Shown: positions 1-52,584 of the stretch, in pieces
How positions within the stretch are numbered: position 1 is the first letter of the stretch
How the letters are laid out: each line of letters opens with the position of its first letter
IMG/VR virus record: IMGVR_UViG_3300032046_000034
Span: 1 to 52,584 of that record
Origin: a virus
Lineage: Duplodnaviria > Caudoviricetes
Direction: 5' to 3' (one strand)
Length of the DNA stretch: 52,584 nt
Translations under genes and position numbers: made by a program
The notes under the pieces: generated by a model
The model's input: the letters and a program-made list of their open reading frames with translations, nothing else
What the model was told of the DNA's origin: nothing
Database searches by the model: none

Positions 1-125
1 TGCCTTGGCCGCCCGCTCCTCGATGGCGCCGGCACCAGCCATTCCAGCGGTGACGGCCTCCATCACCATGTCGCGCAGCGGGCCACGCTCATCTGTCAGC
101 TTCGCGTGGGCAGCGACAATTTCCT
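1..125. repeat. Terminal overlap identical to 52460-52584 (circular assembly)
   Basis: Exact 125-bp match between the two ends; the capsid ORF reads through the junction. Confidence 0.97.
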
Positions 126-213
126 CCAACTGCCCATCCCGGATGATCTGCCCCATGCGCTTCGGGTCACGCATGAGTTCCTGAAGCCCCTCTAGGGTGT
201 CGGGGATCTCCAT
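1..213 (-). CDS. Major capsid protein, 5' part (continues into 52459..51296; ~458 aa total)
   Basis: ATG at 213 after AGAAAGGA RBS gives MEIPDTLEGLQELMRDPKRMG..., in frame with the 410-aa ORF at the other end. Confidence 0.9.
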   Translation of the reverse strand, partial: MEIPDTLEGLQELMRDPKRMGQIIRDGQLEEIVAAHAKLTDERGPLRDMVMEAVTAGMAGAGAIEERAAKA

Positions 214-215
214 GA

Positions 216-1238
216 TCAGTTGTCCTTTCTGCTGAACGCTTCCTCGACAGGATGTTCAGCCAGTAGTTTTTCTAGGTTAGGTTCGGGCGCGACGTATCGC
301 GCATACTCGGTGAGAACCCCTGCCCAGTCAATGCCCGTGAAGGCGTCAGCGGCACCGTCGTCGGCAGCCTCGTCGCCCTCGCTGGCGGCCTCAAAGCTGC
401 CGTCGTGGTCCTCGCAATGCGAGCGAGCAGCATCAGCGGTCCAGATGGTTTTCGGATAGCGGTAGGCTAGCTCGGTGCTTGAGGTCTCGCCCTTCAGCCT
501 GCCGATGATCACGTCGTACCGCTTGCCGTCATGATTCCGACTCATCCGCCGGAAGGAATCAGGCTGAAAGTCGTCTGGGTCCTTGAGACGGCATGCGTGC
601 TCATTGGGATAGGGGTTCTGAATGGATGGATCGGATGCCTGCGGAACCCAGTCCGGCACGTTCTCGAACTGCGAGAGGTTGAAAATGCCCACGCGGTTCT
701 GTGTCTTCGCTGGACCCACTAGGCCATCGGCTAGGCCAGCATCGACCGCCTCCTGCGCCCGATACCACGTCTCCGCCTGCATCGCCCCACGCCAGTCGGC
801 CTCGGTGCCGCCGGCGCGCCCCGCATAGATGGCGGCGATGGTGTCACCCATCTTCCCGAGCGTCTCCGCCATCTTGGCCATGTCGGTGGCATCGCCCATC
901 ACCAGGCCATGCGGCTCGTGGATCATCATGGTTGACCCTTCCGCCATGAGGACCGTGTCGCCAGCCTGAGCGATGAACGATGCAGCCGAGGCCGCGAGGC
1001 CATCGACGACGGCGTTGACATCAGCGGCATGGCGCTTCAGGGCGTTGTAGATAGCGATGCCGTCGAAGACATCCCCACCCGGGGAGTTGACGCGAAGGTT
1101 GATGTTCTTCGCCTTGATGCCCTGCAACTCCTTGACGAAATCCTTGGCGGACACGCCATAGGAACCGATCTCGTCATAGAGCAGGACTTCGACGGAGCCG
1201 TCACCTGCGTTCTGGATTTCGTACCATGTTCGCTTCAT
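216..1238 (-). CDS. ClpP-type prohead maturation protease with C-terminal extension
   Basis: LYDEIG, INSPGG-like VNSPGGDVFDGIAIYN, GLAASAASFI, MMIHEP and ETWY..EAV..GLAD motifs; start MKRTWYEI after AGGAGG. Confidence 0.92.
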   Translation of the reverse strand: MKRTWYEIQNAGDGSVEVLLYDEIGSYGVSAKDFVKELQGIKAKNINLRVNSPGGDVFDGIAIYNALKRHAADVNAVVDGLAASAASFIAQAGDTVLMAEGSTMMIHEPHGLVMGDATDMAKMAETLGKMGDTIAAIYAGRAGGTEADWRGAMQAETWYRAQEAVDAGLADGLVGPAKTQNRVGIFNLSQFENVPDWVPQASDPSIQNPYPNEHACRLKDPDDFQPDSFRRMSRNHDGKRYDVIIGRLKGETSSTELAYRYPKTIWTADAARSHCEDHDGSFEAASEGDEAADDGAADAFTGIDWAGVLTEYARYVAPEPNLEKLLAEHPVEEAFSRKDN

Positions 1239-1257
1239 AGGCCCCTCCTTCTGGGGC

Positions 1258-1284
1258 AAAGAAAAACGCCCCTTCGGGACGTTC
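1258..1284 (-). terminator. Hairpin plus U-tract just upstream of the protease gene
   Basis: Minus strand AACGTCCC-GAA-GGGGCGTT followed by TTTCTTT. Confidence 0.55.
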
Positions 1285-1324
1285 ACTGACCTCTCAGCCT
1301 GGGCGCTCTAGGCGCCTCTGTGGC

Positions 1325-1567
1325 CTATTCGGTTATGCGCCTTAATCCGGTCTCTTGCAGTTGCTCATCAGTCAACTGGCTGACGCTCTCATTTGGGTGG
1401 AGAACTATGCAGAGGCAACGGCGGTCAGCGCCCAATGCCTCTCCCAGAACCTCCCGTAGCCCGTCAAAGCGTTCCGCTGTGCCCCCCGCATTCAACTTCA
1501 GCAAGAGGATGTCCCCGTCCTCAACATGCAGGCGCTCTATCTCTGAGATCAGATCATCCGTCTTCAC
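1325..1567 (-). CDS. Hypothetical protein
   Basis: Packed between portal and protease; plausible composition. Confidence 0.65.
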   Translation of the reverse strand: MKTDDLISEIERLHVEDGDILLLKLNAGGTAERFDGLREVLGEALGADRRCLCIVLHPNESVSQLTDEQLQETGLRRITE

Positions 1568-1568
1568 T

Positions 1569-3101
1569 CTAAGCCTCCACCAGAAACTGCTCCCTACATC
1601 GGACGCAAGTAAGGCTCGCGCCGACGTTGACGCCCTCGCCTACCTTCCGGCCACACTTAGTACACCGGACTTCCTCAACGAGAGCGGCGGGGCCAGGAGG
1701 AAGAGCCGGAGGCTGAATCGGCGGAGGCGGGGGTGCCTCAAACGCCCCCGCCTTCAGGATCATCATGTTGGCCGGCACCATGAACGTGCCGTCGGTCGGG
1801 TTCGGGTCGAAGCCGATGGCCTCTCGCCCCTCTTCCCAGGACTCCAAGCCGCCAGCCACGTTCTTGCGGTGCCGTTCGTGAATCTTGTCCACGTCTTCCT
1901 GTAGGGCTCGGATATCGCTCAGGTCGAACAGAAGATCGTCGATGCCCCCGAAGTCGGGCCGGAGCCGAAGGTTCAGCACATCGTCCAGGTCGCTCAGGAG
2001 CGGCGTCATGGTCAGGTCCCAGAAGACCTGCCAGTCCTGGCGCTTGTTGGCGTAGGAAGAGGACTCATAGCCGATCAGGAGGCCGAGGATGGAGCCGGGA
2101 ATCCCGAAGACCATTGCGATCCGCGCTTCCTGGACGGCGTCGATCTCCTTGGGCAGGGCGTCGCGTAGACCTCGGTTCAGGCCCATCTGCTGATAGGTAG
2201 ATTCGGCCTGGTCGAGGATCATCATCTCGTGATAGCCGCCCGCGCCGCCGAACTGCCGCCGGAACCTTTCGCGGATCTCGTCCTTGGCTTCCTGGGAGAC
2301 CTTCTGCTTCACCGACAGGATGGACCCGGGGCCGGTGCCGCCGCGCTCGAAGAAGGACTGAAGGAAGTTCCGCATGTATTCGTCGATGTCCACGCGGCCG
2401 GCGATCGCCATCAGCGGCGGCATACCGTAGTAGTCACTCAGCGGGTGCCGCGTCTTGAAGTGGATGATGTCTTTGGGCGGATAGGTCACGCCGGCGGCGC
2501 CACCATACTCATACCCCGCGATGAAGTTCTTGGGGTCGGGGATGATCCGCACGCGGTCGGGCCGCAGGCGCCACAGTTCAGCCACCGCGCCCTTGAGCGG
2601 GCCATCCTGCACGCGGGCCTTCAAGAGATAGGCGTTGCCAGCCAGGGCGCGGTCCATGACGATGGTGCCCCACATCTGGCCGCGTGACATGAAGGGGTTG
2701 GGGTTGTTGAGTAAGCGAATGAGTGCATGGTTCGGGAGATCGAGGTAGAAGCCGTTCTCGACCATCCGGGCGTACACGTCCCGCAAAGGCACGCCCCGGT
2801 GGATAAGCCGATGCTCCTCAGCCTTGATCGTGGCCCTGACCTCGGCGCCAACGCTGTTCTGGAACATGGGACTCTCGCGGCGCCAGCGCCGGCCGACGAT
2901 ATGAGGCTCCCCCGCTGAGGTCGCCAGCATTTCGATGGCGGCGAAGACGATCTCGTTCCGCATGTAGGCGCGTGAGTAGCCGAGGTATCCCTGCTGCGGC
3001 AGCGCCCCGTACTGCTGCCAGGGGACGCTTAGAACCGGCGGGGCCGCCGCTGTCTGTCGCCTGACTACCGTGCGGAGTGCATCTGCGATCAAGCCCATCA
3101 T
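1569..3101 (-). CDS. HK97-family portal protein with C-terminal Pro-rich linker and zinc ribbon
   Basis: LLNNPNPFMS, LAGNAY, LWRLRPDRV, IIHFK..P..DYYGMPPL and IAMVFGIP motifs; start MMGLIADAL. Confidence 0.93.
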   Translation of the reverse strand: MMGLIADALRTVVRRQTAAAPPVLSVPWQQYGALPQQGYLGYSRAYMRNEIVFAAIEMLATSAGEPHIVGRRWRRESPMFQNSVGAEVRATIKAEEHRLIHRGVPLRDVYARMVENGFYLDLPNHALIRLLNNPNPFMSRGQMWGTIVMDRALAGNAYLLKARVQDGPLKGAVAELWRLRPDRVRIIPDPKNFIAGYEYGGAAGVTYPPKDIIHFKTRHPLSDYYGMPPLMAIAGRVDIDEYMRNFLQSFFERGGTGPGSILSVKQKVSQEAKDEIRERFRRQFGGAGGYHEMMILDQAESTYQQMGLNRGLRDALPKEIDAVQEARIAMVFGIPGSILGLLIGYESSSYANKRQDWQVFWDLTMTPLLSDLDDVLNLRLRPDFGGIDDLLFDLSDIRALQEDVDKIHERHRKNVAGGLESWEEGREAIGFDPNPTDGTFMVPANMMILKAGAFEAPPPPPIQPPALPPGPAALVEEVRCTKCGRKVGEGVNVGASLTCVRCREQFLVEA

Positions 3102-3256
3102 TTCACCTTGATCTGAAGCAGGCGAGGGGCCCAACCAGCCATTCTGGCGGTGACCCCTGGAGACACCATTTGCACAAGGAGGCAGAGCCTCAGCCATAGA
3201 ACCGCCAACCAGACACGCCGTATTTCAACTGAGATTGAGAGACCTCCTGGAGCCAT
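3098..3256 (-). CDS. Small hydrophobic protein (52 aa)
   Basis: MAPGGLSISVEIRRVWLAVLWLRLC...; TAATG and ATGA overlaps with neighbours. Confidence 0.55.
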   Translation of the reverse strand: MAPGGLSISVEIRRVWLAVLWLRLCLLVQMVSPGVTARMAGWAPRLLQIKVK

Positions 3257-3420
3257 TAGATCGACCTCATTTCCTCAAAGACTGCCACGGCGATCCCGCC
3301 CACCGCAGCCAGGAGAATGAGCCCGATGGCGACGGCTACAAGCAGGACGAACAGCTCCGCAAGCATCTGCCTGTCCTCAGAGTCGAGCAGGGAATCCAAG
3401 AGGCGCAGGAGCCTCCTCAT
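3256..3420 (-). CDS. Small membrane protein (54 aa)
   Basis: MRRLLRLLDSLLDSEDRQMLAELFVLLVAVAIGLILLAAVGGIAVAVF; one TM helix; coupled to neighbours. Confidence 0.65.
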   Translation of the reverse strand: MRRLLRLLDSLLDSEDRQMLAELFVLLVAVAIGLILLAAVGGIAVAVFEEMRSI

Positions 3421-3620
3421 CGAAAGGCCACTACGACGATAGCCAGAACCAGGCTGATCACGTACAAGGTGGCAGCAAGGACCATGACTCTCAGAGTAGT
3501 GCGCAGCCCGTGGTTATTGGCTTCCATCTGCCTCGCCAGGCCTTGCAGGCTGGTTCCCAGCCGCTGGTTATTGGCTTCTATCTCTCTCATTAACCTCTGG
3601 AGCATGTCTAGGTTAGACAA
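3417..3620 (-). CDS. Small coiled-coil plus TM protein
   Basis: Repeated EANN heptads and a C-terminal hydrophobic helix. Confidence 0.6.
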   Translation of the reverse strand: MSNLDMLQRLMREIEANNQRLGTSLQGLARQMEANNHGLRTTLRVMVLAATLYVISLVLAIVVVAFR

Positions 3621-3711
3621 ACATCACCCCCACTTCGTCATCTTTCGCCTCAGCGGCGCCAGCGGCCACGGCCGCCGCATACCCCTCCCAGGATAGGCAC
3701 CCCGCCATCGC
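3613..3711 (-). pseudogene. Relic copy of the terL 3' end
   Basis: AMAGCLSWEGYAAAVAAGAAEAKDDEVGVMFV* versus TerL AMAGCLSWEAYTAAIAAGAVAEEEVAGVMFV*. Confidence 0.85.
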
Positions 3712-3735
3712 GTTCCCGTACCGGGGCAGCGGTGG

Positions 3736-3921
3736 TCAAGATTCTGTTCTCCAACTGGATAGGTGACAAGTGCGGAGGTGCCCTTCGCGTTCCAAGTCGG
3801 TACCGCAGCATTGGCGAATGAGTTTGACTTCAAAATGGCGATCTTCCTGTGCTGGGTCTGATGCTCGAAAGCATTGAACCTGGATTTCCGAGCCATGAAT
3901 GGGACACTCGAACGCCTTCAT
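3736..3921 (-). CDS. Small Cys/His-rich hypothetical protein
   Basis: MKAFECPIHGSE... after GGAGGA RBS; ATGA coupling. Confidence 0.55.
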   Translation of the reverse strand: MKAFECPIHGSEIQVQCFRASDPAQEDRHFEVKLIRQCCGTDLEREGHLRTCHLSSWRTES

Positions 3922-4133
3922 TCCTCCACCATCCTCCTGTAGTCTGCGATGGCCGTGATGCTGGCAGGTTGCTCCTTCCGCATGGAGGCCCGCGAGTACC
4001 CGAGGTAGCCCTGCTGGGGGGTCGCACTGTATTATCCCCACGGCACGCCGACAATGGGCGGGCTCGAGGTCGACGGTGAGCCGACTAGAGCTCGGAATAC
4101 GCCGGCAACTCTCTCCCGCAGTGCCTCAAACAA
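3918..4133 (-). pseudogene. Relic copy of the portal 5' end with internal TAA
   Basis: PPIVGVPWG*YSATPQQGYLGYSRASMRKE versus portal PPVLSVPWQQYGALPQQGYLGYSRAYMRNE. Confidence 0.85.
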
Positions 4134-5805
4134 ACATCACACCTGCGACTTCCTCTTCGGCCACGGCCCCCGCTGCGATCGCAGCCGTGTAGGCTTCCCA
4201 GGACAGGCAGCCGGCCATTGCTGCATCTATCTTCAGCGGTGAGTCGGGCCGCTCCTTCTGGATTGTCCACATCCGCTCGCCCTGGTCATCCCTGAACTGC
4301 TGCATGTGCTTGTGGGAATTCAGGATACTGGCAGTGAAATGGGGATCGCCGTCGTGGGTCAGGGCTCCAGTCTGGACCGCGTTCCGGTAGGCGAGGAGGG
4401 AGGCCGCCATCTTGTGATACTTCGTCGTGTCCCAACTAACCACCACTTCGGCCCCGTAGCGACCCGCCCAAGCTCCGATCATATCGCGCCAGTAGAATGG
4501 GTCAGCGTTGAAGCGCCAGACCTTCCAGCGGCGGAAGGCATCATCCACGGTCTCATCGACCTCGAGGAATGGCATGCGACTCTCGCCGGAATCCATGAGT
4601 TCGGGTTCCCAGTAGCCAACGATCCATTGATGGGCCGTGGCCACCTCCGTACCGATAAGGGCAGTGTGATCGCGCCAGATAGCACCATCGAGTTTCGAGC
4701 CGTCGAAGCCGAGAGTGATGAGCGCCCCGTCGGGCACGATGTACCCCCGCCGTACCAGCGTCTCCCATTGCTTGCCGTCAAAGGGCTTGTCCTCTTCGGC
4801 GACGATCTGGTTCAGGTAGAAGCGGCGGGCGATGGCGGGTGAGGTCCGGGGGTCGTGGATCTCAGCAATCAGACGGTCGGGGTCGATCCAGCCGGAGTTT
4901 CCCCTCGCCACCAAGATGCCAGCACGTAATGACTCATCATCACTGAGGTCGGTGTCTTCCGGCGCCTCGAGGGAGTCATAGAGAAAGTCGGTCGCACTCG
5001 AAAGCCCTTGCGCCACCTTCTGCCAGGTTTCGTAATCATGTTGGGCAACAGAGTCCTCGCCCGGAGCATGGGCATTCGTGATAGCCAACACCCGCGACGA
5101 ACCGTCGCGTGACTTCGCCGCGTTCCTGGCGATCACATTCGCCATCGCATGCCCTTCGTTGGATCGAAGCCAGTGCTGGGTTTCGTCCATGACGATAAAG
5201 GTCGCACGGCCACCTTCTAGGGCCCGCGGTGAGCTGGTGACTGCCTCGAGGCGACAGCGTCCACCGTGGGCATAGATGATTTCCTTGCCAAGGTCGACCT
5301 GAAACTCGGCGATGGCCTCCCTACTAATCATCGCTGGGAACAGCGCCATCGAGTTCCGAGTTTGGTCACGTGAAACCGCAGCGGTCTGTACCCAACTCGA
5401 ATAGTGAGGTTTGCCGATCGGCCAGCCGTTCTGGTCAATCTTGCCAGTAGAGCGGCATGGCCCCAGGAGTTCGATGGCGCAGATGGCGGCGGCAAACGGG
5501 TTTTTGCCAGCGCCCTTCATGCGCCGGTAGACGCCTGAGCGATACTCAAAGCGATCATTCTCGCCAAGTGCATACCACCATAGGAGGAACCGCTTTTGTT
5601 CGGGCGTGAACTCCCAAGGTGCGCCGGCATTGGGGCCATCAGGTTGACGCAACCATTTCCTCGCCCACGCAATCATGCGATGCCCAAGCGACCACATTGG
5701 GGGCAGTAAAATCTCGCCGCTAGAATCACGCTGCCAAGTCGGGCCAATCGTGACTGGCAGGGTTGGGCCGATCGTGAGTGGCCGGGCCTCCAGGAGCATG
5801 GTCAT
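4126..5805 (-). CDS. terL: Terminase large subunit
   Basis: Walker A-like RMKGAGKN, TAAVSRDQ, Walker B FIVMDETQHW, ITNAH, LGFDGS and KIDAAMA nuclease motifs. Confidence 0.95.
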   Translation of the reverse strand: MTMLLEARPLTIGPTLPVTIGPTWQRDSSGEILLPPMWSLGHRMIAWARKWLRQPDGPNAGAPWEFTPEQKRFLLWWYALGENDRFEYRSGVYRRMKGAGKNPFAAAICAIELLGPCRSTGKIDQNGWPIGKPHYSSWVQTAAVSRDQTRNSMALFPAMISREAIAEFQVDLGKEIIYAHGGRCRLEAVTSSPRALEGGRATFIVMDETQHWLRSNEGHAMANVIARNAAKSRDGSSRVLAITNAHAPGEDSVAQHDYETWQKVAQGLSSATDFLYDSLEAPEDTDLSDDESLRAGILVARGNSGWIDPDRLIAEIHDPRTSPAIARRFYLNQIVAEEDKPFDGKQWETLVRRGYIVPDGALITLGFDGSKLDGAIWRDHTALIGTEVATAHQWIVGYWEPELMDSGESRMPFLEVDETVDDAFRRWKVWRFNADPFYWRDMIGAWAGRYGAEVVVSWDTTKYHKMAASLLAYRNAVQTGALTHDGDPHFTASILNSHKHMQQFRDDQGERMWTIQKERPDSPLKIDAAMAGCLSWEAYTAAIAAGAVAEEEVAGVMFV

Positions 5806-6404
5806 GTGGCCTGCCTCCGGCCTGCTCTCCATTCAACCAGAAAGCGTGAAGCCTTACTGTAGTTACAAGGGCCGCAGGCTGGTAGAAGGTTGCCGATTCG
5901 ATGTTCGCCGCCGCGTGACAGCGGCGTGATGTGATCACGTTGTAGGGGCACGCCTACCATCCCACAGTAAGCGCACGCGCCCTGGAATCGCGCCATGAGG
6001 CGTACCCAATCACGCTCGGTAACGATGAATGTCTGAGCATCACGAAGTCGCGCTCGGCGCCGAAGACGAAACTCCTTTGACTTGATGGGGAAGCGCCGCA
6101 GGTAATCACGGGCGTATGCGCGCCTTCGATCGCCCTCACGCAAGTATCGCAGGCGATCCCGCTCAGCGTTCCGCCCATCTTCGGATCGTCGCCGCTCGGA
6201 GTCCCGCGTCTTGCATGATCGTGAGCAATAGATCGCGTGTGAACGCTTCTGGGCGATGTCAACGCCGCAGATAGGGCAGACTCGTGCCCGAATTGGATGA
6301 TGTATCCGCCAGAGGAACCGATCCTTACAGATGCGACCACAATATGCCGCCCGTTTGGTCACCGCCTCAAATTCAGCCTGGCACGTCCGGCATACCTTAA
6401 CCAC
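5802..6404 (-). CDS. HNH endonuclease with Zn-finger repeats
   Basis: CAYCG...RDHITPLSRGGEHRIGNLLPACGPCNYSK; CxxC...YCSxxC repeats; GTG start overlaps the terS stop. Confidence 0.88.
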   Translation of the reverse strand: MVKVCRTCQAEFEAVTKRAAYCGRICKDRFLWRIHHPIRARVCPICGVDIAQKRSHAIYCSRSCKTRDSERRRSEDGRNAERDRLRYLREGDRRRAYARDYLRRFPIKSKEFRLRRRARLRDAQTFIVTERDWVRLMARFQGACAYCGMVGVPLQRDHITPLSRGGEHRIGNLLPACGPCNYSKASRFLVEWRAGRRQAT

Positions 6405-6828
6405 GGAGGTCTCTCCGATAGGCGTCCATGTCAAGCACGGCTTCATCGTCGCTCTTACCTTCAGTCGCTTCGACGTACCGAATCCGCAGGTCGCGCCGGG
6501 CGTCCAGGGTAGTACCAAGAATCTTCTCGCGCTGCCTGAGTTCGACGGCCATCTTCGTGTCACCGTCATGGAAGGCAGCAGCGACCTCAGCGGTGTCGAG
6601 AGCGAACTGCCAGTCAGCCTCGGTCCATAGGGAGACGTGAGGCATACGGCGGATGACGCCCCACCATCGCTTCGTCGCCTCGGGCCAGGCGCGGCCCGTA
6701 GCCTGCTTGGCAGGAAGATGGGGCCCACCTCGATGTGTCCGGCGGTCGACCTCGATCCAGTCATGGCGAGGCTTGTTCTGGTTCCGCCGCTGGTCTTCGG
6801 GCTTGGGCTTGCGGCCAACTATCGCCAT
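6397..6828 (-). CDS. terS: Terminase small subunit
   Basis: GRKPKP..RRN, WPEATKRWW and ELRQREKILG.T..AR..LRI pattern; lies upstream of terL. Confidence 0.8.
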   Translation of the reverse strand: MAIVGRKPKPEDQRRNQNKPRHDWIEVDRRTHRGGPHLPAKQATGRAWPEATKRWWGVIRRMPHVSLWTEADWQFALDTAEVAAAFHDGDTKMAVELRQREKILGTTLDARRDLRIRYVEATEGKSDDEAVLDMDAYRRDLRG

Positions 6829-6859
6829 CGCGTTTCCTCAATGGGTTGGAGATTCATAA

Positions 6860-7570
6860 TTAGCCTTTGCATGGTACGGCAACGACTCCCAGACTTTGGC
6901 GGTTCAGATTTTTGACCGGGTATTCCCACTTGTGGCGCGGATGCCGTCTCAACTTTGGTCTATACGATTCACGATTCCTTACCCTCATCATTGCGAGCGC
7001 GCAGAACGGGGAACAATATCTCCACCGTGAACTGAGAGCAAAGGGTTCCCCGCAATATGCACACTGGCGCTCGGTCGGTGACAGGCCTTCGGGCCTTGGC
7101 TCCGCGCTAGCACCCAGCGGTAGTTGTACGGGAATGCGTCCTATCCAGCGGGCCGAGTTACAACTGCGGTGAGCAAGAGCGATATTGGTCCATTCATCTG
7201 AGCCACCATAGCTAAAGGGGATCAAGTGATCGTGGCTAGCGTTCTCACGTTTCACCTGCTTGCTACAGATATGACATCGCCAACCATCACGTTCGCCTAG
7301 ATCATTAAGGTTTACCCTCGCCCGCCTCGCCCTTCCCGCGCCTGGACTATGAGGTATCTGGTGGGCGAGGCCAGCGCACTTCCTAGAGCAGTACTTCGCT
7401 TCTGCGTGTCCCTTGCTCTTGAAGAGGCGGCCACAAGTCACGCAGGGTATCGCCTCTCGATGATGATTGGTCGGAGAATGCTCAGCACATCGTCGCCCAT
7501 AGCCTTTGGCGAAACGGACTGCGCTCACGTTAGTACAGGCGATGCCACAGATTTCACAGACACCATTCAC
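6860..7570 (-). CDS. HNH endonuclease with Zn-finger repeats
   Basis: ERDGWRCHIC...DHLIPFSYGGSDEWTNIALAHRSCN. Confidence 0.88.
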   Translation of the reverse strand: MNGVCEICGIACTNVSAVRFAKGYGRRCAEHSPTNHHREAIPCVTCGRLFKSKGHAEAKYCSRKCAGLAHQIPHSPGAGRARRARVNLNDLGERDGWRCHICSKQVKRENASHDHLIPFSYGGSDEWTNIALAHRSCNSARWIGRIPVQLPLGASAEPRPEGLSPTERQCAYCGEPFALSSRWRYCSPFCALAMMRVRNRESYRPKLRRHPRHKWEYPVKNLNRQSLGVVAVPCKG

Positions 7571-7596
7571 GCCATCCCGAGAGGTCGGACTGCGCC

Positions 7597-7920
7597 TTAT
7601 CCCCGTCCCGCCCTCGCTTCCCGCCTTCGCTTGATCTCATTGCACTGAACACATGCGGCAACGAGGTTTGAAGGATCATCACTACCGCCTCGGGCCAAGC
7701 CGATGACATGGTCGACCACGGTTGCCGGGCCGCCACAGTAGCGACAGGTGTAGTTGTCCCTCAGCAAGACGCTCACCCGTACTCGCTGCCAGGCCCAACC
7801 TGAGCCAGAGGTCATCTGGTGTGGGCGACTTCGTTGCCACGGCTTGATGGGATGAACGGCACAGGGACGGAGATGTCCACAACCCGGCGTCGAGCAGGGC
7901 GAGGCGGGAGCGGTGGGCAC
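7597..7920 (-). CDS. Small HNH protein (HK97 gp74-like packaging cofactor)
   Basis: LRDNYTCRYCGGPATVVDHVI..ARGGSDDPSNLVAACVQCN; size and position typical of cos phages. Confidence 0.85.
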   Translation of the reverse strand: MPTAPASPCSTPGCGHLRPCAVHPIKPWQRSRPHQMTSGSGWAWQRVRVSVLLRDNYTCRYCGGPATVVDHVIGLARGGSDDPSNLVAACVQCNEIKRRREARAGRG

Positions 7921-8207
7921 TACGGGATGCTCCTCAACTCAGCAAGGTTCCGCTCGTCTACGGCCAGCATGTAGCGGATCTCGTGCTCGCGGCCTCGGGG
8001 CGGAAGCCGTGATGGGTAGTCATAGGTGCCCGCTCGCTTCGTCGCCTCAGCCATGAGGAAGGCCCGTAGTACGGGGTCACGCTTCACGGGCTCGTCCACA
8101 TAGCCGCAGGTGCAGCATGAATGATAGACGCCGGCCGGCCCCTCTAGGTGCCAGCAGGTGACTCCCCCACAGTGAGGGCAGGGCCCGGGTGGTACTCGCT
8201 TGCACAT
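7920..8207 (-). CDS. Zn-ribbon hypothetical protein
   Basis: CPHC...CCTC; abuts the HNH gene. Confidence 0.55.
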   Translation of the reverse strand: MCKRVPPGPCPHCGGVTCWHLEGPAGVYHSCCTCGYVDEPVKRDPVLRAFLMAEATKRAGTYDYPSRLPPRGREHEIRYMLAVDERNLAELRSIP

Positions 8208-8212
8208 GGCAT

Positions 8213-8239
8213 AAGAAAACGCCCCCATCTCTGGGGGCG
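8213..8239 (-). terminator. Intrinsic terminator
   Basis: CGCCCCCA-GAGA-TGGGGGCG then TTTTCTT. Confidence 0.75.
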
Positions 8240-8269
8240 CTGCTCCCTGGGCGGAAGACTCCTATCTTA

Positions 8270-8299
8270 GTACGTACACCCTGTTTTGCCCTTTGTCAA
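8270..8299 (-). promoter_or_regulatory. Putative late promoter (-35 TTGACA, weak -10)
   Basis: TTGACA at 8299-8294 in an AT-rich intergenic gap; -10 non-consensus. Confidence 0.4.
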
Positions 8300-8442
8300 T
8301 GTGTTTCCGTCGGATCATGCGTGGTGGCCCTTCACCCTACCGCACCCACAGCGCCAGCAGCAATATGCCCTCAGCTAGCAGTCCGGCGATGATGAGAGGC
8401 CACAACTCACGCATTAGCCTTCCCGCTATCCTGCCCAGAATG

Positions 8443-8670
8443 TCAAACATCAGGGACCTCCTGTTGGCGGGCAGCCTCGTATATCACCTTGAGCAGCGGA
8501 GCGAATTCTACGGACACCATTAGGTCTCGTCTGGCCTGCGCCCCCTTCTGCCTATTCCACCCACCGATGATGTCCCAAATGTTGAACGGTAAGCCCAAGT
8601 AGTCTTGCGTGCCCATAATGGCGGCGCGCATCTGGGGCGTTACTTCTGTTGCATCCGAACCTTGTGTCAC
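8443..8670 (-). CDS. Hypothetical protein
   Basis: GGAGAAGG RBS; coupled to a small downstream TM ORF (8337-8450). Confidence 0.55.
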   Translation of the reverse strand: MTQGSDATEVTPQMRAAIMGTQDYLGLPFNIWDIIGGWNRQKGAQARRDLMVSVEFAPLLKVIYEAARQQEVPDV

Positions 8671-8718
8671 GACACCTTCTCCTTCAGCATCAACCCCGGC
8701 TCCACGAACCCGCCGCCC

Positions 8719-8964
8719 TCAGCCGAGCACGGCCTCTAACCATTCATAGCCGCAGTTGCCGCAGATACGGTGAAAGTGCTCCCCAACTTCATGAGAACCT
8801 GGGGAACACGACCGACCATCTGACCTGGCCAACGCCCCAACACAATAGACCGTCTCGATGTTAGCAGGGCCAGCGGTGGCGATCTGTCCTGCAGTCCGGC
8901 TATCAATCGGGGAGGCTCCGCATTTCTGGCATGTGGCTCCCTCTGCCGAATACGGTCGTAGCAT
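8719..8964 (-). CDS. Zn-finger hypothetical protein
   Basis: CQKC...EHFHRICGNCGYEW. Confidence 0.6.
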   Translation of the reverse strand: MLRPYSAEGATCQKCGASPIDSRTAGQIATAGPANIETVYCVGALARSDGRSCSPGSHEVGEHFHRICGNCGYEWLEAVLG

Positions 8965-8968
8965 TCCA

Positions 8969-9385
8969 TCATCTCCTTCCGCTGACTACAAGAAGTGTCT
9001 CTACCTCCGGCTCCGTAAACCCGCCCCCTTCCGCCGAGCACACCCACCGGAAGGCGGTGTTGAGCAGCCTGCCGGCCGTCTCCCGCGTCGCCGGTCGGGC
9101 CAGCTTGGCGCCGATATCCTCTAGTGTCTTGCTAGCGATCCATAAGTCGGCTACCATTCGCAAACGTACACCATCGGGGTGTGCCCACTCTAGCCTCCCG
9201 AGGGCCCGGCAGAGGTCGAAGTAGTCAACGCTGACGGGGTACATACGCCCGCCCCTGCCTTGAATGCCCATCGAGATTAGGCATCGCGGCGGCTCGCCAG
9301 CTCGGCAGCCGGCTAGACCTTCGGCTTTCGCTCTCCAATGAGGACTGCCATCACGAACCTTGACCCACCAAGGCCGCTCGCCCAC
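8969..9385 (-). CDS. Putative HTH regulator (sigma region 4-like late activator)
   Basis: C-terminal KTLEDIGAKLARPATRETAGRLL HTH-like segment; position ahead of the late module. Confidence 0.45.
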   Translation of the reverse strand: MGERPWWVKVRDGSPHWRAKAEGLAGCRAGEPPRCLISMGIQGRGGRMYPVSVDYFDLCRALGRLEWAHPDGVRLRMVADLWIASKTLEDIGAKLARPATRETAGRLLNTAFRWVCSAEGGGFTEPEVETLLVVSGRR

Positions 9386-9396
9386 TCGCAGCCCTT

Positions 9397-9828
9397 TCTC
9401 CCCGCCTTAGAACGCCTTGCCTGCCCTACCACGCCCGAACGCACCAAGCCCAAGCGGGCCTTGCCTCACCAGCCTTACCACACCCGGCCCAGCCCAGCCA
9501 GGCCGCGCCAGGCCCCGTCACGCCCAGCCGCGCCGCGCCAGACCGCGCCATGCCTGCCGCACCCCGCCTTGCCGCACCCCGCCGCGCCGGACCGCATCGC
9601 ATCCCGCCGGACCAGACCTCTCCTCGCCTCGCCTGCGCTGCCTTGCCGCACCAGGCCAGGCCTCGCCGCACCCGGCCAAACCTCGCCTCACCGGGCCACG
9701 CCACGCCTCACCGGGCCACGCCACGCCAAGCCCCGCCTGCCTCGCCCGCCTTGCCTCACCAGATCGCACCCCACCAGGCCGCGCCACTCCTAGCCTCGCC
9801 ACGCCGAACCTGCGATACCTTGCCTGCC
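9397..9828 (-). ncRNA. GGY-NN pentamer array (candidate guide-RNA array)
   Basis: Five runs of 12, 20, 15, 16 and 9 pentamers (64 of 72 start GGC/GGT) separated by 4-nt phase breaks; begins at the stop codon of the gene pair upstream. Confidence 0.8.
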
Positions 9829-10283
9829 TAGGCTGCCTGCTCCTCCTCCTTCGCGTACTTCCCCAGGACACGGGCAATCGCCGCGAACACGGGCTTCAGT
9901 TCGGTTAGCGCCCCGTAGGTATGCCGCCAAGTCTGCAACTCCGCCAGGGCCATCAACAGCCACTCGTGCCGCTGCTCCGGGTTCGCCATCACATCCTTAC
10001 TGAAGCGGTAGCCCTGCTTTGCCGGCCGGTCGCTGGTCAGTGAGAGCAGCAACCGAATCGGCGCTTGACTGGCAGGCTCCACCACCCAGTAGGCCGCGAT
10101 TAGCTCCCGCGCCTGCCACAATCTGTACTCATGGGCGGCCTTCTCGTCATTCCAGAGGAATTGCCCATGCAGGGGCGAGGCTTCATCCACCGCAGCCATT
10201 ACGACCTGCTCGGGCCGCACCAAGCCGCGGTTCTTCTTGGCGATCTTCCTCAGTTCATCGAGTATCTTGGTGTCCTTCTTCAT
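9828..10283 (-). CDS. Accessory protein of the RAMP/array locus
   Basis: PEQVV.AA.DEASPLH.QFLWND..AA..YRL.QAR.LI motif; ATGA-coupled to the RAMP gene. Confidence 0.75.
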   Translation of the reverse strand: MKKDTKILDELRKIAKKNRGLVRPEQVVMAAVDEASPLHGQFLWNDEKAAHEYRLWQARELIAAYWVVEPASQAPIRLLLSLTSDRPAKQGYRFSKDVMANPEQRHEWLLMALAELQTWRHTYGALTELKPVFAAIARVLGKYAKEEEQAA

Positions 10284-10972
10284 TCCGGCATTTCTCCTAT
10301 CACGTCGAAGAGGCCGTAGCCGATGCCTGCTGACTTCTTGCTGTCGGGGCGCCCCTCGCCGATGCCGACCTGCTGGCCAGCTCGCATCAGGAGATTCGCC
10401 AGGTCAGAGAAGGCAATCATGTCGGCGTCGAACCGGATGCGAAGCGCCGCATGCCATTCGTCAAACCGTGGTCGGGCCCGCAGGTCGACGACGCCCGTCT
10501 CATTGCGAGCATAGCGGACATCCATGACAGGCTCACCATAGACCCGCACGAGCGGCGTTCCGTCCTCATCGATGCCATCGGCCTCAATGAAGGCCGCCAA
10601 TTTCATCTGCGTCATCTTGATGCCAGCGGTTCGGCAAGCGGAGATCATCGCGCCCCGGATGGAGGCTGCATTGAACCCGTCCCAGCCAGCCTTCTTGTCA
10701 CGGTAGCGGGCTGCCTCATATTCGGCGTCGAAGTCCCGGGGCGGCTTATCCTTCCTGCTCTTGTTGACGCGGCTCCCCGCTTGATGCTTCGCCATGAGTT
10801 CTGCTTTGGCGGAGAAACGGTGTAACATGAGTGGAGCGGTCCCCACGATGTGGGCGGTCGCTATCTTGAAGTTCGGGGCGGTGACTGTAAGGACTCCACC
10901 TTCCTGAGCCGCCCCGACTTCCTGTCGCCTCTCCTCCAATAGAACTGTCCCTGGCCCATTCTTCCGTACCAT
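10280..10972 (-). CDS. Stand-alone Cas7/RAMP-like RNA-binding protein
   Basis: IVGTAPLMLHRF first strand, AASIRGAMISAC helix, C-terminal Gly loop AGQQVGIGEGRP..GIGYGLF; GGAGGTGA RBS. Confidence 0.75.
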   Translation of the reverse strand: MVRKNGPGTVLLEERRQEVGAAQEGGVLTVTAPNFKIATAHIVGTAPLMLHRFSAKAELMAKHQAGSRVNKSRKDKPPRDFDAEYEAARYRDKKAGWDGFNAASIRGAMISACRTAGIKMTQMKLAAFIEADGIDEDGTPLVRVYGEPVMDVRYARNETGVVDLRARPRFDEWHAALRIRFDADMIAFSDLANLLMRAGQQVGIGEGRPDSKKSAGIGYGLFDVIGEMPE

Positions 10973-11020
10973 TTCACCTCCTGGCCCTTCCGGGCCGCTA
11001 CAAGCTGCCATCCGGCAGTT

Positions 11021-13017
11021 CTATCCCCTCTCCCCGCCTACTTTTGAGATGTCGTGCATTTCCCAGATACCTCTGTGCTTGTGCCATCCTAACTCAACCG
11101 GCGTTTTTGTCTTGATTAGCCAAGGCCACACATCGAATGTTGCTAGGCGAGCTATCTCGGTCACATCCATGCTGCCCGCTCTGTGCCAGCGCAGTGCCGC
11201 CTCAGCTCCATCAAAGCAACCCCGCCGATATTCCGACTGGCCAAGCCACCGGATGATTGCTCTAAGCATCGCCTCGGCCTTTCTCCCCGCCTAATCTCAA
11301 ATGCCCACAGGGCAGCAACTCGGCGCCCCTGCTGCCGATGTAGTCACAGTCTGGACAGCACCGGCCCGGCTCATAGCGGCGAATGGCCCGGTCCCGGGCT
11401 GCCTCAAGGCCCTTAACGATCTCGCAGTGTCGTGCCAAGGCGGCCTCTAGACGGTTGACGACGTCAGTTCCGCTCATGGCTCCTCCTCCAGGTGCGCGAA
11501 CGGGGCGAGGGCGGCACACAGCGGGTTGTGGCAAGGCCCGTAGACGTTCTCCGCACTATCCAGGCAGGGCGAAACAAGAACTGTTCGCTCACCTTTACAT
11601 TCACGGCACCGTACCCTCCCCGCCGCCCTCACCAGCGCCCGGACACTCGCCTCTAGGTCTTCGGGCGGGAGGGCAAGGCGGCGGCAGCCATGCCAAGCAA
11701 GCCAAGCGTCGTGTGACTGGCGTCCGATGTTCCAGCGCGTATCGCTCACCTTCTCACCTCCTGCCTTAGCCTTTCACAATGATTCCCAACTGGTAGTCGA
11801 AGCGGGGGGCACGGCGGTCTGCCAACAGTGCCATGGCCTTGTCGCGGGTGACATGGCGCTTGTCCATCTCCGCATCTCCCCCGATTCCCCACTGGTAGTC
11901 GAAGCCGTCTTCAGGGTGCCAACGGACAGCAACGTAGTCTAACAGTTCCCAGCCGTCAGCTACCGGCGGGGCATCCTGTGACGGTGGTGGAATATCAACC
12001 GAGCAAAAGCCACCGTTGGAATCTGACACCTTCTGCGCCAACCCTTCCAGCAGCGTTATCGGGTCGTCCAGCGCCTCGTCCCGCTCGCGCCATGCCTCCC
12101 TAAGTACAGCGCCGAGGTATCGCACGGTGATACGCCAATAGGGAGTGAGATTCGTTTCATTAGGGTCAGCAGCGCGGGCCAGTATCCGCTCCAGGTCCTC
12201 GTCCGTGAGGGGCTTAGTCATGGCCTGCCTCCTTCACGATGCAGACGGCATGGCGGTAGGCCGCAATAAAGCGATCGCAGTCCTCAATGTTAGCGAATAT
12301 GTTCCGACTCCCTTCGGTCTCCACACCCATCTGCACCATGCCCTTGTAGCAGTCCTCGTTGCAGGCCCGCAGTTCTTCCAGCGCCGCCCACGCCTCCCTG
12401 ACGGCGGCGACGAGGGCGAGTACGTCCTCAGCGCGGATAGGATAGAGGCCGCCGTGTCTGGCCGCGTCGGTGGCGAATGCCTCCATCCTCGCCAGGTCCT
12501 CGTCCGTGTAGTGCTTACGGTCGGTGGTCATGGCCCTTTTCCTAGACCCCGGCACCCAATCTCACTGCCCCCATAACCATGCAACCAACATTCTGCCTTG
12601 CCACACCGAGAACAGCGGCGAATCGGAATCCGCCAAATCGTGATGGGCCAAGCGTCGAGGATAGTCAGAGCCCGATCCTGTTGCCACTTGTGAAACCACA
12701 GAACGCACATTAGTCCATCACCTCCACTGTCACCCAGGTCATGGCTTCCTCGCTGCGCCCATGATCTCAGCAGCACGGTCTGTCATAGCCTGGCCTCTAT
12801 CGGGAGTCCATTCTGGTATCCACCACCCAGGATGCTCATGGGCATACTCAACCTTGAACGAAGTGCTGCGGCTATCACAGGCCCCTGTATCACACTTCGG
12901 GCAGCATCTACCGAAAGCCCACTGGCGGGCATCAACTTCGATGCCGCAGCACAGGCACCTGAATGGCTGATGCCAACGCCAGCCCCGAAAGTCTATGTAC
13001 ACTTCGGTCATCGTCAT
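11021..13017 (-). other. Run of about 7 small coupled hypothetical ORFs (11021-11269, 11262-11477, 11474-11749, 11766-12221, 12214-12531, 12528-12710, 12739-13017)
   Basis: ATGA/GTGA overlaps, GGAGG RBSs, several CxxC pairs. Confidence 0.6.
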
Positions 13018-13040
13018 GACTCCCACCTTTCCACTGTCAC

Positions 13041-14132
13041 CTACGGTTTGCACGCCCACGGTCCCCACCCCTGTTCCATCCAAATCTGACACGCAACCGC
13101 CACATTCACGGCGGGGTCTAAGGCTGCTCCAAGTCCGCCGTAGGGTTCAAATCGCCAGGCGTGGATGGCGTTAATCTGAAAAAGACTGTAGTTACCATTG
13201 CTGACGGCGGTAGCATCCCCACCAGACTCGCAGGCGAGGACGCGCAGCGCATCACCAATGTCCCAGGAGCAGGCCGAAACAATGCCTCGCCATCGCTCAA
13301 TGGCGGGCGGGAACTCGGTGGCGATTGCGGGAGAGCCTCCAGGGCTTCGAGCTTCTGCTCCACGATCGCTACCCGTTGGTAGAGTTTCCGCAGGTGCCTC
13401 TCTACCCACGCCGCCGTATCCTCGGCGAGTGCCGCCCTCGCTTCGCGCGTCTCCTCCGGCCCGTTCGCCCCATCCCAAGGAGATGATGGTGGGGTCTCCT
13501 GACCAGTAGATACCCCCGCAGGCCATCCCTGAGGCGTTATAGGATTCGCGGTAGTGGGCAGCGATTGCGGGCCATCCTCCAGGGCTGCCAGCCTGTCCTC
13601 TATCCCACGAATCACCCCCTCCAGGGTTATCTTCTGATTCCCAGGCAGTTGTCGCCATACGTCCCAGAATGTCAGCGGGTTCAACACCGGATGCGGATCG
13701 CGTTTTGGCGGGCTCGCTTCGCGCGTCTCCTCCGGCCCGTTCGCCCCATCCCAAGGAGAGGCCAGCGCCTCGTCGCCCAAGGACGGCGGAGCACGGTGGC
13801 CCAGGGCCGCTGCCGCCGCACTCATCAGGGCTCGCCCCACCTCCACCATCCGCTTGCCTGCTCTGAAGTTCGCCATCTCGTCCGTTCGTGACATCTACCG
13901 CCTCCTGTCCGCCGCATCCAGCGGGGTCTCGCACCAAGGCCCCGCGCAGTGCGCTTCCAGCCACCGGCCAAGCATAATCCCCAGGGCCATCAAGACAGGC
14001 AAGATCGCTACCCCTATCAGGCAGCCGATCCAGAAATGATCCATGCGTTCCTCCTCCCGTAAATACAAAGCCCAGACTGATCGCCGTCAGGATTACGCCT
14101 AGCTGTGCCAGCCTGGGGATGTGCCATCTCAG
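13041..14132 (-). CDS. Secreted/membrane lytic transglycosylase (SLT/lysozyme-like), putative CTG start
   Basis: C-terminal CESGG...NYSLFQIN...DPAVNVAVA..IW..QGWGPW domain; frame open up to a signal-like RWHIPRLAQLGVILTAISLGFVF. Confidence 0.7.
   Translation of the reverse strand: MRWHIPRLAQLGVILTAISLGFVFTGGGTHGSFLDRLPDRGSDLACLDGPGDYAWPVAGSALRGALVRDPAGCGGQEAVDVTNGRDGELQSRQADGGGGASPDECGGSGPGPPCSAVLGRRGAGLSLGWGERAGGDARSEPAKTRSASGVEPADILGRMATTAWESEDNPGGGDSWDRGQAGSPGGWPAIAAHYRESYNASGMACGGIYWSGDPTIISLGWGERAGGDARSEGGTRRGYGGVGREAPAETLPTGSDRGAEARSPGGSPAIATEFPPAIERWRGIVSACSWDIGDALRVLACESGGDATAVSNGNYSLFQINAIHAWRFEPYGGLGAALDPAVNVAVACQIWMEQGWGPWACKP
13118..13894 (-). CDS. Coiled-coil protein nested in another frame of the SLT gene
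   Basis: AGGAGG RBS plus ATG; heptads IRGIEDRLAALE and LYQRVAIVEQKLEALE. Confidence 0.6.
   Translation of the reverse strand: MSRTDEMANFRAGKRMVEVGRALMSAAAAALGHRAPPSLGDEALASPWDGANGPEETREASPPKRDPHPVLNPLTFWDVWRQLPGNQKITLEGVIRGIEDRLAALEDGPQSLPTTANPITPQGWPAGVSTGQETPPSSPWDGANGPEETREARAALAEDTAAWVERHLRKLYQRVAIVEQKLEALEALPQSPPSSRPPLSDGEALFRPAPGTLVMRCASSPASLVGMLPPSAMVTTVFFRLTPSTPGDLNPTADLEQP
13437..13759. repeat. 47-bp exact direct repeat (13437-13483 and 13713-13759)
   Basis: CTCGCTTCGCGCGTCTCCTCCGGCCCGTTCGCCCCATCCCAAGGAGA occurs twice. Confidence 0.9.
13895..14044 (-). CDS. Small TM protein nested in the SLT gene
   Basis: GGAGGAGG RBS; MDHFWIGCLIGVAILPVLMALGIMLGRW. Confidence 0.6.
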   Translation of the reverse strand: MDHFWIGCLIGVAILPVLMALGIMLGRWLEAHCAGPWCETPLDAADRRR

Positions 14133-14329
14133 CGCTCCGTCCTTTGTAGGTCAGCCCGTCGGAGCCACAGGCGCTCGATCTCCCCGCAGCACCCACACGT
14201 GGAAACGGGGAACGCAACCCGAAGCAAATCCGTATCGCGTCCGCTCACGGTTCCCGTCCAGCCAATGAACGGCCCCTTTGAAACTCGGACATGATCGCCA
14301 ATGTTAATTGGCTTAGACCACCAGCTCAT
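14129..14329 (-). CDS. KOW-motif protein
   Basis: IGDHVRVSKGPFIGWTGTV. Confidence 0.65.
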   Translation of the reverse strand: MSWWSKPINIGDHVRVSKGPFIGWTGTVSGRDTDLLRVAFPVSTCGCCGEIERLWLRRADLQRTER

Positions 14330-14427
14330 GTTCCTTCTCCTTTCCTCCCTGCCAGCACCGGCAGGGTTAGCGGGGCCAGCCCGCCGCTCTCTTGGCAAGC
14401 CAAAGTTGGTTCCGTGAATCAGCCATG

Positions 14428-16425
14428 TCACTCCCTCCTTGCGCGCATGGCCCGAATGTCGTAGCAGGTATGAATCAGGCACACGCAGCGGTCCCACTTC
14501 TTGCCAGCCAGTCGGAAGGGTTTTCCCTCGTGGTATCCGATATCATCCGGCGGCTCGACCTCCGGAAACAGCGGACAGTACCGCTTGTCGTGGAGCAGGT
14601 CTTTCTCGCAGCGGGGGCAGTGGTAGGGCCCAGGCGGCATGATTCCTTCTACCCGCCCGCTCCGCCCACTAATCATGTTGGGTGTGGTACTAAGTTCCAC
14701 GGGCATCACCCCCCTTCTAGCGGCTCCGTCCTGATTGCGTCCTTGTCTGCCGTGGCCAGTGTCTGCCTTCGGCGGTGTATCGCCTTCGCTAACTCGTCAT
14801 CCATGCGGGCGGTCGTCAGCCTAGCCTGCTCCAGAACCTCCGCAGCCTGCGAGGATGCATAGGGCACCCGCCCGCTTTCTGGGATCAGCAAGCGGCGGCT
14901 CTGCCGAATGAACTTCTCCGTCCAAGCGGGGTCATCGCCTTCGATCACGTTTATGGCACAGGCCAGAGCATCAGAGAGGCGTTGCATCCGTTCCTTCACC
15001 GCCGCGATCTCAGCACGGAGGGCAGCATTCTCGTTCTCCAGGGCCGTCCAACGTTCAGTCTCCTGATTCCCGAATGCCATCACTCACCTCCTCTTGCCTC
15101 GGCAGCACGGCGCACATGTCGCCAGACCTCACGGAAGGTACACTCGGGACTGTGATTCTCGAAGGCTCGCACGTCCACGCCTTCACCGGCACCGCAGTCC
15201 ACACAGATGTCCTTAGTGCTGAGGCTGTGGTATTCAAGGAGTCGCCGCGTCTCGCTCTCCAGATCGGCCAGCGCCTCGTCCTTCACGTCGAGGTCGGCGA
15301 GGAGGGCAAGGACATGGGGTGCCCGGGCGGCCTTCCGCATTCGCGCCCGCTCCGCCTTAGTCAGCATGGCTGGCCTCCTTCCAGGCGGGCACGCGCTTCC
15401 TTTGCACAGACCCTCTTGCCACCCTGATGTATGCAGGGTGCTATGTAGGACGTGCATTCTCTGCTGTCACGTCCTTGGTCAAAGCTCGCCAGCGCGAGGC
15501 GGGCGGCGAGCTGCTTAATGTCACGCTGCGTCACTAGAGTTAGCCCAGCGATCCGAGCATCAAGTGCCCACCGCGCCTCGTCTATCGGGTCAGGCATCAG
15601 AAGCCTCCTTTCCCCGCAGTCGGCCGGTTTCAGCGTGTTACGCTCGACGAGCATCTTCTCCACCAGTTCAATCAGCGCGTCCTGCACCTCGAGGAGTCGC
15701 TTCATCTCGGGGTATCTGCCGGGCATACCGGTGCCTCCTTGACCTTCCGAGTAGACCAGTACAGGTCCACGATGACATCCCAGGGAACGGCGCGCTCACG
15801 ACGAGCCGTTACGCCGTTCGCATGATCCCGAGGGATAATGTAGTCGCGCACTTCGGCTTTGAGTTGGCGGAACTCCTCATCGGTCATGGGGCGCCCCCTT
15901 CTCGAGCAATGCCGCCAGCGGTGTCAGTCCAGCCAGGGTCTTCGGCTCTACCGTTCTCTCTCGCTTCTTAAGCCAGAGGGCGCCGCACGGGCATCGCTGC
16001 GGCTCAAACCGGGCCGGCACCTTGTCCTCGCTCGGCTGCCAGTCATGGACGTGCCGCGGCTGAAGGGCAGGCATCAGGCCGCTTGTCCGCTCTCCGCGGC
16101 ACACCTGGCATTGAACCAGGGCGTAGCCGTGGCCGAGGTACATCTTCAGGAGCCCCACACCGCGGCACCGCCAGCACTCCCAGATATCGTGGTACTCATC
16201 CACGGGCTCTTGGCCGCGGAGTGACCCATCCGCCAGGCAGTACTCCTCACCATCCGGTAGGAGGTAGATGTTACCGAGGACATGAGAAGCTCCGAAGTAC
16301 AGGACAGCGAAGGCGTCATGGGGCTTTGGCGGCGGCATCGAGAATTGGGAGGCCCGCTGCCCACCCGATGACTGGGATGCCGCCGATCTCTGTTGGCCTG
16401 TTGTCTGGCTGTTCCTTTGGCTCAT
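14428..16425 (-). other. Run of small early hypothetical ORFs
   Basis: Coupled ORFs including 14428-14709, 14706-15083, 15702-15887 and 15877-16425. Confidence 0.5.
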
Positions 16426-17113
16426 CTCGTAACTCCTGTCTCTCGTTGGGCTCCCGGCCTTCAGCCTTGCACCGCCGAGCAATCGCTTCCAGGTAGCGAA
16501 CCGAAGGTTTGGTCTGGCCTGACTCCAGCGCTGCCTTCCAGCAGCCCCACATGAAGTCCGAGCCATATTCTTCTTCAAGGTCGGTGTAGCCCTGAAAATA
16601 GACGGCACCGGCCCCAGGCCAGATCGCCATCACGGCCTGCATCAACCGCGACGGCGACGGCGCGCCGACTGGGGGGGTAGGGGGGGTTGTGGTCTTGTGA
16701 TGTACGGTACGGTACGGTACGGTAGGCCGATCATGATCGGCAGTGATCGCCGCTGTCCGTAAATGTTCGCCATTCTCGTTTGGACAGATGAAAGCGAAGG
16801 GTGGCGCAGGACGGTGGCGACGGGTGATCTCCCCCTGGTACTTCTCAAAGTGACACCAGTGAAGCCAGTCATAGCCGGCGCCATGCTGGACGCAAAGTTT
16901 CTTCATCTCTATGAGGCGCTCGATGGCGGTGGCGACCTTGGCTCGGGTACTACGTTGGGGAAATACCATGCCCTTTGCCTGGTCTTGGCGCAAAAGACCC
17001 CAAGCGTCAGTGTGGGCAATCCCCCAGGTGTAGAAGAGAGCGTCATGCGCACTAGCCTCATTCAGGGCGATGGACAGACTTACTGTGTTATGAAGGCACC
17101 GCCACTTAGCCAT
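16316..17113 (-). CDS. Phage replication initiator (replisome-organiser type with DnaD-like C-terminus)
   Basis: N-terminal LFYTWGIAHTDAWG helical domain, Pro/Thr linker, C-terminal KPSVRYLEAIARRCKAEG. Confidence 0.65.
   Translation of the reverse strand: MAKWRCLHNTVSLSIALNEASAHDALFYTWGIAHTDAWGLLRQDQAKGMVFPQRSTRAKVATAIERLIEMKKLCVQHGAGYDWLHWCHFEKYQGEITRRHRPAPPFAFICPNENGEHLRTAAITADHDRPTVPYRTVHHKTTTPPTPPVGAPSPSRLMQAVMAIWPGAGAVYFQGYTDLEEEYGSDFMWGCWKAALESGQTKPSVRYLEAIARRCKAEGREPNERQELRDEPKEQPDNRPTEIGGIPVIGWAAGLPILDAAAKAP
16671..16724. repeat. GTACG x4 tandem plus G-rich tract inside the rep gene (putative origin)
   Basis: GGGGGGGTAGGGGGGG...GTACGGTACGGTACGGTACGGTA in the linker-coding region. 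Confidence 0.5.
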
Positions 17114-17660
17114 ATCGTCGCCCTCCCTGCGGGCTCATCGCGGCATGACGCATCTCGCGGCCTTGGGCTATCCTTGCCTCTGCCGCCTCCCACCTGTCGA
17201 GCATCCGCCGGCACGTGAAGCAGTGCTGTCCGTCCACTAGCGCCGTGATCGCGTGGTCGGGCCCGATGAAGATGCCGCATTGGCCACAGCGGGCGTGAGT
17301 CGCCGCCAGCTTGCCACAGATGTTGCAGCACCGATCCTCAGAGGTCGGGTGGACATAGCTCATGGGCAGCACCCTGCCGTCGCACGCGGGTCAGCGGTCA
17401 CAGCAGGACCTCTTGGGCTAGCATCTTTAGGGCACGCTTGCAGACCAGGATGGCCTCCTGGGGCGGATTCACTTCTGGCTCATCCACAATTGATGGGCAG
17501 CACAGACCATCACCTCGTTCATCGGTGACGTGATACTTGCCGACGAAACCCCAGGTTCTGGTTGCTGCACGCTGGGCAAAGGACTGATGTGTGCCGCCTA
17601 CTTGTCCCGCGCACCCTGCCGCGCGGCAGTCCAGCGGGCCGATGGCGGCCATGTTCTTGT

Positions 17661-18020
17661 TCATGGCTCCATGTCCGCCACTAATTCGGGCACGCTGTAG
17701 TAAACAGGAATGCCGCTGTCCAGCCCAGCAATCCGTTCCCGCTTGGCTCCCTGGCTGTGCTCCCAGCCTTCGAGCAAGAGCATGGCATCGGCAACTTCCA
17801 GGAATCGCATGTCCATGTCCCGCCAGAAATCGGCCTCGACCTCGGGCGTGATGACCTCGAAATGAGCACTGTTCAGGTGGGGACAGAAGAAGCCGTAACC
17901 TTCGCGGATGAGCGCGGCGGCTGCCTCGCGAGCGGCGGCGATGTTCCTTTCAATCTCATGGTATGCGTAGGAATCATGGGTCTTCCCCATATACGGGCCA
18001 GCGATGTAGACGATCTTCAT
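17661..18020 (-). CDS. Nucleoside deoxyribosyltransferase-like (DUF4406/DUF1937) protein
   Basis: KIVYIAGPY...FCPH...DAMLLLEGWEHSQGAKRE. Confidence 0.8.
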   Translation of the reverse strand: MKIVYIAGPYMGKTHDSYAYHEIERNIAAAREAAAALIREGYGFFCPHLNSAHFEVITPEVEADFWRDMDMRFLEVADAMLLLEGWEHSQGAKRERIAGLDSGIPVYYSVPELVADMEP

Positions 18021-18278
18021 GCTCCTACCTCGATGCCGTAACCATGCTGAACCAGGGCGCGCAGGTGCTCGTCGTGCTTCATTTCGATACAAACTCTTTC
18101 AGCAGGTGGCACCGCTCTGTGCCGCACACCCGCTTGTCGTACCGAAAGGCTAGAACCACGTGGGGGTACTCCCAGCTCCGAGTCGCAACGATGTGCATGT
18201 GTATGTCCTCATTGTCCTGGAGGGCTCTTGCCAGCCTTGCCCACTTGGCAGCAACGACGGCAGGCCGCAGTGGCACCC

Positions 18279-18641
18279 CTAACTCCGTACCGCCTCGCTC
18301 ACCTCCGCCTCGCCGGACTCGACCTGCGGGGCAGTCCACACCCAGGGGGTGAGCATCTTGTCCTTGTCTGCTGGTCGGTAGACCAGCCTCCGCCGTACTC
18401 TCAGGGCCAGCAGGGCCTCAGCCCCGATGCTCTCGGTCAGGGCGGCAAGCGCGATGCCCTCGCGCTTGTGAGACACGGAGTCGGCCTTGCACTGAATGAG
18501 CAGCGGTGGCTCTCCAGCCTTCAAGCACACGAGGTCGGCGGGGCCATGACTACCCGCAGCGCGAATGACCCACCAGCCACGCGATTCCATGTCGCGCTTC
18601 ACGCGTAGCTCAAAGCGGTAGCCCTGGCGGTAGCGAGTCAT
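18279..18641 (-). CDS. Hjc-like Holliday junction resolvase
   Basis: G.RFE..V...MESRGW.VIRAAGSHGPADLV...LIQCK PD-(D/E)xK pattern. Confidence 0.82.
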   Translation of the reverse strand: MTRYRQGYRFELRVKRDMESRGWWVIRAAGSHGPADLVCLKAGEPPLLIQCKADSVSHKREGIALAALTESIGAEALLALRVRRRLVYRPADKDKMLTPWVWTAPQVESGEAEVSEAVRS

Positions 18642-18663
18642 GGCAGCAGGTCTTCCATTGGGT

Positions 18664-18927
18664 TCATGGCCTGACATTCCACGGATTCATCCAGCCGTGG
18701 CGAAAGCCACGCACAAATACCACCGTTGCAAGCGCGAAAGGCCCGAACCAACTAAAGGTGAGCGCAAACCGCCTGTCAGCTTGTACCTTGCCCTGCACGA
18801 TACCGATCAGGTCCGCATATTCGCGCTCGAAGTAGGCGAACGCAAACCCGGCCGCCAAGACACGGCAGATGCCCCACAACAGAACGCCGCCGAGGAGAAC
18901 CAGGGTGATTATCCAGATCGTCGTCAT
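18664..18927 (-). CDS. Small membrane protein
   Basis: Two hydrophobic segments; coupled to neighbours. Confidence 0.55.
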   Translation of the reverse strand: MTTIWIITLVLLGGVLLWGICRVLAAGFAFAYFEREYADLIGIVQGKVQADRRFALTFSWFGPFALATVVFVRGFRHGWMNPWNVRP

Positions 18928-19417
18928 GCCCGCGCCTCCTCCAACTCGTCTAGCTCCTTCTCGCTAGCAGCATGAGCCGCAAGCCAGCGGCCCAAGGCAC
19001 GCTCCATGCGGAGGCAAGGCACGCAGCCGATAGAGCATTCCAGAGAGCCCCCGTGAGCTGACTTCTGCAAGTCCATGATAGTGAAGGCAAGGTGAAAGGC
19101 GTCAGCCGTAGTGAGGAGTCCGCGTTCCTTGGTTCTGAGTGCCATGTCATGCCTCCTTGGTGGGCCGCTGCGCCAGAGTGAGCGGGTCTGCCCATTGATG
19201 CGAACAATGGACAGGTGTTTCTCCGGCGCAGCCGGCCCATGCGCGGCGGGCGGGGCCATATCGGGCCGGATCGTCAAGGCTACTGTCGTGCGGACAGTTG
19301 CCTAGCGGGCCTCACCCGCCGCCGCCAACCCTGGGCTACTAGCCGACGCCTGCCGCTGGTTCCTGGCGGTCGCCTGCTGGTGTTTCTTCCCAGGGCTGGA
19401 GGCGAAGGGCGAAGCTC

Positions 19418-19747
19418 TCATGCCTCCATCGCCTTCCCTGCCTTTGCCACCTTCGGCGTCCAACTCGTCCACTCCGGGATCTCGACGGGCCCGCCCTCTA
19501 GGGACTTGCCGCTGAGGACGTAGGGGCCGACGCGAACGAACCCGCCATCAAGGATGCGATCCAAGAGACCAGGCTTCTCGGCGACCGCCGTCTTCAGCGC
19601 CTTCTTCGCCCGCCGAAACCAGGCGGCGGGATCGGCCACAGCCTCCCGGGCGTCGAAGTAGTCCCCGAGCAGCGCCTCAAGCCCGACGTCCTGGACCTCA
19701 TGCTCATCGAAGGCCCGCTGTGGCTGCTTTGTTGCTGTGACCATCAC
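19418..19747 (-). CDS. Hypothetical protein
   Basis: Coupled ORF with normal composition. Confidence 0.6.
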   Translation of the reverse strand: MMVTATKQPQRAFDEHEVQDVGLEALLGDYFDAREAVADPAAWFRRAKKALKTAVAEKPGLLDRILDGGFVRVGPYVLSGKSLEGGPVEIPEWTSWTPKVAKAGKAMEA

Positions 19748-19925
19748 GATTCCCTTTCTTGCCGTTCCAGCGCGGCTACCGTCCTACCCTCAGCCGCCTC
19801 GCAGACGGCCTGCAAGTGCGCCCGCCAGCAGTCGGCCGAGAACTCGAGTGTCTCATGGAAAAGGAAGACCCTCTTCCAGCCCTCGGACGTGAGATACCAG
19901 GCCCGCGTCGGCTGCGGGACGAGGA

Positions 19926-20735
19926 TCATGCGGGTACCTCACTCGCCACCATCTTCGTGATCGCTGGCCGCTGCCATCGGCGAACCTGTGCCCGACTGTC
20001 ACGCGGCCATAGAATCTGGCCCCCTACCGGCTGATAGAGTTGGGCAAACGGCATCGCCCCCATCTCCCAGACCGCGCGGCATCGCTCCTCGCCCTTACTC
20101 AATGGCTCATGGGCGAAACCCCAGAGGACATAACAGCGTTTCTTGTATCGTGGCAGGAATGCTAGGAGTCCAAGGGCGCGGCGGAGATCGGGCAGAGCCT
20201 CCTCAGAATCAGCAGCGAGGAACACCTGGCCCACCTTGAGGCCCCGGATCTCCTCGGCCATCCAATCCTTCAGTAGGCGAGCATCTAGGCCGCCAGCGAA
20301 CGTGACCGGGCGGCCCTGCTGGTGCAACATCTGAAAGACCCGCGACAGATGCGCCCGGCCAGTCGCCAGGAGGTTGTTATCTTGGACGATCCACCCTGGT
20401 TTGATGTCGAGTAGCCGCATCCGCCCACGCACGATGCACCACGGACACTCGCGTACGCAGCCGCGGCTCGTTATCGTCACGCCTTCCTTTAGGTACATGC
20501 CCGGCTGGAAGTCGTCGCCCTCACCGTGGAGAGCCGGACCGCCAAGTTTCACGACGGCGTAGTATTGGGACCAGTCAGCGGCCAGTTGCCGGCCCCGCTC
20601 AATGTCCCAGGCGAAGGCCACAGACACATGAACCTCATCTGCTACTGGCCGCCAGAGGCCGGGAAATCCCACGACAGCCATCGGGTCCGTGGGCGTCATG
20701 CTTGTGCGACGCGGGAAGACTCGAATCACGCCCAC
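19926..20735 (-). CDS. Radical SAM-like protein
   Basis: TSRGCVRECPWC (CxxxCxxC), DNNLLA, GGLDARL. Confidence 0.8.
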   Translation of the reverse strand: MGVIRVFPRRTSMTPTDPMAVVGFPGLWRPVADEVHVSVAFAWDIERGRQLAADWSQYYAVVKLGGPALHGEGDDFQPGMYLKEGVTITSRGCVRECPWCIVRGRMRLLDIKPGWIVQDNNLLATGRAHLSRVFQMLHQQGRPVTFAGGLDARLLKDWMAEEIRGLKVGQVFLAADSEEALPDLRRALGLLAFLPRYKKRCYVLWGFAHEPLSKGEERCRAVWEMGAMPFAQLYQPVGGQILWPRDSRAQVRRWQRPAITKMVASEVPA

Positions 20736-20871
20736 GCCACCACTGCCTCTTGTAGCAGCCGGCGTATCCGGCGCCGGTAGTGCCGGTGTCGCAGGGCCTT
20801 CCGCAGCGCCTCAGCCCGGGATTTCCAGTTGTGCCCGCCTCCATAGCCGGCCTGGGCGAGTTGGTGGTTGT

Positions 20872-21945
20872 TCACTTGCCAGCCATCTCCCGCAGCCGCT
20901 TGTAGTCAGCGCCCCGATCCGTGATGTCCATCTCGCTCCGGTAGCCCAGCGCCGTCAGGATGTGCCCCTTGCTCTTATAGCCGAGCTTGAGGCCCGCGTT
21001 GAACAGGTCGGCGTTGGTGTTGAGCCGCGGCGTGGCCTTGGCGGGTGCCTCCTCGGGGGGTGGTGCCGGCTCCTGTTCTTGGCCGATCTCTTGCTGCGCC
21101 TCCTCCTCCGAGTAAAAGCCTTCCGGTGTCTCTTCCTCCTCTGGCTCCGGGTGGGGCTCCGGTAGTAGTGCCTCGATGACGGGCTTCGTCATGCTCTCGG
21201 CCAACTCGGCCAAGCCGAACCGGGATGACACCTGTAGGACGTGGACGGTCTTCTTCTTCCCGTTGGGTGCCACGTCCTGGGGAACGACCTTGAGCAGCAA
21301 AGGGATGCCGGCAACGCGCCCACCCGTCAGCATCGCCAGATACTCGAAGAAGCCGTTGATGTTCAGGATCGAGTTGACGCTTGATGTGTCGAGCTGGTAG
21401 ATGCCCAGGCCGGGAGCCTGCGGGATAGCGAATTGCAGCATCATGAGCCGTTTGCACTTCGCAGCGTCATAGGCCGGACACGCCGGGTGATCCTCGTACC
21501 CCTGTCCCCAGCACTCGATGTCATCACGCCTCACGGTTTGCTTGGAGTCATGCTTGGCCCATACATCGACAGGAATGGGCTGCGTGATATCGCCGCTAGC
21601 GCGGGTCAGTGCCTCACGATCAAACAGTGCGTCCGCCCTGTAGCCGTCGCCCTTGCAGACGAGGCCCACAGTGGCCTTGTAGGAGCGGAACCACTGGGAG
21701 GCCACCTTCTCCATATCGTTCGACAGGAACATGATGGGCAATTCAATTGGACCCGGTTCCTCCTTACAGGAGCCATCACACAAGGGAACCTTGCCCTTGA
21801 GTGTATCCAGAACTGCGGGCGGGCAGAGGAAATGATCGAGAGCCTTGGGATATTGCGTCCCTCTGCCGCTGTCTACTTTCCGGCCCAACCGTATCTTTCC
21901 GAGGCGGGGCATCCGCGGACGGTCAGAGACGTTGCGAATCGGCAT
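20872..21945 (-). CDS. Gp3-like recombination directionality factor / recombination protein
   Basis: MPRLGKIRLG.K....YPKALDHF, VCKGDG, CK....LQF, G.YQLDTSS.NSI. Confidence 0.7.
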   Translation of the reverse strand: MPIRNVSDRPRMPRLGKIRLGRKVDSGRGTQYPKALDHFLCPPAVLDTLKGKVPLCDGSCKEEPGPIELPIMFLSNDMEKVASQWFRSYKATVGLVCKGDGYRADALFDREALTRASGDITQPIPVDVWAKHDSKQTVRRDDIECWGQGYEDHPACPAYDAAKCKRLMMLQFAIPQAPGLGIYQLDTSSVNSILNINGFFEYLAMLTGGRVAGIPLLLKVVPQDVAPNGKKKTVHVLQVSSRFGLAELAESMTKPVIEALLPEPHPEPEEEETPEGFYSEEEAQQEIGQEQEPAPPPEEAPAKATPRLNTNADLFNAGLKLGYKSKGHILTALGYRSEMDITDRGADYKRLREMAGK

Positions 21946-21947
21946 TG

Positions 21948-22319
21948 CTACTTCTCCTTCACCTCATCCAACACCGGCCCCAGGTCGGTGGCTTGCGCGA
22001 TGGCCTCATGGGTCAACGTCTCTGCATTGGCGATGATGTGTATCCAGTGATTGTCATCACCTACAGCGCCTAACAAGTCGGCGATGAACCATCCGCCAGT
22101 TTCCACCCGGTAACGGCGCTTTAACTCATCCATTGCCCGCCGCGCTGCTTCTAGCGCCACTAGGAGGTCGGGCGCGGCGGCTATCAGGCGGGCGTTGGCT
22201 AATGCCTCCTCGTACTCACGGTAGTCACTTGCATCTGCTATCAGGTTGCCATCGGCGCTGTAGACAAATCGTTTGAGAGTCTTGTCTACGTGCCACGGTC
22301 CCGGTGTCTGCTCGCTCAT
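21948..22319 (-). CDS. Phage hypothetical protein (TPGPW/ANARLIAAAP family)
   Basis: TPGPW...ANARLIAAAPDLL. Confidence 0.7.
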   Translation of the reverse strand: MSEQTPGPWHVDKTLKRFVYSADGNLIADASDYREYEEALANARLIAAAPDLLVALEAARRAMDELKRRYRVETGGWFIADLLGAVGDDNHWIHIIANAETLTHEAIAQATDLGPVLDEVKEK

Positions 22320-22840
22320 GACCGCCTCGCCCCCGTGGCCGGCAGCCCGCTAGGGCCACGATGCATCGCGCCAGGGCGGCTAGAGTACCGCGGCGGGACA
22401 GGCGGCTCGCCGGTGCCCGTGCCCTCGATGATGAACCCCACGTGTCCTGCTGGGGCTGAGGCCGGCGCGTACTTGCTCGTGTCAAGGTAAGCCAGCTCCC
22501 CGAGGGCCTTGCGGGCTTCGGGTGTTAGGAGCTCATGGAAGTGCAGGCCGGGGCACCCGTCCTTAGTGGACTCGAAAGCCGTGAATGGCGCCGCCTCGGA
22601 CCCTGGCATGGCCAGATAGAAGGCAGCGTTGCACGTCAGCGCCCGGAACTTCTTGAACCAGCCGAGCAGCGCCGCGTTTACCTGCTGCTCTTGGCGAATC
22701 TGATCCTGCTGTTCGCGGATGATGCCGCCCATGAGGATCACGCGATCCTCCAAGGCCAGCCCACCATCCTTTGTCGCGTTCAGGATGGCCTCGATGGCCT
22801 CCTGCTGTGTGAACTTGGTCTTGACCTTTTGTTGAACCAT
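22316..22840 (-). CDS. Hypothetical protein
   Basis: AGGAG RBS; coupled stop. Confidence 0.6.
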   Translation of the reverse strand: MVQQKVKTKFTQQEAIEAILNATKDGGLALEDRVILMGGIIREQQDQIRQEQQVNAALLGWFKKFRALTCNAAFYLAMPGSEAAPFTAFESTKDGCPGLHFHELLTPEARKALGELAYLDTSKYAPASAPAGHVGFIIEGTGTGEPPVPPRYSSRPGAMHRGPSGLPATGARRS

Positions 22841-22876
22841 CGATTATGCTCCTAGTGTCCGTTGATCTACTGGTAT

Positions 22877-22913
22877 GGGAGCCCGTCCTGACCCAGCGTC
22901 AAGGCGGGCTCCC
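22877..22913. other. Strong intergenic hairpin (16-bp stem)
   Basis: GGGAGCCCGTCCTGAC-CCAGC-GTCAAGGCGGGCTCCC. Confidence 0.65.
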
Positions 22914-23091
22914 GGCTTCTTATGGCGACACATCTCCTACGGTGCTGGTAAGCCTGAGTCTGCTAGGCACCTCCTTCCTGATCCCCATCTGACGTCTCAC
23001 CTTCCGGCTGCGTAGGCAGCGGCGGAGACAGTACCCTCGTTCATCGACCTGGCCGTAGCCGTGGCCGTTGACGCAGTAGGCGAGCCGGTAG

Positions 23092-23765
23092 TCAGTCATC
23101 TAGCGTTTCCAGAATCTTGCCGTCGCCGACGTGGGCAAGGGCGTCTCCCCCTGGGGCCCGTGGTATGTGAGACTCGAAGGGCAGGCGGACTGTTGACTCG
23201 GGTACCACCTCGCCATCCACAACCTGTTCATGGCGGTAACAGACCCAGCCTGTAGGCCGGAAGACCATCCGATGCGGATTCCAGATAGACCCTTCGGGAC
23301 AATACGGTGCCCTCGCTGGATCTTGGAGTTCGCGGGGAGTCAGCGCGCATAGTTCGGAGAGGGTGCCAAGCAGCCAGATCGTCCAGGGATTCCCCAGGCC
23401 ATAGAACCCCAGAAATGACCCACCAGCGTCAGGCGGGATGGGGCAAAGTTCCGGGTCAGTCATAATTGCTAACCTTAATCCCTAGCTAGCCCACAATCGC
23501 CGACACTGGCCGGGGACGGCGAATCATGGAAATCTACCCGCCCATCCCGTCTATACCGCTGTGCTAGCGTCCTGAGCCGGTCACTCCGTATTTCCGCGGC
23601 AGGGCGACCCCTGCGCGAAGAGAAGCGATAGTAACAATGGCCGCCATGAGTACAGGGAATGATGGCCATCACCTTGAGGGGCCGACCCAGGCGCAGCCAG
23701 TCAACATAGGGCTGCACGTACAGCGGGCGGGCGTAGTCGCCAACCTCAAACTTCCGCGTCGTCAC
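23092..23765 (-). other. Two hypothetical ORFs (23092-23463, 23475-23765)
   Basis: ORF track; minus-strand operon. Confidence 0.5.
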
Positions 23766-24215
23766 CGTGGCCCCTCCAAGAGTGGGTAGGTCTCAGGCAG
23801 ATTGCCAGCCTTCAGATGCTCGGTGAGTACCTCGCCCATCGTCTGGCCCCCCCTTGCCGATGAGGTAGGGCAGGAACTCCCGCTCCAGGTCAACCAGTCC
23901 ATCCTCCACGGCCACCAACTTTGCCTTGATATGGTTCAGGAGCACCCGGAGCAGCCGGCGCCGTTCCTGATCGCGCTTCTGGCCCATGAGGTCGTAGCCT
24001 GCGCGGTCCTTTGCTGGCACCGCCAGGTCGATACGGAAGGCGAGGTCTTGCCCCTGATACGGCCAGGCGAACTCGATGCGAATCAGGTCCACGCCCGTAG
24101 TCCAGCGCACAGTCTGGACGCCGTGGAGGCGCAGGAGATACTCGATGTCCAGGAGGGACTTGGACTCGGCGACGACTGTGCCCTCATAGTGCCGGCGGGC
24201 TTGATATGCGCTCAC
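23762..24215 (-). CDS. Conserved phage hypothetical protein, apparently frameshifted at a G7 tract
   Basis: Removing one G at 23847-23853 gives GGQTMGEVLTEHL...PLLEGPR*, whose stop overlaps the next GTG. Confidence 0.6.
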
Positions 24216-24371
24216 AGCACGACCTTCCCGCACTTCGCTGGACTCCCCCGGGGGGCCCGCTGGTCAGGCACCATACCGTATATGACCACCCCGCAGACGT
24301 AACAAGAGGCGTCGCCATCAAGCTCTCGGATCAGGTAGCCCATGCGGCATCGTGGACACGGCACCCAAGAA

Positions 24372-24629
24372 TCCGCCCGAGAGCCCGCCGCCGGGGCTGG
24401 TGATGATAAGGAGACCTTCATCTTATTTCCCATTCGCTGGACAACCATGTCCGAACATAGATGTCACGCCACCAGATGCCCTGCCGTTCCCAGTGCCGCA
24501 ACCTGAGCCTGTAGTCACACACAGGGCAGAGACGGGACAGTTCGAAGGTCCGATCCCTATAGGTGAACAGTGCCCCACATAGGCGACATCTCGTTATTTC
24601 CGCCCGAGAGCCTGCCGCCGGGGCTGGTG
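24372..24629. repeat. 31-bp direct repeat with 1 mismatch (24372-24402 and 24599-24629)
   Basis: TCCGCCCGAGAGCCYGCCGCCGGGGCTGGTG; each copy precedes a CxxC Zn-ribbon coding segment. Confidence 0.85.
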
Positions 24630-24692
24630 GCGAGGACGACGGCAGACTGGCCTCGGGCGGGCAACGGAGGGCAGGAAGGGCAGGGTTAGGCG

Positions 24693-26288
24693 TCACAATA
24701 AGGACTCCTGTTTCACGCCGTCGCGTTCGGCCTTGACCATCAGCCGCACGCCCGCATCCCCCACCGTCAGCCGCGTCAGGGCTTGCCTCAGGTATTCCTC
24801 GGAGGCGTCGATCCCAATGCAGCGGCGGCCCAGCTTGACGGCGGCGACGCAGGTGGTTCCGGTGCCAACGAAGGGATCAAGGACGAGGCCGGGCTCGTAC
24901 TCCGGCGACTCACAGCCGCAGTCCGTCCAGCCAGCCTCCTCATGCGTCTCTTGGAAGGGGTTATCGTGTCGGTGGCCGTCCCGTCTTAGGGCGTCCCTGT
25001 GGGCCCCGAGGCGCGCTGGGCCTTCGGGCATGTAGCTCCGTGCCTTGTCGTCTTCCAGTACCTTCTTGACGTTGACGATCCTCACCCTCGCCTTGCCGCA
25101 CTTCACGCAAACCTCGGCGGGGCAGGAAGCCTTGATGCACCGCTCCGGCTCCTCTACCGGGAACGTAGCGAAGTGGGCGGCAGGGTAGGCGGAAGGGGGA
25201 ATGTCGGCCCAGATGTTGCCGAGCGAGCGGAGACCGTCGGGGGAGCCCGCGTTTGAGTAGGTGCCATCGGTGAACACTCCGAGTCTGCCTCGGCCCTCTT
25301 GGTAGGCGTTGTCACCAGCAGCACGGGCACCGTCTTCTCTATAATCTCGCGCCGTCGCCACCCTCACGGCCGCCGCGTCGTAGTAATACTTGCGGCTCTT
25401 GCACAGCATCAGCACCACGCGATAGGCGTCTGTCGGGCGGTCACGCGCCGACTCTGGCATCCATGAGGGAATGATCACCTGCGAGCGCACGATCCAGCCG
25501 TCGTCCTGGGCCGCTATCGCCACGCGCTGCGGAATCAGGCAGAGGGACTTGGGCAGCAGACCGTGTTTCTTGTCACTCTTGATCCAGCCGCCAGTTGGGT
25601 GCCCACCTCTATGATGATCCGTACCAGCATCCCAATTCTGCCCGCTGCCGCCGCCCCTGCTGTCGTCCAGGTCCCACCAGCAGCATCCGTCTTTCCTGAG
25701 CACCCTTCTTATGGCCCGCAGCACTTCGATGGTGTGCTCGACGTACATGGCGACGGTGGGCTCCAAACCGTACCACCCGCGCCAGGCACCACAGAGGGAG
25801 CAGGTGGCGGATTCCGGTGTGACCACGGCCGCATCGTCACCCTCTGGCCGCTGACTACCGCCCTCTAAGGATGAATGGTCGCCTACCTTGCCGCATTGAT
25901 GGTGGCCCGCCTCCTTCACCCACGCTTCCGGCGTTTCCTGGCGGCTCACGCCGTCATGCTGCCACCGCTTGCGGCCCGCGTAACCGCCGGTCACAGAGGC
26001 AGGATGGGGGATGCGCTCGCCCGCATAACAGTCATTCTTGCGCCCGTCGCCATGTGGTAGTTGGCGCTTATTCCCAACAGCCGGTTCGGCGCCCGTGGTG
26101 CTGTCGAGCCTATGCGGGCACCCCGGATCGCCGCCCCAGATGCTCGGCGGGCACGAATATTTCCTCAAACCCCAAAAGGGAGGAGAGCTTATGCAGCACG
26201 ACACGCTCTCGGCGGGCAGGGTCGCCAGCACCTCGCGGCAGTCGCCGTGGAGGAGGGTCACGCCGTCCCGCTCGTAGTAGGGCTTCAT
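24693..26288 (-). CDS. DNA methyltransferase (N4-C/N6-A, beta class)
   Basis: LHGDCREVL, SSPPFWGLR, AHFATFP, VLDPFVGTGTT...GRRCIGID. Confidence 0.9.
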   Translation of the reverse strand: MKPYYERDGVTLLHGDCREVLATLPAESVSCCISSPPFWGLRKYSCPPSIWGGDPGCPHRLDSTTGAEPAVGNKRQLPHGDGRKNDCYAGERIPHPASVTGGYAGRKRWQHDGVSRQETPEAWVKEAGHHQCGKVGDHSSLEGGSQRPEGDDAAVVTPESATCSLCGAWRGWYGLEPTVAMYVEHTIEVLRAIRRVLRKDGCCWWDLDDSRGGGSGQNWDAGTDHHRGGHPTGGWIKSDKKHGLLPKSLCLIPQRVAIAAQDDGWIVRSQVIIPSWMPESARDRPTDAYRVVLMLCKSRKYYYDAAAVRVATARDYREDGARAAGDNAYQEGRGRLGVFTDGTYSNAGSPDGLRSLGNIWADIPPSAYPAAHFATFPVEEPERCIKASCPAEVCVKCGKARVRIVNVKKVLEDDKARSYMPEGPARLGAHRDALRRDGHRHDNPFQETHEEAGWTDCGCESPEYEPGLVLDPFVGTGTTCVAAVKLGRRCIGIDASEEYLRQALTRLTVGDAGVRLMVKAERDGVKQESLL

Positions 26289-26545
26289 ATCGAGTGCCCC
26301 GTGATGTCTGACCAGTCGTACGGCTTCGTCCGCTTCCCCCGCGGCTCCTTCGCCGCGCACTCCGGGCAGACGGTGAGGATTTCCTTGGGGGGGGCGCCGG
26401 CGGGCACCGAGCCTATGCGGAGGCCGGTCGCGGCGTCGGTCGTGTGGCCGCATTCATAGGACAGAACGGTTCCCGAAGGATTCCATTTCTCTAAAGGGGG
26501 CTGCCCTGAAGCAAGAGGTGTAAGCGGAATGGCGGGGTCCGTCAT
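26285..26545 (-). CDS. Zn-finger hypothetical protein, first gene of the leftward operon
   Basis: GAGGT RBS; ECGH...CPEC. Confidence 0.55.
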   Translation of the reverse strand: MTDPAIPLTPLASGQPPLEKWNPSGTVLSYECGHTTDAATGLRIGSVPAGAPPKEILTVCPECAAKEPRGKRTKPYDWSDITGHSI

Positions 26546-26619
26546 GTCTACCTCATGGAGCCTGATGGCCCGGCCCTTCTTGGCAGGCATCCCTGCCTCG
26601 GGCCACCGGCTCACAGGGG

Positions 26620-26648
26620 ATTATGTACGCCGCTAGCGGACTTGTCAA
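26620..26648 (-). promoter_or_regulatory. Sigma70-type leftward (lytic early) promoter
   Basis: TTGACA-17 nt-CATAAT, divergent from the repressor. Confidence 0.8.
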
Positions 26649-26714
26649 TAGGGGGCAACCCGATTTCGGCATTTCGCAATAAAGTCGGTGTTTAGTTGGC
26701 AAAGGGAAACTGAT

Positions 26715-27005
26715 ATGGCTAGCCCCTTGACTTCCGTTCGGGGACGGCGTACATTTACTGTTGCTATGGGGGAACTAGGAACGATGATCCGCACAGCGCG
26801 AGAGGCGCAGAGGCTTAGCCTCCGGGCTCTTGGCGAATTAGCCGATGTCGGTTTCAATACGATTCGTGACATCGAGCGTGGTGACATCGGACGGCCCACG
26901 CCAGAGACCCTACAGGGCCTAGGACGCGCTCTCGGCATCCCCTACCGCGACCTGGCCCTCGCCGCCTATGCTGCCAACGGCAATACCCCGCCGCAAGGAG
27001 ACTGA
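26715..27005 (+). CDS. XRE-family HTH repressor
   Basis: LGTMIRTAREAQRLSLRALGELADVGFNTIRDIERG...PTPETL..LGRALG. Confidence 0.88.
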   Translation: MASPLTSVRGRRTFTVAMGELGTMIRTAREAQRLSLRALGELADVGFNTIRDIERGDIGRPTPETLQGLGRALGIPYRDLALAAYAANGNTPPQGD

Positions 27006-27006
27006 C

Positions 27007-27204
27007 ATGCGAGCAAGAATCCTGGCCCTGCTATTAGTCCTCGGGATGGGCATAGGGACCCTGGGAAGCATAGCGTCGGCCCACCCTACGCCGCACTCGC
27101 CGGCCCTCCCAGTCTGGTGCTGTCGGGACCATGACTGCCGGAGCCCGACGCCGTACTGGCCCTATCCGCGAGTGCCCACGCCATACTGCGTCGCCCACCC
27201 ATGA
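27007..27204 (+). CDS. Small secreted Cys/Pro-rich protein
   Basis: AAGGAG RBS; signal peptide MRARILALLLVLGMGIGTLGSIASA. Confidence 0.6.
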   Translation: MRARILALLLVLGMGIGTLGSIASAHPTPHSPALPVWCCRDHDCRSPTPYWPYPRVPTPYCVAHP

Positions 27205-27305
27205 CCTCTGCCTGCCGGTGAGGAAGTGATGCCCGATGCTCGCTAGAATCCGCGCATTCCTAAAGGAATGGCGAAGGTGAAACCCTACCCCGCCGGAGGG
27301 AAGCG

Positions 27306-27575
27306 ATGACTGAGGTTCCGCCCTGTCCCGCCTTTGTGGCCTATTCACCTTCAGCTCTTACACCCTCAGATAGGCCACTCTATGAATGCTGCCTTGACGC
27401 TGGCCATACTGGCCCCCACGTCACTGAGGACTTGTGGCTCTGGCATGATGGCGAGGAACTCCGACATTTCCCATCCTTTGGAGTCTGTGCTGCCTTCGCA
27501 AGGGCGACCCAACTTTGCTATGAGCAGCGCTTTGGTATCCCCTTCACCCCGCCGGAGCCACCCGATGCTCGCTAG
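27306..27575 (+). CDS. Hypothetical protein flanked by direct repeats
   Basis: GGAGG RBS; CxLxxGHxGxH motif. Confidence 0.55.
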   Translation: MTEVPPCPAFVAYSPSALTPSDRPLYECCLDAGHTGPHVTEDLWLWHDGEELRHFPSFGVCAAFARATQLCYEQRFGIPFTPPEPPDAR

Positions 27576-27635
27576 AATCCGCTTCCTCCTCTATGTCATA
27601 GGCTTATTGCCTACCCCGCCGGAAAGTGACTCCCC

Positions 27636-28490
27636 ATGTCCGCCTCCTCATGGGCGGAAACCAAGGACGGGTTCCGGCTCCACCTCCTAGCCACCGGCCA
27701 TAGCCGCACTACCATCCTCGGCTATCTCTACACCCTGGGCCTGTTCGAGCGGTGGTGCGAGGCTCGGGGCACTAGCGCGCACAAGGCCAAGCAGAGCCAG
27801 GTTCATCGCTGGGTCGCAGGCCGCCTCGAAGACTGGAGCCTCACCACTAACCAGCGCTCCATCTCCGCCCTCCGTTCCTTCTACCGTTGGCTGATGGCGA
27901 CCCGTCGGCGCCGTGAGAACCCCACCGACGGCCTCAAGCTGCGCCTTGTTCACCCCGTCCCACATAGGCCCTACACGCCGGCGGAGCTCCGCGCCCTCCT
28001 TGCCGCCACCGAGAATGACCCGCGCCGGGGCCAGCGTGACAGGGCGATGCTGCTGACCCTCATAGGAAGCGGCGTCCGTGTCGGGGAGTTGGCCGCCATG
28101 CGGACTGAGGACATTGACTGGGAAGGCGGGACAATCCTGGTGCATGGGAAGGGGGCCAAGGAGAGGTACATCGCGCCCGGCCAAGCAGTAATGACGGCTC
28201 TACGGAATCACCTGAACGGGCACCGAGGGCCTGTCTGGCCGATCAAGATCGCGGCCATAGAGGCGATGATCCACCGCCGCGCTCGGGAGGCCAGCCTGGG
28301 GCGGATTCACCCGCACGGCTTCAGGCACACGTTTGCGATCATGTTCCTAGAGCAAAGCCGGGACCTGGACGCGCTGAGGGTCATTCTGGGTCATGAGACG
28401 CTGAAGCAGGCGGGGGAGTATGCGGCCTACACGGCCCAGGCGCGGGCGCTGGATCAGCAGCGGGAATTGGACCTGGCCGGTCATCTCTAG
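27636..28490 (+). CDS. int: Tyrosine recombinase / integrase (XerC-like)
   Basis: GVRVGEL, GKGAKER, HPHGFRHTFA, LGH and catalytic Y in EYA. Confidence 0.92.
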   Translation: MSASSWAETKDGFRLHLLATGHSRTTILGYLYTLGLFERWCEARGTSAHKAKQSQVHRWVAGRLEDWSLTTNQRSISALRSFYRWLMATRRRRENPTDGLKLRLVHPVPHRPYTPAELRALLAATENDPRRGQRDRAMLLTLIGSGVRVGELAAMRTEDIDWEGGTILVHGKGAKERYIAPGQAVMTALRNHLNGHRGPVWPIKIAAIEAMIHRRAREASLGRIHPHGFRHTFAIMFLEQSRDLDALRVILGHETLKQAGEYAAYTAQARALDQQRELDLAGHL

Positions 28491-28720
28491 ATCGTTGCCA
28501 CCAGGGCCCGACGCCGTGCACCGTCAGGACGATGACCCATTCTCGCCAGGGGGCGCGGAGGATTCGCCAGGGGTCGAGGTAGCGGTTATACCCACGTCGC
28601 GCTTCCAGACGTAGACGGCGGTCCAGTCGGATGCCTCTAGGATGATGACGACGGGTGATTCCGGCAATGGTTTGTCTAGGCGGAATCTCTTGATCCCCAC
28701 TCGGCATGGCCGACACCTCC

Positions 28721-29524
28721 TTAGACTGTGGGCCTCACGCCGACAACGGCCAGCTTGTTTGAGAGAAGTTGAAGATCGCCATTCGCCCACGCCTTCCCCA
28801 GGTCAAGCCACATCCGCAGGATAGCCAGCTCCTTCTTCTCCGCTTCGCTCATGGTATCCTCCTGGTGGGCGAACTCCGCCCATTCCGCATCGGTGGCGTG
28901 GGCTATCGTGTAGGCTTGGCAGCCTAGGAGGCCGCGCCGGTTGACCTCTTGCACCTGCTCGGCGACCGCGGCGGCCCCGACCCCATCGTAGGTCTGGATC
29001 GTGGGGAGTATAGGAATGCCGCCGAAGTCCTTGCCGTCCAGGCAGGCAGAGAAGGCTTTGGCGACGCCCTGCCCGAATGTCTTGGGGTATATCATCGGAA
29101 GCCAGCCAGTGATGTGGCGACGGAGGACCTGCTGGTAGGGAAGATTCAGCCGGTTCCCCCGCGTGTCTACTGAGGCGTAGAGTTCAACGGTCGGATGCCG
29201 AGCACGGAAGGCTGCGATAAGGGTCTGCATCGCGTTTGCGCCCAGTCGTTCCCACTCGACCTCGGCGTTGATGACAGCGGCTACGGCACCGGCGTCTACC
29301 GCGTTCGCCAACTTCTGGGCCTCGCCCTCTGGATTGTTGGGGTAGACGTAGCGCTCGATAAGGAAGGGAATATTGGCCCTCGTAAAGGCCACTTCAACAT
29401 CAGGGTGTCCGTACTTTATGACCATGAAGCGTAACTTGGCATCTACGGCCCGTTGCACACACTCATCAAGTGGAAGCGAACCGTAGGAATTCCACCACGC
29501 GCCCCGACCCTCGGCGATGATCAT
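28721..29524 (-). CDS. Putative endolysin (TIM-barrel glycoside hydrolase, GH25-like)
   Basis: FMVIK, VINAEVEWE, WLPMIY; lies next to holin-like genes at the end of the late arm. Confidence 0.6.
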   Translation of the reverse strand: MIIAEGRGAWWNSYGSLPLDECVQRAVDAKLRFMVIKYGHPDVEVAFTRANIPFLIERYVYPNNPEGEAQKLANAVDAGAVAAVINAEVEWERLGANAMQTLIAAFRARHPTVELYASVDTRGNRLNLPYQQVLRRHITGWLPMIYPKTFGQGVAKAFSACLDGKDFGGIPILPTIQTYDGVGAAAVAEQVQEVNRRGLLGCQAYTIAHATDAEWAEFAHQEDTMSEAEKKELAILRMWLDLGKAWANGDLQLLSNKLAVVGVRPTV

Positions 29525-29541
29525 TATGCGCCTCCCTGGGC

Positions 29542-29571
29542 TTGCCCACATACACGTACAGATGCTATACT
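29542..29571 (+). promoter_or_regulatory. Promoter of the LAGLIDADG gene (leaderless)
   Basis: TTGCCC-18 nt-TATACT with extended TG; ATG 6 nt downstream. Confidence 0.6.
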
Positions 29572-29577
29572 GATGTC

Positions 29578-30081
29578 ATGCCGCATAAGAGTCCTGAAGT
29601 CCGCCGAGCGTACTGCCGACAATATCATCTTGATCACGCCGGCACCTGCCTTGACTGCGGGGGCAAACTGGGCGGGCACGGGGCGAAGCGATGTCTCGCT
29701 TGCTCCCGGTTGCATCTCTGGGGAGATCGCTCGATGGTGAAGATCGGCACGATTGGCGCCGCCTACCTTGGTGCCCTGATTGATGCTGATGGCTGGATCA
29801 TTAACTTCTTTCTCCCAAAGGCGCAGCCGGGTTCCCGGTGGTCTAGGCGCGCTGGCGTAGCTATGCAACTTGAGAGTGCAGAGGGAGTGGAGTGCATAGC
29901 CGCCATCCTCCGGTTGACTAGGGCTGGCAATATCCGAATCTGGAACCCTGGCGGCCACAGCGGGAAATTGCTCATCTCTTGGAACCTGACGGGAAAGCAA
30001 CGAGTGACCGAATTGTGCCAAGCCATAGCGCCGTTCTCCGTCAAGGCGCAACGGTTCCTGGCTAACTATGCCCCTCCCTAG
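29578..30081 (+). CDS. LAGLIDADG homing endonuclease with N-terminal Zn finger
   Basis: AAYLGALIDADGWI; CLDC...CLAC; antisense to the lysis genes. Confidence 0.85.
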   Translation: MPHKSPEVRRAYCRQYHLDHAGTCLDCGGKLGGHGAKRCLACSRLHLWGDRSMVKIGTIGAAYLGALIDADGWIINFFLPKAQPGSRWSRRAGVAMQLESAEGVECIAAILRLTRAGNIRIWNPGGHSGKLLISWNLTGKQRVTELCQAIAPFSVKAQRFLANYAPP

Positions 30082-30117
30082 ATTCCACCAGCCCCACCGG
30101 CCTTCTAGGATCGCCAT
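30082..30117 (-). pseudogene. Relic 5' end of the endolysin
   Basis: MAILEGRWGWWN versus MIIAEGRGAWWN. Confidence 0.7.
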
Positions 30118-30242
30118 AGTCCTCTCCCCTCGGCCCCCGGCCCCCTAGCGCCCGCGCCAGCAGGCCGATGATCCAGTCCTGCCCTGCCGGGCTGAAGCGG
30201 TTCACCGCGCTCAGGTCGGTGCTCGAGTGCGGCGGGCACCAG

Positions 30243-30440
30243 TTATCGCCAGCCGAAGAAGAAGTGACCGGCTGCCCAGATTGCAAGGCCCGCTCCTGCC
30301 CACCAGCACCAGGGATGGGAGATGATCCAGCGTACCTGCTCAGTGAGTGTGTCCCCGCTCTGCTTGTTGAACCAGACGGCCCATATCTCCAGGGCCAGCC
30401 CAGACAGCGCCCAGACGCCCCACGCGATGCGAGGGTTCAT
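30243..30440 (-). CDS. Holin-like membrane protein
   Basis: Two Trp-rich TM segments. Confidence 0.6.
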   Translation of the reverse strand: MNPRIAWGVWALSGLALEIWAVWFNKQSGDTLTEQVRWIISHPWCWWAGAGLAIWAAGHFFFGWR

Positions 30441-30616
30441 CGCGTCAGCACCTCCAAAACTACTGCCAGCAACGTTCCGGCCACGCCTAGCACGAGCAAA
30501 TAGACGGCGGTCTCGATCCGCCCCATCCGATGCGTCAGGCCGTTGAAGAGGTACTCGTGTATCTCGACGCACTTCTGCTCCACTGTGGCCAGCCGCTCAC
30601 CTTGCGTTGGGGCCAT
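30437..30616 (-). CDS. Coiled-coil plus TM lysis protein (XhlA/holin-like)
   Basis: ERLATVEQK...AVYLLVLGVAGTLLAVVL; GGAGG RBS. Confidence 0.55.
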   Translation of the reverse strand: MAPTQGERLATVEQKCVEIHEYLFNGLTHRMGRIETAVYLLVLGVAGTLLAVVLEVLTR

Positions 30617-30862
30617 TCAGTTCCCTCCGATCAGCGCCACTAGCCTGAACTCTCTTTGCGCCCCTCGTTCTCCCGGGCGGGTAACAGCGAATGGTTCCAA
30701 GAGGGCGACCCAGCCGCCGGCTTTGATGTGGGCGGCGCAAGCCATCGCTTGGGGCAGTACACAGCACCCTCCTGCTCGTTCATCAAGATGAGGATCAACG
30801 GCAGGTCTCCCTTGATTCGGAATCGGCGTGCTATCTCCACATTCCTCGTCCATCATGCCCCC

Positions 30863-32104
30863 CTAGATCACCGTCGCCCAACTGCGCCCGCCGCCCCCTG
30901 GCAGGGTCGGCGTGGTGAACAGGCTGTGGTCGTACACGTTGACGTAGGTGAGCCACTGCATCATGCACATGGTCACGCGCCAGGTTATGTTATGCGAGGC
31001 CCCGTTCGGCACCTGGCAGCCGAAGTTTAGGGCGGTCATGTCGGTGATGACCCAACCGCCGGACTTGTAGAACTGACCGGGGACTCCCAGATAGGTTCCG
31101 CCAGGGCGTGGCACGGTGGCGGCGGTTCCCAGGCTGTTATAAAAGGCCCCCGCCCACTTTGTTCCGTCGCCCTCGTCGCGGTGGACGATGTTGCCCACGG
31201 GGCCAGCCTCGCTGATACCTTGTATGACCGTGTGCGTGTCAATCCCCACCGTCGCCTCGGTCTGGCCGTCGCTGACTTGGTGCCTGTTCGCCCAGGGCGT
31301 GATGTTCCGGTTGTAACTCGTGTCGTCGTCGGGGCCGGTGGCGTCAGCCCAGTTCTTGTATTGGTCAGTTGCCTCTGGCGAGCCTGTCCAGTCGTCCTCC
31401 GCCGTGTCCGCGATGGGGAGTTGGCGGTGAACCTCGGGCTTGGGCCAGTCTTTCAGGTGGGGCGCGTCAGCAGTGGTGGTGGTTGACAGGCCAGCTACAT
31501 CATCTAGGGTTACATAAATGGCTGCGTTCGCCACGGCAGGGCAGGTGTACATCACATGAGCACCCGCACCATTGGGAAATGCCCCGATGTCCACCGACCA
31601 CTGCTGAACATCATTGATGAATAACGTTGCCCAGACATGGCTTGTGCTGATTGTCAGGGGGTCTATAAAGAGGCTGACTTCCTTGAACGTGGCGTCATCC
31701 GTCGCCAGGGCATCGGTTGACCAGCCTGTGAGAGCAACCCGGTCGGCCCAGGCAGCAGCCATCTTGACGAGGCATATCTTGCTATCAGTGCCGACTTCAA
31801 GGCCCAGAAGGTTGCCCCCCGCCGCTAGGCATCCTGTCAAGCAATAGGCGAGTGAGGGAATGCCGGATTGTACGGCCCAGGCGTGCCAGTGGCCTATATG
31901 AAGATTCTCAAACGATATGACCGCTCCGGCTAGTGCCGCCTGGCTACCGTTTACATTGATGCGGATAGCACCCACGCCGCTCTTGATGGGCGATGTGACA
32001 TTAGCCCAACCGGCAGGAGTAGCTAGACCCAATGAACCGTCCACCAAGAGGGTCCGGCTCTCGCCACCTAGATACTGGATGTACAGGGGCGCAGCGACGG
32101 TCAT
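30863..32104 (-). CDS. Virion tail / receptor-binding protein (beta-sandwich)
   Basis: Gly/Thr/Ala beta-rich; located in the tail module. Confidence 0.6.
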   Translation of the reverse strand: MTVAAPLYIQYLGGESRTLLVDGSLGLATPAGWANVTSPIKSGVGAIRINVNGSQAALAGAVISFENLHIGHWHAWAVQSGIPSLAYCLTGCLAAGGNLLGLEVGTDSKICLVKMAAAWADRVALTGWSTDALATDDATFKEVSLFIDPLTISTSHVWATLFINDVQQWSVDIGAFPNGAGAHVMYTCPAVANAAIYVTLDDVAGLSTTTTADAPHLKDWPKPEVHRQLPIADTAEDDWTGSPEATDQYKNWADATGPDDDTSYNRNITPWANRHQVSDGQTEATVGIDTHTVIQGISEAGPVGNIVHRDEGDGTKWAGAFYNSLGTAATVPRPGGTYLGVPGQFYKSGGWVITDMTALNFGCQVPNGASHNITWRVTMCMMQWLTYVNVYDHSLFTTPTLPGGGGRSWATVI

Positions 32105-32336
32105 GCGAACACCACGCCTTTGTTGTCCTCGTCATAGGCCGCTATCTCATCGCCCGCCAGCTCAAGGCACCTCAGGCAACGCATGTCATGGGGAACCGGC
32201 CCATAGGTGCAAGGTTGTGCAGGTGTCCCGCAGGCGGCCTCGTAGAGGTCAGCGCGGATTTTGCGCGGGTCCGCCCTTAGCCAGTGCCAGGGGCGCTCAA
32301 CGTCGTTTCGGTCATCAGCCCATTCGCCAGCCCAAC

Positions 32337-32777
32337 TCATGCCTTCACCCCCACCGCCTTTAGCAGCGCGGCCCACTTGATTTCTAGCACCTGCCAACGG
32401 TCAACCTGGTCCACGGCGGGCATCCCGACAATCTGGGTCGCTCCCCGATGGGCGTCCGCAGCGCACGCGGCGGGGTCTATGAGGGCTCGCAGGGTTGTGG
32501 CCCGGGGCCAGACTACTTTCGCCCTGAGAAGCGCGGCCTTGTAGAGCGCCCTGATCCCGGCGTCGGTGCCGTCGCTGATGGTGATGCCCGCGTGTACCAG
32601 CGTCTTGTCGTTCTCGTCCAGCGTCGCCCAGAAGCAGCCCAGGGGCGGGTCAACGACGAAAATATACCGCTCGCTAGTGATGGCGTTCTCAATAGCCTCC
32701 CATGCCCATACCTGCTTGCGGCTACGCAGGCGCTCGTCGATGTAGGCTGCGTCTTTGATGGTCGCTAGACGGGCCAT
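32337..32777 (-). CDS. Hypothetical protein, possibly GNAT-like
   Basis: N-terminal RLATIKDAAYI resembles the GNAT beta1-alpha1 segment. Confidence 0.45.
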   Translation of the reverse strand: MARLATIKDAAYIDERLRSRKQVWAWEAIENAITSERYIFVVDPPLGCFWATLDENDKTLVHAGITISDGTDAGIRALYKAALLRAKVVWPRATTLRALIDPAACAADAHRGATQIVGMPAVDQVDRWQVLEIKWAALLKAVGVKA

Positions 32778-32803
32778 GACAATTCCTCTATACTGCCAGC
32801 GAG

Positions 32804-33016
32804 ATGTCCATTCACTACGGCGAATCCCGCGAGCAACCGCTGGATTATGACAAGAAGGGCTGGCAGGTCATTCAGGTTTCGTTGCCCAATGACATCAAGC
32901 CGGGTGAATGGTTCTGTCCATTTCATTCCTGTAGAATCTTCCGCACTCTCCGGTCGCTGCCTTCGGGCGAACTGACCGAAGTCCTCTACTGCCCATCCTG
33001 CCAGCAGCGTAACTAA
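32804..33016 (+). CDS. Antisense Zn-ribbon moron
   Basis: CPFHSC...CPSC; TATACT at 32789-32794. Confidence 0.55.
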   Translation: MSIHYGESREQPLDYDKKGWQVIQVSLPNDIKPGEWFCPFHSCRIFRTLRSLPSGELTEVLYCPSCQQRN

Positions 33017-33071
33017 CCAGCCGCTCCTCGATGATGGTCTCTGCGTCTTCGGGCTTCGCTCCGGCGGGCTG

Positions 33072-33884
33072 TCATGTCATCCGTAACCTCAAAGTCAGCG
33101 TTGCGAACTCGCAGGTAGTACAGGAGTCTACGTTCACCGTCAGCGTGGCCCCCGCCGCTATCGTGATATCCGCCCAGTCAACCGTGAGGTCCTGGTTCTT
33201 CACGGCGCTAGAAAGCGTTGGCTTGGTGCCTGTAGCTATCATGGTGTCGGCTACAGTGGGCGGGTGGTTAGCGTAGGAATCGCTCCACAAATCGAGCACG
33301 AGACTGCCCGAAGGGCTGCCCACGAGCGTCCAACCCTCCACGGTACAGCCGGGCATATCGGGAATCTCAATCGCAATGCCGTCTGCAATCTCCGCCCCCC
33401 CGCCGTTGATGTGGATTACGAAGCGGCGTAGGTCGCCCACGAGTCCAGCGAGACTACCGCTTCCCAGGCCAACAATACCATCAAGCCCATCAGCCCCATC
33501 TAGGCCAGGCGGCCCCATCGGGCCAACGACGCAGTTTCCCGGCGGCCCTGGGATTGGGGATGCGTCTAGGCCATCAGTGCCGTCAAAGCCGGGTATGGTC
33601 GGGCCGGCGGCCCCCGGGACTCCCGCTGCTCCCGGAATCGGAAAGCTATCAAAGCCGTCCGTGCCATCGAATCCCGGCGGTCCTACAATGGAGGCTCCGT
33701 CGGCTCCGGCTGGTCCCGCCGGGCCTGTCTCCCCGGCGCCGCCACCTTGAACCGTGACGCGGGTTACGGCTATATCCCCCGCCCGTGTCGCCCGCTCCTG
33801 CCGTTTCTGGCGCCGATCCATGCGCTTGGCGAACGGCCCCAAGCCTTCACGGTGCTCTTGAACAAGCGGCTTTCTTGGCACCAC
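33072..33884 (-). CDS. Collagen-like tail fibre protein
   Basis: Interrupted Gly-X-Y repeats plus a C-terminal beta domain. Confidence 0.75.
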   Translation of the reverse strand: MVPRKPLVQEHREGLGPFAKRMDRRQKRQERATRAGDIAVTRVTVQGGGAGETGPAGPAGADGASIVGPPGFDGTDGFDSFPIPGAAGVPGAAGPTIPGFDGTDGLDASPIPGPPGNCVVGPMGPPGLDGADGLDGIVGLGSGSLAGLVGDLRRFVIHINGGGAEIADGIAIEIPDMPGCTVEGWTLVGSPSGSLVLDLWSDSYANHPPTVADTMIATGTKPTLSSAVKNQDLTVDWADITIAAGATLTVNVDSCTTCEFATLTLRLRMT

Positions 33885-33890
33885 AGCCCC

Positions 33891-34262
33891 CTAGATGAAG
33901 CAGATCGTTCCTTCGCCCTCAATCGTCAGCGCAGTAGTCGTGCCAGCGCCGCCAACGAGGAAGTCGGCAACCTCCATGTCCAGGTAGCCGTACCAGTCGT
34001 AGGCCGAGTTGGCAGGAACCGACAGGTCATAGCCGATGACTTCTGTCCCTGCCGCGTTCCCACCCGTCGCGCCCAGCCACAGCCTGAAGGTCGCCGCCGA
34101 TGCTGTCTTGTTGACGATTCGGATATGCCGAATGACCATGTGCGGCTGGGTCAGCGTCAAGCCTACCGGCCCTGCGAGGGATGTGATGTTGCAGTTCAGG
34201 ATGTTCGTCGTGTAGGTCGTGGTCAGCGCGACCGGCCCGAACCTAACAAACTTATCTGCCAT
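33891..34262 (-). CDS. Small virion structural protein
   Basis: AAAGGAG RBS; beta-rich. Confidence 0.6.
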   Translation of the reverse strand: MADKFVRFGPVALTTTYTTNILNCNITSLAGPVGLTLTQPHMVIRHIRIVNKTASAATFRLWLGATGGNAAGTEVIGYDLSVPANSAYDWYGYLDMEVADFLVGGAGTTTALTIEGEGTICFI

Positions 34263-34277
34263 GTTAGTTTCTCCTTT

Positions 34278-35942
34278 CTAGGTGTACTCCACCTGGACAG
34301 CCACGTCGCGCTCGCCGCTCGCTTCATCTGGCTGTAGCGATAGCAGCCGCACCTTCCGGCTGACACCCCCGAAGCGGACGTTGGGCAAGACGGCGGTGAA
34401 GGTATCACCGAGCCCGAGGTCCCAGGGCGCGGATGGGGCCAGCGTCAGGTACAGTTCCTCAGCGGCGTTGGCCGGTGCCTCTAGGGCCTTCTGTGCGGCG
34501 CTGGCCAGCACGGCCTCATCGGTGTCGAGCGGCAGGTTGACCACCACATCCCGTGCCAGCGTCATACCCACAGCCAGGTTGCGCATCTGGACCTCCGAGG
34601 CACCGCCGATGACCGCCGCCTTACCTGCGGCCGACGCAGGCCGGCCCATCGTGGCCGCCGCCGCCGCCCGGTCGCTCACGGCCTCGCCGCCGCCTATGGC
34701 GATGGCGGAGCGGGCAACACCCTGGCTGGTCTCCTTGTAGCTGGAGGCGGTGAAATGCTTGCCCTCATAGAGCGCGATCTCGCGGCTCCGGTCCTGGCCC
34801 CGTCTCTGGCCCCAGCGTAGGGCGATCTCTATCTTCTGCCGGCTGATGATCTCCTCCAGCCACCATTCGTCGCCTGTCTTGTCGGCGAGGTCATTCAGGG
34901 CATCGCCGAGCTGGGCGCTCCCCGCGTCGAAGTCGCCCCGGATCGGACTGCCGGGCTCGCTGGCCTTGCTGGGCCAGACGCCGGTAGGGTTCTGGCTATT
35001 GGCGAGCCGCAGGAGTTGCATCGCTATGACGCCGGCAGCCTGGCCGCTGAAAGAACAGTCCTGGGGCAGGGCGCGCTCGAAGAGCACCTGGGCGTAGGCC
35101 GGGCCGGTGATCTCTACGGTGCCGTCGTCCTTGTGCTCTACGTCGTCGATGCGGCCCAGGAAGGGCGGGCAGCCCGCTTTCGTCGACCGGATGGCCACCA
35201 CGAGGCCCTTGCGGACGGTGTCGCGGTTGGCCTGGGGATCGTCGCGGCTGATGGCGAAGGAGAACGTCCCCGGCCCCTTGTCGGCCAGCGTGTGGACCAG
35301 GAGGCGATTGATGTCATGGGCCGTCCTGAACTCAGCGAGCATGGCGAAGGAGGGGAAGTCGTCATGGACAGTGACGATGGCGGCCCCGCCCTGGCCATCC
35401 TCGTATTCGATATGCAGCAAGGGGGCATTGGCAGACGAGCGATCATAGGAATAGAGCTGGCGGTAGGCGCTCGCGGTTGAGTCGTCATTCTCATGGAATA
35501 GGCTGATGGCGTTGCCGTCCGCCCAGCCGATCCGGTTCACAACCTCCTGGATCACCTGCCGTATGTCGGGGCTCCTCGCCGGGGCCTCGGCGGCGATGCT
35601 GGGGATGTTGTCCCAGTCGACGTAGGCCGTTGTGCGTGTCCGGCTGATGAAGTCAGCATAACTGACAACCTGCGTCGGATTGTCAGCGGCCTCGGCCTTG
35701 ATGGTACTTTTGACCGTCGTGCCGGACTGGGTAGTGTGCCCCGTGTAGTCCAGGTAGGCCCGAATGATCTTGGCGCTACGGGGAATACTAACGGCAGCGT
35801 ATCGAATCCAGGCATGGTTGGCTGCGAGGCCGCTGTGACCAACCAGGACGTAATTCCCGGCTGAAACCCAGCCGCCTGGTGTAACGGCATACCCGTCATC
35901 GGCCCCCGCCGCTACCGGGACCCGGACGACCTTGATGCTCAT
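34278..35942 (-). CDS. Minor tail / hub protein with N-terminal extra beta domain
   Basis: Follows the distal tail gene; ADDG...P.LHIEY module, then a hub-like domain ending LGLGDTF. Confidence 0.7.
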   Translation of the reverse strand: MSIKVVRVPVAAGADDGYAVTPGGWVSAGNYVLVGHSGLAANHAWIRYAAVSIPRSAKIIRAYLDYTGHTTQSGTTVKSTIKAEAADNPTQVVSYADFISRTRTTAYVDWDNIPSIAAEAPARSPDIRQVIQEVVNRIGWADGNAISLFHENDDSTASAYRQLYSYDRSSANAPLLHIEYEDGQGGAAIVTVHDDFPSFAMLAEFRTAHDINRLLVHTLADKGPGTFSFAISRDDPQANRDTVRKGLVVAIRSTKAGCPPFLGRIDDVEHKDDGTVEITGPAYAQVLFERALPQDCSFSGQAAGVIAMQLLRLANSQNPTGVWPSKASEPGSPIRGDFDAGSAQLGDALNDLADKTGDEWWLEEIISRQKIEIALRWGQRRGQDRSREIALYEGKHFTASSYKETSQGVARSAIAIGGGEAVSDRAAAAATMGRPASAAGKAAVIGGASEVQMRNLAVGMTLARDVVVNLPLDTDEAVLASAAQKALEAPANAAEELYLTLAPSAPWDLGLGDTFTAVLPNVRFGGVSRKVRLLSLQPDEASGERDVAVQVEYT

Positions 35943-38890
35943 CCCCAGGCCCCGCGCCATGACAGGGTCACGACAACCGTGCCGATGCCCTGGCCAGCCA
36001 CATAGCGAAGGTTGTTGACTCCCGCGAGCAAGGTGAACCAGTCGATCTCGTCACTGAAGACACAGGCCCAGGGCACATCAATGGTGGGGTTAGCAGCGGA
36101 CGTGGGGATGAGCTTGATCGTCTTGTTGTAGGTGTCGATCTCCAGGATATCATTCAAGGCGAGGATAGGCCGCTGAAGGGTGATGCTCTGTCCCGTATCA
36201 TCGTTGGAGAGCACGTCCTCTGTGAAGGCGTAGATCGTCTCCTGGGTGCCCCGCACGATGAGCGGCGTGCGCGGGGTCGCGTCGTCGAGGGTGAGCTCGA
36301 CGTTGTCAACAGAGACCTCCGCCCCGCTTCCTGTGGGTACATCGGTATTGGGGGCACCTTCTGGGAGGCCCGAAACGGCGAAGACGGCACTTTGCTGTAT
36401 CTCCTCCTCACCCTGGCGGCCGTAGACGGTAAGCCGGATGTGATCGACTGAGAACGTGCGAGCTGGCCCGCCCGTGAAACTAAACAGAATCCAGAGGCCG
36501 AAGGTCGACGCATTTACGTCAGCAGGTGTCCACGTGACCGTACCGCCACCTCGCCATAGGTTGGTCGGCCCTCCTAGGGTATAGTAGGCATCTGCTAGTT
36601 CAGGCACGCCCTCAAGAACCTGGGTGGGCCAACCTTCGATTGGGTATCCGACCCCAGCCTTAATGAGACTGGCCTGTAACCACCTATTGCCAGCAACCCC
36701 ATCCGCCTTACACTCTATCTCAGCTTTGAAGCCCTCAATCACCGTGCCGGAGGGGATTGCAAAGCCGAAGTTGGTCGCCTTGAGGCCGGAGGTGTGCCAC
36801 TTTCCGGCGGCTACAGCATGGGTCGCGTAGGCGTTATCGGAAGCGGCGGCATTGGCCGGGTTCTGCCACGTCACAGCGGTGTCGTCCCAGTAGATCGGAT
36901 AATCAACGAATGTCCCGCCGCTATTCGGTCCCCAGGGGCCGGCGCCAGTGGCGATGATCAACTTGCCGCGTGTGTAGAGCTTTGCCGCTGTGCTTAGCAG
37001 GTAAACGATGCCCTGCGTGTTAAGTGTTCGACGCAGACGTGCCCAGTATTTGCCCTTCGTCCCGCTCACGTAGCCGATAGCGAGCACCGTCTCTATGCGA
37101 CTCCCCACGTAGTCCGGCGTCGTGGGAACCGAAGTCATCAGGATTGTGATAGGGTCTATGAGGGAGTCGCCGATTACGTCACTTTCATCGGCGGCCAAGA
37201 TCATCTGAATATCCCCATCGGGCGAGGCTGCTTGTTGTAGCCGGAACACCAGAGCCCGAATCTGATTATCGTTGTCGATCTCGAATTGCTGACTCGTCCA
37301 GCCGGACGCCATCAACATGATGGCAGACGCATCATCCTCGCTGTATAGGCCCGTCAGGACGATCGGGTTCGCCCGGTATCTGAGGCGCGAGAGGACACGG
37401 GCTGGCGTTATCGTCTGGTTCGCGCCGTCATTGGCCGAGTGGTAGCGCGCCAGCAGCGACTCAAAGCCCTCTAAGTCCCTGCTGAGGACTTCCAGCGTCA
37501 GGATGTCTTCTACGGTTATGTCGTGCTCGATAGCCCCGGCGGCGGCTTTGATGCCACAAGGAATGTAGAGTTCTAGGCCGTTGAATTGAAGGGCGTCCGC
37601 AGACGGCGCGATGTCCCGAAACTCAGCGGTCGCCCCATCATCGTAGAAGCTCAGGGTGGGCGATAGGAGATGGTCATTGGTGTATCGCCGCACCCACTGG
37701 CCGCCGCGGTAGGTCCCGATGGCCGTGAAGGGGCCGGCGTAGACGTGCTTCAGGTTGGTGGAGAGGGCCAGGTCGATCACCGGCTTGCGGTCCACGTCCG
37801 AGCCGTTGGGCTCCGTGGCGGCCGTGTAGTCGGAGAGGATGTAGATGTCGTGCTCCCGCCGGTAGCCGGTGGCGCCGATGGCGTGTATGGCGGCCGTCGT
37901 GCCCCGAGAGCCCCTGAGTATCTGTTGGTACTCCTGGGCGGTGCGGGCGCCGTAGTAGATGACCTCAGGAACCCCATCATCAATTATCACGAAGCCAGCC
38001 TCGGGCTCCAGGGCCAGGCCGTTCTCTTCTGCGACGGCAAAGCTCTCCCCGTTCGCCGGGCTCACAGCGGTCATGGCGGCGGCGAGCGTGAATGAGAACT
38101 TGGGCTTCCAGCTCGCGCTCGCCCACACCTTGCATGTGGCGCCGCCTACGCCGTCCAGGTCGCGTCGCACCTCAGTACCATCGATGAGGACCCGGAGGTC
38201 ATCGCCGTCGGCCTGTAGGCGGCTGGCCCCCGCCTCCGTCGCGGTGTCCAGCGAATCGTCCGCCACGTCGATCGGGTACGGGAGGCCGTCCGTGGAAAGC
38301 ATCTCCTGCTCGGTGCGCGAGGCGATACTCACGGGCCAGCGGCGGAGGTAGTCAACGGCATGGCTCTTGGCGACGGTCGGCTTGAGCTGGATCACGGGGT
38401 AGCAGCGCACGGTGCCGGCGTTGGTGACCTGCCATGTCTTCGGGGTGGCGTTGGCGGTCTGGACGTCGGGAGCCGGTGCGCTATCCTGTTCCCAGATGGG
38501 GCGGGCGACGTAGAGGCGGACGACGAAGCGGTCGTAGCTATCCTCGCGGGCGTTGACGCCGACGATGCGGACGGTGAGGCGATAGGTGGTAGGCGTGGCC
38601 TCGGTGGCGGTCAGGATCACGTCGCCCTTGAGCGGGTCGAACAGCTTTTTGAAGGCGTCTAGCCCGGCCTGCGTGAAAGTGAGCAGGCGCACCTGCATAG
38701 GCAGGATGATGCTCTGGGGCTGCGAGCGCGGCGATGTCGGGAAGGAGTAGTCGCCCGGTATCTCGACCTCTACGGGCTCCCTGGTGACAGGCGACAGTAC
38801 GTCATACTCACGTAGGAACTTCGATTCGTAGGTGGCGCTGTTGATATCTACGCCATCGAAGGTATCGGGCGTTAGGGCGAAGGCGGTCAT
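35939..38890 (-). CDS. Distal tail protein with large insertions
   Basis: Follows TMP; VTNAGTVRCYPVIQL and LEIDT...WFTLLAGVNNLRY Dit motifs. Confidence 0.75.
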   Translation of the reverse strand: MTAFALTPDTFDGVDINSATYESKFLREYDVLSPVTREPVEVEIPGDYSFPTSPRSQPQSIILPMQVRLLTFTQAGLDAFKKLFDPLKGDVILTATEATPTTYRLTVRIVGVNAREDSYDRFVVRLYVARPIWEQDSAPAPDVQTANATPKTWQVTNAGTVRCYPVIQLKPTVAKSHAVDYLRRWPVSIASRTEQEMLSTDGLPYPIDVADDSLDTATEAGASRLQADGDDLRVLIDGTEVRRDLDGVGGATCKVWASASWKPKFSFTLAAAMTAVSPANGESFAVAEENGLALEPEAGFVIIDDGVPEVIYYGARTAQEYQQILRGSRGTTAAIHAIGATGYRREHDIYILSDYTAATEPNGSDVDRKPVIDLALSTNLKHVYAGPFTAIGTYRGGQWVRRYTNDHLLSPTLSFYDDGATAEFRDIAPSADALQFNGLELYIPCGIKAAAGAIEHDITVEDILTLEVLSRDLEGFESLLARYHSANDGANQTITPARVLSRLRYRANPIVLTGLYSEDDASAIMLMASGWTSQQFEIDNDNQIRALVFRLQQAASPDGDIQMILAADESDVIGDSLIDPITILMTSVPTTPDYVGSRIETVLAIGYVSGTKGKYWARLRRTLNTQGIVYLLSTAAKLYTRGKLIIATGAGPWGPNSGGTFVDYPIYWDDTAVTWQNPANAAASDNAYATHAVAAGKWHTSGLKATNFGFAIPSGTVIEGFKAEIECKADGVAGNRWLQASLIKAGVGYPIEGWPTQVLEGVPELADAYYTLGGPTNLWRGGGTVTWTPADVNASTFGLWILFSFTGGPARTFSVDHIRLTVYGRQGEEEIQQSAVFAVSGLPEGAPNTDVPTGSGAEVSVDNVELTLDDATPRTPLIVRGTQETIYAFTEDVLSNDDTGQSITLQRPILALNDILEIDTYNKTIKLIPTSAANPTIDVPWACVFSDEIDWFTLLAGVNNLRYVAGQGIGTVVVTLSWRGAWG

Positions 38891-41763
38891 TAGAACCCCC
38901 TCAGAATTCGGCCCTGCTCACGCAGGAAGTCGCCGTGGTCCCTTACGTTCGGGAGTACGACTTGATAGCGGCCGTAGTTGTAATAGTTGCCGCCGCTTGG
39001 GCCTTCGCCCCGTCTCTGCTGGGCTGCCTCAGCCGCGGTCAGCACGGCCTCGCCCCGGTGGAGCGTGTAGATGCCCGTAGACGGCACGAAGGGCGTGCCC
39101 ATCTGGTAGCCGGATGGAGCCTGGATAGAATTGAACACGTCGATTACGTGCTGGGCCGCGCCCACAAGTTCATAGTTCTTGGCGGTTACAGCACTAGCTG
39201 AATCGCCGAGGCTGCGTGTGAAGAAGCCCATGTAGTCGCTGGCACCCTTCGCCACCGCGCCGAACTTGTCAGTCTGCGTAACAGCCTTGGCCGTCGCCAA
39301 CGTCTGAATGTCTGTGGCCCAACTAAGGTCATCAACCTTGCCGGAGTAGGTTCGGATATTCTCTGTGATCGTCGCCACCATGTCTTTGAGTTCAGCCTCT
39401 GTGGGCAGCATCTGGTTGGCGAGGGTCGCCCGGTCCTGCATGACTCGATGCTCTGCGGTGTAGACATCCTGCTGGGCCTGAAGGGCGGCGATCTGATTTC
39501 GGATGGCCTGGGTCTGTTCCTCAGTCGCACCGGCGGCCTCCTGGACGGCCAACTGGTAGGCCAGCGTATCAATCTGGAGCTGGAGCGTTGCCGTCTCTAC
39601 GGTTCCGCCACCGAGCAACTGGCCGAGGGCACCCTGAAGTTGATTCACGAGCTCAACGCCGATGCCATAGGCGAAGTCGGAGGCGGCGCGGCGGGCATCA
39701 CCGAAGGCCGAGTGAACAGCGCCCAGGGCCAGCTCGAAGTCAAGCGCCTGTCGCCCGAGGCCCTCGTTCCCGAGGCGCCGGCCCAGGTTGTCCAACTCGC
39801 GGACGGAGTCAGCCACCGACCCGGGCAAGCCCCCAAGTTGTAGTGTGAAGGTCGCCATCTCTACCATCACGGCGTAGATGGCGTCCTGAAGGGCCTGGTG
39901 AGCCTTGGCGGCGTCGGCGACAGATTGAATGTAGGCCGCCTGAGCTGGCGTGAGCCCCAGGTTCAGGGCATCGGTCAGCGTGAGTGTGCCCTTATTCGCC
40001 TTGTCGCAGGCAACCCAGAATGAGAGGGTGGCTGCCGTCATGCCTTTTTCGCCCAGAGCATCGGCCAACCTGATTAGACCCTTCTGAGCCTCCCATGCCG
40101 CCTCAGCAACTTCATCGGCCAGTGTCTTCGCCATCGCCTCCGCCTCGAAGCGGGCGGCGGCCCAGGCGGGGATGCCCTTGGCGGTGGCTTCGGCCAGGGA
40201 GATGATGCCATCGTCGAGGATGTCGATGACCTCTACGGCCTTCTCGACGGCCTCAGCAGTGCCGCCGACGGCACCAGCGGCGTCGCTGGCGGCGGCGCCC
40301 AAACCCTGAACCTGTGTCTTTAGTTCGTCAACTCCATGGGCCTCAAACCAACCCTTTACCTTTACGTCGATGCTCTTCGATGCACCACCTAAAGCCGCCG
40401 CCGCCGCCTCGCCCAAGAACTCCCGTATCCAGGGAATGTTCGCACGGCAGGAATCACCGACGCTTTGGACTGCCCCGATGGCGGTATTGGTTCCGGCAAC
40501 CACGCCCTCTGCCCAAGCCTCGAAGTCTACGGTGTTGAGGGCATAACCGACTTCATTCATGTCCCCAACAACAGACTCTCGCATCTCGGCGATTTTCGCC
40601 TGAACCTCATCGCCCGCAGTCTTCCAGCCAGGAATGATGTCGAACCCGGCGCTGGAAATCATGTCAGCGACCTGGACGGCGATATCGGCGAAGTCCAGGA
40701 ACTTGACAATGGTCTTGTCTATTTCATATCGCAGTCGGAGCATCGGTGCTGGCAGGTCCTCGACCTTAGTCTGGAAGACGCCGAGTGCCAACACCACCCC
40801 ACCGGCACCGACGAGGGCCATCACCAGGGGATTCGTCCAGGCGAAGGCAACCCCAATGGCGACGATGGCACCCACGAGAACGGCACGGTTTGATATGATC
40901 CACTGGCCGAAGTCCATGAACGCTTCGCCTGCGGTCTTCGCCCCCTCAGCAAACGCTTTAAGACTCCCGATGATGTCTTCCTTGTGCTGGTCGAACCAAG
41001 CGCTTAATCTGTCAAAGCCCTTCTCGATCAGATCCGCTACGGCCTGGGCCATGCCAGCAATATCTGCCATGTGTGCCGTGAGGAAATCACCTAGCGCCTC
41101 GCCAACCTTCGTCAATATGGGTAAGAGCGCAGTACCAAGGACATCCTTGATCTCCTCCATCTGAACGCCGAACCGTGCCCATGCGCCGGCGGCCGTTTCG
41201 GCGTAGGCCTGGGCCTGGCCGCCGAAACGCTGTTGCACTGCAGCGAGAACTTCCTGTGCAGTGGATGCATCTTTGATGATGATGCCGTACCGGCGGAGTA
41301 CACTCGTGGTCTCATCAGTTACCTTGCCCAAGAGCCGCGAGGCCGTCTCTAGGTCAAGACTGGTGCCTCGGGCCAAGTCCATAGCAAGAGCTTGGCGCCG
41401 AACAGCCTCTTCGTAGTCCTGAGTCTGTGCCACGAGCATCGAGAGCGACTCACGAAGCGTTTCATCTGAATATCCGAGCTGCATACGGGCAGTGATGACG
41501 CTCTCAACCGCTGCGGCGTTGCCCTGGTGTGCGGCATCCAGGTTCTTGATGGCGGTCTGAAGTCGGGCGATGCTTACTTCTTCCTCGGCGGCAGCCTTCC
41601 CTAACAAGAGCAGGCCGCCAGCGGCAGCGGCGATACCCGCAGCCGCAGCGACGGTCGCAACCTTGCCCAAACTCTGAAGATTCTTGCTAATGCCAGAGAG
41701 AGTCTTAGAAGCTTCGTCCTTAGCGTGGACGAGAATCGAGATTTCGTTACTTGAGATCGCCAT
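38890..41763 (-). CDS. Tape measure protein
   Basis: ISILVHAKDEASKTL start, Ala-rich helical body, GYQMGTPFVPSTG..LHRGEAVL end. Confidence 0.92.
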   Translation of the reverse strand: MAISSNEISILVHAKDEASKTLSGISKNLQSLGKVATVAAAAGIAAAAGGLLLLGKAAAEEEVSIARLQTAIKNLDAAHQGNAAAVESVITARMQLGYSDETLRESLSMLVAQTQDYEEAVRRQALAMDLARGTSLDLETASRLLGKVTDETTSVLRRYGIIIKDASTAQEVLAAVQQRFGGQAQAYAETAAGAWARFGVQMEEIKDVLGTALLPILTKVGEALGDFLTAHMADIAGMAQAVADLIEKGFDRLSAWFDQHKEDIIGSLKAFAEGAKTAGEAFMDFGQWIISNRAVLVGAIVAIGVAFAWTNPLVMALVGAGGVVLALGVFQTKVEDLPAPMLRLRYEIDKTIVKFLDFADIAVQVADMISSAGFDIIPGWKTAGDEVQAKIAEMRESVVGDMNEVGYALNTVDFEAWAEGVVAGTNTAIGAVQSVGDSCRANIPWIREFLGEAAAAALGGASKSIDVKVKGWFEAHGVDELKTQVQGLGAAASDAAGAVGGTAEAVEKAVEVIDILDDGIISLAEATAKGIPAWAAARFEAEAMAKTLADEVAEAAWEAQKGLIRLADALGEKGMTAATLSFWVACDKANKGTLTLTDALNLGLTPAQAAYIQSVADAAKAHQALQDAIYAVMVEMATFTLQLGGLPGSVADSVRELDNLGRRLGNEGLGRQALDFELALGAVHSAFGDARRAASDFAYGIGVELVNQLQGALGQLLGGGTVETATLQLQIDTLAYQLAVQEAAGATEEQTQAIRNQIAALQAQQDVYTAEHRVMQDRATLANQMLPTEAELKDMVATITENIRTYSGKVDDLSWATDIQTLATAKAVTQTDKFGAVAKGASDYMGFFTRSLGDSASAVTAKNYELVGAAQHVIDVFNSIQAPSGYQMGTPFVPSTGIYTLHRGEAVLTAAEAAQQRRGEGPSGGNYYNYGRYQVVLPNVRDHGDFLREQGRILRGF

Positions 41764-41803
41764 TCTAGTCTCTGCCTGTTATAATCAAGTTGTGAGCAGG
41801 AAG

Positions 41804-42553
41804 ATGGGCGAGACAAGGATCTGTCAGGTCTGCGGACAGTCGTTTACCCGATCCGCTTGGGAATTGCGGGATCAGTCCCCCCGCCATTGGTGCTCTAGGA
41901 AATGTGCCGATGTCGGGCGCAAAAGGGGCGAAGAACGGATTTGTCAAAGTTGCGGTGCATCCTTCTATCTTTTTCTGGGGACTCTCAGGGAACCGGGCAG
42001 GACAGGCGCGTTCTGTTCGCAGCGCTGTTATCTGCAGTCGGGAATTCCAGGCGCAAGTCAACGGGGCGTGCCCAAGACGGAAGAGCAAAAGGCAAAGCTG
42101 AGCCAGGCGATGAAGGGCCGCCCATCGGCCCGTCGCATGCCGCCTATCTTTCACCATTGCGAACATTGCGGTCAGCAGTTTCAGGTGTCGCGTCACCGCG
42201 GTAACGCCGAGGCGGCACGGTTCTGTTCTACGGCCTGTTGGTATGAATGGATAAGGCAAGACCCGTCGCGCATTCCGACCTGGAAGGGGGGGCGCCAGCC
42301 CTACTATGGGCCGAACTGGAGAAAGCAAGCCCGCCTTGCACGCGAGAGAGACAGCCAGCGCTGCCAGCGATGCGGCAAAGGGCCTCGCCGCCAATCGCTG
42401 GAGGTCCATCACATCAGGTCCTTCCGTGAGTTCCCGTCATGGCGGGAAGCCAATGACCTTTCCAATCTGATTACCCTCTGCAAGAGTTGCCATAGCCGCG
42501 CTGGAGGTTCTCGTTTCTACTTCCGGCGACCCCTGCCGTTGCCGGTCCCTTGA
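41804..42553 (+). CDS. Antisense HNH homing endonuclease (Zn fingers, NUMOD3)
   Basis: ERDSQRCQRCG...LEVHHI...NDLSNLITLCKSCH; KTEEQKAKLS; extended -10 TGTTATAAT at 41777-41785. Confidence 0.88.
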   Translation: MGETRICQVCGQSFTRSAWELRDQSPRHWCSRKCADVGRKRGEERICQSCGASFYLFLGTLREPGRTGAFCSQRCYLQSGIPGASQRGVPKTEEQKAKLSQAMKGRPSARRMPPIFHHCEHCGQQFQVSRHRGNAEAARFCSTACWYEWIRQDPSRIPTWKGGRQPYYGPNWRKQARLARERDSQRCQRCGKGPRRQSLEVHHIRSFREFPSWREANDLSNLITLCKSCHSRAGGSRFYFRRPLPLPVP

Positions 42554-42573
42554 TCGTGTGTGGTATCATTTAG

Positions 42574-42786
42574 GTGCCCCGCCAGGAGGTAGTCATGCGC
42601 GCCAAGATGCATCGAGTACCAGTCGAACAAGAGGACGATGATCTCCCTAGAATCTGTGTTGAACCTGGCCCAAGTATGCGTTGGCTCGAACAGGGCTTCT
42701 TCATGGGCATCGGCTTCATCTGCGCCAATCTCATCGTGGGGGCGTTCGCTGGCATAATCTTCCTAATCGTCGCTGCCTGGCCCTAG
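42574..42786 (+). CDS. Antisense small membrane protein
   Basis: C-terminal TM helix; TGGTATCAT at 42561-42569; AGGAGG before ATG 42595. Confidence 0.55.
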   Translation: MPRQEVVMRAKMHRVPVEQEDDDLPRICVEPGPSMRWLEQGFFMGIGFICANLIVGAFAGIIFLIVAAWP

Positions 42787-43348
42787 CCTGGTCGCTTCCG
42801 ACTACCCCGTTCCGTCTCCCGCCGCTCATACTCGGCCAGCCCTTCGCCCAGCAGTAGTACGTCGGCGCGTAGCATCGCCGGCATCTCTTGCCACTCCCTG
42901 TAGGTGATGCTCACGCCCCCGAGGCGGAGGTAGTACGCTTCCTTGAGCTCGGGTGGGATGCGCCCTCCGGTGAGGACGCGCTTGAGTTTCCCACCTCTCC
43001 CTCCAGCCGCACGTTCATGTCCAGGATGATGTCGCGTGCCCAGTCCCGGGTGCGGGCGTCCAGGTCGCGCTTGGTGGCCTCATCGCAGTCGGCCTGATAG
43101 GACCAGTCGACCACGCCGTACTTGATCAGGATGTCGGCGTCGTACTTCGTGCGCCGCGTGTCCCGGTCGCTCACGTCCTGGGGTGTGGCCAGCTTGGAAA
43201 GGTCGAGGCCCTGCGCCATGTCAAGGATGCGCTTGGTCGCGGCGCGTTCGGCCTCGTCCAGTTCGGAACCCGACAGGGGACGAAAGGTCATGTGCTGTCC
43301 GGGCTCGTGGGGGATTTCCCATTCGGTTCGCTTATCGGTGACTAACAC
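42783..43348 (-). CDS. Tail assembly chaperone G/GT with -1 programmed frameshift
   Basis: G ORF 42911-43348; slippery G GGA AAC at 42992-42986; -1 frame reads LKRVLTGGRIPPELKEAY...YREWQEMP to TAG at 42783. Confidence 0.85.
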
Positions 43349-43673
43349 CTCCGGCCTCCTTGGCGGGCATCGCCCGCCGCTTCCAATCAAGGGCACCGCC
43401 CATGATTCTTATAGCTGGGTGCCACGCACCGTCAGCTAGAAAATCCGTCCAGATGATGCCCACGGCCTCCAGAATGCCCACACGAGCATCCAGCATCAGG
43501 CGCACATCCCTGGACCCGTTCATGATCTCCTCAAGGCGATAGCGTTCAGCGTCTAATCTCCACTCCCGGTTCCAACCATCGAGATACCAGCGATTGATGA
43601 GGCCGACCTTCTCATCGCCGTGCCAGACCTCACCGACATCGCCCCAGAGTCGGACGCCACTACCGCCCCTCAT
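43332..43673 (-). CDS. Tail-module hypothetical protein
   Basis: Between the tail tube and chaperone genes. Confidence 0.6.
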   Translation of the reverse strand: MRGGSGVRLWGDVGEVWHGDEKVGLINRWYLDGWNREWRLDAERYRLEEIMNGSRDVRLMLDARVGILEAVGIIWTDFLADGAWHPAIRIMGGALDWKRRAMPAKEAGGVSHR

Positions 43674-43675
43674 GG

Positions 43676-44077
43676 CTACTTGGCGTAGAAGCCAACCGTA
43701 CCGATGGCCTTGATCGACCAGTTGAACGAGGCGAAGTCCTCGTAGGGGCTGCCCACCTCATCGACGCCGACGTAGCCGGAGCCGTAGAAGTAGCGGTTGC
43801 TGTTGCCCCAATAGAGTGAGAACGTGCCGCTGGCCTTGGCGATGGCATCCTTCACGATCTGATCGCTCTTGCCAAGGGTCGTATCCCACAGGCCAGTGAC
43901 GGAGGCACCGAACGTGCTGAATGATGGCGCGAAGGTCCGCACGGTGTCGCCGTGAACCGTGTCGTCAATCCAGTCGGTGCCCAGGTCGATCGTAATGTTG
44001 CGTGTCTCTGCGATTAGAGTCGGGGTGCCAGTACCCCAGTATGCTGAGGCATCCCGGCCGACTAGCGTACCCGTAAT
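43676..44077 (-). CDS. Major tail (tube) protein, apparent ATT start
   Basis: TGTLVGRDASAYWG...ITIDLGTDWIDDTVHGD...SVTGLWD tube-like pattern; AGAAAGG 9 nt upstream of ATT. Confidence 0.7.
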   Translation of the reverse strand: MTGTLVGRDASAYWGTGTPTLIAETRNITIDLGTDWIDDTVHGDTVRTFAPSFSTFGASVTGLWDTTLGKSDQIVKDAIAKASGTFSLYWGNSNRYFYGSGYVGVDEVGSPYEDFASFNWSIKAIGTVGFYAK

Positions 44078-44091
44078 ATCACCTTGCCTTT

Positions 44092-45120
44092 CTACGCCAC
44101 CCGCTCAAGTAGGGTCGCCATGCGGGTCGCGCAATCGTGTCCTTGAATCGCTTGGTGCTGCTTCTTCGCCACCTCCTCCCTCCAAACGGGATCGTCTAGT
44201 GCCCGTCTCATAAGCCGCCCGAACTCGGCCGGCGTCTGGTAGATGGGCACCGTGTCGCCGAAGATGTCCTCAACCTCCTGGCGGAAGTCGCTTATCTGGA
44301 AGCAGCCACAGGCCGCCAGCTCGAACGTCCGGGGGCTGGCGCTGTACGCCTCGCCCTCATCGATCGTCCAGTCCATGTCGATGTAGCGCTGGCTACGGTG
44401 GATGCTGAAGCTCATGGCGGCCTGCCGATAGAGGTCAGCAGCCATTTCGTTCTCTATGGCCCCGTCCCGTACATAGGGACGGAGACTCCAGCGGGAGGGC
44501 ATGGCATTCCACAGGCCGTACATCTCGAGGTCGATGCCCCGCCAATCGACAGCGTGAAGGAACTGCCGCCGACTGCCGTAGGCCGAGCCCACCCACACGA
44601 CGCGCTCACCCTCAGCGGGGTTGGGCGCCGGATAATGAATGACCGGATCGTAGGAGTGCGGCAGGTACATCACGTTGTCACAGAAGCTCTCATAGAGTCC
44701 CAGGCTGTAGCGGTCGTTCACCATGACGTAGTCGAAATGCGCCGCTTGGACGGGGGCGATCAGCGTGTCCTCATACGGGCACTCCGTGAAGTAGCCGATG
44801 GTCTTGATGCCCGACCTGCTCAACAGGTCAGCTATCGGCACCGGGAAGTATTGCGGGCTGACGACGATCACAGCGTCGACCTCGTGGTAGTGGGCCGCGC
44901 CGAAGATGGGCTCGTAGGCCAGGAGGTTCGACTTGAACGGCTCAGGCATGACTACCTTCGCCTTCCGTGCCAGGTCGAACATCGCATCAAAGGCGTTCCA
45001 TCGCGGGAGCAGGTCGAAGGGGTAGACCTCAGCACCGTTGGCCGCGAGGCCCACCAGTACCCGCTTCCAGACGTCCCTCGTGCTGAAGCCATGCGGAGAG
45101 GAAATGACTAGGAACCTCAT
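44092..45120 (-). CDS. Glycosyltransferase (GT-B, CgeB-like)
   Basis: YLPHSYDP, VVWVGS.Y.SR, SPRTFELAACGCFQISD. Confidence 0.85.
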   Translation of the reverse strand: MRFLVISSPHGFSTRDVWKRVLVGLAANGAEVYPFDLLPRWNAFDAMFDLARKAKVVMPEPFKSNLLAYEPIFGAAHYHEVDAVIVVSPQYFPVPIADLLSRSGIKTIGYFTECPYEDTLIAPVQAAHFDYVMVNDRYSLGLYESFCDNVMYLPHSYDPVIHYPAPNPAEGERVVWVGSAYGSRRQFLHAVDWRGIDLEMYGLWNAMPSRWSLRPYVRDGAIENEMAADLYRQAAMSFSIHRSQRYIDMDWTIDEGEAYSASPRTFELAACGCFQISDFRQEVEDIFGDTVPIYQTPAEFGRLMRRALDDPVWREEVAKKQHQAIQGHDCATRMATLLERVA

Positions 45121-45361
45121 GTCTCGGTCAAAGCCTCCGCGAACGAGCAGGTCTTCGCATGGGCACCAGTCAGTAGAGAGTCGCAGCATGTCCGGTAGAT
45201 GGCGCAGGGCGCATGGCGTAGGGCAGCGTAGAGGCCGTCCTTGAGGCCCTCTAGTGCCACCTCAGTTACCTCATTCGCCACCCGGAAGACCAGTCCCTCG
45301 CCGGGCCGCCATTCGATGAACTCGACCTCGGCCCGTTCCTTGCCGACGAGGATGATGATGC

Positions 45362-45808
45362 TCATTGCGTCTCCTCCGGCTTCTCCATCACGAGCCGCAT
45401 GATCTGGCCGTCAGACAGCCGCTTGCGGGCCACGAGTTTCCAGGGCCGTATCCCGTAGAGGGCCATCTGCTCGCCGTACTGAGCGACATTGCTGAAGTAG
45501 TCCCAGGTCTGCGGCACATAGAAGCTGACGTGCGTCGGGTCGGCCATCGCCGTCCAGAAGGGGAAGACGGGCATCTCGATATCGATGGCCCCCCCGGGTT
45601 TCACGACGCGGTGAGCCTCATTCATCACGCCCACGAGATCGCGCCGCTCGATGTGCTCCAAGACGTGGTGACACTTGATACCCTCGAAGGCCCCATCCCT
45701 GAAGGGCAGATAGCGGGCGTCGCAACGCACGTCAGGTTGGCCCGCAATGTCAGTCGCTAGGAAGCCGTCCTCGCGCTTGGCGCCAGCGCCGATGTCAAGG
45801 TTCATCAC
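45362..45808 (-). CDS. Class I SAM methyltransferase
   Basis: LDIGAG, LPFRDGAF, HVLEH, EAHRVVKPGG, DPTH. Confidence 0.85.
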   Translation of the reverse strand: MMNLDIGAGAKREDGFLATDIAGQPDVRCDARYLPFRDGAFEGIKCHHVLEHIERRDLVGVMNEAHRVVKPGGAIDIEMPVFPFWTAMADPTHVSFYVPQTWDYFSNVAQYGEQMALYGIRPWKLVARKRLSDGQIMRLVMEKPEETQ

Positions 45809-46311
45809 ACCCTCGCTACGGCGAAGACCCCCATCGGACCCTCGCCCTCGGTATCAATTCGGACGTCAGAGAAGCCCGCGTCTTCTAGGAGTAGGCGGAA
45901 GCCGGCGGGTGTAGCCCGCCAGTAGTCCTCCGGCTCGTTGTGGATCGCATACACAAAGCACCATGTCCCGATAAACAAACCGCCGGGCTTCAGTGCCCGG
46001 CGCATGGCTGCTATCGCCTGCCACGGTCTAGGGATATGTTCTAGGGTCTCACAGCAGAGCACGGTATTGAACCGTTCAAGTAGGGCAGCCTTTTCCTCAA
46101 TATAATCCGCCTCGATGTAGCTTCGATCGCAGATATCACCGACTATGTCCACCCCTGGACCATCCCGTATGTCCAGTCCGATATAGCCCTCCTGGGGAAA
46201 GAGATCGCGCACCGTGCCGTTAATGTTCAAGGCCCCGACTTCTAGGACGGGGCCTCGTGGTCGATACTCTGCAACGACGCCTTCAACCCAGGCGCGAACT
46301 TCCCCTCTCAC
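45805..46311 (-). CDS. Class I SAM methyltransferase
   Basis: VLEVGA, GLDIRDGPGVD, ETLEHI, LKPGG, P.DYWR. Confidence 0.85.
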   Translation of the reverse strand: MRGEVRAWVEGVVAEYRPRGPVLEVGALNINGTVRDLFPQEGYIGLDIRDGPGVDIVGDICDRSYIEADYIEEKAALLERFNTVLCCETLEHIPRPWQAIAAMRRALKPGGLFIGTWCFVYAIHNEPEDYWRATPAGFRLLLEDAGFSDVRIDTEGEGPMGVFAVARV

Positions 46312-46577
46312 GGCCTAGGCCGACAGGGGGAGATCAATCACGCGCAGTTCGACCTTTCCCCGCTTCTCTTCTACGGCAAAATCCAGATCGGGGCCCTCGC
46401 CTTCGAGAAGAATGTTGCCATTCCCATCCCTCCTGTATAAGACGACGGTGCCCGCCTCTTCATCGGAGGCTGGGCTATCATCCGAGACATCGACGCCATC
46501 CAAAAACAACTGATAGCACTTACCTGGAGGTGCAGGCCAATTCTCCCCTGTTCGCGTATCGACTCTCATGGTTCCTC

Positions 46578-46997
46578 CTATATCCGATACGTCAGCGACA
46601 GTGTAATGTCGGCGATCCTGAAGTTCCGCCCGCCGACCTCAGCGTAATCGAACTCCTCTATCATCTCGCCCTGGACGATCCACCCCGTCGCGCTGAGGTT
46701 GAGGTTCGCCTTGAGATCATCCTCAGTGTCATAGACAATCTCATCGATGGCGATCTCGGTCTCATCCCGTGGCTCTGCCGTCGCGTCAAGGTAGATGCGA
46801 ATCGTCACGTCCCGGCGCCGCAGGAATGTGCTCATCGTCAGAAGACCGGCGGCGCCCCTGGCTAGGAAGATGGCTGCGGCCGGCGTCTCCGGCGGCCCGG
46901 CTGGCAGACCTAGCGTGACCCCGCCGCTGAAGCGCCCGCTGGCGGCGAGCTGCGATTCGATGAGGCGCAGGGCGGCGGTGATGTAAACGTCAGTCAT
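46578..46997 (-). CDS. Tail terminator-like protein
   Basis: Position and size; C-terminal FRIADITL. Confidence 0.6.
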   Translation of the reverse strand: MTDVYITAALRLIESQLAASGRFSGGVTLGLPAGPPETPAAAIFLARGAAGLLTMSTFLRRRDVTIRIYLDATAEPRDETEIAIDEIVYDTEDDLKANLNLSATGWIVQGEMIEEFDYAEVGGRNFRIADITLSLTYRI

Positions 46998-47350
46998 CCG
47001 CCCAGTTCCCCTACGATGCGCTTCGCTGTCGCCCTGAGAATCCTGGGTGCCATTGCCTTGATAATGCCCATGTTCTTCTTCGCCCAGCTAGAGCCGGTCC
47101 TGCGCGGGTTGTGGAAGCGGCTCTGCACGTGCTCGAAATGCAGGTTGACGGCATCGGTTCCGCCAGCCTCCATTCGGGTCTTCACGGGGTTCCGCATCAT
47201 GCCCAGCTTCTTCGCTGGCGGTTTGCGGCTCAGGCGTTCGTCGACCTTCTTCATGCACTCATCGATCATGGCCTGCTTGACCACGGCGTTGATCTTCTTG
47301 GTGAAGAGCGGGCCCCGCACGGTCACGTGGACGGCCATCGGCTGTGTCAC
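46994..47350 (-). CDS. Neck / tail-completion protein
   Basis: Basic protein between the adaptor and terminator genes. Confidence 0.5.
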   Translation of the reverse strand: MTQPMAVHVTVRGPLFTKKINAVVKQAMIDECMKKVDERLSRKPPAKKLGMMRNPVKTRMEAGGTDAVNLHFEHVQSRFHNPRRTGSSWAKKNMGIIKAMAPRILRATAKRIVGELGG

Positions 47351-48396
47351 AGGCTCACCTTGCCGTATTTCTCAATCAGGGCCCGCTTCATCGCCCACAG
47401 GCCGAACATCTTGGTCTCGACGGCGCCGCCCTCGGTGTTGGGCACCACGCCCGTCCAGCCCGAGCGCCCCTGCTGGTGGTGGGCGATGGCGTGGGCCCGG
47501 CAATACTCCATGATGTCCGCGGGCGGGGCGTACTTCTTGATGGCGGCTGCGGAATCATGGGCCGCCGCTGTCGTTCCGTTGACCGCTCGTACCACCGTCA
47601 GGGTCCGAGGCGCATACACCTTACTGGTTATCACGTGAGCCGCCAGAATCGAGCCGTCGTAGGCCCGCTGCACGGCCAGGTTGTTGCCGCTGATGGACTC
47701 TACCAGCATCCGCTCGGAGTCCACGGTGATGACCTCACCCGCCTTGATCAGCGTGCCGGTATTCACCCCTACCGTCGTCTCAGCCTTGTTCGCTGTCAGG
47801 GCAACCGTAGTGGCCGTCGTATCGAGCAGCGTCTTCCCCGAGACGAACATGGCCTCAGTCCCGATGAGGATGGTGTCGCCGACGCCGATGAGCGAGCTGT
47901 CCGTCACGTCTAGGGCCGTCTCGCTGCCATCGTCGGCCTCAGCCAGGGCACCCGCCGCCTTCGTGTCCTCGCCGTAGCCCCACCGTCCGGTCACCGCGAT
48001 GGACCGCTGTGCGGTGTCGCCCGACTCGAAGGCGGCGCTTGACGACTGATCGATCTCGATCCGGGTGTACGGTGGACCGCTGTTGACGGGCTCCTTGAAG
48101 TAGTCCGTGTCAGCGATGGTGATGGGTACAGCATCAAGCGCCGCCGCCTGTAGCAGCGTGACGGCGATCAGGTCCAGGTCATCGAGTTGCAGGATGTAGC
48201 CGCCGCCAACCCTGGGTGGCCAACGAAAGTATTTGATGCCTGTCTCCGGGATGAACCGGCGCCCAAGGACCGCCTCTATATCCTCCGACGCCGCCTCGAT
48301 GTAGGAGGCGAAGAGAGCGTCAAGGTCTGCCCCGGCGAGGCTCACCGCAGCCTTCACACCTTCGACCGTGCAGTACCACCGCGTGGCGTTGGACAC
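47347..48396 (-). CDS. Head-tail adaptor with inserted beta repeats
   Basis: YCTVEGVKA..IEAAS..IE...GRRF, VTGRWGY; two internal repeats ending V.R..(D/N)G(S/T)..AAH. Confidence 0.75.
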   Translation of the reverse strand: MSNATRWYCTVEGVKAAVSLAGADLDALFASYIEAASEDIEAVLGRRFIPETGIKYFRWPPRVGGGYILQLDDLDLIAVTLLQAAALDAVPITIADTDYFKEPVNSGPPYTRIEIDQSSSAAFESGDTAQRSIAVTGRWGYGEDTKAAGALAEADDGSETALDVTDSSLIGVGDTILIGTEAMFVSGKTLLDTTATTVALTANKAETTVGVNTGTLIKAGEVITVDSERMLVESISGNNLAVQRAYDGSILAAHVITSKVYAPRTLTVVRAVNGTTAAAHDSAAAIKKYAPPADIMEYCRAHAIAHHQQGRSGWTGVVPNTEGGAVETKMFGLWAMKRALIEKYGKVSL

Positions 48397-50691
48397 TTAG
48401 CCGCCTCTCCCTTTCCTCATGATTGGGCCACCCCAGGTGAAGTGGCCCATCTTGCAATTGCGAACCCCGTCATCTCGCACGTCCAGCGGCGTGCCGCAAA
48501 GAGGGCAGCCTTCGGGCGGCTTGCCGCGCTCCTCGCGATCAATCTCGCGGGCCTCTTCGATGATCGTCCCGTAGCCGCCCCAATCGCGCATCACGCCAGC
48601 CCTACCATTCCAAGCATCTTAGTGTAGAGTTCCGCTACTTCAGCCGCCGTAGTCAGACATCAGGCCAGCCCCTTATCTGTTGGTTTGTGGTCGTTGTTGG
48701 GTGGCATCTGCCGGACAATATGAAGGCCAGTGTGGGCACCTTCAAGGCTGATGCCCACAACCGGCACCACAGGCTCGCGTTCATCGCAGGCCACCATCAT
48801 CATCTGGAAGGTCGCGCCCACGATGCCCTGAGCGATCTGACCGAAGCCCTCAAGCCAGCAACGCTGCGCCGCCGCCTTGTCATAAATGATCAACGGCGCC
48901 TCGGCGACGCAGCGTTGTCCTTCCATAATCCTGAGTAGATAGACCTTCGGTTCGGGCATTCGACTCTTACGGCGCTAGGTCAACTTCCTCCCAGATGTAC
49001 TCGCACCACATACCGCTCGCACCCGAGGCCGCAGACGTCTGGATCGACAGATTGCTACCCGGCATCAGTTCAAGGGCACCGTTGAACCAGCGGCCCAATG
49101 GAACCATGTGCGGCAGCAGGTTTACGGCTCCTGTTAGACCAGCCCCCAATAAGCCGACAGCAACTGGGGCCTCGGGAAGGGTGGCCGCAAGGAGTGGGAT
49201 TATCTGGTTGCCATGTGCTAGGAGGCTACCAAGCCTAGTCCGGCGGTGAGCCGTAGTCAACGTCCCCGTCGTCGCCGCTGCCTGTACATTTGTTCCGACA
49301 GCCACGAAAATGGCGGCCACGGCGGCGAAGACGACGGTGAAGGTACAGCCGACATACCATATTCGGCCCTTGACACCGCTCCCCAGCGGGTTATACAGAG
49401 TCAGAACCGGCGTCGTAGCCGAGAGACCAGCCTGTGATGTCACACCCGCTTGGTTACAGACGGTATACGCCCGGCCCTCACCGACAGCCCTCTGAAAATC
49501 CAGAAGTTCCGTCTCCACGACATGCGGTCCGATCATTCCCTTGGTCTTCATTTACCTTGTCCTCTCTCCCGCCATCTCTTTTCAGGCGGGACTAGAAGCC
49601 TGGGGTTACTTTCTCCAAGATGGCACCAAGTAGCCCCTGAATAGCTTTGAGTTCCCGAACCTCTGGGCTCTCACCAATGACCCACTCCCGGCCATTCCAG
49701 TGCCAGACTTCATTCGTATCGGTGGCTAGAAAACTGGAACCGGGGGGAAGGTCCTTATCCAGTACCGTGTACCCGTCAGGATTGACCTGACCCGGGACCG
49801 GCTTCGCATCCGTCGATATGCCGATATACCGCTTGATCGTGGCTTCGAGTCTGACCGTCAAGGTTCACCTTCCAGTCTGGGGCCACGGGAGCGGGCCAGG
49901 AGGTGAAGGAGGCCCGCCCCCGCTCCCCTTATGGTCCGCTAGGCTGCGACCACGTAGGCGTCGTCGTCGAGCGGGATGTAGAAGATGGTCCACTCGATAA
50001 CGACCGTCGCCGAAGGCGTGCTCGCCGTGAGCTTGATGGCGTTCGCCGTCGCCTTACGACCCAGGACAACCGGGTTGATTCCGAAAGTCAGGCCGTGCGC
50101 CACGTCAATGACCGGCGCGTTAGCGGTGCCGCACAGGATCACGGCGCAGTCGCCCGTCAAGATGTACATCGTGCCGATAGCATCTCCCGTGACGGTCGTG
50201 TCCGCGCACAGGTCAACGCTGTTCGTCAACTCCGTCAGCTTGATGATGGTGGCGCCGCTCGCCTCGGCGGTGGTCACCTGCCCGATCAATGCGGTGATCA
50301 TCACTCTGCCGTAGGTCGTGAAGATGTTGGCGGTTGCGGACGCAGCGAGAGACTTCTGGGCCTTCAGACCCAGCGCGAGCTCCCGAAGCGCCCGGCCCTT
50401 TGTCAATCGACTCATGGTTTACGCTTTCCTTCCTGCCCGTCGTGCGGGCGGCTGACCCTCCGATACGGCTTCAACCTCTGCGGGCCCGGGGGCTGGGCTT
50501 AACCCAGCCCCCGACTCCACTTCGGGTTCTGATTCTGGCTCCGGCGTCGGAGGTGCCGCCGCAGCTATCTCAGCCTCTACGCACTCCCGAGCGGTGGCTA
50601 GGTGGCCAAAGATCGGGTGCTCGTAGTGGTAACGCGAGCGGAGGATGGACTCCGCTCGCGTAATCTCAGCTAGCGCAATCTCTAGGCTCAT
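48397..50691 (-). other. Six head-associated hypothetical ORFs (48397-48594, 48660-48959, 48967-49551, 49592-49861, 49939-50415, 50419-50691)
   Basis: Tightly packed between capsid and adaptor; two are beta-rich and virion-like. Confidence 0.6.
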
Positions 50692-51209
50692 GCGTTAGCC
50701 ACTCCCGGCCGCAGCGGGTTCGGCATGTTGGCCGGCGTCCGCTGGACCAACAGGTCATGCAGGATATACAGCGCGGCGCAGACCTTTGCGTCGGTCCCGT
50801 TCTGCGCGTGGTTCACGCTGATCCAGCTATAACCGTCCGTAAGCTGGGCCGCGTCGACCTCAATGACCTAGATGTTCTGCTTCTCAGCCTCGCCAGCGAC
50901 AGCCGTCATGATGGCAGCCGCCGTCTGTGTGGTCTTCGTCCAGGCTTCGTCTCCATCCAGGAGGGTCTCGGACTTGCGATAGATGGTGTCGATGACCGCT
51001 AGGTCCGCTGACGTTCCGCCCGCGTAGGCGGTGTGCTGTTGGAGCGAGGGCACGGGGTCATCAGTCGTGCCGACGGCAGTCATGAAGAGCACAATCGTGC
51101 AGCCCGCGTAGTTCTTCAAGCACACGCGCTTTCCAGTGTTCGTGGCCCCGTTCAGGGCGACCGGCACCCAAGCGCAGCTAATGTCAAACAATCGTCCCAG
51201 TGCATCCAT
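50688..51209 (-). pseudogene. Capsid decoration-like gene interrupted by an in-frame TAG
   Basis: ...EKQNI*VIEVDAAQLTDGYSWISV...LYILHDL..QR.PAN; frame ends at a TGA overlapping the next ATG. Confidence 0.75.
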
Positions 51210-51295
51210 GTTCCTTTTGCCTCCTCCGCAGGGGGTTTATTGCCTGCGGTGAATGGCCCCCAAGGGGGTGTTAATGCCGCTCGGGGGCTGGCCTG

Positions 51296-52584
51296 CTATG
51301 CCCGTGCCGCCAGGGCGACGTAGGGGCTCAGCGTCGAGCCGTAGACTGGGGTCAGAGCGGACTGCACCCAAGGGCGTCCGTCCACGCGCTCCACGGGCTT
51401 CAGAGCCGTCTGGTCGCTGGTGAAGTAGGCGTGCTCCGAGGTTGAGATCTCGATGGACTGCCGGTCGCCGATAAGGTAGTACCCCAGATCGAAGAAGCCG
51501 ATGTCCCCCTGGTCACCTAGGGTCGGCACCTTCTCGGTGAAGATCAGGGGCCGGGAGAGCATCGTCATCAACGGCCCGTTGCGGATGTCGACAAGCGCCA
51601 CCGGGGCGCCGCCCACGCCGACGGAGATGGAAAGCGTCATCAACTCCTTGAAGGTGTTGATGTTCGCAATCCAGACCCCCCTGCCCAGCGAGCCGGGCAG
51701 CATCCGGGAGAACATATTGAGGATGTTCTCGACGACGATGCTGTCGGCGGGCTGGTCGGTCTCCTTGTCGACCGCTATGAGGGCCTCCGACTCCAGGACG
51801 CCCTTCGGCTGACCAGCGCCGTTGCCAGTGAGGAACGCTAGGTCCTCGAAGAAGGCGAGGCCCTTCGGAAGCGCCTGCATCAGCCAGCTCGACAGGGCTG
51901 CGGCGTCGTTCCACAACTCGTTCGGAACGGCAGCCAGGCCCATGAGCTTGTTGGCGTCCAGTTTGACGCGACCGAACTTGGCCTGGGTGATGGTCGGGGT
52001 GGCGCCCTCCTCCGTCCAGTAGAAGACCATCCCGCCTAGCACAGAGCCAGAGTTCGTCGTGGAATCGATGAACGGTATGGACTGAGTCGGCGTGGTCATC
52101 GTGATGACCGTCGCCCGCGGGCGGACGATGGACTCCTCAAGGGCGAGCTGCATGATCTCGGAGCGCATGGTCTCAGGGATCAGGTAGCCGCCGGCACTCG
52201 GGTCGACCGAGCTGTAGGCGGCCTGAACCTTGCGGATCTCAGGCAGGCGATTGTCGGGGAATGGGTTATTGTGCCAGATAGCCTTGGTGAAGTCACCAAG
52301 GCTGGCGAACCCGACATCTTCCATCCTCACGCCGGGAGCCAGGGGGTTGTAGCAAGCATTGACCTTGGCACCCGTGCAGGGCTGGGGGTGTTCTGGCGGT
52401 CCCAGGTTCGGCCGGTTGACGCCGCGCTCCTTCAGGTAGGCGTCCAGGGTGTCTCTGGTTGCCTTGGCCGCCCGCTCCTCGATGGCGCCGGCACCAGCCA
52501 TTCCAGCGGTGACGGCCTCCATCACCATGTCGCGCAGCGGGCCACGCTCATCTGTCAGCTTCGCGTGGGCAGCGACAATTTCCT
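51296..52584 (-). CDS. Major capsid protein (HK97 fold), 3' part
   Basis: GGYLIPE, WTEEG, FLTGNG.GQPKG, Y.IGDR, ERVDG, SPYVAL. Confidence 0.95.
   Translation of the reverse strand, partial: EIVAAHAKLTDERGPLRDMVMEAVTAGMAGAGAIEERAAKATRDTLDAYLKERGVNRPNLGPPEHPQPCTGAKVNACYNPLAPGVRMEDVGFASLGDFTKAIWHNNPFPDNRLPEIRKVQAAYSSVDPSAGGYLIPETMRSEIMQLALEESIVRPRATVITMTTPTQSIPFIDSTTNSGSVLGGMVFYWTEEGATPTITQAKFGRVKLDANKLMGLAAVPNELWNDAAALSSWLMQALPKGLAFFEDLAFLTGNGAGQPKGVLESEALIAVDKETDQPADSIVVENILNMFSRMLPGSLGRGVWIANINTFKELMTLSISVGVGGAPVALVDIRNGPLMTMLSRPLIFTEKVPTLGDQGDIGFFDLGYYLIGDRQSIEISTSEHAYFTSDQTALKPVERVDGRPWVQSALTPVYGSTLSPYVALAARA

What the first reader, a model, noticed from the sequence alone, without database searches (positions are those of the whole stretch)
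9638..9737. Array unit U2 decodes, as a gapped NNx code, to a non-self HK97 capsid motif
Seen: the U2 dinucleotides are GG TT GT GT CC GA [GT GT CC GA] GA TT CG GC GA CT CT GC AA AG. Taken as codon positions 1-2 and collapsing the bracketed duplication, they read G-F/L-V-V-P-E/D-E/D-F/L-R-A-E/D-L-L. This phage's own capsid has G-Y-L-I-P-E-T-M-R-S-E-I-M at 52189-52151 (GG TA CT AT CC GA AC AT CG TC GA AT AT). Five of 13 dinucleotides are identical, 17 of 26 bases match, and 11 of 13 second positions match. Inference: the guide targets the conserved capsid motif of a related competing phage, skips wobble positions so synonymous escape fails, and avoids self.
Basis: inference. Interest (0 to 1): 0.9.

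Follow-up and report, generated by a model that had tools for sequence, protein, structure and literature searches.

The report
Phage VIPR guide aimed at capsid genes
This stretch is one guide RNA of a phage-borne VIPR system, a recently described cousin of CRISPR, and its variable letters spell the most conserved motif of other phages' major capsid genes but not of the phage's own.

Summary
On the minus strand, 9737->9638 is 20 perfect GGYNN pentamers with exactly the dinucleotides listed. The own-capsid comparison (5/13, 17/26, 11/13) is exact.

The locus is a VIPR system, a kind described in 2026 preprints. ORF 10280-11011 is a Vipr homologue: its profile hits the solved SUSP1 Vipr protein (E 1.4e-5) and its fold hits Cas7-type RAMPs. 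A 151-aa accessory-like gene and a staggered GGY/NN array of about 78 units follow.

An uninterrupted 10-dinucleotide stretch of U2, read with the published 1-nt skip, has 45 exact matches in IMG/VR. A reversed-order control has 1 and a 2-nt-skip control has 0. All 45 lie in codon phase in Pfam Phage_capsid genes, at GFLVPEEFRAELL.

The best targets match 28/32 (collapsed guide) or 24/28 (3' 14 units). The own capsid matches 17/26, and none of its 120 nearest relatives can reach 80% over 16 units.

Caveats:
- The 20-unit guide as it stands stays below the published 80% criterion, because of a 20-nt duplication.
- Host, expression and silencing are untested.

Verdict: a new member of a known kind with an interesting target.

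The parts
10280..11011 (-). vipr gene (RAMP/Cas7-like guide-binding protein). The ORF is 243 aa; the collection's gene call is 230 aa.
   Evidence: A profile of 34 homologues hits PDB 36pp_D 'SUSP1 Vipr protein' at E 1.4e-5, covering 30-204 of the profile and 2-180 of 202 residues, including the G-rich loop GxGxxRP. The AF2 model has pLDDT 79.1. Foldseek top hits are Csm3/Cmr4/type VII Cas7 chains, 22 with E<=1e-3. There are 5491 homologues and none carries a Pfam family. It matches phrog_4652.
9828..10283 (-). 151-aa accessory-like gene (candidate vap), overlapping the vipr stop. Its own stop lies at the start of the array.
   Evidence: It matches phrog_15946 and has 32 homologues. It is conserved next to vipr in L002 and in Mycobacterium phage Saal (gp52, BLASTP E 2e-15). 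The AF2 model has pLDDT 83.6. There is no significant fold match; the best are weak MarR/winged-helix-like hits at E about 1. No Pfam, NCBIfam or PADLOC family matches.
9397..9837 (-). Staggered vrRNA array of GGYNN pentamers in six in-phase runs, separated by 4-nt (once 3-nt) slips such as GGCA, CGCA and GGCT (3-nt: GCG).
   Evidence: The parse gives the runs. 68 of 78 units are GGY-conform and this is the only such array in the genome. The slips fit the '1-nt overlapping' staggered arrays in the legend of fig. S18 of the VIPR preprint.
9746..9810 (-). Run A, 13 units (NN: TC GT GA TA GT GC CT GG GC CT GA AA GG)
   Evidence: No target was found: its 10-dinucleotide core has 0 hits in IMG/VR.
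9638..9737 (-).
9688..9727 (-). Perfect 20-nt tandem duplication inside U2 (units 3-6 = units 7-10). Without it U2 has 16 units.
   Evidence: It is also present in a contig of a second sample. The two units before the duplication (GG TT) match the two target codons (G, F) only when the duplication is collapsed.
9653..9702 (-). Core of U2, units 8-17 (GT CC GA GA TT CG GC GA CT CT), uninterrupted in the real sequence. Decoded: V P E/D E/D F/L R A E/D L L.
   Evidence: It has 45 exact 1-nt-skip matches in IMG/VR against 1 and 0 in the controls. All 45 are in phase in Phage_capsid genes.
9559..9633 (-). Run C, 15 units
   Evidence: No above-chance match in the window or in the fetched loci.
9475..9554 (-). 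Run D, 16 units
   Evidence: No above-chance match.
9397..9470 (-). Runs E (9 units, 9426-9470) and F (5 units, 9397-9421), the decaying end of the array
   Evidence: The 146 nt covering run F and the sequence downstream of the array (9280-9425) do not fold better than shuffles (z 0.03).
52151..52189 (-). The phage's own capsid motif GYLIPETMRSEIM, homologous to the targeted motif but a poor match to the guide
   Evidence: 17/26. On the 10-unit core it matches 13/20.
51296..52582 (-). Own major capsid gene (HK97 family). It runs off the window end.
   Evidence: Pfam PF05065 at E 1e-48. Homologues are about 458 aa long.

Best explanation
The window is a 52.6-kb uncultivated phage genome from sediment metagenomes. 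It carries a VIPR system: vipr (10280-11011), a 151-aa accessory-like gene (9828-10283), and directly downstream on the same strand a staggered array of GGYNN pentamers.

By the published mechanism, Vipr protomers polymerise along the RNA and bury each GGY. They present each NN for pairing with double-stranded DNA while every third target base is skipped.

Read that way, U2 spells G-F/L-V-V-P-E/D-E/D-F/L-R-A-E/D-L-L. This is almost exactly the GFLVPEEFRAELL motif at the start of the HK97-type capsid domain in a different, diverse set of phages. The skipped bases fall on codon third positions. The guide therefore effectively reads the protein motif and is blind to synonymous change.

The predicted effect is binding inside the major capsid gene of a co-resident or co-infecting phage and silencing of its transcription. 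The phage's own capsid gene and those of its near relatives (GYLIPETMRSEIM / GFLIPETMRSEIM) are spared.

Shown here: family membership of the protein, array anatomy, the match statistics, gene identity and phase of the hits, and the absence of self-matches. Inferred: that the RNA is made and processed, that U2 in its present duplicated form is active, that binding silences, and that the matched phages share the host.
For: **Vipr membership**
- Profile hit to the solved SUSP1 Vipr protein, E 1.4e-5, near full length.
- The predicted fold is nearest to Cas7-family RAMPs.

**Array**
- 68 of 78 units are GGY+NN, and U2 is 20 of 20.
- It starts at the stop codon of the accessory gene.
- The same gene-gene-array order, with wholly different NN, occurs in 8 of 10 related loci that I examined. 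The other 2 contigs end too early or show no array.

**Target**
- The exact 10-dinucleotide core has 45 IMG/VR loci. Reversed dinucleotide order gives 1, a 2-nt skip gives 0, and other array-derived 20-base patterns give 0 and 0.
- 45 of 45 hits are in phase in ORFs of 305-663 codons, and 45 of 45 match PF05065.
- These capsids form 30 clusters at 90% aa identity and are 21-55% (median 41%) identical to the own capsid.
- Over the 58 exact-core hits (45 viral, 13 genomic), the collapsed 16-unit guide reaches >=26/32 in 23 (best 28/32). The uninterrupted 3' 14 units reach >=23/28 in 25 (best 24/28).

**Self-avoidance**
- No unit reaches 80% anywhere in the window; all sit at shuffle level.
- Among the 120 nearest capsid homologues, the upper bound for the 16-unit guide is below 80% in 120 of 120.

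**Published basis**
- The 1-nt skip rule, wobble-phase targets, lack of self-targets, staggered arrays and silencing are described in bioRxiv 10.64898/2026.04.26.720920 (sections read: Results, Discussion, Methods 18, 20, 26, 27).
- Also in 10.64898/2026.04.26.720927 (abstract, section 6) and 10.64898/2026.10.15.759431 (abstract, sections 6, 17).
Against: - The collapsed units 1-10 have none either. No perfect target is known.
- The guide as it stands (20 units, with the duplication) scores at most 28/40 (70%) on capsid genes and 30/40 overall. 0 of 58 hits reach the published 80% criterion. The good scores need either the collapse or restriction to the 3' 14 units.
- On three near-complete target phage contigs the collapsed guide scores 25/32 (78%), and no other unit of the array matches them.
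- In prokaryote genomes the core has only 13 hits. Of the 10 ORFs scanned, 2 are capsid genes and the rest are unrelated genes, so there is a chance background.
- The matched capsids come from contigs of unknown or very different hosts. The two capsid-gene hits in prokaryote genomes lie in a Chloroflexota MAG and a Pseudonocardiaceae MAG. Competition in one cell is not shown.
- The core pattern was chosen after I had seen the relaxed-pattern hits.
- vrRNA ends, expression, RNP formation and silencing were not tested.
Confidence: 0.8

Rival explanations
1. Relic guide. U2 once targeted GFLVPEEFRAELL-type capsid genes, but the 20-nt duplication inserted four units and threw the 5' six units out of register. 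The present RNA binds poorly or not at all, and the match is a fossil.
For: The as-is 20-unit guide never reaches 80% (max 28/40 on capsids). The GG TT units match the target only after collapse. The duplication is fixed in contigs of two samples.
Against: Fourteen uninterrupted units still match up to 24/28, with a 10-unit exact core. Published vrRNAs work with 9-16 units, and a six-unit footprint is reported as the functional target of SUSP1 vrRNA4 (10.64898/2026.10.15.759431, section 6). All 20 units keep a perfect GGY. Runs of 17-21 units occur in related arrays.
Confidence: 0.13
2. Coincidence. The array is real, but its resemblance to a capsid motif is numerology produced by free choices: collapse, strand, unit and degenerate decoding.
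For: At the nucleotide level the self-match (17/26) is at shuffle level. The collapse and the choice of core were made after the fact. 11 of 13 hits in prokaryote genomes show no capsid motif, and 8 of the 10 scanned by Pfam are not capsid genes.
Against: 45 exact hits stand against 1, 0, 0 and 0 for four other 20-base patterns in the same collection. All 45 are in one gene family and in phase. The core is uninterrupted in the real sequence, so it does not depend on the collapse. The decoded peptide's best genome-wide match is the homologous motif of the own capsid (1 of 300 shuffles).
Confidence: 0.03
3. Self-regulation or decoy. U2 binds the phage's own capsid gene weakly to time late expression. 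Alternatively it serves to redirect or titrate another element's Vipr, as satellite-borne solo vrRNAs do.
For: The own capsid motif is the best peptide-level match in the genome. Redirection of Vipr by vrRNAs of another element is published (10.64898/2026.10.15.759431, abstract).
Against: The own site matches only 17/26, and 13/20 on the core. This is at shuffle level and far below the matches to foreign capsids. The published surveys found no self-targets >=80% (10.64898/2026.04.26.720920, Methods section 27). The array sits with its own vipr, so it is not a solo vrRNA.
Confidence: 0.03

Closest known systems
VIPR systems (Viral Interference Programmable Repeat), type II of Escherichia phage SUSP1 and the Pseudomonas fulva prophage (bioRxiv 10.64898/2026.04.26.720920; structures in 10.64898/2026.04.26.720927)
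   Same: A small Vipr RAMP-like protein sits next to an accessory gene. The RNA is made of GGY/NN pentamers. Targets are read with a 1-nt skip in codon phase, there is no self-target, and the system is phage-borne.
   Different: Here the array is continuous and staggered, with 4-nt slips between runs and no recognisable conserved 3' tail or pseudoknot. Runs hold 5-20 units. The protein is only distantly related to SUSP1 Vipr (E 1.4e-5). The identified target is a major capsid motif. 'Capsid' occurs 0 times in the main text of that preprint, but its target tables are in supplements that I could not see.
SUSP1 vrRNA4 against the F5 satellite recombinase (bioRxiv 10.64898/2026.10.15.759431)
   Same: The guide footprint matches codon periodicity. 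The read positions are near-invariant across many targets and the skipped wobble positions vary, which blocks escape by synonymous change.
   Different: That target is one gene of one satellite family in one host species. Here the read motif is shared by capsid genes of at least 27-30 distinct lineages from unrelated samples, and nothing has been tested experimentally.
Class 1 CRISPR Cas7 filaments (Csm3/Cmr4, Cascade) and CRISPRi
   Same: The RAMP fold is shared: Foldseek top hits have E about 1e-4. A protein filament forms on a guide RNA and a thumb breaks pairing periodically. The outcome is silencing by binding.
   Different: There are no CRISPR repeats or spacers, no adaptation genes and no nuclease in the locus. 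The guide information is spread over dinucleotides of a pentamer repeat, and 1 of 3 target bases is skipped rather than 1 of 6.
GGCNN array with gp51/gp52 of Mycobacterium phage Saal and 10 other cluster-F-like phages (Cheoctovirus)
   Same: It has the same two proteins: gp51 against the Vipr profile gives hhalign 99.7%, E 2e-25, and gp52 against the 151-aa protein gives E 2e-15. It also has the same kind of staggered array, punctuated by GGCA|GGC, with runs of about 11 units.
   Different: The array lies upstream of vipr instead of downstream. The host is Mycobacterium smegmatis. The genes are annotated as hypothetical proteins, and I did not search for targets.

Membership tests
VIPR system | A Vipr protein: a small RAMP homologue with RRM core, glycine-rich loop and thumb | tested here: met
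   The profile of 34 homologues hits the solved 'SUSP1 Vipr protein' (36pp_D) at E 1.4e-5 over 175 of 202 residues, including GxGxxRP. The AF2 model has pLDDT 79 and its nearest folds are Csm3/Cmr4/Cas7. I did not inspect the thumb residue by residue.
VIPR system | Adjacent non-coding tandem YNNGG (GGY/NN) repeats, at least 4 units, with conserved GGY and hypervariable NN | tested here: met
   There are 78 units in six runs, 68 of them GGY-conform, starting at the stop codon of the neighbouring gene. NN differ completely among 8 related arrays while GGY is kept.
VIPR system | An accessory gene (vap) in an operon with vipr | tested here: inconclusive
   A 151-aa gene overlaps the vipr stop and is conserved with vipr in L002 and in phage Saal. 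It has no family name and no significant fold match. I could not compare it with vap1-6 because their sequences are in supplements.
VIPR system | A natural target found by the 1-nt skip rule at >=80% NN match, typically in a coding sequence with the skip at wobble | tested here: met
   The 16-unit collapsed U2 reaches up to 28/32 and the uninterrupted 3' 14 units up to 24/28, with 45 exact 10-unit core hits, all in phase in capsid genes. The 2-nt-skip control gives 0. The criterion is not met by the as-is 20-unit run (max 70% on capsids). No target was found for runs A, C, D and E.
VIPR system | No self-target at >=80% NN match | tested here: met
   Best self matches are 60-72% for all runs, equal to shuffles.
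VIPR system | vrRNAs are expressed, processed and co-purify with Vipr; binding silences transcription | not testable with these tools
   No RNA run is listed that holds the locus. Only DNA contigs were laid.
VIPR type II (SUSP1-like) | Separate vrRNAs of about 100 nt, each with a conserved 3' tail of about 40 nt forming a pseudoknot | tested here: not met
   Runs abut with 4-nt slips (once 3 nt) and no tail between them. The sequence after the last run does not fold better than shuffles. The architecture fits the 'staggered arrays' of fig. S18 instead (legend seen). The type (I-VII) is not assigned.
CRISPR-Cas | An array of direct repeats of 20-40 nt with spacers, plus cas genes | tested here: not met
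   No Rfam family reaches its gathering score anywhere in the window. Tandem-repeat and repeat parses show only the 5-nt period. No PADLOC family matches the three genes of the locus tested (vipr, the accessory-like gene, and the ORF downstream of the array).

The most novel reading that the evidence does not exclude
U2 is a family-level 'anti-capsid' guide. Because it reads only codon positions 1-2 of the most conserved stretch of the HK97-type capsid domain, a single small RNA could silence the major capsid genes of dozens of unrelated phage lineages. At least 27-30 capsid clusters in IMG/VR carry an exact 10-codon match. The carrier's own capsid clade escapes through amino-acid changes in the same motif (Y/F-L-I-P-E-T-M-R-S-E-I-M). 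VIPR pressure would then be a selective force on capsid motif evolution. Guides of this kind would act as broad-spectrum superinfection exclusion rather than as element-specific weapons.
Probability: 0.3. Interest if true: 0.7.

Novelty: new member of a known kind. Interest (0 to 1): 0.5.

Why it matters
VIPR systems were described only in 2026, and their natural targets are known for a few clades: a satellite recombinase, prophage regulators and other VIPR loci. This case shows a guide in an uncultivated sediment phage whose readable letters coincide with the hallmark motif of a structural gene shared by many phages.

If it is active, one guide can act at the level of a protein family. This bears on three questions: how broad VIPR interference can be, how guides arise and decay (the duplication), and how capsid motifs evolve under such pressure.

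The case also shows that the published decoding rule can be applied to a raw array to predict a target class. It points to a tractable relative in cluster-F mycobacteriophages of Mycobacterium smegmatis.

Tried and rejected
- **Rfam scan of the whole window.** No family reached its gathering score.
- **Coding reading of the array.** I considered it early. All frames are open only because GGYNN lacks stops, and the flanking genes and the Vipr context make it non-coding.
- **First ideas, before the literature search.** G-quadruplex or R-loop origin, CsrA sponge, Chi-like array, Rho site. I dropped them once the Vipr homologue and the VIPR papers were found.
0 hits in viral contigs, metagenome contigs and genome contigs. 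Collapsed units 1-10: 0 hits.
- **Targets for the other runs.**
  - Run A core: 0 hits in IMG/VR.
  - Runs A, C, D and E against 0.72 Mb of fetched capsid-bearing loci, against three near-complete target contigs, and run A against two MAGs plus those contigs with up to 3 mismatches: nothing above shuffles.
  - Peptide-level matching of runs A, C, D and E to the window's six frames: the best p values of 0.01-0.02 fall on the non-coding strand, among 12 tests, so I did not count them.
- **Guides of 8 related arrays against this phage.** All at chance level.
- **Homologue of U2 in related arrays.** None seen.
- **Accessory protein.** The fold search gave no significant match, and the PDB profile search gave none.
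- **Signals around the array.** No promoter-like or terminator-like site on the coding (minus) strand; the scan's one promoter-like and one terminator-like match both lie on the plus strand and are at shuffle level. The region covering run F and the sequence after the array is not structured.
- **Sequencing runs.** No RNA holder is listed. Only DNA contigs of four sediment metagenomes could be laid.
- **Host.** Not determined. The genome search draws no relatives for a virus record. Names attached to homologues by sources are MAG bins of Dehalococcoidia and Acidobacteriota, which I treat as hints only.
- **Supplementary files of the papers.** Closed. The VIPR type tables, vap sequences and target lists (data S3, S4) could bear on type assignment, on whether capsid targets are already listed, and on whether mycobacteriophage loci are already listed.
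Full report
**What is at the coordinates**

The minus strand of 9638-9737 is 20 consecutive pentamers. Units 3-6 and 7-10 are a perfect 20-nt tandem duplication at 9688-9727.

The unit is one in-phase run of a larger array on the minus strand, about 9837->9397. A dynamic-programming parse splits the array into six runs:

| Run | Coordinates (minus strand) | Units |
|---|---|---|
| A | 9810->9746 | 13 |
| B = U2 | 9737->9638 | 20 |
| C | 9633->9559 | 15 |
| D | 9554->9475 | 16 |
| E | 9470->9426 | 9 |
| F | 9421->9397 | 5 |

The runs are separated by 4-nt (once 3-nt) slips such as GGCA, CGCA and GGCT (3-nt: GCG). 68 of 78 units are GGY-conform, and no other such array exists in the genome.

The window is the whole deposited genome, 52,584 bp. 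All neighbouring genes are on the minus strand, so the array is G-rich in the sense direction.

A contig from a second sediment sample of another study covers 9465-10047 without a single difference. The duplication is therefore not an artefact of one assembly.

52189-52151 (minus) encodes GYLIPETMRSEIM in a gene that matches Pfam Phage_capsid at E 1e-48. The counts are right: 5/13 dinucleotides, 17/26 bases and 11/13 second positions.

At the nucleotide level this is not above chance. Three positions in the window reach 17/26, and 200 order-shuffles give a mean of 4.5 such positions with maxima of 17-20.

At the level of the decoded peptide it is above chance. The own capsid motif is the best six-frame match in the genome (BLOSUM score 41, runner-up 33), and only 1 of 300 shuffles does as well. 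A guide aimed at the homologous motif of a diverged capsid gene would look like this.

**What the locus is**

A literature search for pentanucleotide repeats in phages led to bioRxiv 10.64898/2026.04.26.720920. I read its abstract, Results, Discussion and Methods sections 18, 20, 26 and 27, plus figure legends by term search.

The preprint describes VIPR systems. A small RAMP-like Vipr protein, usually with one accessory gene (vap), is paired with vrRNAs made of GGY/NN pentamers. The NN dinucleotides pair with double-stranded DNA while one target base is skipped per unit. Natural targets were called at >=80% NN match. They lie mostly in coding sequences with the skip at the wobble position, and no self-targets were found. 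Array forms include 'staggered arrays' whose vrRNAs overlap by 1 nt.

Two further preprints add to this:
- 10.64898/2026.04.26.720927 gives the structural basis (abstract and section 6).
- 10.64898/2026.10.15.759431 gives an in-vivo case in which a six-unit footprint on a satellite recombinase matches codon periodicity (abstract and sections 6, 17).

The window fits this description.

- **vipr.** ORF 10280-11011 has 5491 homologues without any Pfam family.
  - A profile of 34 of them hits the solved 'SUSP1 Vipr protein' at E 1.4e-5 over nearly its whole length, including the glycine-rich loop.
  - Its AlphaFold model has pLDDT 79.1.
  - The model is nearest to Csm3, Cmr4 and type VII Cas7 chains.
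- **Accessory gene.** The next gene (9828-10283, 151 aa) overlaps the vipr stop. It is conserved beside vipr in a related IMG/VR contig and in Mycobacterium phage Saal. Its fold has no significant match, so I call it accessory-like without assigning it to vap1-6.
- **Array.** The slips between runs correspond to a shared G between the last unit of one run and the first of the next. This is what the legend of fig. S18 describes.
- **Relatives.** Of 10 related loci (Vipr 78-88% identical), 8 show an array in the same place with the same GGY scaffold and entirely different NN. The other two contigs end early or show none.
- **Tail.** I found no conserved 3' tail, so the type II architecture is not met. 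The type remains unassigned.

**The target of U2**

Collapsed units 1-10 have none either.

Among the 120 nearest homologues of the own capsid, the motif drifts toward the decoded U2 in the more distant ones, for example GFLIPEEFRAEIL. The hits read GFLVPEEFRAELL.

The decisive test uses units 8-17 (9702->9653). This stretch is uninterrupted in the real sequence, so it does not depend on collapsing the duplication.

| 20-base pattern searched in IMG/VR | Hits |
|---|---|
| U2 units 8-17, 1-nt skip | 45 |
| Same dinucleotides, reversed order | 1 |
| Same order, 2-nt skip | 0 |
| Collapsed U2 units 1-10 | 0 |
| Run A, units 2-11 | 0 |

All 45 hits lie in ORFs of 305-663 codons with the NN on codon positions 1-2, and all 45 ORFs match PF05065. 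They form 30 clusters at 90% amino-acid identity and are 21-55% (median 41%) identical to the own capsid.

In the 596-Gb prokaryote collection the same core has 13 hits. Of the 10 ORFs I scanned, 2 are capsid genes, in a Chloroflexota MAG and a Pseudonocardiaceae MAG. The others are unrelated genes: a sigma-54 activator, MMPL transporters and ORFs with no family. This gives a measure of the chance background.

**How good the match is, and the duplication**

Scores over the 58 exact-core hits:

| Guide version | Best score | Hits at >=80% |
|---|---|---|
| Collapsed, 16 units | 28/32 | 23 (>=26/32) |
| Uninterrupted 3' 14 units | 24/28 | 25 (>=23/28) |
| As it stands, 20 units | 28/40 on capsid genes, 30/40 overall | 0 |

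The first 13 collapsed units match the common target at 25/26. The single difference is G versus C at the first base of unit 3. The last three units (GC AA AG) match poorly.

The GG and TT units in front of the duplication match the G and F codons only after collapse. This suggests that the ancestral guide had 16 units and that the duplication came later.

Runs in related arrays reach 17-21 units. All 20 units keep GGY. Published work reports function with 9-16 units and a six-unit footprint. I therefore think the present RNA can still engage the target through its 3' part, but this is inference. The rival view, that it is a relic, gets 0.13.

**Self and kin are spared**

No run of the array reaches 80% anywhere in the genome. 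The best values are 60-72%, equal to shuffles. The own capsid matches 17/26, and 13/20 on the core.

From protein sequences I computed an upper bound for the 120 nearest capsid homologues (49-95% identical to the own capsid). None can reach 80% over 16 units, and 12 of 120 could over the first 13. The guide thus discriminates between capsid clades by amino-acid differences within one motif.

**What is not shown**

- I found no targets for runs A, C, D and E.
- I found no convergence of several guides on one phage.
- The host of the carrier and of the matched contigs is unknown.
- No RNA data exist for the locus.
- The core pattern was chosen after I had seen the relaxed hits, although the size of the excess does not depend on that choice.
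- I ran two matched controls, not hundreds.
- Target lists, type tables and vap sequences of the preprints are in supplements that were closed. 'Capsid' occurs 0 times in the main text of the first preprint. In the third preprint it occurs only in satellite-calling methods. I cannot say that capsid targets are unreported.

**Verdict**

The thing itself is a member of a kind described in 2026, so it is not categorically new. Its interest lies in three points:
- the target, which is the hallmark motif of the major capsid gene of many phage lineages, read at protein-motif resolution;
- the visible decay or remodelling of a guide by a 20-nt duplication;
- a tractable relative of the same system in cluster-F mycobacteriophages.

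Noticed in passing
L001 (Mycobacterium phage Saal, NC_023580.1) 1794-3260; also 10 other Mycobacterium phages (13 further records): Cluster-F-like mycobacteriophages (Cheoctovirus) carry a staggered GGCNN array of about 240 nt between gp50 and gp51. It has runs of about 11 units punctuated by GGCA|GGC. gp51 (248 aa) is a Vipr homologue (hhalign 99.7%, E 2e-25). gp52 (151 aa) is homologous to the window's 151-aa accessory-like protein (E 2e-15). All are annotated as hypothetical proteins. 'Mycobacter' occurs 0 times in the main text of the first VIPR preprint; its supplements were not seen. I did not search for targets.
   Followed up: partly
L002 7055-10125 (IMG/VR contig): In the closest IMG/VR relative (Vipr 78% identical), the vipr, accessory gene and array lie immediately upstream of a capsid-like gene of a different type (motif GGFLVQTDYTNALLEE by my reading of the sequence). 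I did not test that gene against any family. The VIPR module therefore sits in a different genomic neighbourhood than in the window.
   Followed up: partly
window 9638-9642, 9558-9555, 9425-9422 and run ends in L104, L106: Runs tend to end with similar units, GGCAG, GGTAG or GGTAC followed by GGCA, in the window and in relatives. This may be a conserved 3' handle or processing signal rather than guide letters. It would explain why the last units of U2 match targets poorly.
   Followed up: no
window 44920-44958 (minus), ORF 44092-45189: The second-best decoded-peptide match of U2 in the genome is KVVMPEPFKSNLL, in a 365-aa ORF with no PHROG family. It is probably chance.
   Followed up: partly
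window 6860-8228 (minus): Two HNH endonuclease genes (6860-7570, 7597-7920) and a weak Lar-like restriction-alleviation match (7920-8228, below Pfam's cut-off) lie just downstream of the VIPR locus.
   Followed up: no
window 51296-52582 (minus): The major capsid gene runs off the window end, and homologues are about 458 aa long. The deposited genome is therefore cut, or circularly permuted, within the capsid gene.
   Followed up: no
window 10318-10378: Contigs of all four sediment runs pile up here at much higher depth, with 8 differences, and run on into unlike sequence. This is the conserved C-terminal G-loop region of vipr, shared by other, more abundant Vipr-bearing elements in the same samples.
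   Followed up: no
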